The translations under genes were made by a program, and so were the position numbers. This document shows, one piece after another, positions 1 through 32,000 of a stretch of 32,000 nucleotides of DNA (the stretch's first letter is position 1; each line of letters starts with the position of its first letter). The DNA comes from Nostoc sp. PCC 7120 = FACHB-418. Lineage in GTDB: Bacteria > Cyanobacteriota > Cyanobacteriia > Cyanobacteriales > Nostocaceae. The notes beneath the pieces were generated by a model. The model did not search any database, was not told the origin of the DNA, and saw only the letters and a program-made list of their open reading frames with translations. The stretch is taken from positions 2,010,001-2,042,000 of the forward strand of contig NC_003272.1 of assembly GCF_000009705.1 (NCBI RefSeq), read 5' to 3'.

Positions 1-101
1 GATGAAGGCTTGAGCCACAAATCCTTGTTGCGAACTGTACGCCAGAAACTAACTACTGTGCGAGAATACAACTCGCCAGATGCACTAGCTAAATCACTCA
101 T
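1..101 (-). CDS. Possible 5' end of an IS605-type tnpB (OrfB) gene, divergent from tnpA; runs off the window
   Basis: A minus-strand ATG at 101..99 opens the frame MSDLASASGELYSRTVVSFWRTVRNKDLWLKPSS..., which stays open to position 1. A divergent tnpA/tnpB layout is the IS605 arrangement. The fragment is too short for a real family assignment. Confidence 0.3.
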   Translation of the reverse strand, partial: MSDLASASGELYSRTVVSFWRTVRNKDLWLKPS

Positions 102-186
102 TTGTTGAGTGTTACCAATTTTTAGTTTTCTAACTGTATATTCACCCATAAAAAGATTATACAGCATAAGGCTATATAATTATTGC

Positions 187-585
187 ATGAGGCGAAAATA
201 TAAATTTAACAACAATGTAGTCTACTCTTGTAAATACCATATAGTTTGGACTCCCAAGTACAGACGCAAGGTATTAAAAGATGGTGTTGATACACGGCTA
301 AAAGAACTGTTACAACAAATAGCAGCAGAAATTCAGGTTGAGATTTTGGAAATGGAGGTAGTAGAGGATCATGTCCACCTACTGATTGAGGTTGACCCGC
401 AATTTGGTGTCCACAAGGCAATTAAACGGTTTAAAGGCGCAACGTCTCGTTACCTACGCTTAGAGTTTCCACACCTGAAACAAAGACTACCTACGCTGTG
501 GACTAATTCTTACTTTGTCTCTACAGTCGGGGGCGCACCACTGGAGGCGGTTAAGGAGTACATTCAAAATCAGAAAAATACTTGA
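187..585 (+). CDS. tnpA: IS200/IS605-family Y1 (HUH) transposase TnpA
   Basis: ORF 109..585 trimmed to its first ATG (187; position 109 is GTG). It has the N-terminal YHIVWTPKYRRK block, an HUH motif in EDHVHLLIE, and the catalytic Tyr context NSYFVSTVGG. The ~132-aa size is typical of the family. Confidence 0.9.
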   Translation: MRRKYKFNNNVVYSCKYHIVWTPKYRRKVLKDGVDTRLKELLQQIAAEIQVEILEMEVVEDHVHLLIEVDPQFGVHKAIKRFKGATSRYLRLEFPHLKQRLPTLWTNSYFVSTVGGAPLEAVKEYIQNQKNT

Positions 586-676
586 CGGCGATTTTAATCG
601 CCTAGCAGCTTGCGCCGCATTGATTATCGGTCAGTGGTTAGTTGTCAGTTGTCAAAAGTGATTCTCTCTTACACCC

Positions 677-1588
677 CTACACCCCTGACACTTCTACCCT
701 TCTAATAATTCCCCTGTCAAAAATACGGTTATTAGTAGCGATCGCATTTAGTTCTATCCTATCTGGATAAACTTCATAGGTAGCAAAACTTAAATCACTG
801 GTAGAGTATTCTGTCCATTTTGAACGCCCTACAGGACGATTACCCGCACCAGCACCACAAGTTAAATAGGTTGTTCCGTCAATAGCACGAGTGCGTTCAT
901 AACTGTGTTCGTGTCCGTTGATATAAAGCTGGACTCCGTATTTCTGAAATAGTGGTGTGAAAGTTTTAATAAAAGCTTGATTACTGCCGTAGACCCCCGA
1001 TGAATAAATGGGATGATGCCCAAATACTACTTTCCACGGGGCATTACTACTGCTTAATTCTTTTTCTAACCAAGTTAACTGATTTTGCCAATCGGCATTA
1101 CTGTTAGTATCTAAAGCGAAAAATTGTACGCGATCGCGGCGAAATGTATAATATCGCCGTCCGTTCATATTAAAACCGGGATAGCGGACTTGCGGATCAC
1201 CATTATCAGTACGAATATCGTGATTACCTAAACAAGCCTGAAATTTCACTCCTTGTTTGAGCAAATCTTGATAGGGACGCTCAAAAACTGCGTTCACTTT
1301 TTCAATTTCACCATTATTGTAAATATTATCGCCAGCTAAAACTACTAAATCATAGGGATTTTGCTTGTGGTAAAGCGTCATTGCCCTAGCCACAGCATAT
1401 TGTCCTCTTGCCCCAGTTCCCGTGTCAGCCACCGACACAAAACGTAAAAGTAAATCTTTTTTGGGTGGTGAGGCGATCGCCAAATCACTACTTTGGTAAT
1501 ATTTATGGGCGAATTTCCAGGCTAATAATCCAGTTCCAACAGCGCTGAGACTACTTAAAAATAAAAATTGACGGCGTTTGAGATTCAT
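677..1588 (-). CDS. Tat-exported calcineurin-like metallophosphoesterase (purple-acid-phosphatase-like)
   Basis: 303-aa ORF with an ATG start. The twin-arginine leader is MNLKRRQFLFLSSLSAVG. Metallophosphoesterase blocks are present: VSVADTG, GDNIY, GNHD, VVFGHHP, GHEH. Confidence 0.85.
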   Translation of the reverse strand: MNLKRRQFLFLSSLSAVGTGLLAWKFAHKYYQSSDLAIASPPKKDLLLRFVSVADTGTGARGQYAVARAMTLYHKQNPYDLVVLAGDNIYNNGEIEKVNAVFERPYQDLLKQGVKFQACLGNHDIRTDNGDPQVRYPGFNMNGRRYYTFRRDRVQFFALDTNSNADWQNQLTWLEKELSSSNAPWKVVFGHHPIYSSGVYGSNQAFIKTFTPLFQKYGVQLYINGHEHSYERTRAIDGTTYLTCGAGAGNRPVGRSKWTEYSTSDLSFATYEVYPDRIELNAIATNNRIFDRGIIRRVEVSGV

Positions 1589-1720
1589 AAATCACCAAAT
1601 TAATCAATAGCCAAATTAGCCGAAGCCATTACCCATGAAATGATACATTAGGGCAAAAGAGAAACAAGCAAAAAGATGCAGCTAGTTTGTCTTTGATTTG
1701 TTGGTTTTGGTAAAAGTTCC

Positions 1721-2605
1721 ATGTCACAAGACAATCTTCCCGAACAACCCAATCAACCGGAACCGACAGTTACGCCGGCCAATCAACCCCGCCAGAGGAG
1801 AGTCCCGCAGCCTCTTTGGAAGGCAGCAATTATCGGATTTCTGCGAGGTACAATTGGGATTTTAGAAACTACTGTAGAGAAACTGGAAACAGCACCGCCG
1901 CCGGGTACGGAAGCAACTCCCAGTTTTTTACAACAGCTAGAGTCCAGATGGGGTAGGTTTTTACTGAAAAGCCGTGCTTTTATCCCATCTAATTTATCAA
2001 CCAAATTATCAGATACTGCATTGACGGGGATTATTGCTAGTATCGCTGTAGTTTTAGTGTGGACAACTACCAGTATTTTCTCTAACAAACCTACAGAAGT
2101 AGCAACACTTCCCCCTGTTGAGGAAGTTCCCACACCAACACCCACAATTTCTGCTCCACCAGAGCCAAGCTTACCAGAACCACCACCAACAGCAGAAATA
2201 ACTCCGGAACCAGAAACACAAATTCAGCCACCAGAACCAGAACCTACACCAGAACCTGAAGCCACTCCTACACCAACACCACCAATACAATTAACCCCAG
2301 AACAAACCTTGATTGCAGCCATCGAAAATCAAGTGGCAGAAATTAGCAATCAAATCGCTTCTGGCATCATAAAATCAATTCAAGCCAATTTCCGCACCAG
2401 CAATTTGACCGTAAAAATCAATGACGATTGGTACACACTCAAAGAATCAGAGCAGAACCAAATAGCATCCCAAATCCTACAGCGTTCTCAAGAATTAGAT
2501 TTTTCCCACTTAGAAATGGTTGATTCTCAAGATAAGTTAATAGCTCGTAACCCAGTTATTGGTAACGAAATGATTATTTTTCAACGACGGGTCGTCGGTC
2601 AGTAG
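1721..2605 (+). CDS. Hypothetical membrane-anchored protein with a Pro/Thr/Glu-rich linker
   Basis: 294-aa ORF with an ATG start. It has one hydrophobic segment (LTGIIASIAVVLVWTTTSIF), then low-complexity PEPEPTPEPEATPTPTPP, then a structured C-terminal part. I recognise no family. Confidence 0.6.
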   Translation: MSQDNLPEQPNQPEPTVTPANQPRQRRVPQPLWKAAIIGFLRGTIGILETTVEKLETAPPPGTEATPSFLQQLESRWGRFLLKSRAFIPSNLSTKLSDTALTGIIASIAVVLVWTTTSIFSNKPTEVATLPPVEEVPTPTPTISAPPEPSLPEPPPTAEITPEPETQIQPPEPEPTPEPEATPTPTPPIQLTPEQTLIAAIENQVAEISNQIASGIIKSIQANFRTSNLTVKINDDWYTLKESEQNQIASQILQRSQELDFSHLEMVDSQDKLIARNPVIGNEMIIFQRRVVGQ

Positions 2606-2626
2606 AGACTTGTATGCAAAGTCTCT
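2604..2626. terminator. Hairpin shared by two convergent genes (candidate bidirectional terminator)
   Basis: AGAGACTT (2604..2611) pairs with AAGTCTCT (2619..2626) across a 7-nt loop. The hairpin overlaps both stop codons (2603..2605 and 2625..2627). There is no clear U-tract. Confidence 0.4.
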
Positions 2627-4655
2627 AGGCCCTAATTTCTTGATATGGTATCCACACGGTGAAAATTGAGCCAATACCTACAGTGGATTCAACTTCAATG
2701 CGTCCTCGGTGCAGTTCTACCAATTGCTTAGTTAAAGCTAAACCTAATCCTGTGCCTTCGTAGCGGCGGCGATAGGGTGTATCAAGTTGCTGGAATTTTT
2801 CAAATAATAACGGTAATTGTTCTTCAGGAATACCAATACCTGTATCTTCTACTTGAAATATAGAGGTATCTTCTTCTACCCAAATCCGTAAGGTGACATT
2901 GCCACCCTCTGGGGTAAATTTAATGGCGTTAGTTAATAAATTCCAAAGGATCTGTTCTATTCGTGCAGCATCGGCAGTGAAGCGATCGCGTCTAGGATCT
3001 ATTTGTAAATCCAGTTTGAGATTGACTTGTTCTGATAAAGCTTTTTCTAGTAGAGATTCTATAGTATTTTCTGCTATTTTGACTAAAGAAAATTCGGCAA
3101 TATTTAAAACGGTTTTTCCCGCCTCAATTTGTGATAAATCGAGGATGTCATTGATCATGTCTAACAAATGTTCACCACTGTCGTGGATTGTTTGTAAATA
3201 ATCTCTTTGCCGTTGACTCAACTCACCCAAAGGCCAACGTAATAAAGTAGAAGACATCCCGATGACGTAAGTTAAAGGTGTGAGTAATTCATGACTAATG
3301 GTGGCGAGAAATTCACTTCTGAGGCGACTAGCAGCCTCCGCCGCCAAGAGGGCATCGCGCAAAGCCATTGTGCGCTCAATCACACGCTGCTCTAGGGTTT
3401 GTTTTTCTTGCGTGAGCCTTTGGGCAGAATCTTGCAGAGATCGCATTAATTCTGATTGATGAATGGCGATCGCTAATTGTTCGGCAATGGAAATGAGTAA
3501 ATTCTTATCACTATCATGCCACTGGCGGGGATTATAGCACTGATGGGCAATTAATAAGCCCCAAAGTTTATCTTCAAAAATAATCGGTGCTGCTAACTTT
3601 GCTCTAACTTGGCTTTCCCTTAGAAAATTCAACAAACATTCTTCTAAGGCATAAGCTGTTTCAATATCATCGATAACTAAGGTAAATCCTTGACGATATT
3701 TATCCCAACATTGAGAATGACGACTGAAGCAAGTTTGTTCTTGATAATCTAATACTGATGGGATGATATCTGTGGCACGAGCTTCATAAACTATACAACC
3801 ACCGTAATTTTGCCAGTCTTGCAGGCGGGGTGACCTTGTGTTTTGCGTGTTGACTCCAGAACCCTCAAATTTATATATTACTAACCTGTCTAATTCTAGA
3901 AACTCCCGTACTTGTGCGATCGCTGTTGCCATAATTACTGGCAAATCTAGGCTTTTGCGAATCTGGGTGGTAACTTGATTTAACAGTCGCTCTTGGGAAA
4001 TCTGCTTTTTGAGAGCATCTTCGACTGCTTGACAAGAATACACTTCTTCAGAATTATTTACACTGGCGGAAGTTGTTACCGACTCATTTTGCTTAGGCAA
4101 AAGATGTTCTAATAACAACAAAGTAAATTGACTTTGGAGTGTAGCATCATTAGGTTTTAAAATTTGCCGATAGCGTTCAAGATGCTGGTGAGTATAGGAA
4201 TCATCCCCAAACAAGTCTCTCAATTTTGCCAGGAAGGAAGCGATCGCCTCTGAATTAAATGTCAACCTAGTATTAAGCTCTGTTAGCGTTAGTGTGGGTT
4301 GAGCAGCCTGTGGAATACTGGAAGTTGAGTATATTTCTGGCTTTTGTGTTTCTCTATCTCCAGTAGCGCTTTGATTCAATGGGGAAGGCATAGCAAGAAC
4401 CCAACTTTCCGACTCTGGTACTTCTTGTTGCTTCCCGTTTCCCAGCAAAAGCGCGCTAAATCCTTCAGAAACCACCAAAGTAAACCTCTGACCGTGCCAC
4501 TCCATCGGCACGAGAACCCGTGATAACAAGGATTCAGTGAGTAACAAAGTACTAGTTTCTACCGATTGAGCCATCTGCTGCAACAATTCTCCGAGTTGAT
4601 TGAATACAACTAAAGGCAAATTTCGAGAAAAGCTCAAATCAGGAGAACTCAGCAT
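2625..4655 (-). CDS. GAF-domain sensor histidine kinase
   Basis: 676-aa ORF. It has an H-box SHELLTPLT, an N-box NLLTNAIKFT, G1 DTGIGI and G2 GTGLGL. The central region is GAF-like (LDRLVIYKF...LLIAHQC). The ~200-aa N-terminal sensor part is unassigned. Confidence 0.85.
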   Translation of the reverse strand: MLSSPDLSFSRNLPLVVFNQLGELLQQMAQSVETSTLLLTESLLSRVLVPMEWHGQRFTLVVSEGFSALLLGNGKQQEVPESESWVLAMPSPLNQSATGDRETQKPEIYSTSSIPQAAQPTLTLTELNTRLTFNSEAIASFLAKLRDLFGDDSYTHQHLERYRQILKPNDATLQSQFTLLLLEHLLPKQNESVTTSASVNNSEEVYSCQAVEDALKKQISQERLLNQVTTQIRKSLDLPVIMATAIAQVREFLELDRLVIYKFEGSGVNTQNTRSPRLQDWQNYGGCIVYEARATDIIPSVLDYQEQTCFSRHSQCWDKYRQGFTLVIDDIETAYALEECLLNFLRESQVRAKLAAPIIFEDKLWGLLIAHQCYNPRQWHDSDKNLLISIAEQLAIAIHQSELMRSLQDSAQRLTQEKQTLEQRVIERTMALRDALLAAEAASRLRSEFLATISHELLTPLTYVIGMSSTLLRWPLGELSQRQRDYLQTIHDSGEHLLDMINDILDLSQIEAGKTVLNIAEFSLVKIAENTIESLLEKALSEQVNLKLDLQIDPRRDRFTADAARIEQILWNLLTNAIKFTPEGGNVTLRIWVEEDTSIFQVEDTGIGIPEEQLPLLFEKFQQLDTPYRRRYEGTGLGLALTKQLVELHRGRIEVESTVGIGSIFTVWIPYQEIRA

Positions 4656-4739
4656 TTTCGATAGTCTGGTAAGAGGGGCTGGGCTGACAAATGTATTGAT
4701 TATGTTCTAACCAACAGTTTAAAGCGGTAATAAAGGATT

Positions 4740-7700
4740 ATGCATCGTATAAGTACCACATCGGTAGGATGGAATCAGTCAGAGGGTGTAATTTTTCTGG
4801 AACAAACCCCAGCGCCCTTTGTGTTGATTACGGCTGCTGATACCGATATTCAAACCTTGGCAGCCGCAGTCCCCAAATTACCTGCTACATTTCCGGCAAT
4901 CAGAGTAGCTAACTTGTTGCTATTGCAACAACAAATAAGTATAGATACTTATGCCGAACAAGTTTTAGAACTTGCCCAGGTAATTATTTTGCGCCTACTA
5001 GGGGGACGTTCCTATTGGGCGTATGGTTTAGAAGTTGTCCAAGAAATCGTGGAACGCACTGGTATAACCCTAATTGTAATGCCTGGGGACGATGCTCTCG
5101 ATCCTGAATTGATCTCCCAGTCTACCGCGCCTGTAGGTACTGTTAACCAAATATGGCAGTATTTTTATGAAGGTGGTGTAGAAAATATTGTTAACGCTCT
5201 ACAACTTATTTCAGATGTATCTTTAAAAACTACATATAAGCCCCCAGCGCCACAAAGGGTTCCTCGTGTTGGGTTGTATGAATGGGGAATGGGGACAAAT
5301 AGACAAGGAGACAAAGGTAACGAAGTAGAATTTTCTCCCACATCTTCCCAATCCCTAATCCCCAAAGTAGGGATTCTTTTCTACCGCGCCCACTATTTGG
5401 CGGGAAATATTCAGGTGATTGATGCGTTGTGTGCGGCTTTGTGGCAGAGAAATTTACAGCCTGTGCCGGTGTTTATTTCTTCTTTGCGTGATCCTGATGT
5501 GCAAGCAGAGTTGATTGATTTTTTTCAGCCTAAAGATTCCCAACAAATTTCACTTTTACTTAACACTACAAGCTTTTCATTAGCCCGTTTAGAAACTGAA
5601 GCACCCCAAACCGAACTTTGGGAAAAATTAGATGTCCCAGTTTTACAAGTGATTCTCAGTGGCGGATTTGTCGAACAATGGGAAGCACAGTTAAACGGAC
5701 TTTCTCCCCGTGATATTGCGATGAACGTCGCCTTACCGGAAGTAGATGGCAGAATTATTAGCCGGGCTGTCTCATTTAAGGCAATACAAACTCGCAATCC
5801 CGATTTAGAAACAGATGTGGTAGTTTACGAACCAATAAGCGATCGCATCGACTTTGTAGCCCAACTCGCAGCAAATTGGGTACACCTCCGTTCCCAACCG
5901 CCCCAACAGCGCCGCATTGCTCTAATTTTGGCAAACTACCCCAACCGCGACGGCCGCCTAGCTAATGGTGTGGGGCTAGACACGCCAGAAAGTTGTGTAG
6001 AAATCCTCAAAGCTTTACAGCAATCTGGGTATGTCGTGTCAAACCTACCCGCCAATGGCGACGAATTAATTCAACTGCTCACGGCTGGTGTAACCAATGA
6101 CCCAGAAGGCAGAGAAATACGCCCAGTACAGCAAAGCTTATCTAGTGAGGAATATCAAGAGTATTTTGCTGGTTTACCAGCAACAGTGCAGCAGGGTATT
6201 AATGAGCGTTGGGGTAGGGATTGGGGACTAGGAGAACAAGCCAGTAATTTTCCCTCGTCTTCTTGTCCCATTCCTGGTATCCAGTTCGGCAATGTCTTCG
6301 TAGGCATCCAGCCATCACGGGGTTATGATATTGACCCCAACTTGAATTATCATGCGCCAGATTTAGAACCGACCCATGCTTATTTAGCTTTTTATTATTG
6401 GGTGAGAGAATCTTTTGGTGCTGATGCTGTTGTTCATGTGGGAAAACATGGCAACTTAGAATGGCTCCCTGGTAAAAGCTTGGCTTTATCTAGTAATTGC
6501 TATCCAGAAGCAGTTTTTGGCCCTATGCCTCACCTATACCCATTTATTGTCAATGACCCTGGTGAAGGTTCCCAAGCCAAGCGTCGCGCTCAGGCGGTGA
6601 TTATAGACCATCTTACGCCCCCAATGACCCGCGCTGAACTATACGGCGCTTTGCAAAAGCTGGAAAATTTAGTTGATGAGTATTACGAAGCAGAAAGTTT
6701 AGATCCTTCCCGCTTGGGAGTAATCCGCGATCGCATTCGTGATTTAGTCATCCAAGAAAATCTTTACAAAGATTTAGGTATTGAAAAGGAAGAAGATATC
6801 GTCAATTTTGAATCTCTGATTTTGAACTCCTTAGATGGGTATCTCTGCGAATTGAAGGAAGCCCAAATCAGAGACGGCTTGCACATTTTTGGGCAATGTC
6901 CCCAAGGACGACAACTCAGGGATTTAATAGTAGCGATCGCTCGCATCCCCAACCGCTACTCTACAGGTATCACCAGAGCCTTAGCCAACGTTTGGGGCTT
7001 AGACTTCGACCCCCTCACAGACAACTTCAGCACCCCATTATCAACACAAGACCAAAAACTGTTAGCCGCAAAAACCCCAAATCCCTGTCGCACAGTCGGC
7101 GATGCCGTCACAGCCCTAGAAGAACACGCCGCCCTATTAGTAGAACAACTAATCAATCCCCCCACTGCTCCCGAAGTTCGCCCGGAGGGAAACCCTCCTT
7201 GCGACTTCTCTTCCTGCCCCCTGCCCTCCTCCTCATCTCCCCCTGCCCCACTTAACACAGTCCTCAACTGGATCAAATCCAAACTCCTCCCATCCCTTCA
7301 ACAAACCCACGCAGAAATTACCAACCTCCTACATGGGCTAGATGGAGGATATATACCCAGTGCAGCTTCTGGCGCACCCACAAGGGGCAGACCTGAAGTT
7401 TTGCCTACAGGGAGAAACTTTTATGCTGTTGATATACGCGCCATCCCCACAGAAACTGCTTGGGATATTGGTAGAAAAGCAGCAGAAAACTTGGTTGAAT
7501 GTTACACCCAGGAGCATGGCGAGTATCCCAAAACACTAGGCTTATCTGTATGGGGAACTGCAACGATGCGGACTGGTGGCGATGATATAGCCGAAGCTTT
7601 GGCTTTATTAGGCGTACAACCAGTATGGGACGGTGCAGCACGACGGGTTGTTGATTTAGATATACTGCCCTTAAGCATCTTAGGTAGACCTCGTGTCGAT

Positions 7701-8648
7701 GTCACCTTACGCATTTCCGGCTTCTTCCGTGACGCTTTCCCCAATTTAATGGATTTATTCGAGCAAGCTGTCAACGCAGTTGCGGCTCTGGATGAACCCC
7801 CAGAACAAAACCCCCTAGCCGCCCAAATCCGCCAAGACACCGATTTTTGGATACAACAAGGCTTAACTCCAGAAACAGCCTTTGAGCGATCGCGCTATCG
7901 CCTTTTTGGTTCTAAACCAGGTGCTTACGGAGCCGGACTCCAAGGCCTAATCGAATCACAAAACTGGCAAAACGACCAAGACCTAGCCAACGCCTATATC
8001 AACTGGAGCTGTTACGCCTATTCTTCAGGCAAAAGTCAAGAAGCAGGGACAGAAATTAATCCCCCATCCCCAATCCCCTCTCCCGAAGCTTTTACTCAAC
8101 GTTTAGGACAGATGCAAATTGTCCTGCAAAATCAAGACAACCGCGAACACGACTTGCTTGATTCGGACGACTATTATCAATTTCAAGGTGGTTTAACGGC
8201 TGCGATACGTTCCCTACAAGGGAAAAATCCCGAAACATATTTTGGTGATAATTCCATTCCATCCCAACCGCGTGTCCGCCAACTGCGAGAAGAAATTGCC
8301 AGAGTGTATCGTTCTCGTGTGGTTAATCCTAAGTGGATTGAGGGAATGATGCGCCACGGGTATAAAGGTGCATTTGAAATGGCAGCCACCGTAGATTTTC
8401 TCTTTGCCTATGATGCCACTACCAGATGTGTAGAAGACTATATGTATCAAGGTGTTATGCAGGCCTACTTGCTTGATCCAGTAGTTTGCACGTATATTGA
8501 GAATAAAAATCCCCATGCACTGCGTGATATTGCTGAAAGACTATTAGAGGCAAACCAACGCGGTTTATGGGAAAATGTGAATATAGAAACACTTGAAAAC
8601 TTGCGTAATTTAGTACATCAAGCTGAAGCAACCATCGAAGCAAAATAA
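4740..8648 (+). CDS. cobN: Cobaltochelatase large subunit CobN
   Basis: 1302-aa ORF with CobN/Mg-chelatase-H family blocks (HVGKHGNLEWLPGK, LPTGRNFYAVD, WGTATMRTGGDD, GAYGAGLQ). I call it CobN rather than ChlH from the N-terminal pattern (VLITAADTDIQTLA) as I recall it for cyanobacterial CobN. This was not verified by a search. Confidence 0.8.
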   Translation: MHRISTTSVGWNQSEGVIFLEQTPAPFVLITAADTDIQTLAAAVPKLPATFPAIRVANLLLLQQQISIDTYAEQVLELAQVIILRLLGGRSYWAYGLEVVQEIVERTGITLIVMPGDDALDPELISQSTAPVGTVNQIWQYFYEGGVENIVNALQLISDVSLKTTYKPPAPQRVPRVGLYEWGMGTNRQGDKGNEVEFSPTSSQSLIPKVGILFYRAHYLAGNIQVIDALCAALWQRNLQPVPVFISSLRDPDVQAELIDFFQPKDSQQISLLLNTTSFSLARLETEAPQTELWEKLDVPVLQVILSGGFVEQWEAQLNGLSPRDIAMNVALPEVDGRIISRAVSFKAIQTRNPDLETDVVVYEPISDRIDFVAQLAANWVHLRSQPPQQRRIALILANYPNRDGRLANGVGLDTPESCVEILKALQQSGYVVSNLPANGDELIQLLTAGVTNDPEGREIRPVQQSLSSEEYQEYFAGLPATVQQGINERWGRDWGLGEQASNFPSSSCPIPGIQFGNVFVGIQPSRGYDIDPNLNYHAPDLEPTHAYLAFYYWVRESFGADAVVHVGKHGNLEWLPGKSLALSSNCYPEAVFGPMPHLYPFIVNDPGEGSQAKRRAQAVIIDHLTPPMTRAELYGALQKLENLVDEYYEAESLDPSRLGVIRDRIRDLVIQENLYKDLGIEKEEDIVNFESLILNSLDGYLCELKEAQIRDGLHIFGQCPQGRQLRDLIVAIARIPNRYSTGITRALANVWGLDFDPLTDNFSTPLSTQDQKLLAAKTPNPCRTVGDAVTALEEHAALLVEQLINPPTAPEVRPEGNPPCDFSSCPLPSSSSPPAPLNTVLNWIKSKLLPSLQQTHAEITNLLHGLDGGYIPSAASGAPTRGRPEVLPTGRNFYAVDIRAIPTETAWDIGRKAAENLVECYTQEHGEYPKTLGLSVWGTATMRTGGDDIAEALALLGVQPVWDGAARRVVDLDILPLSILGRPRVDVTLRISGFFRDAFPNLMDLFEQAVNAVAALDEPPEQNPLAAQIRQDTDFWIQQGLTPETAFERSRYRLFGSKPGAYGAGLQGLIESQNWQNDQDLANAYINWSCYAYSSGKSQEAGTEINPPSPIPSPEAFTQRLGQMQIVLQNQDNREHDLLDSDDYYQFQGGLTAAIRSLQGKNPETYFGDNSIPSQPRVRQLREEIARVYRSRVVNPKWIEGMMRHGYKGAFEMAATVDFLFAYDATTRCVEDYMYQGVMQAYLLDPVVCTYIENKNPHALRDIAERLLEANQRGLWENVNIETLENLRNLVHQAEATIEAK
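5283..5364 (+). repeat. In-frame STRR-like inverted repeat insertion inside cobN (no. 1)
   Basis: TGGGGAATGGGGA ... TCCCAATCCCTAATCCCCA encodes the low-complexity peptide WGMGTNRQGDKGNEVEFSPTSSQSLIPK. It has the same G-run/C-run heptamer style as the intergenic element at 30262..30373. Confidence 0.55.
6211..6269 (+). repeat. In-frame STRR-like insertion inside cobN (no. 2)
   Basis: GGGGTAGGGATTGGGGACTAGGAG ... TTTTCCCTCGTCTTCTTGTCCC encodes GRDWGLGEQASNFPSSSCP. Compare GGGGAGTAGGGGGACTGGGGAG at about 30296. Confidence 0.5.
7184..7249 (+). repeat. In-frame C-run repeat insertion inside cobN (no. 3)
   Basis: GGAGGGAAACCCTCC...CTGCCCCCTGCCCTCCTCCTCATCTCCCCCTGCCCC encodes EGNPPCDFSSCPLPSSSSPPAP. 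It resembles the complement of the GGGGCAGGGAAG-type repeats at 30262..30300. Confidence 0.5.
8058..8084 (+). repeat. In-frame CCCCAAT-type heptamer tract inside cobN (no. 4)
   Basis: AATCCCCCATCCCCAATCCCCTCTCCC encodes NPPSPIPSP. Confidence 0.45.
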
Positions 8649-8666
8649 ATGGTGTAGGAAACAAAT

Positions 8667-9941
8667 ATGGACAACATAGCGTATTTGCACCTAGCTTTCG
8701 CCTACGAAGATAGTGACCCAGGTGATTTGGTGTCTTTAAGCTACTTATTTAACAAAGCAGCTGCACCAGACTGGAAACGCCTATCAAGTAGAGCTTGGAA
8801 GCATATGCTACCCCTAGCGCTGACATTATCTGTTCTCAGCAGTGTTAGTAGTGCCTGGGCATTGGAAAGAGGAGATCAAGGGCCTTCTGTCAGAAATCTC
8901 CAACAAAAACTGCAACAAGCAGGCTTTTATCAAGCTCCTGTAACTCAGGTATATGATTTTTCTACAGAAGAAGCGGTTCGACGCTTTCAAGCGGCGGCTG
9001 GCTTACCAGTTGATGGTGTTGTAGGAGCCAGCACTCTGGAAAAATTAGACCAGTGGCGTTCCTCTCCGGTAGCTAACCAAGTCCAACAATATAGTACTCC
9101 TAGTACACCAACGAGAAAAAATAGCACAACGGCTACTCAAGTCAGAACCACTCCTGCTGCACGTACACAAACCACAAGAAACAGTACAGCTACTGCTGCA
9201 CGTACACAAGCTACAAGAAACACCACAACTGCTGCACGTACACAAACTACAAGAAATACCACAACTGCTAGTGTTAATGCAGCCACCAACAAGCGCCGTG
9301 ATCCTAACTACCTTGTCAAAGGAGATGAAGGCGAGGCGGTGAGATCGCTGCAACAACGTTTGCGAGTCGCAGGTTTTTATTACGGTAATGCTACAGGCGT
9401 TTTTGGCCCCATTACCGAGGAAGCAGTCAAAAGATTTCAAACCGCGTATAGACTAGATGTTGACGGTATTGTTGGGCCAGCCACAATTAGAAGATTACCG
9501 CCAATAGGTGTTGGTGGAGAAAACCCCCCTAAGCGAGCAACCGCAACTGTCAAAGATAAACTTACTGTAGGCGATCGCGGCGAAGCTGTGCGAGTTCTAC
9601 AAGAACAGTTAATTCAAGCAGGATATTTACAGGGACAGCCAAATGGTTATTTTGGCCCCTACACAGCAGAAGCAGTAAAAAGATTTCAAGCTGCTAATTA
9701 TCTGGCTGCTAGCGGTATTGCTGGCCCCACTACCAGAGCAAAATTACATAGCTCACTGAATAAAGCTAAAGCTACCAAGGGTGATTTTAATGTCTTAGAA
9801 ATCCAAAGACGACTACAAGAAAAGGGTTTCTATAAAGGACAACTCAATGGAGTGATGGCAGATGATACGAAAAAAGCCATAAAGCAAGCCCAGGAATTCT
9901 ACGGTGTCAGTCTAGCTGATGTGAGAAGCGGACGCTTTTAA
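8667..9941 (+). CDS. Protein with repeated peptidoglycan-binding (PG_binding_1-like) domains; positional equivalent of alr1690 of Anabaena PCC 7120
   Basis: 424-aa ORF; AGGA lies 8 nt before the ATG, and the start is only 18 nt after the cobN stop. There are three clear copies and one degenerate copy of the pattern GDxGxxVRxLQxxLxxAGFYxGxxxGxFGPxTxxAVKRFQxxxxLxxDGIxGPxT. A hydrophobic segment (MLPLALTLSVLSSVSSAWA) is present. Confidence 0.8.
   Translation: MDNIAYLHLAFAYEDSDPGDLVSLSYLFNKAAAPDWKRLSSRAWKHMLPLALTLSVLSSVSSAWALERGDQGPSVRNLQQKLQQAGFYQAPVTQVYDFSTEEAVRRFQAAAGLPVDGVVGASTLEKLDQWRSSPVANQVQQYSTPSTPTRKNSTTATQVRTTPAARTQTTRNSTATAARTQATRNTTTAARTQTTRNTTTASVNAATNKRRDPNYLVKGDEGEAVRSLQQRLRVAGFYYGNATGVFGPITEEAVKRFQTAYRLDVDGIVGPATIRRLPPIGVGGENPPKRATATVKDKLTVGDRGEAVRVLQEQLIQAGYLQGQPNGYFGPYTAEAVKRFQAANYLAASGIAGPTTRAKLHSSLNKAKATKGDFNVLEIQRRLQEKGFYKGQLNGVMADDTKKAIKQAQEFYGVSLADVRSGRF
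9156..9269 (+). repeat. In-frame 39/36/36-nt tandem repeat (AARTQTTRNxTT x3)
   Basis: GCTGCACGTACACAA recurs at 9156, 9195 and 9231. It encodes a Thr/Arg-rich linker between PG-binding domains 1 and 2. Confidence 0.85.
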
Positions 9942-9960
9942 CATCCGCTTCCATGTTTTT
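9925..9960 (+). terminator. Candidate intrinsic terminator straddling the stop codon of the PG-binding gene
   Basis: GAAGCGGA (9925..9932) pairs with TCCGCTTC (9944..9951) across an 11-nt loop that contains the TAA. It is followed by CCATGTTTTT. Confidence 0.4.
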
Positions 9961-10070
9961 ACCGTGATTCCTTAACAGTTTGCTTACCTCCGATAACGAC
10001 TAATCAGGAATTTCTCAAAACTTCATTTTTGGATTATTGAGTAACTTCCTCTTGTTATCTTACCCAGGTG

Positions 10071-10526
10071 CTAAAGTGGCATGAGCGCACGTTGGCACTT
10101 GGGGCAGACTGCATGAATTGTCATTTGGCAGTCCAGTAGGTGAAAACCTTCTTTCTGGGCAGTTTTTGCCCCAATTTTTAAGATTGAATCGTTTTTGAAT
10201 TCAATAGTAGAGTTACATTTGACACAAATTAGGTGATGGTGATGATGGGGATAAGGCTGGTTAATTTCGTAGTGCTTGTGTCCTTCGCCTAATTCCAGTT
10301 CACGTAAAATCCCCATCCGAGCCATCAACTTCAACGTCCGGTAAATCGTTGAAAGGCTGATTCCTTCACCGTCAGCTTCCAAGCGATGATATAAATCTTC
10401 TGCACTCAGGTGTTCGCCTTGAGGAAGTTCTTGAAAGATATGTAAGATAGTTTCCCGTTGAGGGGTCAAACGCCAGCCTCTTTCGTTTAATTCTGCCTTG
10501 AGCGAAGTATTTGTGTAGACAGTCAT
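10071..10526 (-). CDS. furA: Ferric uptake regulator FurA
   Basis: ORF trimmed to its ATG at 10526 (the ORF-track start at 10544 is TTG). The 151-aa Fur-family protein has a winged-helix N-terminus, an HHHHH run, and CxxC pairs C101VKC104 and C141PKC144 plus C133. This is the Cys pattern described for Anabaena FurA. Confidence 0.9.
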   Translation of the reverse strand: MTVYTNTSLKAELNERGWRLTPQRETILHIFQELPQGEHLSAEDLYHRLEADGEGISLSTIYRTLKLMARMGILRELELGEGHKHYEINQPYPHHHHHLICVKCNSTIEFKNDSILKIGAKTAQKEGFHLLDCQMTIHAVCPKCQRALMPL

Positions 10527-10553
10527 ACTAATTTTTCTCAACAAAGCTTGTTA

Positions 10554-10612
10554 ATTGAGAATATAACAAATATTTGGAGTGATTTGCAACAAACATTGCT
10601 TATTGAGAATAT
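10554..10612 (-). promoter_or_regulatory. Candidate Fur (iron) boxes / furA promoter-operator region
   Basis: The 11-nt direct repeat ATTGAGAATAT occurs at 10554..10564 and 10602..10612, 28-86 bp upstream of the furA ATG in very AT-rich DNA. It has the A/T-rich character of the Fur box GATAATGATAATCATTATC. FurA is known to be autoregulated. Confidence 0.3.
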
Positions 10613-11032
10613 TTATTAAACTTTTAATCAAGATTAGTGAAAATCACCTACAAAAACCTAGTAACAATGCTTATTATTAACAATTTAAAATCGAAAATTA
10701 CAAGTTCAATAATATAAAATTTTAATCGTGAATCTCAAGCTACACAGGCATCTTAGTTATTGACTTTATGTAATATCAATGGTTGCTATTTTATGTTTCC
10801 AAGCAATGCTTTGCAAAAATACATTTTAATTAAATGCAAAAGTTTCCTATAAGTAACAAGTAGTTGTTAAATTGCTAGGCGAGAATAAATCACATTATGT
10901 TAATTAATGTATAAACTCCAATCACAAGGTGATGAGTTTTCCTCCGTGACCAGGGGCAAAATCTGCCGTTATGCTTAATTGGTTGTGATGAAATAAATAG
11001 TCCAGAGTCAATAATCTATAGTATGGATTTTG

Positions 11033-11081
11033 TTTACTATTGATTATTGACTATTGACTATTGACTATTGACTATTAACTA
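11033..11081. repeat. STRR-like heptamer array (TTGACTA x7, 2-3 degenerate units)
   Basis: tttacta ttgatta ttgacta ttgacta ttgacta ttgacta ttaacta, ending 1 nt before the sigC stop codon (11083..11085). Confidence 0.85.
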
Positions 11082-11082
11082 T

Positions 11083-12333
11083 CTAACTCAGAGATTCCAA
11101 ATAGTCACGGATAAGGTTGCGACGCTTGGGTTGGCGGAGTTTTTGCAAGGCCTTAGATTCAATTTGGCGTACTCGCTCCCGTGATAAATCCAGAGCGCGG
11201 CCAATTTCTGCCAATGAGTAAGGATGACCATCAGCTAAACCGAAACGCATCAAGATGACATCACGTTCACGGCTAGTTAAATCAGCTAATAAATGTTGCA
11301 AGTCTCTTTGTAAAGATTCTCGCATTAACATTTCTTCAGGAGTTACACCGTCAGTCTCTAATAATTCTCCCAACTCAGTGTCTTTATCTTTACCTACCTT
11401 GGTTTCCAAAGAAACAGAACGGGGTACTCTTAGTAAAACTTCCCGCACTTGGGTAGGGGTCATATCTAACTCAATTGCTAGGTCTTCTAAAGTAGGAGTG
11501 CGACCTTTTTCTTGAGCGATTTTGCGTTGAGCCTTTTTAATTTTGTTTAATTTTTCTGTAATATGAACAGGGAGGCGAATTGTGCGACTAGAAGTAGCGA
11601 TCGCTCTTGTGATCCCTTGGCGAATCCACCAGTAGGCATAGGTACTAAAACGATATCCTTTAGTTGGATCAAATTTCTCTACAGCTCGTTCTAAGCCGAG
11701 AGTGCCTTCTTGAACTAAGTCTAATAATTCTAAACCACGATTTTGGTATTTTTTGGCAACAGACACGACTAAGCGCAGATTAGCCTTAATCATGTGTTCT
11801 TTTGACTGAAGACCTTGAGATTGCATTTTCTCCAATTCTTCCACCGTCATCTTGGCAATTTCTGCCCAGCGACGTTTACCTTCCGATAAAATTGGCTTCA
11901 GGTCACATAAGTTGATACCAGCAGTAGCAGCCCATCTTTCCAAGGAAGGACGATGGCCAAGTTCTGATGCTAGACGCTCTTGAACTTCGATTAAATGTAG
12001 ATAAGGAGTAGCAACTTCATCTCCCTGTTTGACAGCATTAGCTAGCACTATCCGCAACTTTAAGTAACGCTGGACTTTTTGAGCTTCAGAAACTTCTTCG
12101 TCCCGTCCTAACAAACGGACTCGACCGATTTCCTGAAGGTATAGACGTACTAAGTCTGTACTACGACGGTTAGCGCTAGCACCAAAAGTAGCGGGATCAG
12201 CAGCAGCTATCTCTAATTCTTGGATCTCATCCACCGACAAATCACTGTCATCAATGGCGATATCAGGGTCTAAAGCCTGGCGGGATTTTTGGGTATTGTA
12301 GGCGGCATCTGCGTAAAAAGATGTTGCTGGCAT
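11083..12333 (-). CDS. sigC: Group 2 sigma-70 factor, SigC-like
   Basis: 416-aa ORF with an ATG start. It has an rpoD-box-like YAYWWIRQGITRAIA, region 3 IRLPVHITEKLNKIKK, and region 4 YSLAEIGRALDLSRERVRQIESKAL. The sigC symbol is given only because the gene sits next to furA, as I recall for all1692. Confidence 0.75.
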   Translation of the reverse strand: MPATSFYADAAYNTQKSRQALDPDIAIDDSDLSVDEIQELEIAAADPATFGASANRRSTDLVRLYLQEIGRVRLLGRDEEVSEAQKVQRYLKLRIVLANAVKQGDEVATPYLHLIEVQERLASELGHRPSLERWAATAGINLCDLKPILSEGKRRWAEIAKMTVEELEKMQSQGLQSKEHMIKANLRLVVSVAKKYQNRGLELLDLVQEGTLGLERAVEKFDPTKGYRFSTYAYWWIRQGITRAIATSSRTIRLPVHITEKLNKIKKAQRKIAQEKGRTPTLEDLAIELDMTPTQVREVLLRVPRSVSLETKVGKDKDTELGELLETDGVTPEEMLMRESLQRDLQHLLADLTSRERDVILMRFGLADGHPYSLAEIGRALDLSRERVRQIESKALQKLRQPKRRNLIRDYLESLS

Positions 12334-12810
12334 AAGATCGTCTCTATGGCTCCAGGTAACAATAGATTGCGGTCAGCTATTTAACTGTTGCTATTGTTCC
12401 CGTGATTCTAGATGAACTAACACGGTTAAGGTTTTCACTAAAATTTTTTTTACAAAAAAACCTTAGTGGTTGTTTTCAGACATTACAGCCTAACTATAGT
12501 TGGCTGTTGAGAGTCTGATTGAACCAATAGCTATTCAAATTTACGATTAGATTTTAATTTCCGAATTACTTAGTCAGCGTTTTCACCTTGTTGGCTATTA
12601 ACTGTAACTTGGGTATGTTGTATAAACATATTTCAGTAAAAATTATGTTTATTATCGGCATAGTCACATCTACATGGGTATATAAGTAATTTCCTGACGA
12701 TTTTCTAATTTTTTTCTCAGGATTTTTGAGGACTCAGTATGGTGTGGAGTAATGGGGATGATGAGTAGTGATGAGTTAAATTGGGGACTTGTTGTCAGTT
12801 GACTATTAAC

Positions 12811-12852
12811 CAATTACCAATTACCCCTTACCAATCACCAATCGCCAATTAG
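12811..12852. repeat. STRR-like heptamer array (CAATTAC-type x6) overlapping the gpsA stop codon
   Basis: caattac caattac cccttac caatcac caatcgc caattag. It is preceded (about 12745..12790) by G-rich heptamer-like repeats of opposite polarity (GGAGTAATGGGGATGATGAGTAGTGATGAG). Confidence 0.75.
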
Positions 12853-13790
12853 TTGTATTCCGGCTTAATATCTCGGAGCATGAGTTCATCAAGGGCTTGC
12901 TGTGGTGTAACTTCGCCTTGTAGTAATCGGTAAACTTGCTCGGTAATAGGGATAACTATATTTTGTTGCCTAGCTAGTTGGACTAATACCTGACAAGTGT
13001 TTACTCCTTCGGCGGTTCCTGGTAATTTTGCTAGAATTTGTGCCAGTGTTTCACCACCGGCTAATTGATAGCCAACTTGGTAATTGCGACTTAAAGGACT
13101 GTTACAGGTAGCTAACAAATCCCCTAGACCAGATAAACCATAAAATGTTTCCGTCTTTGCACCCCAACAATTGCCAATGCGAACCATTTCTGTGAGTCCG
13201 CGCGTGACTAAAGCGGCTTTGGCATTAGTTCCTAAATGTAGACCGTCACATACACCAGAGGCGATCGCAATTACATTCTTGAGTGTACCCCCCAACTCCA
13301 CACCTACGGGGTCAGGATTTGTATAGACGCGGAAACGAGACGAAGAAAATGCCAGCTGCACTGTAGCGGCGGCGGTAGCTACACGACTAGCTACTACCGT
13401 GGCGGCTGGTAGGGATTGGTCGATTTCTTTAGATAAATTTGGCCCAGATAGGACAACTACTGGATGATGGGGGAAACACGATTGCCAAATTTGCGACGGG
13501 GTATAAATCGTTTCTGGTTCTAGACCTTTGGTAGCCGTGACAAAAATAGTTTCTGGTGAAGGAGTGAGAGATTGAATTTGTGAAGCAACTTCTCTCACTC
13601 CTTTCATGGAAATGGCAGATAGAACTATATCCGCACCCTGCAAAACTGCTGACAATGTTTCAGATCCTCGTCGTGACCATACACGCACCCTGTTACCATT
13701 GGCTATTGCTAGATTTGCTAGAGATGCACCCCAAGCACCTGCACCCAAAATCGATATAGTAGTTTCTTGCACCGATTTAAAAATTCTCAA
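12849..13790 (-). CDS. gpsA: NAD(P)H-dependent glycerol-3-phosphate dehydrogenase
   Basis: It has an N-terminal Rossmann GAGAWG and conserved GLEPET, GPN, LKNVIAIA and NYQVG blocks. The start is uncertain: 13790 is TTG, and an in-frame GTG at 13772 would give MQETTISILGAGAWG. Confidence 0.85.
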   Translation of the reverse strand: MRIFKSVQETTISILGAGAWGASLANLAIANGNRVRVWSRRGSETLSAVLQGADIVLSAISMKGVREVASQIQSLTPSPETIFVTATKGLEPETIYTPSQIWQSCFPHHPVVVLSGPNLSKEIDQSLPAATVVASRVATAAATVQLAFSSSRFRVYTNPDPVGVELGGTLKNVIAIASGVCDGLHLGTNAKAALVTRGLTEMVRIGNCWGAKTETFYGLSGLGDLLATCNSPLSRNYQVGYQLAGGETLAQILAKLPGTAEGVNTCQVLVQLARQQNIVIPITEQVYRLLQGEVTPQQALDELMLRDIKPEYN

Positions 13791-13823
13791 TTCAAAATTG
13801 TAGAGACACGATTGATTACGCTT

Positions 13824-14699
13824 CTACTTGTTCCGTGGGTAACGCTCCATTAATTGTCGTACTTGTTCGGCGTGGTAAGAACTTCTCGTCAAAGGTGAGG
13901 AGACAACTTGTAAAAATCCGAGTTCTTCACCATAAACTTGCCAAGCAGCAAATTGCTCTGGAGTAACGAAATCGTTGACTTGCAAGTGCTTTTGACTGGG
14001 TTGGAGATACTGCCCGATTGTTAGGATATCGCAATCCACAGCACGTAGGTCTTGCATCACTTGGCGAACTTCGGCATTAGTTTCGCCTAAGCCGACCATG
14101 ATACCGGATTTGGTGTAAAGCCAGGGAGCAATTTGACGCGATCGCTGCAATAATTCTAGGGTGCGATCGTAGTTACCTTGGGGTCGGACTCGTCGATAAA
14201 GGCGAGGAATCGTTTCTGTGTTATGGTTTAATACCTCTGGTGATGCTTGGAGAATGATCCTTAACGCCTCCCAATTACCGCACAAATCAGGGATTAGCAC
14301 CTCAATTGTGGTTTGAGGCGAAACCGCGCGCACCTCTGCAATACACTTGACAAACTGTGATGCACCACCATCTGGTAAATCATCTCGGTTCACAGAAGTG
14401 ATGACCACATGATTCAGTCTCATCCGCCGCACAGCTTCGGCTAATCGTGTGGGTTCTGTGGGGTCGAGCGCTTTGGGTTTTTTCTCAAAATCAATATCAC
14501 AATAAGGACAAGCACGGGTGCAGGCTGGCCCCATAATCAAAAATGTGGCTGTACCAGCTTGGAAGCATTCACCAATGTTTGGACATGACGCTTCCTCACA
14601 AACTGTATTTAGCGCTAAATCCCGCAAAATTTCTTTAACGTTACCAACGCGCTCCCATTGAGGCGCTTTTACCCGCAACCAGTCTGGTTTTACAGTCAC
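13824..14699 (-). CDS. lipA: Lipoyl synthase
   Basis: 291-aa ORF with a GTG start. The auxiliary cluster motif is [12 protein letters not shown] and the radical-SAM motif is CTRACPYC. The N-terminus [10 protein letters not shown] is typical of LipA. Confidence 0.9.
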
Positions 14700-14762
14700 A
14701 ATCCGCTTTTACCACTGAATGTTATACAAATCTAATCCTAGCAAGCAAATCCCGTTCCGATT

Positions 14763-14785
14763 CATCTATATATAATATATAGATG
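14763..14785. promoter_or_regulatory. Perfect 23-bp palindrome between the divergent lipA and tRNA-Pro genes
   Basis: CATCTATATAT-A-ATATATAGATG (11-bp arms, 1-nt centre). It lies 64 bp upstream of the lipA start and 65 bp upstream of the tRNA. Its function is unknown. Confidence 0.25.
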
Positions 14786-14849
14786 TAGATATCTTTTCGG
14801 TATTGACTATTATTTATGTTATGCTAAGGGGGCCGTATAATTTTTTTAA

Positions 14850-14923
14850 CGGGATGTAGCGCAGCTTGGTAGCGCACTTCGTTCGGGACGAAGGGGCCGC
14901 TGGTTCGAATCCAGTCATCCCGA
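14850..14923 (+). tRNA. tRNA-Pro (anticodon CGG)
   Basis: Hand-folded cloverleaf of 74 nt: acceptor CGGGATG/CATCCCG, D stem GCGC/GCGC, anticodon stem CTTCG/CGAAG with loop TTCGGGA, T stem GCTGG/CCAGT with loop TTCGAAT, discriminator A. CCA is not encoded. Confidence 0.85.
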
Positions 14924-14930
14924 TTTTTGT

Positions 14931-14982
14931 TGTAGAGCGACAAATTATTTGACCACTTCGACAAATTATTTGTCGCTCTACA
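14931..14982. terminator. 15-bp perfect hairpin between the tRNA-Pro 3' end and the NRPS stop codon
   Basis: TGTAGAGCGACAAAT (14931..14945) pairs with ATTTGTCGCTCTACA (14968..14982) across a 22-nt loop. TTTTT precedes it, and no U-tract follows on either strand. Confidence 0.4.
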
Positions 14983-14987
14983 TCAAG

Positions 14988-17900
14988 CTAAAAATTGATA
15001 TCTCTAAACAAAAGAGTGAATCTATCTGCTAACACCTTCACATGAGGTTCTTCGAGCAAACTTCTGTGATTACCCGGCAGTTGGTAAACCCTCTCTACTA
15101 TTTGCTTATTCCAACCAAAAAGAGGAAAAAGAAAACGTAATAACTTGTAAGATAAAGACAAATCGCTAGCTAAAAAAAGGTGAATCTTGCCAGAGTAGCC
15201 TGGTGTAATACGAGGCTGCAAGTTCTTCTTTCTGGAAGAGGAGTTGTTTTTATTCTTTTTAGCGAGACTTTTGTGAGGCTGTTGTAAAAACAGTCTTATC
15301 TTGGGGAAGATGGGAAATATGTTAGCTAAATAGTAATGGAAAATCGGATCAGAACCAGGAAAATCTACTATTGTGAGGATAGCAACCTTTTTACCAAGAC
15401 GCTCAAGTTGTTTGGCAATTTCATAAGCCACTAAACAACCAAAAGAAAAACCACCCAAAATATAATCTCCTTTTGGTTGCAAGGTGAGAATGTCATTCAG
15501 ATGATAAGCCGCAAGTGCTTGGATATTTTCTTCTGTAGCTCTATGTTTAAAGACAGATAAACCTGATTCCATAAAGTAAATTGGTTGTTCCTGCCCAAGG
15601 TATGGTGCGAGTGGCAACACTTCATCTAAAGCATTAGCACACAAGAAAAATGGCTGTTTATTACCTTGATGATTAAAACTGACGATTAAGGACTCAGGTC
15701 TAGGTTTTTCTCCCTGACGGCCAGCATTAATGGCCATAAGTTTGCGATAATCTTCTGGATCAAATTGGGAGGAATTTAGAGTAAATGAAGATTCTAAATT
15801 CTCTGTGTGCCGAATTACCTGAGCAAGTTCTTTAATTGTTGGTACTTTAAAAAGAGTTGCTAGGGGCAGTTTTTTGCCCAAAGTTTTCTCAATTTGGGCA
15901 AATAGGCGTAATGCTAATAAAGAATGTCCTCCCAAATTAAAGAAATTATCGTTAACACCTATAGATGAAACACCCAAAACTTTTTCCCAGATTGTGATTA
16001 GTTGCTGCTCTAAATCATCTTGAGGAAAAAAATCTGTCGCGTTCGTGACTTGTCCAGGTGGATTGATATTTGATGAGATATGGTGAGTTAGTTGATTTTT
16101 CTGTTGCTGCCAATATTGTTCGTCCTTCATCAACATCGGTAGTGATCGAATACTCTGATTTGGATTGGCTAAAAGTTTTTGTAATAAGACCTGAAAGTCT
16201 TGGATTAACTGTTCAATTGTGCGTTCATTGAACAGATCACTATTGTATTCAAAGATTCCTGATAAGCCTGCGGTTGTTTCCCACATTAACAGAGACAAAT
16301 CAAATAGAGCAGTATTTTTCTCAATTGGTAGTGACTCTATGTTCAGTCCAGTTAGCTCTAGATTACTCATAGGTACATTCAGCAGATTAAATATCACCTG
16401 ATACCAGGGAGAGTAGCTTAAATCTCTGGTTGATTGTAGAGTAGGTAGCAGTTGCTCAACAGGAAAGTCTTGATGGATATAGGCTTCTAGAGTAGTTTGG
16501 CGTAAGTGCTGGAGTAAATTGAGAAAAGACGGATTCCCCGCTAGACTGATGCGAAGCGGCATAATGTTAGAGAAACAGCCAATGACAGATTCAATTTCGG
16601 TGTGGTTGCGGTTTGCAACTGCGGAACCTATTACCATGTCCTTTTGACTACTGTAGGAATGCAGTAAAATCACGAAACTTGCTAACAGTGTTATGAATAG
16701 CGTAGATCCAGACTGTTGGCTGAGGTTTTTTAGTTGCTGCGTTAGCTCTGAGTCAATTTGAAATGATTGGATACGTCCTTGAAAAGATTGTAATGGAGGG
16801 CGAGGGCGATCGCTTGGTAATTGCAGTAAAGGAGGGGCATCGGCTAGTTGATGACTCCAGTACTCTACTAAAGGGGTATATACCTCTGGCTGCTGAAACT
16901 GTTGCTGATGCCAAAGGCTAAAATCTCTGTACTGAAATAATGGTGGAGCTAGGGGACAAGGAGATTGTTGGGTATAAGCTGCGTAGATATCTGATAGCTC
17001 CTGGTTAAAGATTCCTAATGACCAACCATCGGCAACAATGTGATGTATCGTGATCATCAGTACATGATCTTTCTCTGTTAACCGCAGTAACCGAGCGCGA
17101 ATTGGTGGCTCTTGTGTCAGGTCAAATGGTTGTCTGGCTTCTGCATTGACTAACTGTTGTATCTCCATTTTCCCATCGTTCTCAACCTGCTGAATGGGAA
17201 TGGCAATAATTAATTCTGAAGCAATGTGTTGAACAGGTAGTCCTTCCAGAATGGGAAATGTAGTTCGCAGAGATTCGTGTCGTTGAATAATTGTGTTGAT
17301 GGCCTGTTCCAAACTCGAAATGTGCAGAATTCCTTTTAGCCGAAAGGCCATTGGTAGGTTGTAAATCGGTTTGAAACCAGATTTTTGTTCTGACACCCAC
17401 AATCGTTCCTGATATAACGACAGAGGTAGGTTATTTTGATGCGAAATGGGTTGCAATGCTGGAACACTCTGTTTAGGCTGTTGTTGCTGATCTGGCGATT
17501 CAATCCATCGACTCAACTCAGCAATTGTCGATGCCTCTAGAACTGCGTAAACAGGCAAATTGATTCCAAAACAGTCCCGCACGCGGGAAACAATCTGAGT
17601 GGAATGAAGGGAGTGTCCACCTACTTCTAAAAATGGTTGATAGATTCCTACTTGTGTACCCAAAACATCTGCCCAAATACTAGCTAGCCTTGCCTCAGTC
17701 GGGGTACGGGGGGAAACAAAATTGCTATCTGTATCTATGCAGATTTTATCTACATTCGGTAGAGCTTTTCGATCTACCTTACCGTTAGCATTAAGAGGTA
17801 ACTTCTCCAACGAGATAAAAGCCGATGGAATCATATAATTTGGCAATTTCTGTTGGAGAAAATGGCGTAATTCACTAGGGGCTACTGTGTTGCAATTTTC

Positions 17901-19337
17901 TTCCCTAGTAAAGTATGCTACTAATCGCTTGTCTGCTGGCTGGTATTCCTGTGCTAGTACAACCGCCGATCGCACTGATGGATGCTGTGCTAATATTGCC
18001 TCAATTTCACCCAATTCTACCCGGAAGCCTCTGATTTTTACTTGAAAATCAATTCGTCCCAAAAACTCTATTGTACCATCGGGTAGCCAGCGAACGCGAT
18101 CGCCTGTTTTATAGAGACGACTGTTGGGTTTATCACTAAAAGGATGGGGAATAAATTTTTCTGCTGTTAAGTCCGGTTTATTTAAATAACCCCGTGCTAA
18201 CCCATCACCTCCAATATAGAGTTCACCGGCAATCCCAATAGGAACTAATTGTAAAACATCATCGAGTATATATACTTGGGTATTCGCAATGGGACGACCA
18301 ATAGGAATTGAATCTTTTATCAGGTCATTAACAGTAATTTTATGGCAACAGGTAAAGGTTGTATTTTCCGTGGGGCCATAACCATTGATTAATTGACAAT
18401 TTGGTAATTCTTCTATGACTTTACTGACATGATACACTGATAAAACATCACCCCCTGCTAAAAGTTGTCGCAAGGATTTTAGATGTTCTATTTGCTCCTC
18501 TACCATTAAATTAAATAATCCGGCTGTTAACCATAAAGTAGTAACATGGTATTGTTTAATCGCCATACCAATTTCTTGCAAAGAAGGTATGTTGATTGGC
18601 ATCAATACCAATTTTCCGCCATTTAATAAAGCAGCCCAAATCTCAAATGTTGCTGCATCAAAGGCTATAGAAGCAAGTTGTAAGATAACCTCATCACAAC
18701 TAAAATTAGCATAGTTCGTATTTTTCACTAGTCGTACAACACCACGATGTTCTACGCAAACACCCTTGGGTTTACCTGTTGAGCCTGATGTGTACATAAC
18801 ATAGGCTAAATTGTGGGCAGTGACTTCACTACACAGAGAAATATCATCAGAAAAATCCGTTAAATTACTTTGGTTATCAATACAGATAGTTTGAATCTCA
18901 TCTGTAATTTTTTCCAGATAATTTAATTGAGATTCTTGAGTAATTAAAATGAACGCTTCGGCATCCTTTATGATAGTTTCCAATCGTTCTAAAGGAGCGG
19001 AAATATCTAATGGCAAATAAGCTCCCCCTGCTTTTAAAATAGCTAATATAGCAATAATTACATCAGGAGAACGTTCTAAATATAAAGCGACTAAAGTTTC
19101 TTTTTTTACTCCAATATGCCGCAAATAATAGGCAAATTGATTTGATTTATTTTCAAGTTCTTGATAGGTAATCTTCTGATTTTTATACTCAACTGCAACG
19201 GAGTTAGGTGTTGTTAATACTTGAATTCTAAATAATTCATGAATTGTAGAATTTCTAGGATAATCTGTTTTTGTATTTGTCCATTCTTCTAATAATTTAA
19301 ATCCTATAATTTGATTTGATGAAGTGGAAATAGTCAT
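14988..19337 (-). CDS. Nonribosomal peptide synthetase, domain order A-T-C-T-TE
   Basis: 1449-aa ORF with an ATG start.
- A-domain cores: LKAGGAYLPLD, YTSGSTGKPKG, FDAATFE, NGYGPTE, GELYIGGDGLARGY, YKTGDRVRW, GRIDFQVKIRGFRVELGEIE, NGKVDRKAL.
- Carrier motifs: GGHS at Ser576 and Ser1139.
- Condensation motif: HHIVADGWS at aa 765-773.
- Thioesterase: GFSFG (Ser1298) and GNH (His1424). Confidence 0.9.
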   Translation of the reverse strand: MTISTSSNQIIGFKLLEEWTNTKTDYPRNSTIHELFRIQVLTTPNSVAVEYKNQKITYQELENKSNQFAYYLRHIGVKKETLVALYLERSPDVIIAILAILKAGGAYLPLDISAPLERLETIIKDAEAFILITQESQLNYLEKITDEIQTICIDNQSNLTDFSDDISLCSEVTAHNLAYVMYTSGSTGKPKGVCVEHRGVVRLVKNTNYANFSCDEVILQLASIAFDAATFEIWAALLNGGKLVLMPINIPSLQEIGMAIKQYHVTTLWLTAGLFNLMVEEQIEHLKSLRQLLAGGDVLSVYHVSKVIEELPNCQLINGYGPTENTTFTCCHKITVNDLIKDSIPIGRPIANTQVYILDDVLQLVPIGIAGELYIGGDGLARGYLNKPDLTAEKFIPHPFSDKPNSRLYKTGDRVRWLPDGTIEFLGRIDFQVKIRGFRVELGEIEAILAQHPSVRSAVVLAQEYQPADKRLVAYFTREENCNTVAPSELRHFLQQKLPNYMIPSAFISLEKLPLNANGKVDRKALPNVDKICIDTDSNFVSPRTPTEARLASIWADVLGTQVGIYQPFLEVGGHSLHSTQIVSRVRDCFGINLPVYAVLEASTIAELSRWIESPDQQQQPKQSVPALQPISHQNNLPLSLYQERLWVSEQKSGFKPIYNLPMAFRLKGILHISSLEQAINTIIQRHESLRTTFPILEGLPVQHIASELIIAIPIQQVENDGKMEIQQLVNAEARQPFDLTQEPPIRARLLRLTEKDHVLMITIHHIVADGWSLGIFNQELSDIYAAYTQQSPCPLAPPLFQYRDFSLWHQQQFQQPEVYTPLVEYWSHQLADAPPLLQLPSDRPRPPLQSFQGRIQSFQIDSELTQQLKNLSQQSGSTLFITLLASFVILLHSYSSQKDMVIGSAVANRNHTEIESVIGCFSNIMPLRISLAGNPSFLNLLQHLRQTTLEAYIHQDFPVEQLLPTLQSTRDLSYSPWYQVIFNLLNVPMSNLELTGLNIESLPIEKNTALFDLSLLMWETTAGLSGIFEYNSDLFNERTIEQLIQDFQVLLQKLLANPNQSIRSLPMLMKDEQYWQQQKNQLTHHISSNINPPGQVTNATDFFPQDDLEQQLITIWEKVLGVSSIGVNDNFFNLGGHSLLALRLFAQIEKTLGKKLPLATLFKVPTIKELAQVIRHTENLESSFTLNSSQFDPEDYRKLMAINAGRQGEKPRPESLIVSFNHQGNKQPFFLCANALDEVLPLAPYLGQEQPIYFMESGLSVFKHRATEENIQALAAYHLNDILTLQPKGDYILGGFSFGCLVAYEIAKQLERLGKKVAILTIVDFPGSDPIFHYYLANIFPIFPKIRLFLQQPHKSLAKKNKNNSSSRKKNLQPRITPGYSGKIHLFLASDLSLSYKLLRFLFPLFGWNKQIVERVYQLPGNHRSLLEEPHVKVLADRFTLLFRDINF

Positions 19338-19456
19338 CTTCTTAACACAGATTAACTTTTAAATTGGGTGCTATTTCAAAATTATTATAGAGCTTATATA
19401 AGTACGTATCTTAATTGACAAGCTCATAATTTTTCTGATTTAAAAAATGTTGTCAA

Positions 19457-19502
19457 GAATTGATCTAAGCTACATTTTTCTCAAATGCGCTCAGATCAAT
19501 TC
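19457..19502. other. 10-bp perfect inverted repeat in the adhesin-NRPS intergenic region
   Basis: GAATTGATCT (19457..19466) pairs with AGATCAATTC (19493..19502) across a 26-nt spacer, about 90 bp downstream of the adhesin stop. It could be a terminator or an operator; this is not resolved. Confidence 0.25.
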
Positions 19503-19591
19503 TGTTAATTAGTGGCAAGCATGATTACAGACTCAAGGAAACAAAAACATTGTCATCAAAATAATTAATCACAATGATGTCTTCTAGGCTA

Positions 19592-22500
19592 TTATGCGTT
19601 TCCTCCAGAGAAAACATGATCTGCAAGCCCCAAACCGTTGTTGTAATGCTCCAGGTTACTATTAATGGTGGTACCAGCATCTATCCCATAGGAAACATTG
19701 GTGTTGGATTTATAGGCATTTGGTAAACTCGATGCGCTGGAAATACCATAACTCCACCAAGTATCATTAAACCCTGGGCTAGTGACACTGCTACCAGTCA
19801 TTTGATGAATGGCTCCATCACCTTTCTTATCACCATTTTCATCTGGAGTTAAAGCTTGCAACCAATTGATACCTTCTTTGATATAGTATCGAGCATCCTT
19901 ATCAGTTGCATTAGCGGTGTCAATGGGGTTCCCCGCGACATAATTTAACCAACTAGCCACTAAAGAGCGACCGAGATCATAACGCTTATCTGCATTGGGA
20001 TGTGCGGAGGAATTAACAATCTGGCGTGCTTGATTGAGAGTATAGAAGAGGGTGTCTTCTCCTGCATCAGTTATACCGTTGCGGTTGAAGTCACCGATGA
20101 GTAACCCCACATGATACTGTCCAGTCACGGGATCAAGTACTTTTCCCGATTGGGCAGAGTTGGTATAAGGAGCGAACAGAAGGTCGCTAGTCAGTGTTTT
20201 TTGTGTTGGCTCGTTGCCTTGATTACCATCCCAGAACTTTTGCCACTCTGTATTTGCCCAGAAGTCCGGGGTACGCACACCAGGAGCAGCTATGACTGTG
20301 TTGGTATCAGTAGCACTATTATTGCTGGGGTTGGTATCAGTGAAACCATTGGGAGCAGTAATCGTAGCAGTATTGACCAGAGAAACGGGAGTTGCTTTGA
20401 GAACATCCAGATAGCGAATCTTGAAATTATCTTCAGGACTGGTATCTGTATCTAAAGCAGCGATGACAATGGTGTTACCAACATAATTACCTGCATTCAC
20501 ATCAGCCCAGCGATCGCTACTACTATTAGTAACGTTAGCTTCGTAGAACCCAAAACTGTTGAGAGTTGAGTCACTTAAATTCGTGAGAGGATTGTTAAAG
20601 TTACCAATCCAGACAGAGATATCACTATCCTTGAGGACATATTGCAGATAAGCTTTATCCAACACCACTGCTTCTGAAAATTGGAATAAGACGTAGTTAT
20701 CCCTTCCCCCAACGTTATCAACCACATGAGTGTTGTTACCGCCATTTCCTTCGCTACTGTCGGTAACACCTAAGCCACCAGTATAGCTACCCAGATAAGC
20801 CGCACTCCAAGCACCATTTGTGCCATCAACACGGCTAAAGGCTCTAGCTGTGACCGTAATTCCGTTTTGGGTGAATGTGCGTGTATTGCCATCTGTCCCA
20901 TCCAACGGACTATTGCCATCAAAGTCAAATCTGGTCGAACTACCTGTGGATGCTGCATTACTAACTACCGTTCCTGTGACTGTGTAGGTAATGCTGCTAC
21001 CCCCTGTCAGGGTGACGTGATCATTGATGTTGCCTGTACCACTGGCTTGGTTGTCTGTTGCACCTCCACTGGCCACGCTTGTCCAAGTGACGTTGGTCAA
21101 GTTGCTGGGGATGATATCACTCACCAGCGCATTGGTAGCAGTAATCAGACCATTGTTTCGCGCCACGATGGTATAGGTTATCTGCTGTCCTGGGGTGACA
21201 TTTGTTAAACCATCTGTTTTAGTGATTGATAAGTCACCAGATGGAGCAACGATAGTGTTGGTATCAGTAGCACTGTTATTGTTGGGGTTGGTATCAGTGA
21301 AACCATTGGGAGCAGTAATCGTAGCAGTATTGACCAAAGAAGCGGGAATGGCTTTGAGAACATCCAGATAGCGAAGCTTGAAATTATCTTCAGGACTGGT
21401 ATCTGTATCTAAAGCAGCGATGACAATGGTGTTACCAACATAATTACCTGCATTCACATCAGCCCAGCGATCGCTACTACTAGTAGTAACGTTAGCTTCG
21501 TAGAACCCAAAACTGTTGAGAGTTGAGTCACTTAAATTCGTGAGAGGATTGTTAAAGTTACCAATCCAGACAGAGATATCACTATCCTTGAGGACATATT
21601 GCAGATAAGCTTTATCCAACACCACTGCTTCTGAAAATTGGAATAAGACGTAGTTATCCCTTCCCCCAACGTTATCAACCACATGAGTGTTGTTACCGCC
21701 ATTTCCTTCGCTACTGTCGGTAACACCTAAGCCACCAGTATAGCTACCCAGATAAGCCGCACTCCAAGCACCATTTGTGCCATCAACACGGCTAAAGGCT
21801 CTAGCTGTGACCGTAATTCCGTTTTGGGTGAATGTGCGTGTATTGCCATCTGTCCCATCCAACGGACTATTGCCATCAAAGTCAAATCTGGTCGAACTAC
21901 CTGTGGATGCTGCATTACTAACTACCGTTCCTGTGACTGTGTAGGTAATGCTGCTACCCCCTGTCAGGGTGACGTGATCATTGATGTTGCCTGTACCACT
22001 GGCTTGGTTGTCTGTTGCACCTCCACTGGCCACGCTTGTCCAAGTGACGTTGGTCAAGTTGCTGGGGATGATATCACTCACCAGCGCATTGGTAGCAGTA
22101 ATCAGACCATTGTTTCGCGCCACGATGGTATAGGTTATCTGCTGTCCTGGGGTGACATTTGTTAAACCATCTGTTTTAGTGATTGATAAGTCACCAGCAT
22201 TTTGGTATATTCCCGCATCCAAAGTGAGATTATTTTCACCAGAGACAAGGGTGACAACCTGAGTTTTGCCAGTGCTGGGATTAGCATCAGAATCTACAAC
22301 ATCATTAGCGCCGACATTAGCTTGAGTAAACTGAAATCCTGCTGGTAGACCAGAGAATCCGACTTGATATTGTTGACCAGGTGTGAGTTCGGCAAAATTG
22401 TAATTGCCACCGGCATTAGTAGTTGTGGTAACGGTAGTATCGCCAATACCATTGATAATGCCATCTGCACCGCCACCAGTGAGGGTAACGCTTACACCTG

Positions 22501-25500
22501 CTACACCAACTTCTCCCGCATCTTGAATGCCGTTGTTGTTAACATCGTTGAATACGAAGTCTCCTAATGAAGCGGTTTTGTAGAACCCAGCATCAACTGT
22601 GGTGTCATTCTCTCCTGGCGATAGGTTAACTACATCGGAGATTAATCCATCACTATCAATGGCATCATTCCCACCTACATTCTGCGGACTAACACCGTTG
22701 AAGCCATTGGGTTGTACAAACTGGACTTTGTAATCTCCTGGTCGCAGGTTGGTAAAGGAATACAATCCATTACCATCTGTTGTGGTGGTGGCTATGACAT
22801 TTCCGGATGTATCCAAGAGCTTGACTGTGGCATCGCCAATACCTGTTTCTCCGGCATCTTGAATTCCATTTGCATTCTTGTCTTCAAAGACAAAATTACC
22901 CAAACTAGCTAGGGGTACTAAACCTGCATCCAGTGTCCCGTTGAATTCTCCTGATGCCAGGGTGAGTGTTTGGGTGATACCTGTGCTGACGTTGGCATCA
23001 CTATCTAATGCATCATTGTTTCCTTGGTTGGCAAGGCTGAAGTTGTAACCTGCTGGGGCGGTGAATTTAACTTGGTATTCTCCAGGGGTTAAGCCACTGA
23101 ATCCATAGCCACCATTTGCATCTGTTGTGGTTGTGGCTATGACATCCCCATTCGCTGGGTTGATGAGTTCGACTGTGACTCCCCCTACACCAATTTCTCC
23201 CGCATCTTGAATGCCATTGTTGTTAACATCGTTGAATACGAAGTCTCCTAATGAAGCGGTTTGATAGAAGCCGGCATCAACAGTGGTGTCATTTTCTCCA
23301 GGAGACAAGTTAACTACATCGGAGATTAATCCATCACTATCAATGGCATCATTCCCACCTACATTCTTGGGACTGATACCATCAAAGCCACTGGGCTGAA
23401 TAAACTGGACTTTGTAGTCTCCTGGTTGCAGGTTGGTAAAGGAATACAATCCATTACCATCTGTTGTGGTGGTGGCTATGACATTTCCGGATGTATCCAA
23501 GAGCTTGACTGTGGCATCGCCAATACCTGTTTCTCCGGCATCTTGAATTCCATTTGCATTCTTGTCTTCAAAGACAAAATTACCCAAACTAGCTAGGGGT
23601 ACTAAACCTGCATCCAGTGTCCCGTTGAATTCTCCTGATGCCAGGGTGAGTGTTTGGGTTAAACCTGTGCTGGGGTTGGCATCACTGTCTAATTCGTCGT
23701 TGCTGCCTTGGTTGGCGGTGGAGAAGATGTAGCCTGTGGGGGCTGTGAATCTGACTTGGTAATTACCTGGGGTTAAACCACTGAATTGATAGCCACCACT
23801 GCTATTTGTTGTGGTTGTGGCGATGACATCCCCATTTGTTGGGTTGATTAATTCGACTGTGACTTGACCAACTCCAACTTCTCCTGCATCTTGAATGCCG
23901 TTGTTGTTGGCATCTTTGAATACGAAGTCTCCTAATGAAGCGGTTTTGTAGAACCCAGCATCAACTGTGGTGTCATTCTCTCCTGGCGATAGGTTAACGA
24001 TATCAGAAACTAACCCATCACTATCAATGGCATCATTCCCACCTACATTCTGCGGACTAACACCGTTGAAGCCATTGGGTTGTACAAATTGGACTTTGTA
24101 ATCTCCTGGTCGCAGGTTGGTGAATGAGTACAGTCCATTATCATCTGTTGTGGCTGTGGCGATGATATTCTCGGCTGCATCTAAGAGGTTAACTGTGGCA
24201 TTGCCAATACCTGTTTCCCCTGCATCTTGAATGCCGTTGGCATTTTTGTCTTCAAAGACGAAATTACCCAAACTAGCTAGGGGTACTAAACCTGCATCCA
24301 GTGTCCCGTTGAATTCTCCTGATGTCAGGGTGAGTGTTTGGGTTAAACCTGTGCTGGGGTTGGCATCACTGTCTAATTCGTCGTTGCTGCCTTGGTTGGC
24401 GGTGGAGAAGATGTAGCCTGTGGGGGCTGTGAATCTGACTTGGTAATTACCTGGGGTTAAACCACTGAATTGATAGCCACCACTGCTATTTGTTGTGGTT
24501 GTGGCGATGACATCCCCATTTGTTGGGTTGATTAATTCGACTGTGACTTGACCAACTCCAACTTCTCCTGCATCTTGAATGCCGTTGTTGTTGGCATCTT
24601 TGAATACGAAGTCTCCTAAACTTGCCTTCCTATATATACCTGCATCAATAGTGCGATTGAACTCATTTGGATTCAGCTCGATGATTTGTGCCTGACCGGT
24701 GAGTGGGTCAGCATCAGAATCGGTTGTATCATTACCTTGATTGGACTGTGTAAAGACAAAACCTGTTGGTAGATTGCTAAAGGTAACTTTGTACTCTACA
24801 CCAGGCAAAAGAAGTGGAAATAGATAAGAACCATTGGCATCTGTGGTTGTGGTGACATTAGTGTCATCTGCTGTACCGATGACACCATCTTTGCCACCAC
24901 CAGTGAGGGTAACAGTAACACCTTCTACACCCGCTTCATTGGCATCCTGAACGCCATTAGCATTGAGGTCTTCCCAGACAAAATCACCCAAAGCAGCTGT
25001 CTTGAGAATATTAATGGTACTTTGTGCAATATTAGTTCCTGTTTGGTTAACAGGAACAACAATAATTCCGATATCTTGAGGTATGCCATCTTGGCTGATA
25101 CCAGGTACAAAGCCTCCACCATTTTGAAAGGCTGCTTCAACAATCTGATTGGCTCGGTTTTGGTTGTATGCGCCTACTGTACCTAATATGTTGGAAGGAA
25201 CTGTGTTCTCAAGCAGAGTCCAGATGGCTACCTGTATATCACCGGAGGTATAGGCACCGAGACCCCCTGAAGATTGTTTGCCTACGAATTTCTGGTTAAT
25301 TAACCAGTTAATCTCATCTAGGTTTTCGGGTTTATCAATTATCCCTGTTGGCAGAGGGTCATTATAGCTAGAATAAACTTGCGCTTGGTAGGATTGCCCT
25401 GGAACAATAGTTTGATTCGCATCAATGCAATAGGTGTCATACAGTCCATTGAGGAAATTACCGTTGGAGATTGTAAGGTCTACGTAGCTTGGTCCATCAC

Positions 25501-25591
25501 CACCAGAACCAGGATAAGCAACTACGATGTTTACGTTGTTGTCCGGTAATGTTAACTTTAAAGCTTGCAGCAGGTCATCAGTTAAAGACAT
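19592..25591 (-). CDS. Giant repetitive adhesin-like protein: TED-like head, 8 SdrD-B/CnaB-like repeats, 2 x (DUF11-like domain + unassigned domain), unassigned C-terminal domain
   Basis: ORF trimmed to the ATG at 25591, with GGAG 8 nt upstream (the ORF-track start at 25636 is TTG); 1999 aa.
- Eight repeats begin LGDFV(W/F)xDxNxNGxQDxxE and end DSDAxPxTGxT...DAG.
- Two copies of LSITKTDGLTNVTPGQQITYTIVARNNG... are DUF11-type.
- The N-terminus MSLTDDLLQALKLTLPDNN has no signal-peptide character.
- No LPXTG, PEP-CTERM or RTX nonapeptides were seen. Confidence 0.8.
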   Translation of the reverse strand: MSLTDDLLQALKLTLPDNNVNIVVAYPGSGGDGPSYVDLTISNGNFLNGLYDTYCIDANQTIVPGQSYQAQVYSSYNDPLPTGIIDKPENLDEINWLINQKFVGKQSSGGLGAYTSGDIQVAIWTLLENTVPSNILGTVGAYNQNRANQIVEAAFQNGGGFVPGISQDGIPQDIGIIVVPVNQTGTNIAQSTINILKTAALGDFVWEDLNANGVQDANEAGVEGVTVTLTGGGKDGVIGTADDTNVTTTTDANGSYLFPLLLPGVEYKVTFSNLPTGFVFTQSNQGNDTTDSDADPLTGQAQIIELNPNEFNRTIDAGIYRKASLGDFVFKDANNNGIQDAGEVGVGQVTVELINPTNGDVIATTTTNSSGGYQFSGLTPGNYQVRFTAPTGYIFSTANQGSNDELDSDANPSTGLTQTLTLTSGEFNGTLDAGLVPLASLGNFVFEDKNANGIQDAGETGIGNATVNLLDAAENIIATATTDDNGLYSFTNLRPGDYKVQFVQPNGFNGVSPQNVGGNDAIDSDGLVSDIVNLSPGENDTTVDAGFYKTASLGDFVFKDANNNGIQDAGEVGVGQVTVELINPTNGDVIATTTTNSSGGYQFSGLTPGNYQVRFTAPTGYIFSTANQGSNDELDSDANPSTGLTQTLTLASGEFNGTLDAGLVPLASLGNFVFEDKNANGIQDAGETGIGDATVKLLDTSGNVIATTTTDGNGLYSFTNLQPGDYKVQFIQPSGFDGISPKNVGGNDAIDSDGLISDVVNLSPGENDTTVDAGFYQTASLGDFVFNDVNNNGIQDAGEIGVGGVTVELINPANGDVIATTTTDANGGYGFSGLTPGEYQVKFTAPAGYNFSLANQGNNDALDSDANVSTGITQTLTLASGEFNGTLDAGLVPLASLGNFVFEDKNANGIQDAGETGIGDATVKLLDTSGNVIATTTTDGNGLYSFTNLRPGDYKVQFVQPNGFNGVSPQNVGGNDAIDSDGLISDVVNLSPGENDTTVDAGFYKTASLGDFVFNDVNNNGIQDAGEVGVAGVSVTLTGGGADGIINGIGDTTVTTTTNAGGNYNFAELTPGQQYQVGFSGLPAGFQFTQANVGANDVVDSDANPSTGKTQVVTLVSGENNLTLDAGIYQNAGDLSITKTDGLTNVTPGQQITYTIVARNNGLITATNALVSDIIPSNLTNVTWTSVASGGATDNQASGTGNINDHVTLTGGSSITYTVTGTVVSNAASTGSSTRFDFDGNSPLDGTDGNTRTFTQNGITVTARAFSRVDGTNGAWSAAYLGSYTGGLGVTDSSEGNGGNNTHVVDNVGGRDNYVLFQFSEAVVLDKAYLQYVLKDSDISVWIGNFNNPLTNLSDSTLNSFGFYEANVTTSSSDRWADVNAGNYVGNTIVIAALDTDTSPEDNFKLRYLDVLKAIPASLVNTATITAPNGFTDTNPNNNSATDTNTIVAPSGDLSITKTDGLTNVTPGQQITYTIVARNNGLITATNALVSDIIPSNLTNVTWTSVASGGATDNQASGTGNINDHVTLTGGSSITYTVTGTVVSNAASTGSSTRFDFDGNSPLDGTDGNTRTFTQNGITVTARAFSRVDGTNGAWSAAYLGSYTGGLGVTDSSEGNGGNNTHVVDNVGGRDNYVLFQFSEAVVLDKAYLQYVLKDSDISVWIGNFNNPLTNLSDSTLNSFGFYEANVTNSSSDRWADVNAGNYVGNTIVIAALDTDTSPEDNFKIRYLDVLKATPVSLVNTATITAPNGFTDTNPSNNSATDTNTVIAAPGVRTPDFWANTEWQKFWDGNQGNEPTQKTLTSDLLFAPYTNSAQSGKVLDPVTGQYHVGLLIGDFNRNGITDAGEDTLFYTLNQARQIVNSSAHPNADKRYDLGRSLVASWLNYVAGNPIDTANATDKDARYYIKEGINWLQALTPDENGDKKGDGAIHQMTGSSVTSPGFNDTWWSYGISSASSLPNAYKSNTNVSYGIDAGTTINSNLEHYNNGLGLADHVFSGGNA
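20298..22197. repeat. Near-perfect tandem duplication, period 957 bp (319 codons), inside the adhesin gene
   Basis: Copy 1 (20298..21240) matches copy 2 (21255..22197). A handful of substitutions are confined to the first ~230 nt, and I found no mismatch from about 20531..21240 against 21488..22197. The off-frame ORFs in the track are duplicated exactly at a 957-nt offset. Confidence 0.95.
22574..24625. repeat. Three tandem copies of a 684-bp (228-codon) two-domain unit (SdrD-B-like repeats 2-7)
   Basis: The marker string ...CATCTTGAAT(T/G)CC(A/G)TT... recurs at 22853, 23537 and 24221 (period 684). Long stretches are identical at the nucleotide level between copies. Confidence 0.9.
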
Positions 25592-26116
25592 CAAAAGGCT
25601 CCGCAAAATTGGATTTAGCGAACCTAAGCGAGTCAAGCAAAAATTAAAATCTATATAGGGAACAAATATCTTTAGGAGATCATCTCAGTAATTTCTAAAA
25701 TTTTGTCTCTTTAAAGAATTTTTTAATCAAAACAACATAAATCAGGAATGTCATTGACACCAAAAAATTTTGTAATCTCCACAAAAATAGTGTATTCCAA
25801 GAGCGTTGGTGAGAATTAAAAGCGCAGTAAATTTTGTCAATCAGTTAAAATACTCAAAAAATTAAATTAAGAATTGATAAATCTAACCAAGTCTGGATCA
25901 GGTTCAGACTAAATATGATATGAACAGGTCTTACTCACCCAGGTTGTCTGTTGAGACTGGGTGTAAGGCTCTTAAAAATTTATACTCCTACACCCTTGTC
26001 TAAACTCTTGATTTTTCGTTTTCATGGGTAAGTCCTAAATTATTGTTGTTTGCATCTCACTAGGGTAAGCAAAGCTATACTGCTCAAAAATGCTCTAATT
26101 TTTAGGCTATTAATAA

Positions 26117-27025
26117 TTACGAATCATCCTGATTTTTCAGGGTTAGCCGTAAATAAGTATTTTCATCGATATCTACAGATAGTTGTTCGATATTTTCCCC
26201 TAAATCTTTTTGTAGTTTCTGAGTTAATGTAACTGGAAAATCTAAACTAATACCTTGATTTTGTACTAGATTAGACAACTCAGAAAACTGTACTTTCACA
26301 ACTTTGCGTTGATAACTGGTGAGTTTGTAAGTAGAAGTTTCCGATATATTTTGAGTCTGCATAGCTTTTTTTAATTGCTCTTGTAGATACTCATATTCAG
26401 AATTTAACAATTTCCACTGTTCTTCTATTTGGGAAAAGCGTGAGTTGATAACTGTTATATCTAATGTTTCTGGATCGGGGTTGCTTTCTATTTGCAGTTC
26501 TAACAAACGGCGATGGATTTGAGCCAGGTAAATACAATCTAAATAAGCATATTCTATTTGTTCTTCGCTTAGAGGTCGTTGTCCCCAATTGCTACCTTGT
26601 TCTTGTTTATCAATATTATTAAAATTACATAATAATTTAGCTAAACTTTGCAGTTGGTAATTTTGTACTGGCAAGAGATAATAAGGAATTTTTTTGGCAA
26701 TTTCTAAAGTGCAGGTAATATTTCTGGCTTGCTTATTGCCCAGAAGTTTGACATCAAAGTTAGCATTGTGAAACACCTTTTCAATATTTGTGTTTACCAT
26801 AATTTTATCAACAAAGTCAGCTACTAAATCAGGCTGATCAAGTACATCCAAAAGGTAAACGCGATCGCCACTCATATCGTTAGGATCATCTAATACCTGA
26901 ATCAGCGATAATCGAGGATTACGACTTTTATAGTCAGCGACCTCGGTATCTATCCATAAAGTAGTAGCTTGAGTATATCCAGCAACTATGGCACGAATTT
27001 CCCTGGCATCAGTTAAGTATGGCAT
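26117..27025 (-). CDS. DEDDy-type 3'-5' exonuclease (RNase D / DNA_pol_A_exo1-like) with an unassigned C-terminal extension
   Basis: Exo motifs are LWIDTEVAD (Exo I), HNANFDVKLL (Exo II) and YAYLDCIYL (Exo III, Y-x3-D). The start is set to the ATG at 27025 (MPYLTD...), because the ORF-track start at 27055 is TTG. Confidence 0.8.
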   Translation of the reverse strand: MPYLTDAREIRAIVAGYTQATTLWIDTEVADYKSRNPRLSLIQVLDDPNDMSGDRVYLLDVLDQPDLVADFVDKIMVNTNIEKVFHNANFDVKLLGNKQARNITCTLEIAKKIPYYLLPVQNYQLQSLAKLLCNFNNIDKQEQGSNWGQRPLSEEQIEYAYLDCIYLAQIHRRLLELQIESNPDPETLDITVINSRFSQIEEQWKLLNSEYEYLQEQLKKAMQTQNISETSTYKLTSYQRKVVKVQFSELSNLVQNQGISLDFPVTLTQKLQKDLGENIEQLSVDIDENTYLRLTLKNQDDS

Positions 27026-27110
27026 TGGTGGATATGTCCTGATATTTGCACTCAACAGCTAAAAATATATTTACAATTCATTGAGAATTGCTATACAATT
27101 TTATTCTGAT

Positions 27111-27217
27111 AAGAAGGGGAGTAGCTGCTGGCAAAAGCCAGTACATCTGAATCAACATACTGGCGATGAGCCTGGTTCAGGTGACAACTAGAAAATATTT
27201 GGAAGCGAGACCTTCAC
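27111..27217 (+). promoter_or_regulatory. yybP-ykoY (Mn2+-sensing) riboswitch-like leader
   Basis: - GAAGG-GGAGUAGC at 27113..27125 matches the conserved AAAGGGGAGUAGC.
- The hairpin is CUGGC-AAAA-GCCAG (27128..27141).
- CUGAA...UUCAG is followed by GUGACAAC.
- UUUGGAAGCGAGACC-UUC at 27198..27215 matches the conserved ...UUUAGCAAGACCUUU.
- P1 pairs GAAGG (27113..27117) with CCUUC (27211..27215).
- A UPF0016 gene lies downstream; this class of gene is known to be controlled by the riboswitch. Confidence 0.7.
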
Positions 27218-27233
27218 TAAGTTCACATTTAAG

Positions 27234-27935
27234 ATGTGGCTTGGTGGGGTCTTTTGGCATTCATCAAGCTTCACATCGGTAAACATTTTTCAGGAGCTTG
27301 AGAGAGTGCTAACAGCTTTTACCGCAGGTTTATTACTAATTACAGTTTCAGAACTGGGAGATAAAACTTTCTTCATCGCCATGATCTTGGCAATGCACCA
27401 TTCCCGACGATGGGTATTTACAGGAGTGGTGGGCGCTTTAGCCGCAATGACAATACTCTCGGTATTATTTGGCAAAGCTGCATCTCTATTGCCACCAGTG
27501 TACATTTATTACGCTGAAATAACCTTATTTATTGCCTTTGGTCTGAAACTGTTGTATGACGCTAGTAAGATGTCGGCGGCGGCGGATAAAGCTGAAGTGA
27601 TGGAAGAGATGGAAGAGGCGAAAGCAGCCGTAGAAAAAGCAGATTTACAGCTACCAAAACAAAAAACGCCCTTATCAATTATATTAGAAGCCTTTGTCTT
27701 GACCTTTATGGCAGAGTGGGGCGATCGCACCCAAATAGCCACCATAGCCTTAGCCGCAGGTAATAACATTATTGGTGTCACCATAGGAGCCATTTTAGGT
27801 CATGCCATTTGTGCGGCGATCGCTGTCATTGGGGGCAAAATGATTGCCGGGAAAATTTCTGAACGTCAGCTTACCTTTGCCGGCGGATGCCTATTTTTGA
27901 TTTTTGGTATTGTCGCCGCTATTGAAGGAGTGTAA
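27234..27935 (+). CDS. GDT1/TMEM165/UPF0016-family cation (Mn2+/Ca2+) transporter, Mnx/PAM71-type
   Basis: It has two copies of the family signature E-x-G-D-[KR]-[TS] (ELGDKT, EWGDRT) in a two-fold hydrophobic repeat. The start is ambiguous: ATG at 27234, or an in-frame GTG at 27306 preceded by AGGAG (27292..27296) that would give a 209-aa product. Confidence 0.85.
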   Translation: MWLGGVFWHSSSFTSVNIFQELERVLTAFTAGLLLITVSELGDKTFFIAMILAMHHSRRWVFTGVVGALAAMTILSVLFGKAASLLPPVYIYYAEITLFIAFGLKLLYDASKMSAAADKAEVMEEMEEAKAAVEKADLQLPKQKTPLSIILEAFVLTFMAEWGDRTQIATIALAAGNNIIGVTIGAILGHAICAAIAVIGGKMIAGKISERQLTFAGGCLFLIFGIVAAIEGV

Positions 27936-28004
27936 CAATTCAACATTTAAAATTCTTATCCTACTCATCAATAACCCCCTAAAAATTGGGGGTTAGAGTT
28001 TTCT

Positions 28005-28886
28005 TTATTGCTTCGGGGTGCTTTCAGGAGTGGGAGCGGGAGGTGCAGGCGGAGCAGGTGCAGGAGATACAGTTGCGGCTTTATTAATCTCATCTTTGTA
28101 TTGAGCCGGCGCTAAAGCCAAGGCACTATCAAACAAAGGTTTAGCCTCGGTGGCTTTTCCTTGTTGCTTCAACAGCATAGCCTTTGCCAAAACTGGACGA
28201 AAATCCTTCGTATCTTTCTGAATTGCTTGGTCAAATGCCGAAATCGCTTGAGGATAACGTTTCTGAGCAGCATGAACATTACCCAGTAGCACCTGTACAG
28301 CCACTACATCCACACTCCCCGGCTGGATGGTATTGGCTTGGGCAGCATTAGTCAGAGTATCTTGCAACAAACCAACCGCAGCTTCTGGACGTTGCTGATC
28401 TAACAAAAGAACTACCATCCCTTGCAAAGCCTTTAAATCACCAGGTTTGGTATCCAAAATTGAGCGATAAGCTGTAGCCGCCCCTTCCTTGTCACCAATT
28501 TGCTGTTTGGCTTGGGCTAATAGCACTCCATACTCCGACTGATTAGGATTAAGCTTGGCTAGCTTTTCCAGAGGCTCTATCACGCTCTGGACATTACCTT
28601 GTTTTAAAGCTAAAAGTTGCAGCCGCGCTTGTAATAAACCCTTCAATGCAGTTTGATTTTCTGGTTCCCGTTGTAAAACCAATTCATATCCACGTACTTC
28701 GTCTGCCAATTTGGATTGTTGATTAGAGGCGAGCGAGTCGCCTTGGTTACTAGCACTATTCTGGTTTGAGGGTGACGTATTATCATTCAACGCCCCAATA
28801 ATGGGAACAACTGAAACACCCACAAAAGCTAGAACTGCTAGCGCCAAGATGAGTTGAACTATCCACCGATTGCGCGGTTGAGACAC
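28005..28886 (-). CDS. Membrane-anchored TPR-repeat protein with a Pro/Ala-rich C-terminus
   Basis: 293-aa ORF with a GTG start and GGAGGG upstream. It has an N-terminal TM helix (IVQLILALAVLAFVGVSVVPII), several TPR-like A/L/Y-rich 34-mers, and a C-terminal PAPAPPAPPAPTPESTP. Confidence 0.7.
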   Translation of the reverse strand: MSQPRNRWIVQLILALAVLAFVGVSVVPIIGALNDNTSPSNQNSASNQGDSLASNQQSKLADEVRGYELVLQREPENQTALKGLLQARLQLLALKQGNVQSVIEPLEKLAKLNPNQSEYGVLLAQAKQQIGDKEGAATAYRSILDTKPGDLKALQGMVVLLLDQQRPEAAVGLLQDTLTNAAQANTIQPGSVDVVAVQVLLGNVHAAQKRYPQAISAFDQAIQKDTKDFRPVLAKAMLLKQQGKATEAKPLFDSALALAPAQYKDEINKAATVSPAPAPPAPPAPTPESTPKQ

Positions 28887-29265
28887 GATTTAAATGCCCT
28901 CCATATCTATAATCACATTATTATCGACACAAATTAGAAAGTTAAAAATTTCCAAAACTTTGCGGAATACCGTCAAATACCTGTGAATTTTATAACAAAC
29001 CACAAGTTAGCACTGCTAAAGTAAGTGATGACTTTAGGAGGAGCCATCAGAATAGAAGCTGTGATATGCTTCCGAAACTAGTGTAAAGGCGCTAAATTAC
29101 AGATTTAGAGTAGAATGACGAGTCTAGCGTCTTTAAAATTATATAGAGCGTTTTCGTGTGATTTTGTGAAAAGCCAATATACTTTCATCAGCCACACAAG
29201 CGCTCTTTCTCGATGCTTTAGTAAAATCCCATAATTGGGATGTGTCTCCGCCGCAAGGAGTTTTT

Positions 29266-30261
29266 ATGACTTCCGACCTGATGCCTTCGCCTGAATCTTC
29301 CAACTCTTTTGCCTCAGATCAGCCTCAAACTAACATAGAGGCGGCCGCTAATATTCATATAGCAGCACCCCAGTCCTCTAAGCCTGAAAATTCGTCACTC
29401 AACACTAGTGAGAATGCCACAGATGAGAACTTAGCCGATCGCCAGCAACCAATTCCACCTCCCAGTGAACCAATGCAATACAGAGCCATTGGTTTAGTCC
29501 GGGGTCGTTACCGTGCCAGCGATGAACAATTTACCCAAGGTATCTTACTGACCACAGATGGCGTAGAACTCAACGCCGTCCTCCTGGGTCGGATTATGAG
29601 CCTAGTCAAAAATCATCTAGACCTAGAACAAGACCATTTGTGGGTAGTTTATCCCCGCACAAGGCAAGAAAACGACACTCTGCATATCCAAATCGTCGGA
29701 GTTTGGGAACCAGAAAATCTGGCTAAAAATTCGACAGAAGAAGATGAGCAAGATGCGCTTTCACAAGAAACCATACCCGAAGAGCCAGAAGCAGCTACAA
29801 AATCCCCAGCGCCTTCATCCAATATTCCTGATGGTGGTTTTTCCGTCCGTGGAGAAGTAGTTTATCAGTCTTTCGATGCTAAAAGCTTAGTTGTTAAAAT
29901 TAAGCAGGCTCCACGTAAACCAACTGATAAGCCCAAATATTTCAAGTTGAAACTGCGGGGTGTGTTAACCACCAAAGCGGTAGGGAAGTTTTGGGACTTC
30001 CAAGCCAAGCGAGAAGGTGACGTTCTGGTAGTACAAACGGCAGAAGCGATTGCTGACTTGCCCAAAAAACGCCGACCACCGTTTAAAGGCGGCGGCGGCG
30101 GTGGCCCCCGTGGTGGTTTCAGAAAACCATTCCCCCCCAGAAGACCAGGAGAAACGCCCCGCCCAATCAAGAAAGTCGGTGGCGAAACCTCTGCGGTTTC
30201 CAAACCCCAACCGAAAGCACCGGTTCCCAAGCCGGTGAAGAAACCCAAGCCGACGGAGTAG
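29266..30261 (+). CDS. Conserved hypothetical protein with a basic Gly/Pro/Arg-rich C-terminal tail
   Basis: ORF trimmed to the ATG at 29266, which is preceded by AAGGAG (29255..29260). It has a structured core (MQYRAIGLVRGRY...HIQIVGVWEP, and FSVRGEVVYQS...VLVVQT) and a tail KKRRPPFKGGGGGGPRGGFRKPFPPRRPGETPRPIKK. I recognise no family. Confidence 0.6.
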   Translation: MTSDLMPSPESSNSFASDQPQTNIEAAANIHIAAPQSSKPENSSLNTSENATDENLADRQQPIPPPSEPMQYRAIGLVRGRYRASDEQFTQGILLTTDGVELNAVLLGRIMSLVKNHLDLEQDHLWVVYPRTRQENDTLHIQIVGVWEPENLAKNSTEEDEQDALSQETIPEEPEAATKSPAPSSNIPDGGFSVRGEVVYQSFDAKSLVVKIKQAPRKPTDKPKYFKLKLRGVLTTKAVGKFWDFQAKREGDVLVVQTAEAIADLPKKRRPPFKGGGGGGPRGGFRKPFPPRRPGETPRPIKKVGGETSAVSKPQPKAPVPKPVKKPKPTE

Positions 30262-30373
30262 GAAGGGGGCAGGGAAGTAGGGAGCAGGGAAGGCTGGGGA
30301 GTAGGGGGACTGGGGAGAAATATTAATCCCCAATCCCCAATCCCCAATCCCTAATCCCTAATCCCCAATCCCT
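30262..30373. repeat. Inverted STRR-type element: G-run repeats facing a 7-unit AATCCCC heptamer array, between convergent genes
   Basis: GGAAGGGGGCAGGGAAGTAGGGAGCAGGGAAGGCTGGGGAGTAGGGGGACTGGGGAG - AAATATTA - (AATCCC[CT])x7 at 30325..30373. The near-loop stem is TGGGGA/TCCCCA. The array overlaps the stop codon (30372..30374) of the DUF39 gene. Confidence 0.75.
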
Positions 30374-31541
30374 AAAAATCCGTCCAACGGTCTTGAGGCA
30401 GAAACGAACGCTCTTTGGGAATCGGTGCTACTGGTTCCGTAAGAGTGAAACTACCTGCCTCAATCCACTGTTTTAACTCTAAGGCTACCTGTCGAGCTAG
30501 AAACATACTAGCCAAAGGAGCAGCCCGGACTGTTTTGCCCTCAATGGTGATACGCCCAGACTTGAGTTGGGCGTAACTCACCAAACCAAATGTGGGACGA
30601 ACGCGCCGAGGAATGGAAAAGTCTACTATTGGCGCTACTAAATCTTGGTCTTGAACTGCACAGTGTTCTACAACCTCTTCATTTAACACCGGCAGTGGGA
30701 TACCTACGCCCAACATCAACGAAGGACCATAGCTTTTGAAATAACAACCCCTCACCCAACGAGCATCCATTTGCTTGGCATCACCAATTAAAGCTAGAGT
30801 CGCCGCCGGGCCAATTGGGGTTTGATTGGCTAGGCGCTTTTGTAAGGGAAAGTGTTGAGTACCTTCCCAAGCCACATAACCAATCCCACCACCCAAGAAA
30901 ATTCTTGTGCCAATACCAACGAGTTGTAAGTTAGGGTCATTGAATAGGGGAGAAATTGCCCCAGGATTGGAGTAAACAGCATTACCCAAACGTGGTTGTA
31001 AGGGGCCGAGATAAGTATGAAGTGGGCGATCGCCTCCATTCACACCTACGATAAAATTTTGGTAGAGATTCCGAGGATTGAATAGATAAAACTGATTTAT
31101 CGTGTCGCGGGTAATTGTTGTTTCAAAACTCGCTCTCGGATAACAATCAGTTACCTGTCCTTGCGCTCTGACGTGTATAGGTTTACCTGCGATTAAATCT
31201 TCGATCACATGACCGCCGCCACGTTCTCGGACTTCTTCACCGTCCATCAAGTCTACAGCACAGCTAGCACCCAGGTATAAATCAACAGCCCCAAAACCAC
31301 TGTATGCTGGAACACCATCTAACCAGCAACGGCGAATTTTGATTGGTGGGTCAGTGTGTCCGAGATTGAGAATAGCGCCAGTTGATTCCATTGGTTCAAA
31401 AGTGCCAGTAGTAACTACATCAACCTCTTGAGCAACTTTACTCACACCAACTTCTAAAACTCGTGCCTTTAATTCCTCAACCGTTAGGACTGTCGCCGTT
31501 TTACGGTTAATTTTTTCATTAATTTCCGCAATAGTTCGCAT
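30372..31541 (-). CDS. DUF39/COG1900-family protein (homocysteine biosynthesis protein homologue)
   Basis: ORF trimmed to the ATG at 31541 (31568 is TTG); 389 aa. The N-terminus RTIAEINEKINRKTATVLTVEELK and overall composition match my recollection of the COG1900 family. This was not verified by a search. Confidence 0.7.
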   Translation of the reverse strand: MRTIAEINEKINRKTATVLTVEELKARVLEVGVSKVAQEVDVVTTGTFEPMESTGAILNLGHTDPPIKIRRCWLDGVPAYSGFGAVDLYLGASCAVDLMDGEEVRERGGGHVIEDLIAGKPIHVRAQGQVTDCYPRASFETTITRDTINQFYLFNPRNLYQNFIVGVNGGDRPLHTYLGPLQPRLGNAVYSNPGAISPLFNDPNLQLVGIGTRIFLGGGIGYVAWEGTQHFPLQKRLANQTPIGPAATLALIGDAKQMDARWVRGCYFKSYGPSLMLGVGIPLPVLNEEVVEHCAVQDQDLVAPIVDFSIPRRVRPTFGLVSYAQLKSGRITIEGKTVRAAPLASMFLARQVALELKQWIEAGSFTLTEPVAPIPKERSFLPQDRWTDF

Positions 31542-31835
31542 TTTAAATGTAGCGGATAGACATTTCAATTATGAGGCAGTATGTCTGCCAGATAACCGAT
31601 TAAATCAGTTTGGCGAGAAAAATCCAATAACCTTCATCAGAAATGTACATCAGCCAGTTATAGATTTACCAATATTAGTATTAATGGTAAGGAGTAGAGT
31701 TTGGCATTAATATTCAGCCAAATCTAAATATAGGACTCCTATTTGATTTTTGTTAGTGTAGCCTGCACTATGGGCTGACGAGTCCCAGTAAATAAGTCAA
31801 TTTACAAATCAGATTGTCAAATTACCAAACTAGCT

Positions 31836-32000
31836 TTAATTATTAGCTAATTCCGGTATAGTAGCTTCTAACTTGAGACAATTAGCCCCATCAACTTGTA
31901 ACTGATATTCGACTTTATCCATTAAACGATTCATAATTAGCCAACCATAGCCGCCTTCTTGCCTATCATCAGGATTGGGCGGGAAGTAGGTAGACATATC
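31836..32000 (-). CDS. 3' end of a gene for an RsbW/SpoIIAB-like anti-sigma serine kinase (HATPase_c_2); partial
   Basis: The minus-strand frame reads ...DMSTYFPPNPDDRQEGGYGWLIMNRLMDKVEYQLQVDGANCLKLEATIPELANN*. The GGYGWLIMNRLMD block is typical of the G2 box and C-terminus of these kinases. Only 54 codons lie inside the window. Confidence 0.5.
   Translation of the reverse strand, partial: DMSTYFPPNPDDRQEGGYGWLIMNRLMDKVEYQLQVDGANCLKLEATIPELANN

Follow-up and report, generated by a model that had tools for sequence, protein, structure and literature searches.

The first 199 residues of a 1999-residue cyanobacterial protein appear to form a divergent relative of the thioester domain (TED) of Gram-positive bacteria, an assignment supported by sequence homology and by resemblance of the predicted fold. 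We infer that Cys55 and Gln190 of this head probably join in an internal thioester, by which the long fibre behind the head would be attached covalently to a target. The gene lies on the minus strand of the window, the 32-kb stretch of DNA that was analysed as a whole.

Counted from an upstream TTG, the open reading frame spans 19592..25636. The ATG at 25589-25591, with a GGAG 8 nt upstream, gives the 1999-aa protein and is the same Met at which the orthologues L001 and L003 start. The protein is acidic and rich in Gly, Thr, Asn and Asp. Codon-by-codon checking bore out the motif-bearing head that a sequence-only reading had described on this frame, with Y-C55-I-D, EINWLINQKF (residues 93-102) and D-I-Q120-V-A-I-W124. 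That reading had called the stalk SdrD-B/CnaB-like; it consists of eight SdrD_B repeats (Pfam E 2.7e-282) and two DUF11/CLIPPER modules, not isopeptide CnaB domains. SdrD_B repeats 2-7 are three 228-aa double units with a DNA identity of 89-92%, and the second DUF11/CLIPPER module matches the first at 309/319 amino acids and 938/957 nucleotides.

Table 1. Features of the gene and of the encoded protein, in window coordinates.
Feature	Position	Strand	Basis or remark
Whole gene	19592..25591	-	1999-aa protein and stop codon
TED-like head, residues 1-199	24995..25591	-	Pfam TED 22.8 bits; AF2 model; Foldseek top 3
Tyr54-Cys55-Ile56-Asp57	25421-25432	-	codon reading
Cys55 codon TGC, candidate thioester Cys, end of strand 49-55	25427-25429	-	Cys in 271/274 family copies
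Residues 88-100, P-E-N-L-D-E-I-N-W-L-I-N-Q, helix α1	25292..25330	-	
Asp118-Ile-Gln120-Val-Ala-Ile-Trp124	25220-25240	-	Gln codon CAG 25232-25234
Gln120-Val-Ala-Ile-Trp124, TQxxΦW counterpart on helix α2	25220..25234	-	
Gln190 codon CAA in A-Q-S-T-I, candidate partner	25022..25024	-	conservation; co-loss with Cys55 in L051
Stalk, eight SdrD_B (Ca2+-binding B-repeat) domains, residues 200-1129	22205..24994	-	
Module 1, residues 1130-1448, DUF11/CLIPPER domain with ~190-aa XDP1-like insert	21248..22204	-	
Module 2, residues 1449-1767, near-identical to module 1	20291..21247	-	
C-terminal 232-aa domain	19595..20290	-	without family match

The TED-like character that had been claimed for the head found support, at marginal scores, in profile and structure searches. 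Pfam TED (PF08341), against which the sequence-only reading had proposed to search the head, was the sole family matched by the isolated domain (22.8-22.9 bits where the cutoff is 22; E 1.2e-4 library-wide); with the full-length protein as query the score was 18.5 bits, under the cutoff. TED was likewise the sole family matched when 41 family members were searched against Pfam, with 14 of the 41 at E<0.01, a best value of 3.6e-7 and a score of 56 bits for the relative P0008. Marginal Pfam scores are normal for real TEDs, because TIEpLS20, a TED that needs its Cys to function, reaches no more than 23.6 bits with the PF08341 model. The match to NCBIfam TIGR03934 (TQXA) that had also been predicted was absent, both for the head at E≤1 and for ten relatives at E≤0.01; the head had no match to TED_2 (PF20610), and profile searches of PDB sequences recovered no TED. 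The motif Y54-C55-I56-D57 of the window protein fits [YFL]CΦζ at the end of predicted strand 49-55, the family consensus W-C-V-D lies slightly outside the canonical [YFL]C, and Ile or Val takes the place of the Thr of the canonical TQ; TQxxΦW itself is widespread among TEDs, though some lack it. The helix of residues 88-100, which served as a search pattern, is a subfamily signature and not a canonical TED motif: among 161 copies, no fewer than 156 keep each of Asn90, Asn95 and Asn99, and 146 keep Gln100. This set of motifs goes beyond chance, given its conservation in over 1,600 family clusters, the sole Pfam match and the single Cys.

An AF2 model of the head, built from a 41-sequence alignment, reached a pLDDT of 93.4 and a pTM of 0.90. 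It consists of helix 3-14, strands 20-25, 37-42, 49-55 and 67-74, helices 88-98, 116-127 and 144-157, and strands 174-181 and 192-196, that is, six strands and three helices with an extra N-terminal helix. The order of elements agrees with the published TED topology: strand C ends with the Cys, the middle helix bears QxxΦW, and 16 residues link helix α3 to the terminal hairpin (strand P). Covariation supports the sheet order A-D-P-Q-B-C. A Foldseek search of 350,542 PDB chains returned TEDs as its three best matches, at TM scores of 0.37-0.47, which lie below 0.5, and E values of 4e-3 to 0.09: FNE 5dcq came first (E 4e-3, prob 0.93), followed by chains A and B of CpTIE 5a0d (prob 0.69, TM 0.41-0.47), and every match beyond these had a prob ≤0.08. 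The predicted topology is probably class-I-like, a six-stranded β-barrel with a three-helix bundle that lacks the β-sandwich inserted in class II.

Cys55 is the only Cys among the 1999 residues, and the relatives L002, L042, L055 and L063 are likewise single-Cys proteins. In alignment A2, where mean column identity is 37%, only four columns are invariant, namely Cys55, Trp124, Pro163 and Gln190. Of 256 copies aligned at the Gln190 position, 254 have Gln there, and in L051 Cys55 and Gln190 are lost together while Gln120 and Trp124 are kept. A189-Q190-S-T-I adjoins the last strand, 192-196; DSSP puts Gln190 two residues before that strand, not inside it. The Cys of all solved TEDs is bonded to the Gln of the last β-strand, which in characterised TEDs belongs to a weak ΦQζΦΦ motif (PMC4450167, PMC6194298). 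The Cys-Gln spacing of solved TEDs is 129-153 residues, and Cys55 and Gln190 are 135 residues apart. By position and conservation, Gln190 is most likely the thioester partner of Cys55. Gln172 was rejected as a partner, its position not being conserved.

On folding, the thiol of Cys55, which ends strand C, would attack Gln190, where the last strand begins, at its side-chain amide. NH3 would be released and a buried Cys-Gln thioester left, with Gln120 and Trp124 on helix α2 packed against the Cys backbone, an arrangement known from other TEDs. The thioester could then react with a primary amine of the target, whether this is a protein lysine, a polyamine or an amino-sugar polymer. The resulting amide to Gln190 would covalently join the target to the 1999-aa fibre, in which the head is followed by eight SdrD_B repeats of Ca2+ type, the two DUF11 modules and the C-terminal domain.

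The head could instead be a TED-fold domain that forms no thioester, binds its ligand non-covalently and keeps Cys55 as a free thiol or for structural reasons, which we consider unlikely. It would suit the fact that the evidence for the thioester comes wholly by homology, with marginal scores against canonical TEDs, and that the motifs deviate in the W-C-V-D of the family, the want of a Thr before the Gln and a Ser at the Cys position of P0116. However, the two residues universally required in TEDs are here among the few invariant ones, they disappear jointly in L051, and the retention of a sole Cys in a 1999-aa protein of extracellular type argues for a chemical role.

We infer that the protein is exported. 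In the window protein neither a signal peptide nor LPXTG nor any other recognisable anchor or secretion signal was found, and the C-terminal 232-aa domain, in which RTX repeats, PEP-CTERM and other such signals were looked for, had none; no secretion genes, including T1SS genes, occur within the 32-kb window. The Gram-positive adhesin architecture attributed to the protein is thus matched in the arrangement of head plus stalk only. In every cyanobacterial member the head starts at residue ~3-8 and no signal peptide is present. Relatives from other phyla, by contrast, have signals of Sec, lipoprotein or Tat-like type together with apparent disulfide pairs, features that fit an extracytoplasmic domain.

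This difference between phyla would favour a head that acts as a self-anchoring or retention module, in which C-terminus-first export by a T1SS leaves the head cell-proximal, tethering the fibre to the cell's own envelope. In known T1SS adhesins, LapA and MpIBP among them, it is a retention module at the N-terminus that holds the protein; the window protein is Cys-poor, acidic, rich in Ca2+-binding repeats and T1SS-substrate-like, and the cyanobacterial paralogue P0008/L047 ends in an RTX-like GGxGxD element. We nevertheless judge this reading improbable, in which the tether would be made by the thioester or by the fold alone and the C-terminal domains would form the outward binding end. Neither RTX repeats nor a recognisable T1SS signal occur in the window protein, T1SS genes are absent from the window, the characterised TED proteins all bear a distal head that binds foreign targets, and the stand-alone, secreted 200-aa members of the family would have nothing to anchor.

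The sequence-only reading had placed the thioester between Cys55 and Gln120 of the D-I-Q-V-A-I-W motif, to which we give very little credence. Gln120 is ~98% conserved and Trp124 >99%, and the equivalent Gln in known TEDs adjoins the Cys and hydrogen-bonds its backbone, so that a model would probably show the two close together. Yet in characterised TEDs, where TQxxΦW lies on helix α2, this Gln and Trp hydrogen-bond the Cys backbone and are dispensable for the thioester, in Cpa they are unneeded for bond formation, and the partner is the last-strand Gln throughout (PMC4450167, PMC6194298). The check on homologues that had been proposed upheld both residues in frequency, with Cys in 271 of 274 copies, and separated them in four domain copies that have K, E or A for Gln120 while retaining Cys55 and Gln190. 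Gln120 and Trp124 therefore probably pack against the Cys55 backbone and do not provide the bond partner. A caveat about short spacing, also raised earlier, is resolved with this: 65 residues is the correct distance from the Cys to the TQ motif and not the spacing of the bond, the partner being most likely Gln190. The correction matters because a Q120A variant would probably leave the bond intact and could mislead as a false negative. A Cys-dependent enzyme of peptidase, transglutaminase or amidase type, with Cys55 as nucleophile, is barely credible: an invariant Cys followed by the conserved Asp57 and several conserved Asn and Gln would suit one, but the domain has no conserved His anywhere, enzyme families gave zero matches, and the specific fold matches are TEDs only.

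The family to which the head belongs comprises 1,640 clusters, with 302 loci in species-representative genomes, and is almost wholly unannotated. Its hosts are mainly diderm bacteria and archaea, with Cyanobacteria, Bacteriovoracaceae, Myxococcales, Flavobacteriia, Planctomycetes, Chloroflexi and Patescibacteria among the bacteria, and Haloferax, Thermoplasmatota and Asgard lineages among the archaea. The founding survey placed internal thioester adhesins "exclusively in Gram-positive bacteria" (PMC4450167), and a 2026 preprint kept the same framing. In the literature searched we found no paper describing TED-type heads in such hosts, in line with the earlier suggestion that a TED-like head on an SdrD_B stalk in a cyanobacterium is an unexplored case. 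We tentatively propose, at somewhat less than even confidence, that the head represents a third, undescribed class of thioester domain, widespread outside Gram-positive bacteria, which in cyanobacteria may bond the fibre to the cell's own envelope.

If the bond forms, diderm bacteria and archaea would join the organisms with covalent adhesion, among them cyanobacteria, free-living or symbiotic, that form mats and colonies or enter symbioses with plants or in lichens, and were there indeed a third class, adhesion by "chemical harpoon" would be a strategy general among prokaryotes. If the bond forms, over 1,600 clusters of "hypothetical proteins" would also gain a testable chemical function, and protein-ligation tools new small (~190-aa), disulfide-free thioester modules. 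In the single-Cys giant fibres of cyanobacteria that lack a signal peptide, the head may act as a sortase-independent anchor to the envelope of the producer.

Among known systems, the proteins of complement C3 and α2-macroglobulin type (CGEQ), including the α2-macroglobulins of diderm bacteria, likewise contain a nucleophile-reactive Cys-Gln thioester, but have an unrelated fold (an α/α-toroid TED), a Cys and Gln three residues apart and proteolytic activation, and no homology of the head to them was detected. To our knowledge, the α2-macroglobulin type is the sole type of thioester protein known in Gram-negative bacteria. The giant T1SS adhesins LapA, MpIBP and SiiE resemble the window protein, as resemblance only, in being long, acidic, Cys-poor, Ca2+-dependent fibres without an N-terminal signal; their N-terminal module is a retention plug and not a TED, and the window protein lacks an RTX block or recognised C-terminal signal. 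The TIE proteins of Gram-positive bacteria have a Sec signal, LPXTG and a CnaB/ester stalk, none of which occurs in the window protein, so that the head-on-stalk arrangement alone is common to both. Class II TEDs (BaTIE 6FWV, SaTIE, EfmTIE86 and TIEpLS20; PF20610 TED_2) share with the head the Cys and TQxxΦW-type motifs and the lack of α0, and TIEpLS20 also its similarly marginal PF08341 score, whereas between α3 and strand P they carry a seven-stranded β-sandwich of ~75 residues with a slipknot, where the head has only its short linker. Class I TEDs (SfbI-TED 5A0L, CpTIE-TED 5A0G/5A0D, PnTIE-TED 5A0N, FNE 5DCQ and Cpa; PF08341) supply the best Foldseek matches. The head differs from them in its marginal scores, in Ile/Val for Thr and the W-C-V-D of its family, in the family-specific PENLDxVNW(I/L)xNQ helix, an apparently absent α0 and the extra N-terminal helix, in its diderm and archaeal hosts, in lacking LPXTG and, in cyanobacteria, a Sec signal, and in an SdrD_B stalk instead of isopeptide CnaB/ester domains. 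Common to both are an aromatic-C-Φ-D that ends a β-strand, a three-helix bundle whose middle helix bears QxxΦW, and a ΦQζΦΦ-like motif at the C-terminal strand with a conserved Gln, ~130-150 residues from the Cys. Both further share, as predicted for the head, six strands and three helices with no β-sandwich insert, and they occupy an N-terminal position on a repeat stalk.

The only Pfam family matched by the N-terminal head of the 1999-aa repeat protein (residues 1-199) was PF08341, the thioester domain (TED) of Gram-positive bacteria, with an E-value of 1.2e-4 and 22.8 bits, the gathering score being 22. The PF08341 match anticipated by the sequence-only reading was therefore obtained, albeit marginally, and scoring the head inside the full-length protein gave only 18.5 bits; TIGR03934, the TQXA profile that it had also put forward, was not recovered, the NCBIfam search returning no match at all. 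As a yardstick for this marginal score we used TIEpLS20, which requires Cys68 of its TED for function (PMC8092201) and scores 23.6 bits on PF08341. Among 41 diverse copies of the domain, 14 matched PF08341 at E<0.01 (best 3.6e-7) and none matched any other Pfam family, and P0008, a cyanobacterial paralogue with two heads, reached 56 bits. Given these scores across the family and the TIEpLS20 calibration, the segment running from the Cys to helix α3 has well-supported homology with the TED superfamily, and we consider the head very probably homologous to TEDs. Searches of PDB chains by sequence or profile with the head, alignments A1 and A2 and the P0008 head never found a TED, because TEDs are too divergent: TIEpLS20's own TED likewise finds no solved TED. 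When A2, the 41-sequence alignment of the head family, was compared with the single TIEpLS20 sequence in hhalign, the QxxΦW motifs were paired with each other at a non-significant probability (0.4%), and a TIEpLS20-seeded homologue search for a canonical TED profile returned one protein only.

The encoding minus-strand ORF (19592..25636; 2014 codons) begins at TTG, and a start at ATG 25591, with a GGAG motif 8 nt 5' of it, yields the 1999-aa protein; orthologues from Anabaena minutissima and Cylindrospermum use the same start Met. Codon-by-codon translation bore out all the residues named in the sequence-only reading, and Cys55 was the sole cysteine among the 1999 residues, several cyanobacterial relatives likewise having a single Cys. 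The repeat stalk proposed behind the head was confirmed: it consists of eight SdrD_B repeats (E 2.7e-282), and behind these lie a pair of DUF11 modules and, last, a C-terminal domain without family match. The DNA identity of the stalk's double units implies, at the sequence level, repeat expansion, and stalk length may be variable. The DUF11 modules are near-identical (309/319 aa, 938/957 nt), suggesting that they were duplicated, or homogenised by gene conversion, very recently; the DUF11/CLIPPER domain in each is a recently described isopeptide domain (PMC12617251). Their insert, without a Pfam match, resembles the exosortase-dependent surface protein XDP1 (NF041927), though its 102 bits fall short of the 125-bit cutoff, and PEP-CTERM was not present with these modules. 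The C-terminal domain had no Pfam match at E≤1, and neither an anchor nor a secretion signal could be recognised in it; this C-terminus recurs in Nostoc parmelioides, and the A. minutissima and Cylindrospermum orthologues have the same head and stalk with other C-terminal ends.

Features of the window protein, its predicted head structure and neighbouring genes (window positions)
Feature	Position	Residues	Strand	Basis or remark
Y54-C55-I56-D57	Cys codon 25427-25429	54-57	minus	codon-by-codon translation
EINWLINQKF		93-102	minus	codon-by-codon translation
D118-I-Q120-V-A-I-W124	Gln codon 25232-25234	118-124	minus	codon-by-codon translation
K-T-A-A-L	24989-25003	197-201	minus	directly behind head
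SdrD_B repeats 2-7	22568-24619	325-1008	minus	three tandem 228-aa double units, DNA identity 89-92%
Two tandem 319-aa modules	20291-22204		minus	each a DUF11/CLIPPER domain with a ~190-aa insert
C-terminal 232-aa domain (APGVRTPDFWANTEW...)	19595-20290		minus	unassigned by Pfam
Head, N-terminal helix		3-14		AF2 model on A2
Head, strands		20-25, 37-42, 49-55, 67-74, 174-181, 192-196		AF2 model on A2
Head, helices		88-98, 116-127, 144-157		AF2 model on A2
Single-module NRPS (A-T-C-T-TE, 1449 aa)	14988-19337		minus	255 bp downstream of adhesin gene, same strand
IS200-like Y1 transposase ORF	109-585		plus	Pfam Y1_Tnp E 3.4e-45; window edge

The sequence-only reading had placed the thioester between Cys55 and Gln120, a pairing that the evidence does not support. 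In known TEDs, the Gln and Trp of the TQxxΦW motif form hydrogen bonds to the Cys backbone, and the thioester can form without them; the Gln that takes part in the bond belongs to a weak ΦQζΦΦ motif of the last strand, and the two bonded residues of solved domains are 129-153 residues apart (CpTIE 138-267, SfbI 109-261, PnTIE 94-247) (PMC4450167, PMC6194298). Gln120 is the TQ-motif glutamine, dispensable in the published domains, which explains why the 65-residue spacing had seemed too short. In A2, four columns do not vary: Cys55, Trp124, Pro163 and Gln190. Gln190 (A-Q-S-T-I) stands where the last strand begins, 135 residues beyond Cys55. Four domain copies have K, E or A in place of Gln120 and retain both Cys55 and Gln190; in a Blastocatellia relative, Cys55 and Gln190 are both gone and Gln120 and Trp124 are retained. 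The pair 55-190 ranked 94th of 16,653 by DCA on 274 copies, which is weak evidence because both columns are almost invariant. Judged from these conservation patterns, the bond would most likely join Cys55 to Gln190 rather than to Gln120. Gln172 was rejected as a partner, being Asp or Glu in most copies.

Structure prediction with AlphaFold (AF2) depended on its input, a 5-sequence alignment giving a pLDDT of 37 and A2 a pLDDT of 93.4 with a pTM of 0.90. The resulting model comprises six strands and three main helices, with Cys55 closing the third strand; the middle helix bears Gln120 and Trp124. Between α3 and the terminal hairpin, the model has a linker of only 16 residues; it therefore lacks the ~75-residue β-sandwich found in class II, and its topology resembles class I. 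Covariation across 274 copies (Neff 234) independently recovered the α1-α3 helix contacts, and mean-field DCA on these copies recovered the sheet order A-D-P-Q-B-C. In a Foldseek search of 350,542 PDB chains, the three top chains were all TEDs (FNE 5dcq, E 4e-3, prob 0.93; CpTIE 5a0d chains B and A, prob 0.69, TM 0.41-0.47) and all remaining matches had prob ≤0.08; the likeness of the modelled head to TEDs is specific but weak.

A word-indexed search returned only four homologues, each a stand-alone secreted protein of ~200 aa; an exhaustive profile search returned 1,640 representative clusters at E≤1e-3 (244 of them at E≤1e-30), and a scan with one genome per species gave 302 loci. The best 79 of the 302 loci include about 22 from cyanobacteria (Nostocales through Crocosphaera and Prochloron), 12 from Flavobacteriaceae, 11 from archaea (Haloferax, Methanocella, Thermoplasmatota, Promethearchaeota, Hodarchaeota), 9 from Bacteriovoracaceae or Bdellovibrionales and just 2 from classically Gram-positive lineages, alongside Myxococcales, Planctomycetes, Chloroflexi, Patescibacteria and others. 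Among 64 homologues listed with precomputed annotation, PF08341 was assigned to only 2, and source names, where given, were hypothetical, uncharacterized or generic repeat protein. The commonest architecture is a secreted protein of ~350 aa (P0021, P0028, P0031, P0033; many loci, e.g. L004, L009, L013), in which a ~130-aa N-terminal β-region precedes the TED-like domain and a short C-terminal 'ETAW...W..YF' segment; by analogy with Cpa, the TED may here be inserted into another domain. At the flavobacterial loci L066, L072 and L076-L078, two adjoining lipoprotein paralogues bear the domain, one paralogue having a very basic Lys/Arg-rich C-terminal tail (…KKWRKHYGRKKFKCSS).

Non-cyanobacterial members carry Sec, lipoprotein or Tat-like signals, and many have additional, disulfide-like Cys pairs (e.g. 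covarying columns 110 and 145). In all cyanobacterial members, the domain starts at residue ~3-8 and a signal peptide is absent. An RTX-like element terminates P0008 and is not found at the end of the window protein. A C-terminal region common to four cyanobacterial head-plus-SdrD_B proteins (L042, L043, L054, L014), FDLNGDG...SELFGG...FDSNGDG...IDMVDVYFQVA, may have a role in Ca2+ binding or in secretion and is also missing from the window protein. Export by type I secretion (T1SS) is a reasonable inference, and the head would then possibly be the cell-proximal end. Secretion genes are absent from the 32-kb window; the neighbours are an NRPS and housekeeping genes, with no functional link evident between the NRPS and the adhesin gene, and the neighbourhoods of the window protein and two relatives (Haloferax, Bacteriovoracaceae) revealed no conserved partner genes or secretion systems. 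LapG frees T1SS adhesins by cutting at a di-alanine TAAG site; the K-T-A-A-L behind the head, kept in the A. minutissima and Cylindrospermum orthologues, is similar to this site without matching it, probably by coincidence.

Full-text literature searches found no description of TEDs in cyanobacteria, archaea or Gram-negative adhesins, and the founding survey placed TEDs exclusively in Gram-positive bacteria (PMC4450167). The reading that fits the head best is a new thioester-domain variant spanning diderms and archaea. The whole finding rests on computation and the bond is a candidate; that the thioester forms and works as a covalent adhesion head seems to us moderately probable. In published TEDs, strand C carries the Cys, helix α2 the TQxxΦW motif and strand Q, the last one, the bonding Gln (PMC6194298); the elements of the predicted head follow the same layout.

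What the first reader, a model, noticed from the sequence alone, without database searches (positions are those of the whole stretch)
27111..27306. Mn2+ (yybP-ykoY) riboswitch-like leader in front of a cyanobacterial Mnx/PAM71-type UPF0016 transporter
The 5' leader reproduces the conserved elements of the yybP-ykoY aptamer in the right order and with a closing P1 helix:
- GAAGG/CCUUC (P1)
- GGGGAGUAGC
- a GNRA-like capped helix CUGGC-AAAA-GCCAG
- a second helix closed by CUGAA/UUCAG next to GUGACA
- the 3' ...UUUGGAAGCGAGACC

The downstream gene carries the double ExGD(K/R)(T/S) signature of the GDT1/TMEM165 family. The cyanobacterial and chloroplast members of this family (Mnx/SynPAM71, PAM71) handle manganese for photosystem II homeostasis. 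A direct Mn-sensing RNA on this gene would link Mn sensing to thylakoid and cytoplasmic Mn partitioning.

The expression platform is unclear:
- The first ATG (27234) sits in the 3' arm of a small hairpin, CACAT-ttaag-ATGTG (27224..27238).
- A better Shine-Dalgarno (AGGAG, 27292..27296) precedes an in-frame GTG at 27306.
Basis: partly seen in the sequence, partly recalled or inferred. Interest (0 to 1): 0.65.

Follow-up and report, generated by a model that had tools for sequence, protein, structure and literature searches.

The report
Manganese riboswitch before cyanobacterial Mn exporter
The leader of this cyanobacterial manganese-transporter gene is a genuine manganese-sensing RNA switch of the well-known yybP-ykoY class; it is real and conserved, but the same site was already catalogued in a sister strain in 2013, so it is an ordinary (if under-appreciated) finding.

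Summary
Window 27113-27215 folds into the four-way junction of the yybP-ykoY Mn2+ riboswitch. It carries the family's signature strands: GGGGAGUAGC, the L3 strand ACAUACU with the Mn-sensing adenosine at 27157, and GAGACC.

The Rfam 15 model scores it at only 29 bits (gathering 45). That test is uninformative here, because the validated E. coli mntP riboswitch also fails (41.6 bits). A covariance model built only from the cyanobacterial leaders finds E. coli mntP (E = 3e-11) and alx (E = 9e-4) end to end.

The element follows a conserved promoter. It is conserved in 79 of 80 Nostocales loci (the 80th is cut off by its contig end) and in five other cyanobacterial lineages, with compensatory changes in most helices.

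The gene is a two-domain GDT1/UPF0016 transporter. Its true start is GTG 27306, not ATG 27234.

The expression platform looks like a strand relay. Mn2+-locked P1.1 frees a switch strand (27233-27253), which then pairs with the strand that otherwise masks the SD and start codon. A terminator-like U-run is not conserved outside Nostocaceae.

Prior art exists: RegPrecise (Sun et al. 2013) lists yybP-ykoY on COG2119 in Nostoc PCC 7120. Novelty and interest are therefore low.

The parts
27070..27099 (+). sigma-70-type promoter: -35 TTTACA (27070-75), 18-nt spacer, -10 TACAAT (27094-99). Predicted transcription start about 27105-27108.
   Evidence: 10 of 12 matches; cTTGACt-17-TAtAAT is conserved in essentially all 80 orthologous loci, with the -10 ending 11-13 nt before P1.1.
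27113..27215 (+). yybP-ykoY (Mn2+) aptamer, a four-way junction.
27113..27117 (+). Switch helix P1.1, 5' strand GAAGG. It pairs with 27211-27215.
   Evidence: Invariant in 78 Nostocales leaders. It changes on both sides in E. coli members aligned to the model.
27116..27125 (+). GGGGAGUAGC, the conserved L1 5' strand running into P1.2 (GCU 27124-26 pairs with AGC 27204-06).
   Evidence: Aligned to the RF00080 consensus at posterior probability '*'. Identical in E. coli mntP.
27127..27142 (+). P2 hairpin GCUGGC-AAAA-GCCAGU.
   Evidence: The loop varies from 4 to 25 nt. Stem covariation G-C to A-U (CUGGC/GCCAG to CUAGC/GCUAG) appears in five non-Nostocales lineages.
27144..27183 (+). P3.1 (27144-54/27173-83), L3 strand ACAUACU (27155-61, Mn-sensing adenosine at 27157) and P3.2 (27162-64/27170-72).
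   Evidence: P3.2 changes C-G to U-A in 6 Nostocales. 9 of 11 P3.1 pairs change on both sides in the broad set. L3 is identical to X. oryzae ACA48UACU (PMC6754395).
27185..27201 (+). P4 hairpin CAACUA-GAAAA-UAUUUG, with one C-U mismatch in this window.
   Evidence: Variable-length inserts: about 25 nt in Calothrix, about 85 nt in Brasilonema, 40-50 nt in Crinalium, Coleofasciculus and others. All 6 pairs covary.
27207..27215 (+). GAGACCUUC: the L1 3' strand (GAGA) plus the P1.1 3' strand (CCUUC). This is the strand fought over by the aptamer and the lock hairpin.
   Evidence: Matches GCGAGACC in E. coli mntP and GAGACC in X. oryzae.
27207..27253 (+). 'Lock' hairpin (no-Mn state). 27207-15 pairs with 27246-53, 27216-22 with 27239-45, and the inner hairpin is 27224-29/27233-38. 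It is followed by a short U-run at 27252-55.
   Evidence: 96.8-99.5% of cells paired. A-U changes to G-C in L052, with G-U intermediates in L026 and L079.
27233..27277 (+). Anti-sequestor hairpin (Mn state). The switch strand 27233-27251 pairs with the decoy strand 27256-27277, and UUUU 27252-55 forms the loop.
   Evidence: best fold when the aptamer is closed and the transcript ends at 27275-27292. The same switch occurs in 13 of 13 diverse leaders. 92-94% of cells paired against 32-53% when slid.
27255..27311 (+). Sequestor helix. 27255-72 pairs with 27293-27311, masking the SD AGGAG (27292-96) and the GTG start (27306-08).
   Evidence: 90-95% of cells paired.
27306..27935 (+). UPF0016/GDT1 two-domain transporter gene (209 aa from GTG 27306), an Mnx/SynPAM71-like Mn2+ exporter candidate.
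   Evidence: The start column is conserved, GTG in most and ATG in L012, L072 and L077. Homologs are 203-209 aa.
27972..27995 (+). Hairpin terminator after the gene, shared with the convergent TPR gene.

Best explanation
Window 27113-27215 is a canonical yybP-ykoY Mn2+ riboswitch aptamer. It is transcribed from a conserved promoter that ends about 13 nt upstream, and it controls a two-domain UPF0016/GDT1 (Mnx-like) Mn2+ exporter gene that starts at GTG 27306. It works as an ON switch.

Shown here:
- The fold, the signature nucleotides, covariation and family membership.
- The 3' strand of the aptamer (GAGACCUUC, 27207-15) can pair either with the 5' strand of switch helix P1.1 or with 27246-53.

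Inferred, low-Mn2+ state:
- P1.1 is open.
- 27207-28 zips up with the switch strand 27233-53 into a long lock hairpin.
- The strand 27255-72 is then free to pair with 27293-27311, which buries the SD and the start codon.
- In Nostocaceae the lock hairpin followed by UUUU may also cause some premature termination.

Inferred, high-Mn2+ state:
- L1-L3 docking locks P1.1, as established for this class (PMC6754395).
- The 3' end of the switch strand (GGGGUC) stays single-stranded.
- It nucleates pairing with the next-transcribed decoy strand 27256-77, a near-copy of 27215-28, to form an anti-sequestor hairpin.
- The SD then emerges unpaired, ribosomes load, and the exporter is made.
For: Aptamer:
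- The lowest-energy fold is the four-way junction, z = -4.2.
- RF00080 is the only real Rfam hit (E = 2.7e-6).
- Model R1, built from cyanobacterial sequences only, finds E. coli mntP at 44.7 bits (E = 3e-11) and alx at 19.7 bits (E = 9e-4), both full length. The best background hit scores 14.3 bits.
- In 32 diverse members, 97.8% of cells pair, 29 of 34 pairs change on both sides, and the covariation score is 0.253 against 0.114 for shuffles and at most 0.052 when slid.
- L3 reads ACAUACU and the L1 3' strand reads GAGACC, identical to the X. oryzae crystal construct; the invariable adenosine is at 27157.

Context:
- PF01169 matches twice.
- UPF0016 genes are typical yybP-ykoY targets (PMC7380456).
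- The conserved promoter sits at a fixed distance upstream.
- The element is present in 79 of 80 Nostocales loci and in Crinalium, Coleofasciculus, Trichocoleus, Aerosakkonema and L086 at 48-105 bits.

Platform:
- Competing folds appear.
- In 13 of 13 diverse leaders the best fold switches to the anti-sequestor when the aptamer 3' strand is blocked and the SD is not yet transcribed.
- All three helices pair in 90-99% of cells against 25-58% when slid.
- L052 carries matched changes in three strands (CUGAG / CUCGG / UUGAG), consistent with both alternative pairings.
Against: - The Rfam gathering score is not reached (29 vs 45), although the positive control mntP also fails.
- No Mn2+ binding, transcription-start or expression data exist for any cyanobacterial member.
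- Within Nostocales, P1.1 and P1.2 never vary, so they carry no covariation there.
- Platform helices show few compensatory changes, not above the shuffled controls.
- At equilibrium and full length, the SD-masking helix is still predicted in the aptamer-closed state in 11 of 13 leaders, including this window, where it is about 11 kcal/mol more stable. The ON state must therefore be kinetic or ribosome-assisted.
- Orthology to Synechocystis Mnx and the direction of transport were not tested.
Confidence: 0.88

Rival explanations
1. Same aptamer, but the main output is classical transcription antitermination. Without Mn2+, the lock hairpin 27207-27253 plus UUUU 27252-55 terminates transcription. 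With Mn2+, P1.1 prevents the hairpin base from forming and RNA polymerase reads through. The SD-masking helix would be a constitutive feature.
For: - The hairpin base overlaps the aptamer 3' strand exactly as in the L. lactis and X. oryzae antitermination mechanism (PMC6754395).
- A run of 4-6 U follows GGUC in most Nostocaceae.
- At equilibrium the SD helix forms in both states, which would leave termination as the only ligand-dependent step.
Against: - There are only 4 U, two of which pair inside the stem, and the terminator scan did not call it.
- The U-run is absent or degenerate in Halotia L013, Aulosira L063, Calothrix L075/L080, Brasilonema L077, Crinalium, Coleofasciculus and L086, while all pairing strands are kept.
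- The decoy strand and its complementarity to the switch strand are conserved, which termination alone does not need.
Confidence: 0.3
2. A yybP-ykoY-fold aptamer that responds mainly to something other than cytoplasmic Mn2+. Candidates are Ca2+ (some UPF0016 proteins move Ca2+), another soft divalent ion, or pH, as in E. coli alx.
For: - GDT1 family members are annotated as Ca2+/H+ antiporters.
- alx shows that members can integrate pH (PMC13594968 abstract).
Against: - All Mn-site nucleotides match the Mn2+-specific crystal structures, including the N7-donor adenosine.
- The leader is far closer to mntP (44.7 bits) than to alx (19.7 bits).
- Only Mn2+ transport is reported for the bacterial and cyanobacterial UPF0016 members (PMC7380456).
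Confidence: 0.05
3. A conserved structured leader that no longer switches (a relic aptamer acting as an mRNA-stability or constitutive translation element), or a chance resemblance.
For: - The score is below the Rfam gathering threshold.
- There are no experimental data.
Against: - The ligand-site strands are invariant across at least six cyanobacterial lineages while loops and P4 vary freely.
- Compensatory changes maintain every helix.
- The model hits validated members reciprocally.
- The mutually exclusive platform pairings are conserved.
Confidence: 0.03

Closest known systems
RegPrecise/Rfam yybP-ykoY site upstream of COG2119 (UPF0016) in Nostoc sp. PCC 7120 (Sun et al. 2013, PMC3766115, supplementary file 1)
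   Same: - The same RNA family.
- The same target gene family.
- A sister strain of the organism the window appears to come from (protein 100% identical to Trichormus variabilis ATCC 29413).
- The same table lists two such sites in Synechococcus JA-3-3Ab, one on ykoY in Gloeobacter, and none in Synechocystis 6803.
   Different: - It is only a table entry made when the ligand was still unknown ('?').
- It gives no structure, start codon, promoter or platform analysis, and no experiment.
- I could not fetch the PCC 7120 sequence to confirm base-by-base orthology.
E. coli mntP (yebN) Mn2+ riboswitch (validated; Dambach et al. 2015, as cited in PMC7380456)
   Same: - Four-way junction.
- GGGGAGUAGC, UCAACAUACU and GCGAGACC strands identical or nearly so.
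- Found full length by the cyanobacterial model at E = 3e-11.
- An ON switch for a Mn2+ exporter that acts on translation (established knowledge).
   Different: - The target protein family is different (MntP).
- The E. coli leader is much longer between aptamer and start codon (aptamer at L081 965-1073, start at 1189).
- The lock / anti-sequestor / sequestor strand relay with a duplicated decoy strand was not looked for there.
L. lactis yoaB and X. oryzae yybP-ykoY riboswitches (crystal structures; PMC6754395)
   Same: - L3 ACAUACU is identical to X. oryzae.
- GAGACC begins the 3' half of L1/P1.1.
- Mn2+ stabilises switch helix P1.1 against strand invasion by a downstream complementary strand. 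The same logic applies here, with 27246-53 as the invader.
   Different: - Those examples are transcription antiterminators with clear U-tracts.
- Here the U-run is short and not conserved across lineages, and the conserved output appears to be SD masking.
Synechocystis Mnx/SynPAM71 and V. cholerae MneA (UPF0016 Mn2+ exporters)
   Same: - Two-domain GDT1/UPF0016 protein of about 205 aa with two ExGD(K/R)(T/S) motifs.
- Bacterial UPF0016 genes are usually riboswitch-controlled.
   Different: - Synechocystis has no yybP-ykoY site in the RegPrecise table.
- Only ManSR is known there (PMC11649195).
- Orthology, localisation and transport direction of the window's protein were not tested.

Membership tests
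yybP-ykoY / Mn2+ riboswitch (Rfam RF00080) | Four-way junction: outer switch helix P1.1, P1.2, P2 hairpin, P3.1/P3.2 arm and P4 hairpin. | tested here: met
   - The lowest-energy fold of 27108-27220 gives exactly this, z = -4.2.
- 95% of cells pair in 78 Nostocales leaders.
- 97.8% of cells pair, with 29 of 34 covarying pairs, in the broad set.
yybP-ykoY / Mn2+ riboswitch (Rfam RF00080) | Conserved L1 strands: 5' GGGGAGUAG and 3' GAGACC. | tested here: met
   27116-27124 and 27207-27212. Invariant in all cyanobacterial leaders. Shared with E. coli mntP and X. oryzae.
yybP-ykoY / Mn2+ riboswitch (Rfam RF00080) | L3 strand with the invariable Mn2+-contacting adenosine (A41 in L. lactis, A48 in X. 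oryzae, in ACA48UACU). | tested here: met
   27155-27161 reads ACAUACU, with the adenosine at 27157. The adenosine is invariant in 78 leaders (A50 of A1).
yybP-ykoY / Mn2+ riboswitch (Rfam RF00080) | Score at or above the Rfam gathering threshold (45 bits). | tested here: inconclusive
   - The window scores 29 bits and is not reported at the gathering threshold.
- Other cyanobacterial members score 22-35 bits.
- The positive control, E. coli mntP, also fails at 41.6 bits.
- This model version lacks P1.1 and mis-models the 3' strand.
yybP-ykoY / Mn2+ riboswitch (Rfam RF00080) | Detectable homology to experimentally validated members over the full aptamer. | tested here: met
   The cyanobacteria-only model R1 finds mntP at 44.7 bits (E = 3e-11) and alx at 19.7 bits (E = 9e-4), both covering model positions 1-116. 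The best background hit is 14.3 bits in 37 kb.
yybP-ykoY / Mn2+ riboswitch (Rfam RF00080) | Located in the 5' leader of a Mn2+ efflux or homeostasis gene (MntP, TerC, UPF0016, P-type ATPase), in sense orientation. | tested here: met
   PF01169 gene 91 nt downstream on the same strand. Promoter immediately upstream. The UPF0016 association is documented.
yybP-ykoY / Mn2+ riboswitch (Rfam RF00080) | The 3' strand of the switch helix is shared with a mutually exclusive downstream structure (the expression platform). | tested here: met
   27207-15 pairs alternatively with 27246-53. This is conserved in distant lineages.
yybP-ykoY / Mn2+ riboswitch (Rfam RF00080) | Selective Mn2+ binding and Mn2+-dependent induction of the downstream gene. 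| not testable with these tools
   Requires in-line probing or ITC and reporter assays. No published data for cyanobacteria were found.
UPF0016 / GDT1 (Mnx/SynPAM71-type Mn2+ exporter) | Two copies of the GDT1 domain, each with an E-x-G-D-(K/R)-(T/S) motif, in a protein of about 200 aa with 6 transmembrane segments. | tested here: met
   PF01169 in 2 stretches at 150 bits. ELGDKT and EWGDRT are present in the translation.
UPF0016 / GDT1 (Mnx/SynPAM71-type Mn2+ exporter) | Orthology to Synechocystis Mnx (sll0615); thylakoid or plasma-membrane localisation; Mn2+ export. | not tested
The closest representatives are cyanobacterial proteins of about 205 aa and longer proteins that are probably plant or algal.

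The most novel reading that the evidence does not exclude
The conserved part of this leader may be more than the textbook aptamer. It may include a three-state strand relay: a lock hairpin, an anti-sequestor built on a duplicated 'decoy' copy of the strand next to the aptamer, and an SD/start-codon sequestor. This relay would give kinetic, translation-level ON control. It would be shared by filamentous cyanobacteria (Nostocales, Crinalium, Coleofasciculus, Trichocoleus, Aerosakkonema) and absent from Synechocystis. That would make it the first direct intracellular Mn2+ sensor described for cyanobacteria. It would control how much Mn2+ is moved out of the cytoplasm in organisms whose photosystem II depends on Mn, and it would complement the ManSR system, which senses external Mn2+.
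Probability: 0.5. Interest if true: 0.45.

Novelty: already known. Interest (0 to 1): 0.27.

Why it matters
Cyanobacteria must supply Mn to photosystem II while avoiding Mn toxicity. [quoted passage not shown]

This leader shows that many filamentous cyanobacteria put their Mnx-like exporter under a direct Mn2+-sensing RNA. That gives the field a ready-made and easily testable regulator, and a possible Mn biosensor part.

There are practical side results:
- The annotated 233-aa start (ATG 27234) lies inside the riboswitch platform and is probably wrong.
- The Rfam 15 RF00080 model, as run here, misses validated and cyanobacterial members at its gathering score.

None of this changes what is known about the riboswitch class itself.

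Tried and rejected
- **Rfam gathering-score test.** Rejected as a membership criterion after the E. coli mntP control also failed.
- **ATG 27234 as start codon.** Rejected. It is absent from most orthologs, whereas GTG 27306 alternates with ATG in the same column.
- **A simple 'P1 3' strand is the anti-SD' model.** Rejected. The SD partner is 27255-72, not the aptamer strand.
- **A pure equilibrium switch of SD accessibility.** The predicted probability that the SD is unpaired does not change between states in 11 of 13 leaders, so I fall back on a co-transcriptional model.
- **A short 6-7-bp helix between GUGGGG 27244-49 and CUUCAC 27268-73 as the anti-sequestor.** Superseded by the longer 27233-51/27256-77 hairpin found by folding.
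- **An intrinsic terminator as the conserved output.** Weakened by the loss of the U-run in distant lineages.
- **A weak second R1 hit in L063 (672-778, minus strand) and one in the window (31684-31828).** Both lack L3 and GAGACC, so I treat them as chance.
- **Literature searches for an experimentally studied cyanobacterial Mn riboswitch.** They found nothing.
- **Dambach 2015 and Brandenburg 2017.** Not held in the library.
- **Getting beyond Nostocales.** The first protein search returned only Nostocales. Other lineages needed the representative search plus a profile search.
Full report
**1. What is in the sequence**

The stretch 27108-27220 folds on its own into a four-way junction at -36 kcal/mol; shuffles give -23.2 +/- 3.1, so z = -4.2. 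Using the nomenclature of the structural papers (PMC6754395), the parts are:
- Switch helix P1.1: GAAGG 27113-17 with CCUUC 27211-15.
- L1: GGAGUA 27118-23 opposite GAGA 27207-10.
- P1.2: GCU 27124-26 with AGC 27204-06.
- P2 hairpin: 27127-42.
- P3.1: 27144-54 with 27173-83.
- L3: ACAUACU 27155-61.
- P3.2: 27162-64 with 27170-72.
- P4: 27185-90 with 27196-201, with one C-U mismatch in this window.

The downstream ORF matches PF01169 (GDT1/UPF0016) twice at 150 bits. It carries ELGDKT and EWGDRT.

**2. The Rfam test and why it does not decide**

At gathering thresholds the only Rfam hit in the 32-kb window is a tRNA. With permissive settings on 27000-27400, RF00080 matches 27115-27274 at 29 bits, against a gathering score of 45, with E = 2.7e-6. 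The 5' two-thirds aligns almost perfectly, but the 3' part is pushed into a roughly 70-position "loop".

The same happens to the experimentally validated E. coli mntP riboswitch. It scores 41.6 bits, also below the gathering score, and its alignment stops before the 3' GAGACC strand. In this release the model marks GGGGAGUAGC as external single strand, so it has no P1.1. Other cyanobacterial leaders score 22-35 bits. A score below the gathering threshold therefore cannot refute membership here.

**3. Independent membership tests**

I fetched 80 orthologous Nostocales loci. Of these, 79 carry GGGGAGTAG, (CAACATAC) and GAGACC at the same distance from the gene; the exception, L039, is cut off by its contig end.

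I built a covariance model, R1, from 75 distinct Nostocales aptamers and the four-way-junction structure. It contains no non-cyanobacterial sequence. Searched with filters off, it gave these results:
- E. coli mntP: 44.7 bits, E = 3e-11, full length. The match includes P1.1, GGGGAGUAGC, UCAACAUACU and GCGAGACC.
- E. coli alx: 19.7 bits, E = 9e-4, full length.
- Best unrelated hit in 37 kb: 14.3 bits.

[quoted passage not shown] This places the invariable Mn2+-contacting adenosine at 27157. GAGACC is the start of the 3' half of L1/P1.1 in that construct.

**4. Conservation and covariation**

Within Nostocales (78 distinct leaders, alignment A1), the full proposed structure pairs in 95.1% of cells, against 27-43% when partners are slid. 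Changes on both sides occur in:
- P3.1 (3 pairs).
- P3.2 (C-G to U-A in 6 taxa).
- P4 (2 pairs).
- The post-aptamer hairpin (2 pairs).

P1.1 and P1.2 never vary there. P4 carries lineage-specific inserts, and the P2 loop varies from 4 to 25 nt.

To reach further I used the 50%-identity representative search and a profile search, then fetched contigs. R1 finds the aptamer upstream of the ortholog in Aerosakkonema (105 bits), Coleofasciculus (98), Trichocoleus (97), Crinalium PCC 9333 (96) and L086 (48-72). It also finds it in a "Sericytochromatia" MAG contig that is nearly identical to Crinalium and is probably mis-binned.

On 32 model-aligned members, including the two E. coli RNAs:
- 97.8% of cells pair.
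- 29 of 34 pairs change on both sides.
- The covariation score is 0.253, against 0.114 for shuffles (0 of 500 reach it) and at most 0.052 when slid.

Caveat: that alignment is fitted to the model.

**5. Promoter and start codon**

A near-consensus promoter (cTTGACt, 17 nt, TAtAAT) is conserved in essentially all loci, and its -10 ends 11-13 nt before P1.1. In the window it reads TTTACA 27070-75 and TACAAT 27094-99. This predicts a transcription start at about 27105-08, so the RNA begins with the aptamer. Sequence upstream of the promoter is not conserved.

The start column 27306 is GTG in most leaders and ATG in L012, L072 and L077. ATG 27234 lies in a hairpin whose sequence differs in most orthologs (CACAC...GUGU), and homologs are 203-209 aa long. 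The 233-aa annotation (P0001, Trichormus variabilis ATCC 29413, 100% identical) is therefore probably too long.

**6. Expression platform (partly shown, partly inferred)**

Shown by folding:
- With the downstream sequence added, the lowest-energy fold opens P1.1. It pairs 27207-15 with 27246-53 on top of a constitutive-looking hairpin (27216-22/27239-45 and 27224-29/27233-38).
- A second helix, 27255-72 with 27293-27311, buries AGGAG 27292-96 and GTG 27306.
- The aptamer-closed state is only 6 kcal/mol less stable in this model, which ignores Mn-dependent tertiary docking.
- When the aptamer is held closed and the transcript is cut before the SD, the best fold changes. The switch strand 27233-51 leaves its upstream partner and pairs with 27256-77, with UUUU 27252-55 as the loop.
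- The downstream partner (CAUCAAGCUUCACAUC) is a near-copy of the upstream one (CACUAAGUUCACAU).
- The same switch is predicted in 13 of 13 diverse leaders, including Crinalium, Coleofasciculus, Trichocoleus, L086 and Aerosakkonema.

Pairing statistics for the three helices:
- Lock hairpin: 96.8-99.5% of cells paired.
- Anti-sequestor: 92-94%.
- Sequestor: 90-95%.
- Slid controls: 25-58%.

Compensatory changes are few and do not exceed the shuffles. This is expected for strands that must serve two pairings, so covariation does not prove the relay. One informative case is L052, whose matched changes in three strands (CUAAG to CUGAG, CUUGG to CUCGG, UCAAG to UUGAG) keep both alternative pairings; single-step intermediates occur in L026, L079, L013 and L075.

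Inferred:
- Mn2+ locks P1.1, as established for the class (PMC6754395).
- GGGGUC 27246-51 then stays free and nucleates the anti-sequestor as the decoy strand emerges, so the SD appears unpaired.
- Without Mn2+ the lock hairpin zips to its base and the decoy strand is left to mask the SD.
- At equilibrium and full length, the masked state is still favoured in the aptamer-closed condition in 11 of 13 leaders, including this one. The ON state would therefore have to be kinetic or ribosome-assisted.

A classical terminator role for the lock hairpin plus UUUU is possible in Nostocaceae. However, the U-run is missing or degenerate in L013, L063, L075/L080, L077, Crinalium, Coleofasciculus and L086, while the strands persist. 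The terminator scan did not call it.

**7. What is already known**

- UPF0016 genes are among the standard targets of this riboswitch. A review states that 328 of 333 screened bacterial strains with a UPF0016 gene have it under yybP-ykoY control (PMC7380456).
- Sun et al. 2013 (RegPrecise) list, in their yybP-ykoY column, COG2119 for Nostoc sp. PCC 7120, two COG2119 genes for Synechococcus JA-3-3Ab and ykoY for Gloeobacter. They list nothing for Synechocystis 6803 and the ten other cyanobacteria. The ligand was unknown at the time.
- I found no experimental work on a cyanobacterial member.
- A 2024 Synechocystis Mnx paper says that only ManSR is known in cyanobacteria.

**8. Verdict**

It is a canonical member of a well-studied class, on a typical target gene, and the orthologous site in a sister strain is already catalogued.

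This analysis adds:
- The corrected start codon.
- The conserved promoter.
- The distribution across filamentous cyanobacteria.
- A testable relay model for the expression platform.
- A caution about the current Rfam model.

Interest is low to moderate, mainly for the cyanobacterial Mn-homeostasis community.

Noticed in passing
window 27234-27305: The public annotation (233 aa; P0001, Trichormus variabilis ATCC 29413) starts the UPF0016 gene at ATG 27234, inside the riboswitch expression platform. The conserved start is GTG 27306, giving 209 aa.
   Followed up: yes
Rfam RF00080 model; L081 962-1058; window 27115-27274: The Rfam 15 'Manganese' model (177 positions) has no outer switch helix and aligns the 3' GAGACC strand into a roughly 70-position hairpin loop. 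Validated E. coli mntP scores 41.6 bits and all cyanobacterial members score 22-35 bits, all below the gathering score of 45.
   Followed up: partly
window 28005-28886 (-) and 27972-27995: A TPR-repeat gene convergent with the UPF0016 gene is syntenic in Crinalium, Coleofasciculus, Trichocoleus and Aerosakkonema. One hairpin terminator lies between the two genes.
   Followed up: partly
L088 (DATNQW010000363.1, 'Candidatus Sericytochromatia' MAG): This 4.7-kb contig is nearly identical to the Crinalium epipsammum PCC 9333 locus (L083), riboswitch included. It is probably a mis-binned cyanobacterial contig rather than evidence for the element outside oxygenic cyanobacteria.
   Followed up: partly
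window 19592-25636 (-): A 2014-aa ORF has 8 SdrD B-like repeats and 2 DUF11 domains. It also contains a long, nearly exact internal duplication of about 300 aa, visible in the translation.
   Followed up: partly
window 26117-27055 (-): A 3'-5' exonuclease-domain gene (PF01612) is transcribed divergently. Its start lies only about 15 nt from the -35 element of the riboswitch promoter, so the two genes share a very short intergenic region.
   Followed up: no
window 14850-14923 (+): tRNA-Pro (CGG), the only Rfam hit at the gathering threshold in the window.
   Followed up: yes
L085 259-378: Weak hits to miRNA-precursor models on both strands point to a long inverted repeat just upstream of the Trichocoleus riboswitch promoter region.
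   Followed up: no
window 29242-30261 (+): A 339-aa ORF, low-complexity and rich in proline, lysine and glycine at its C-terminus, has no Pfam match.
   Followed up: no
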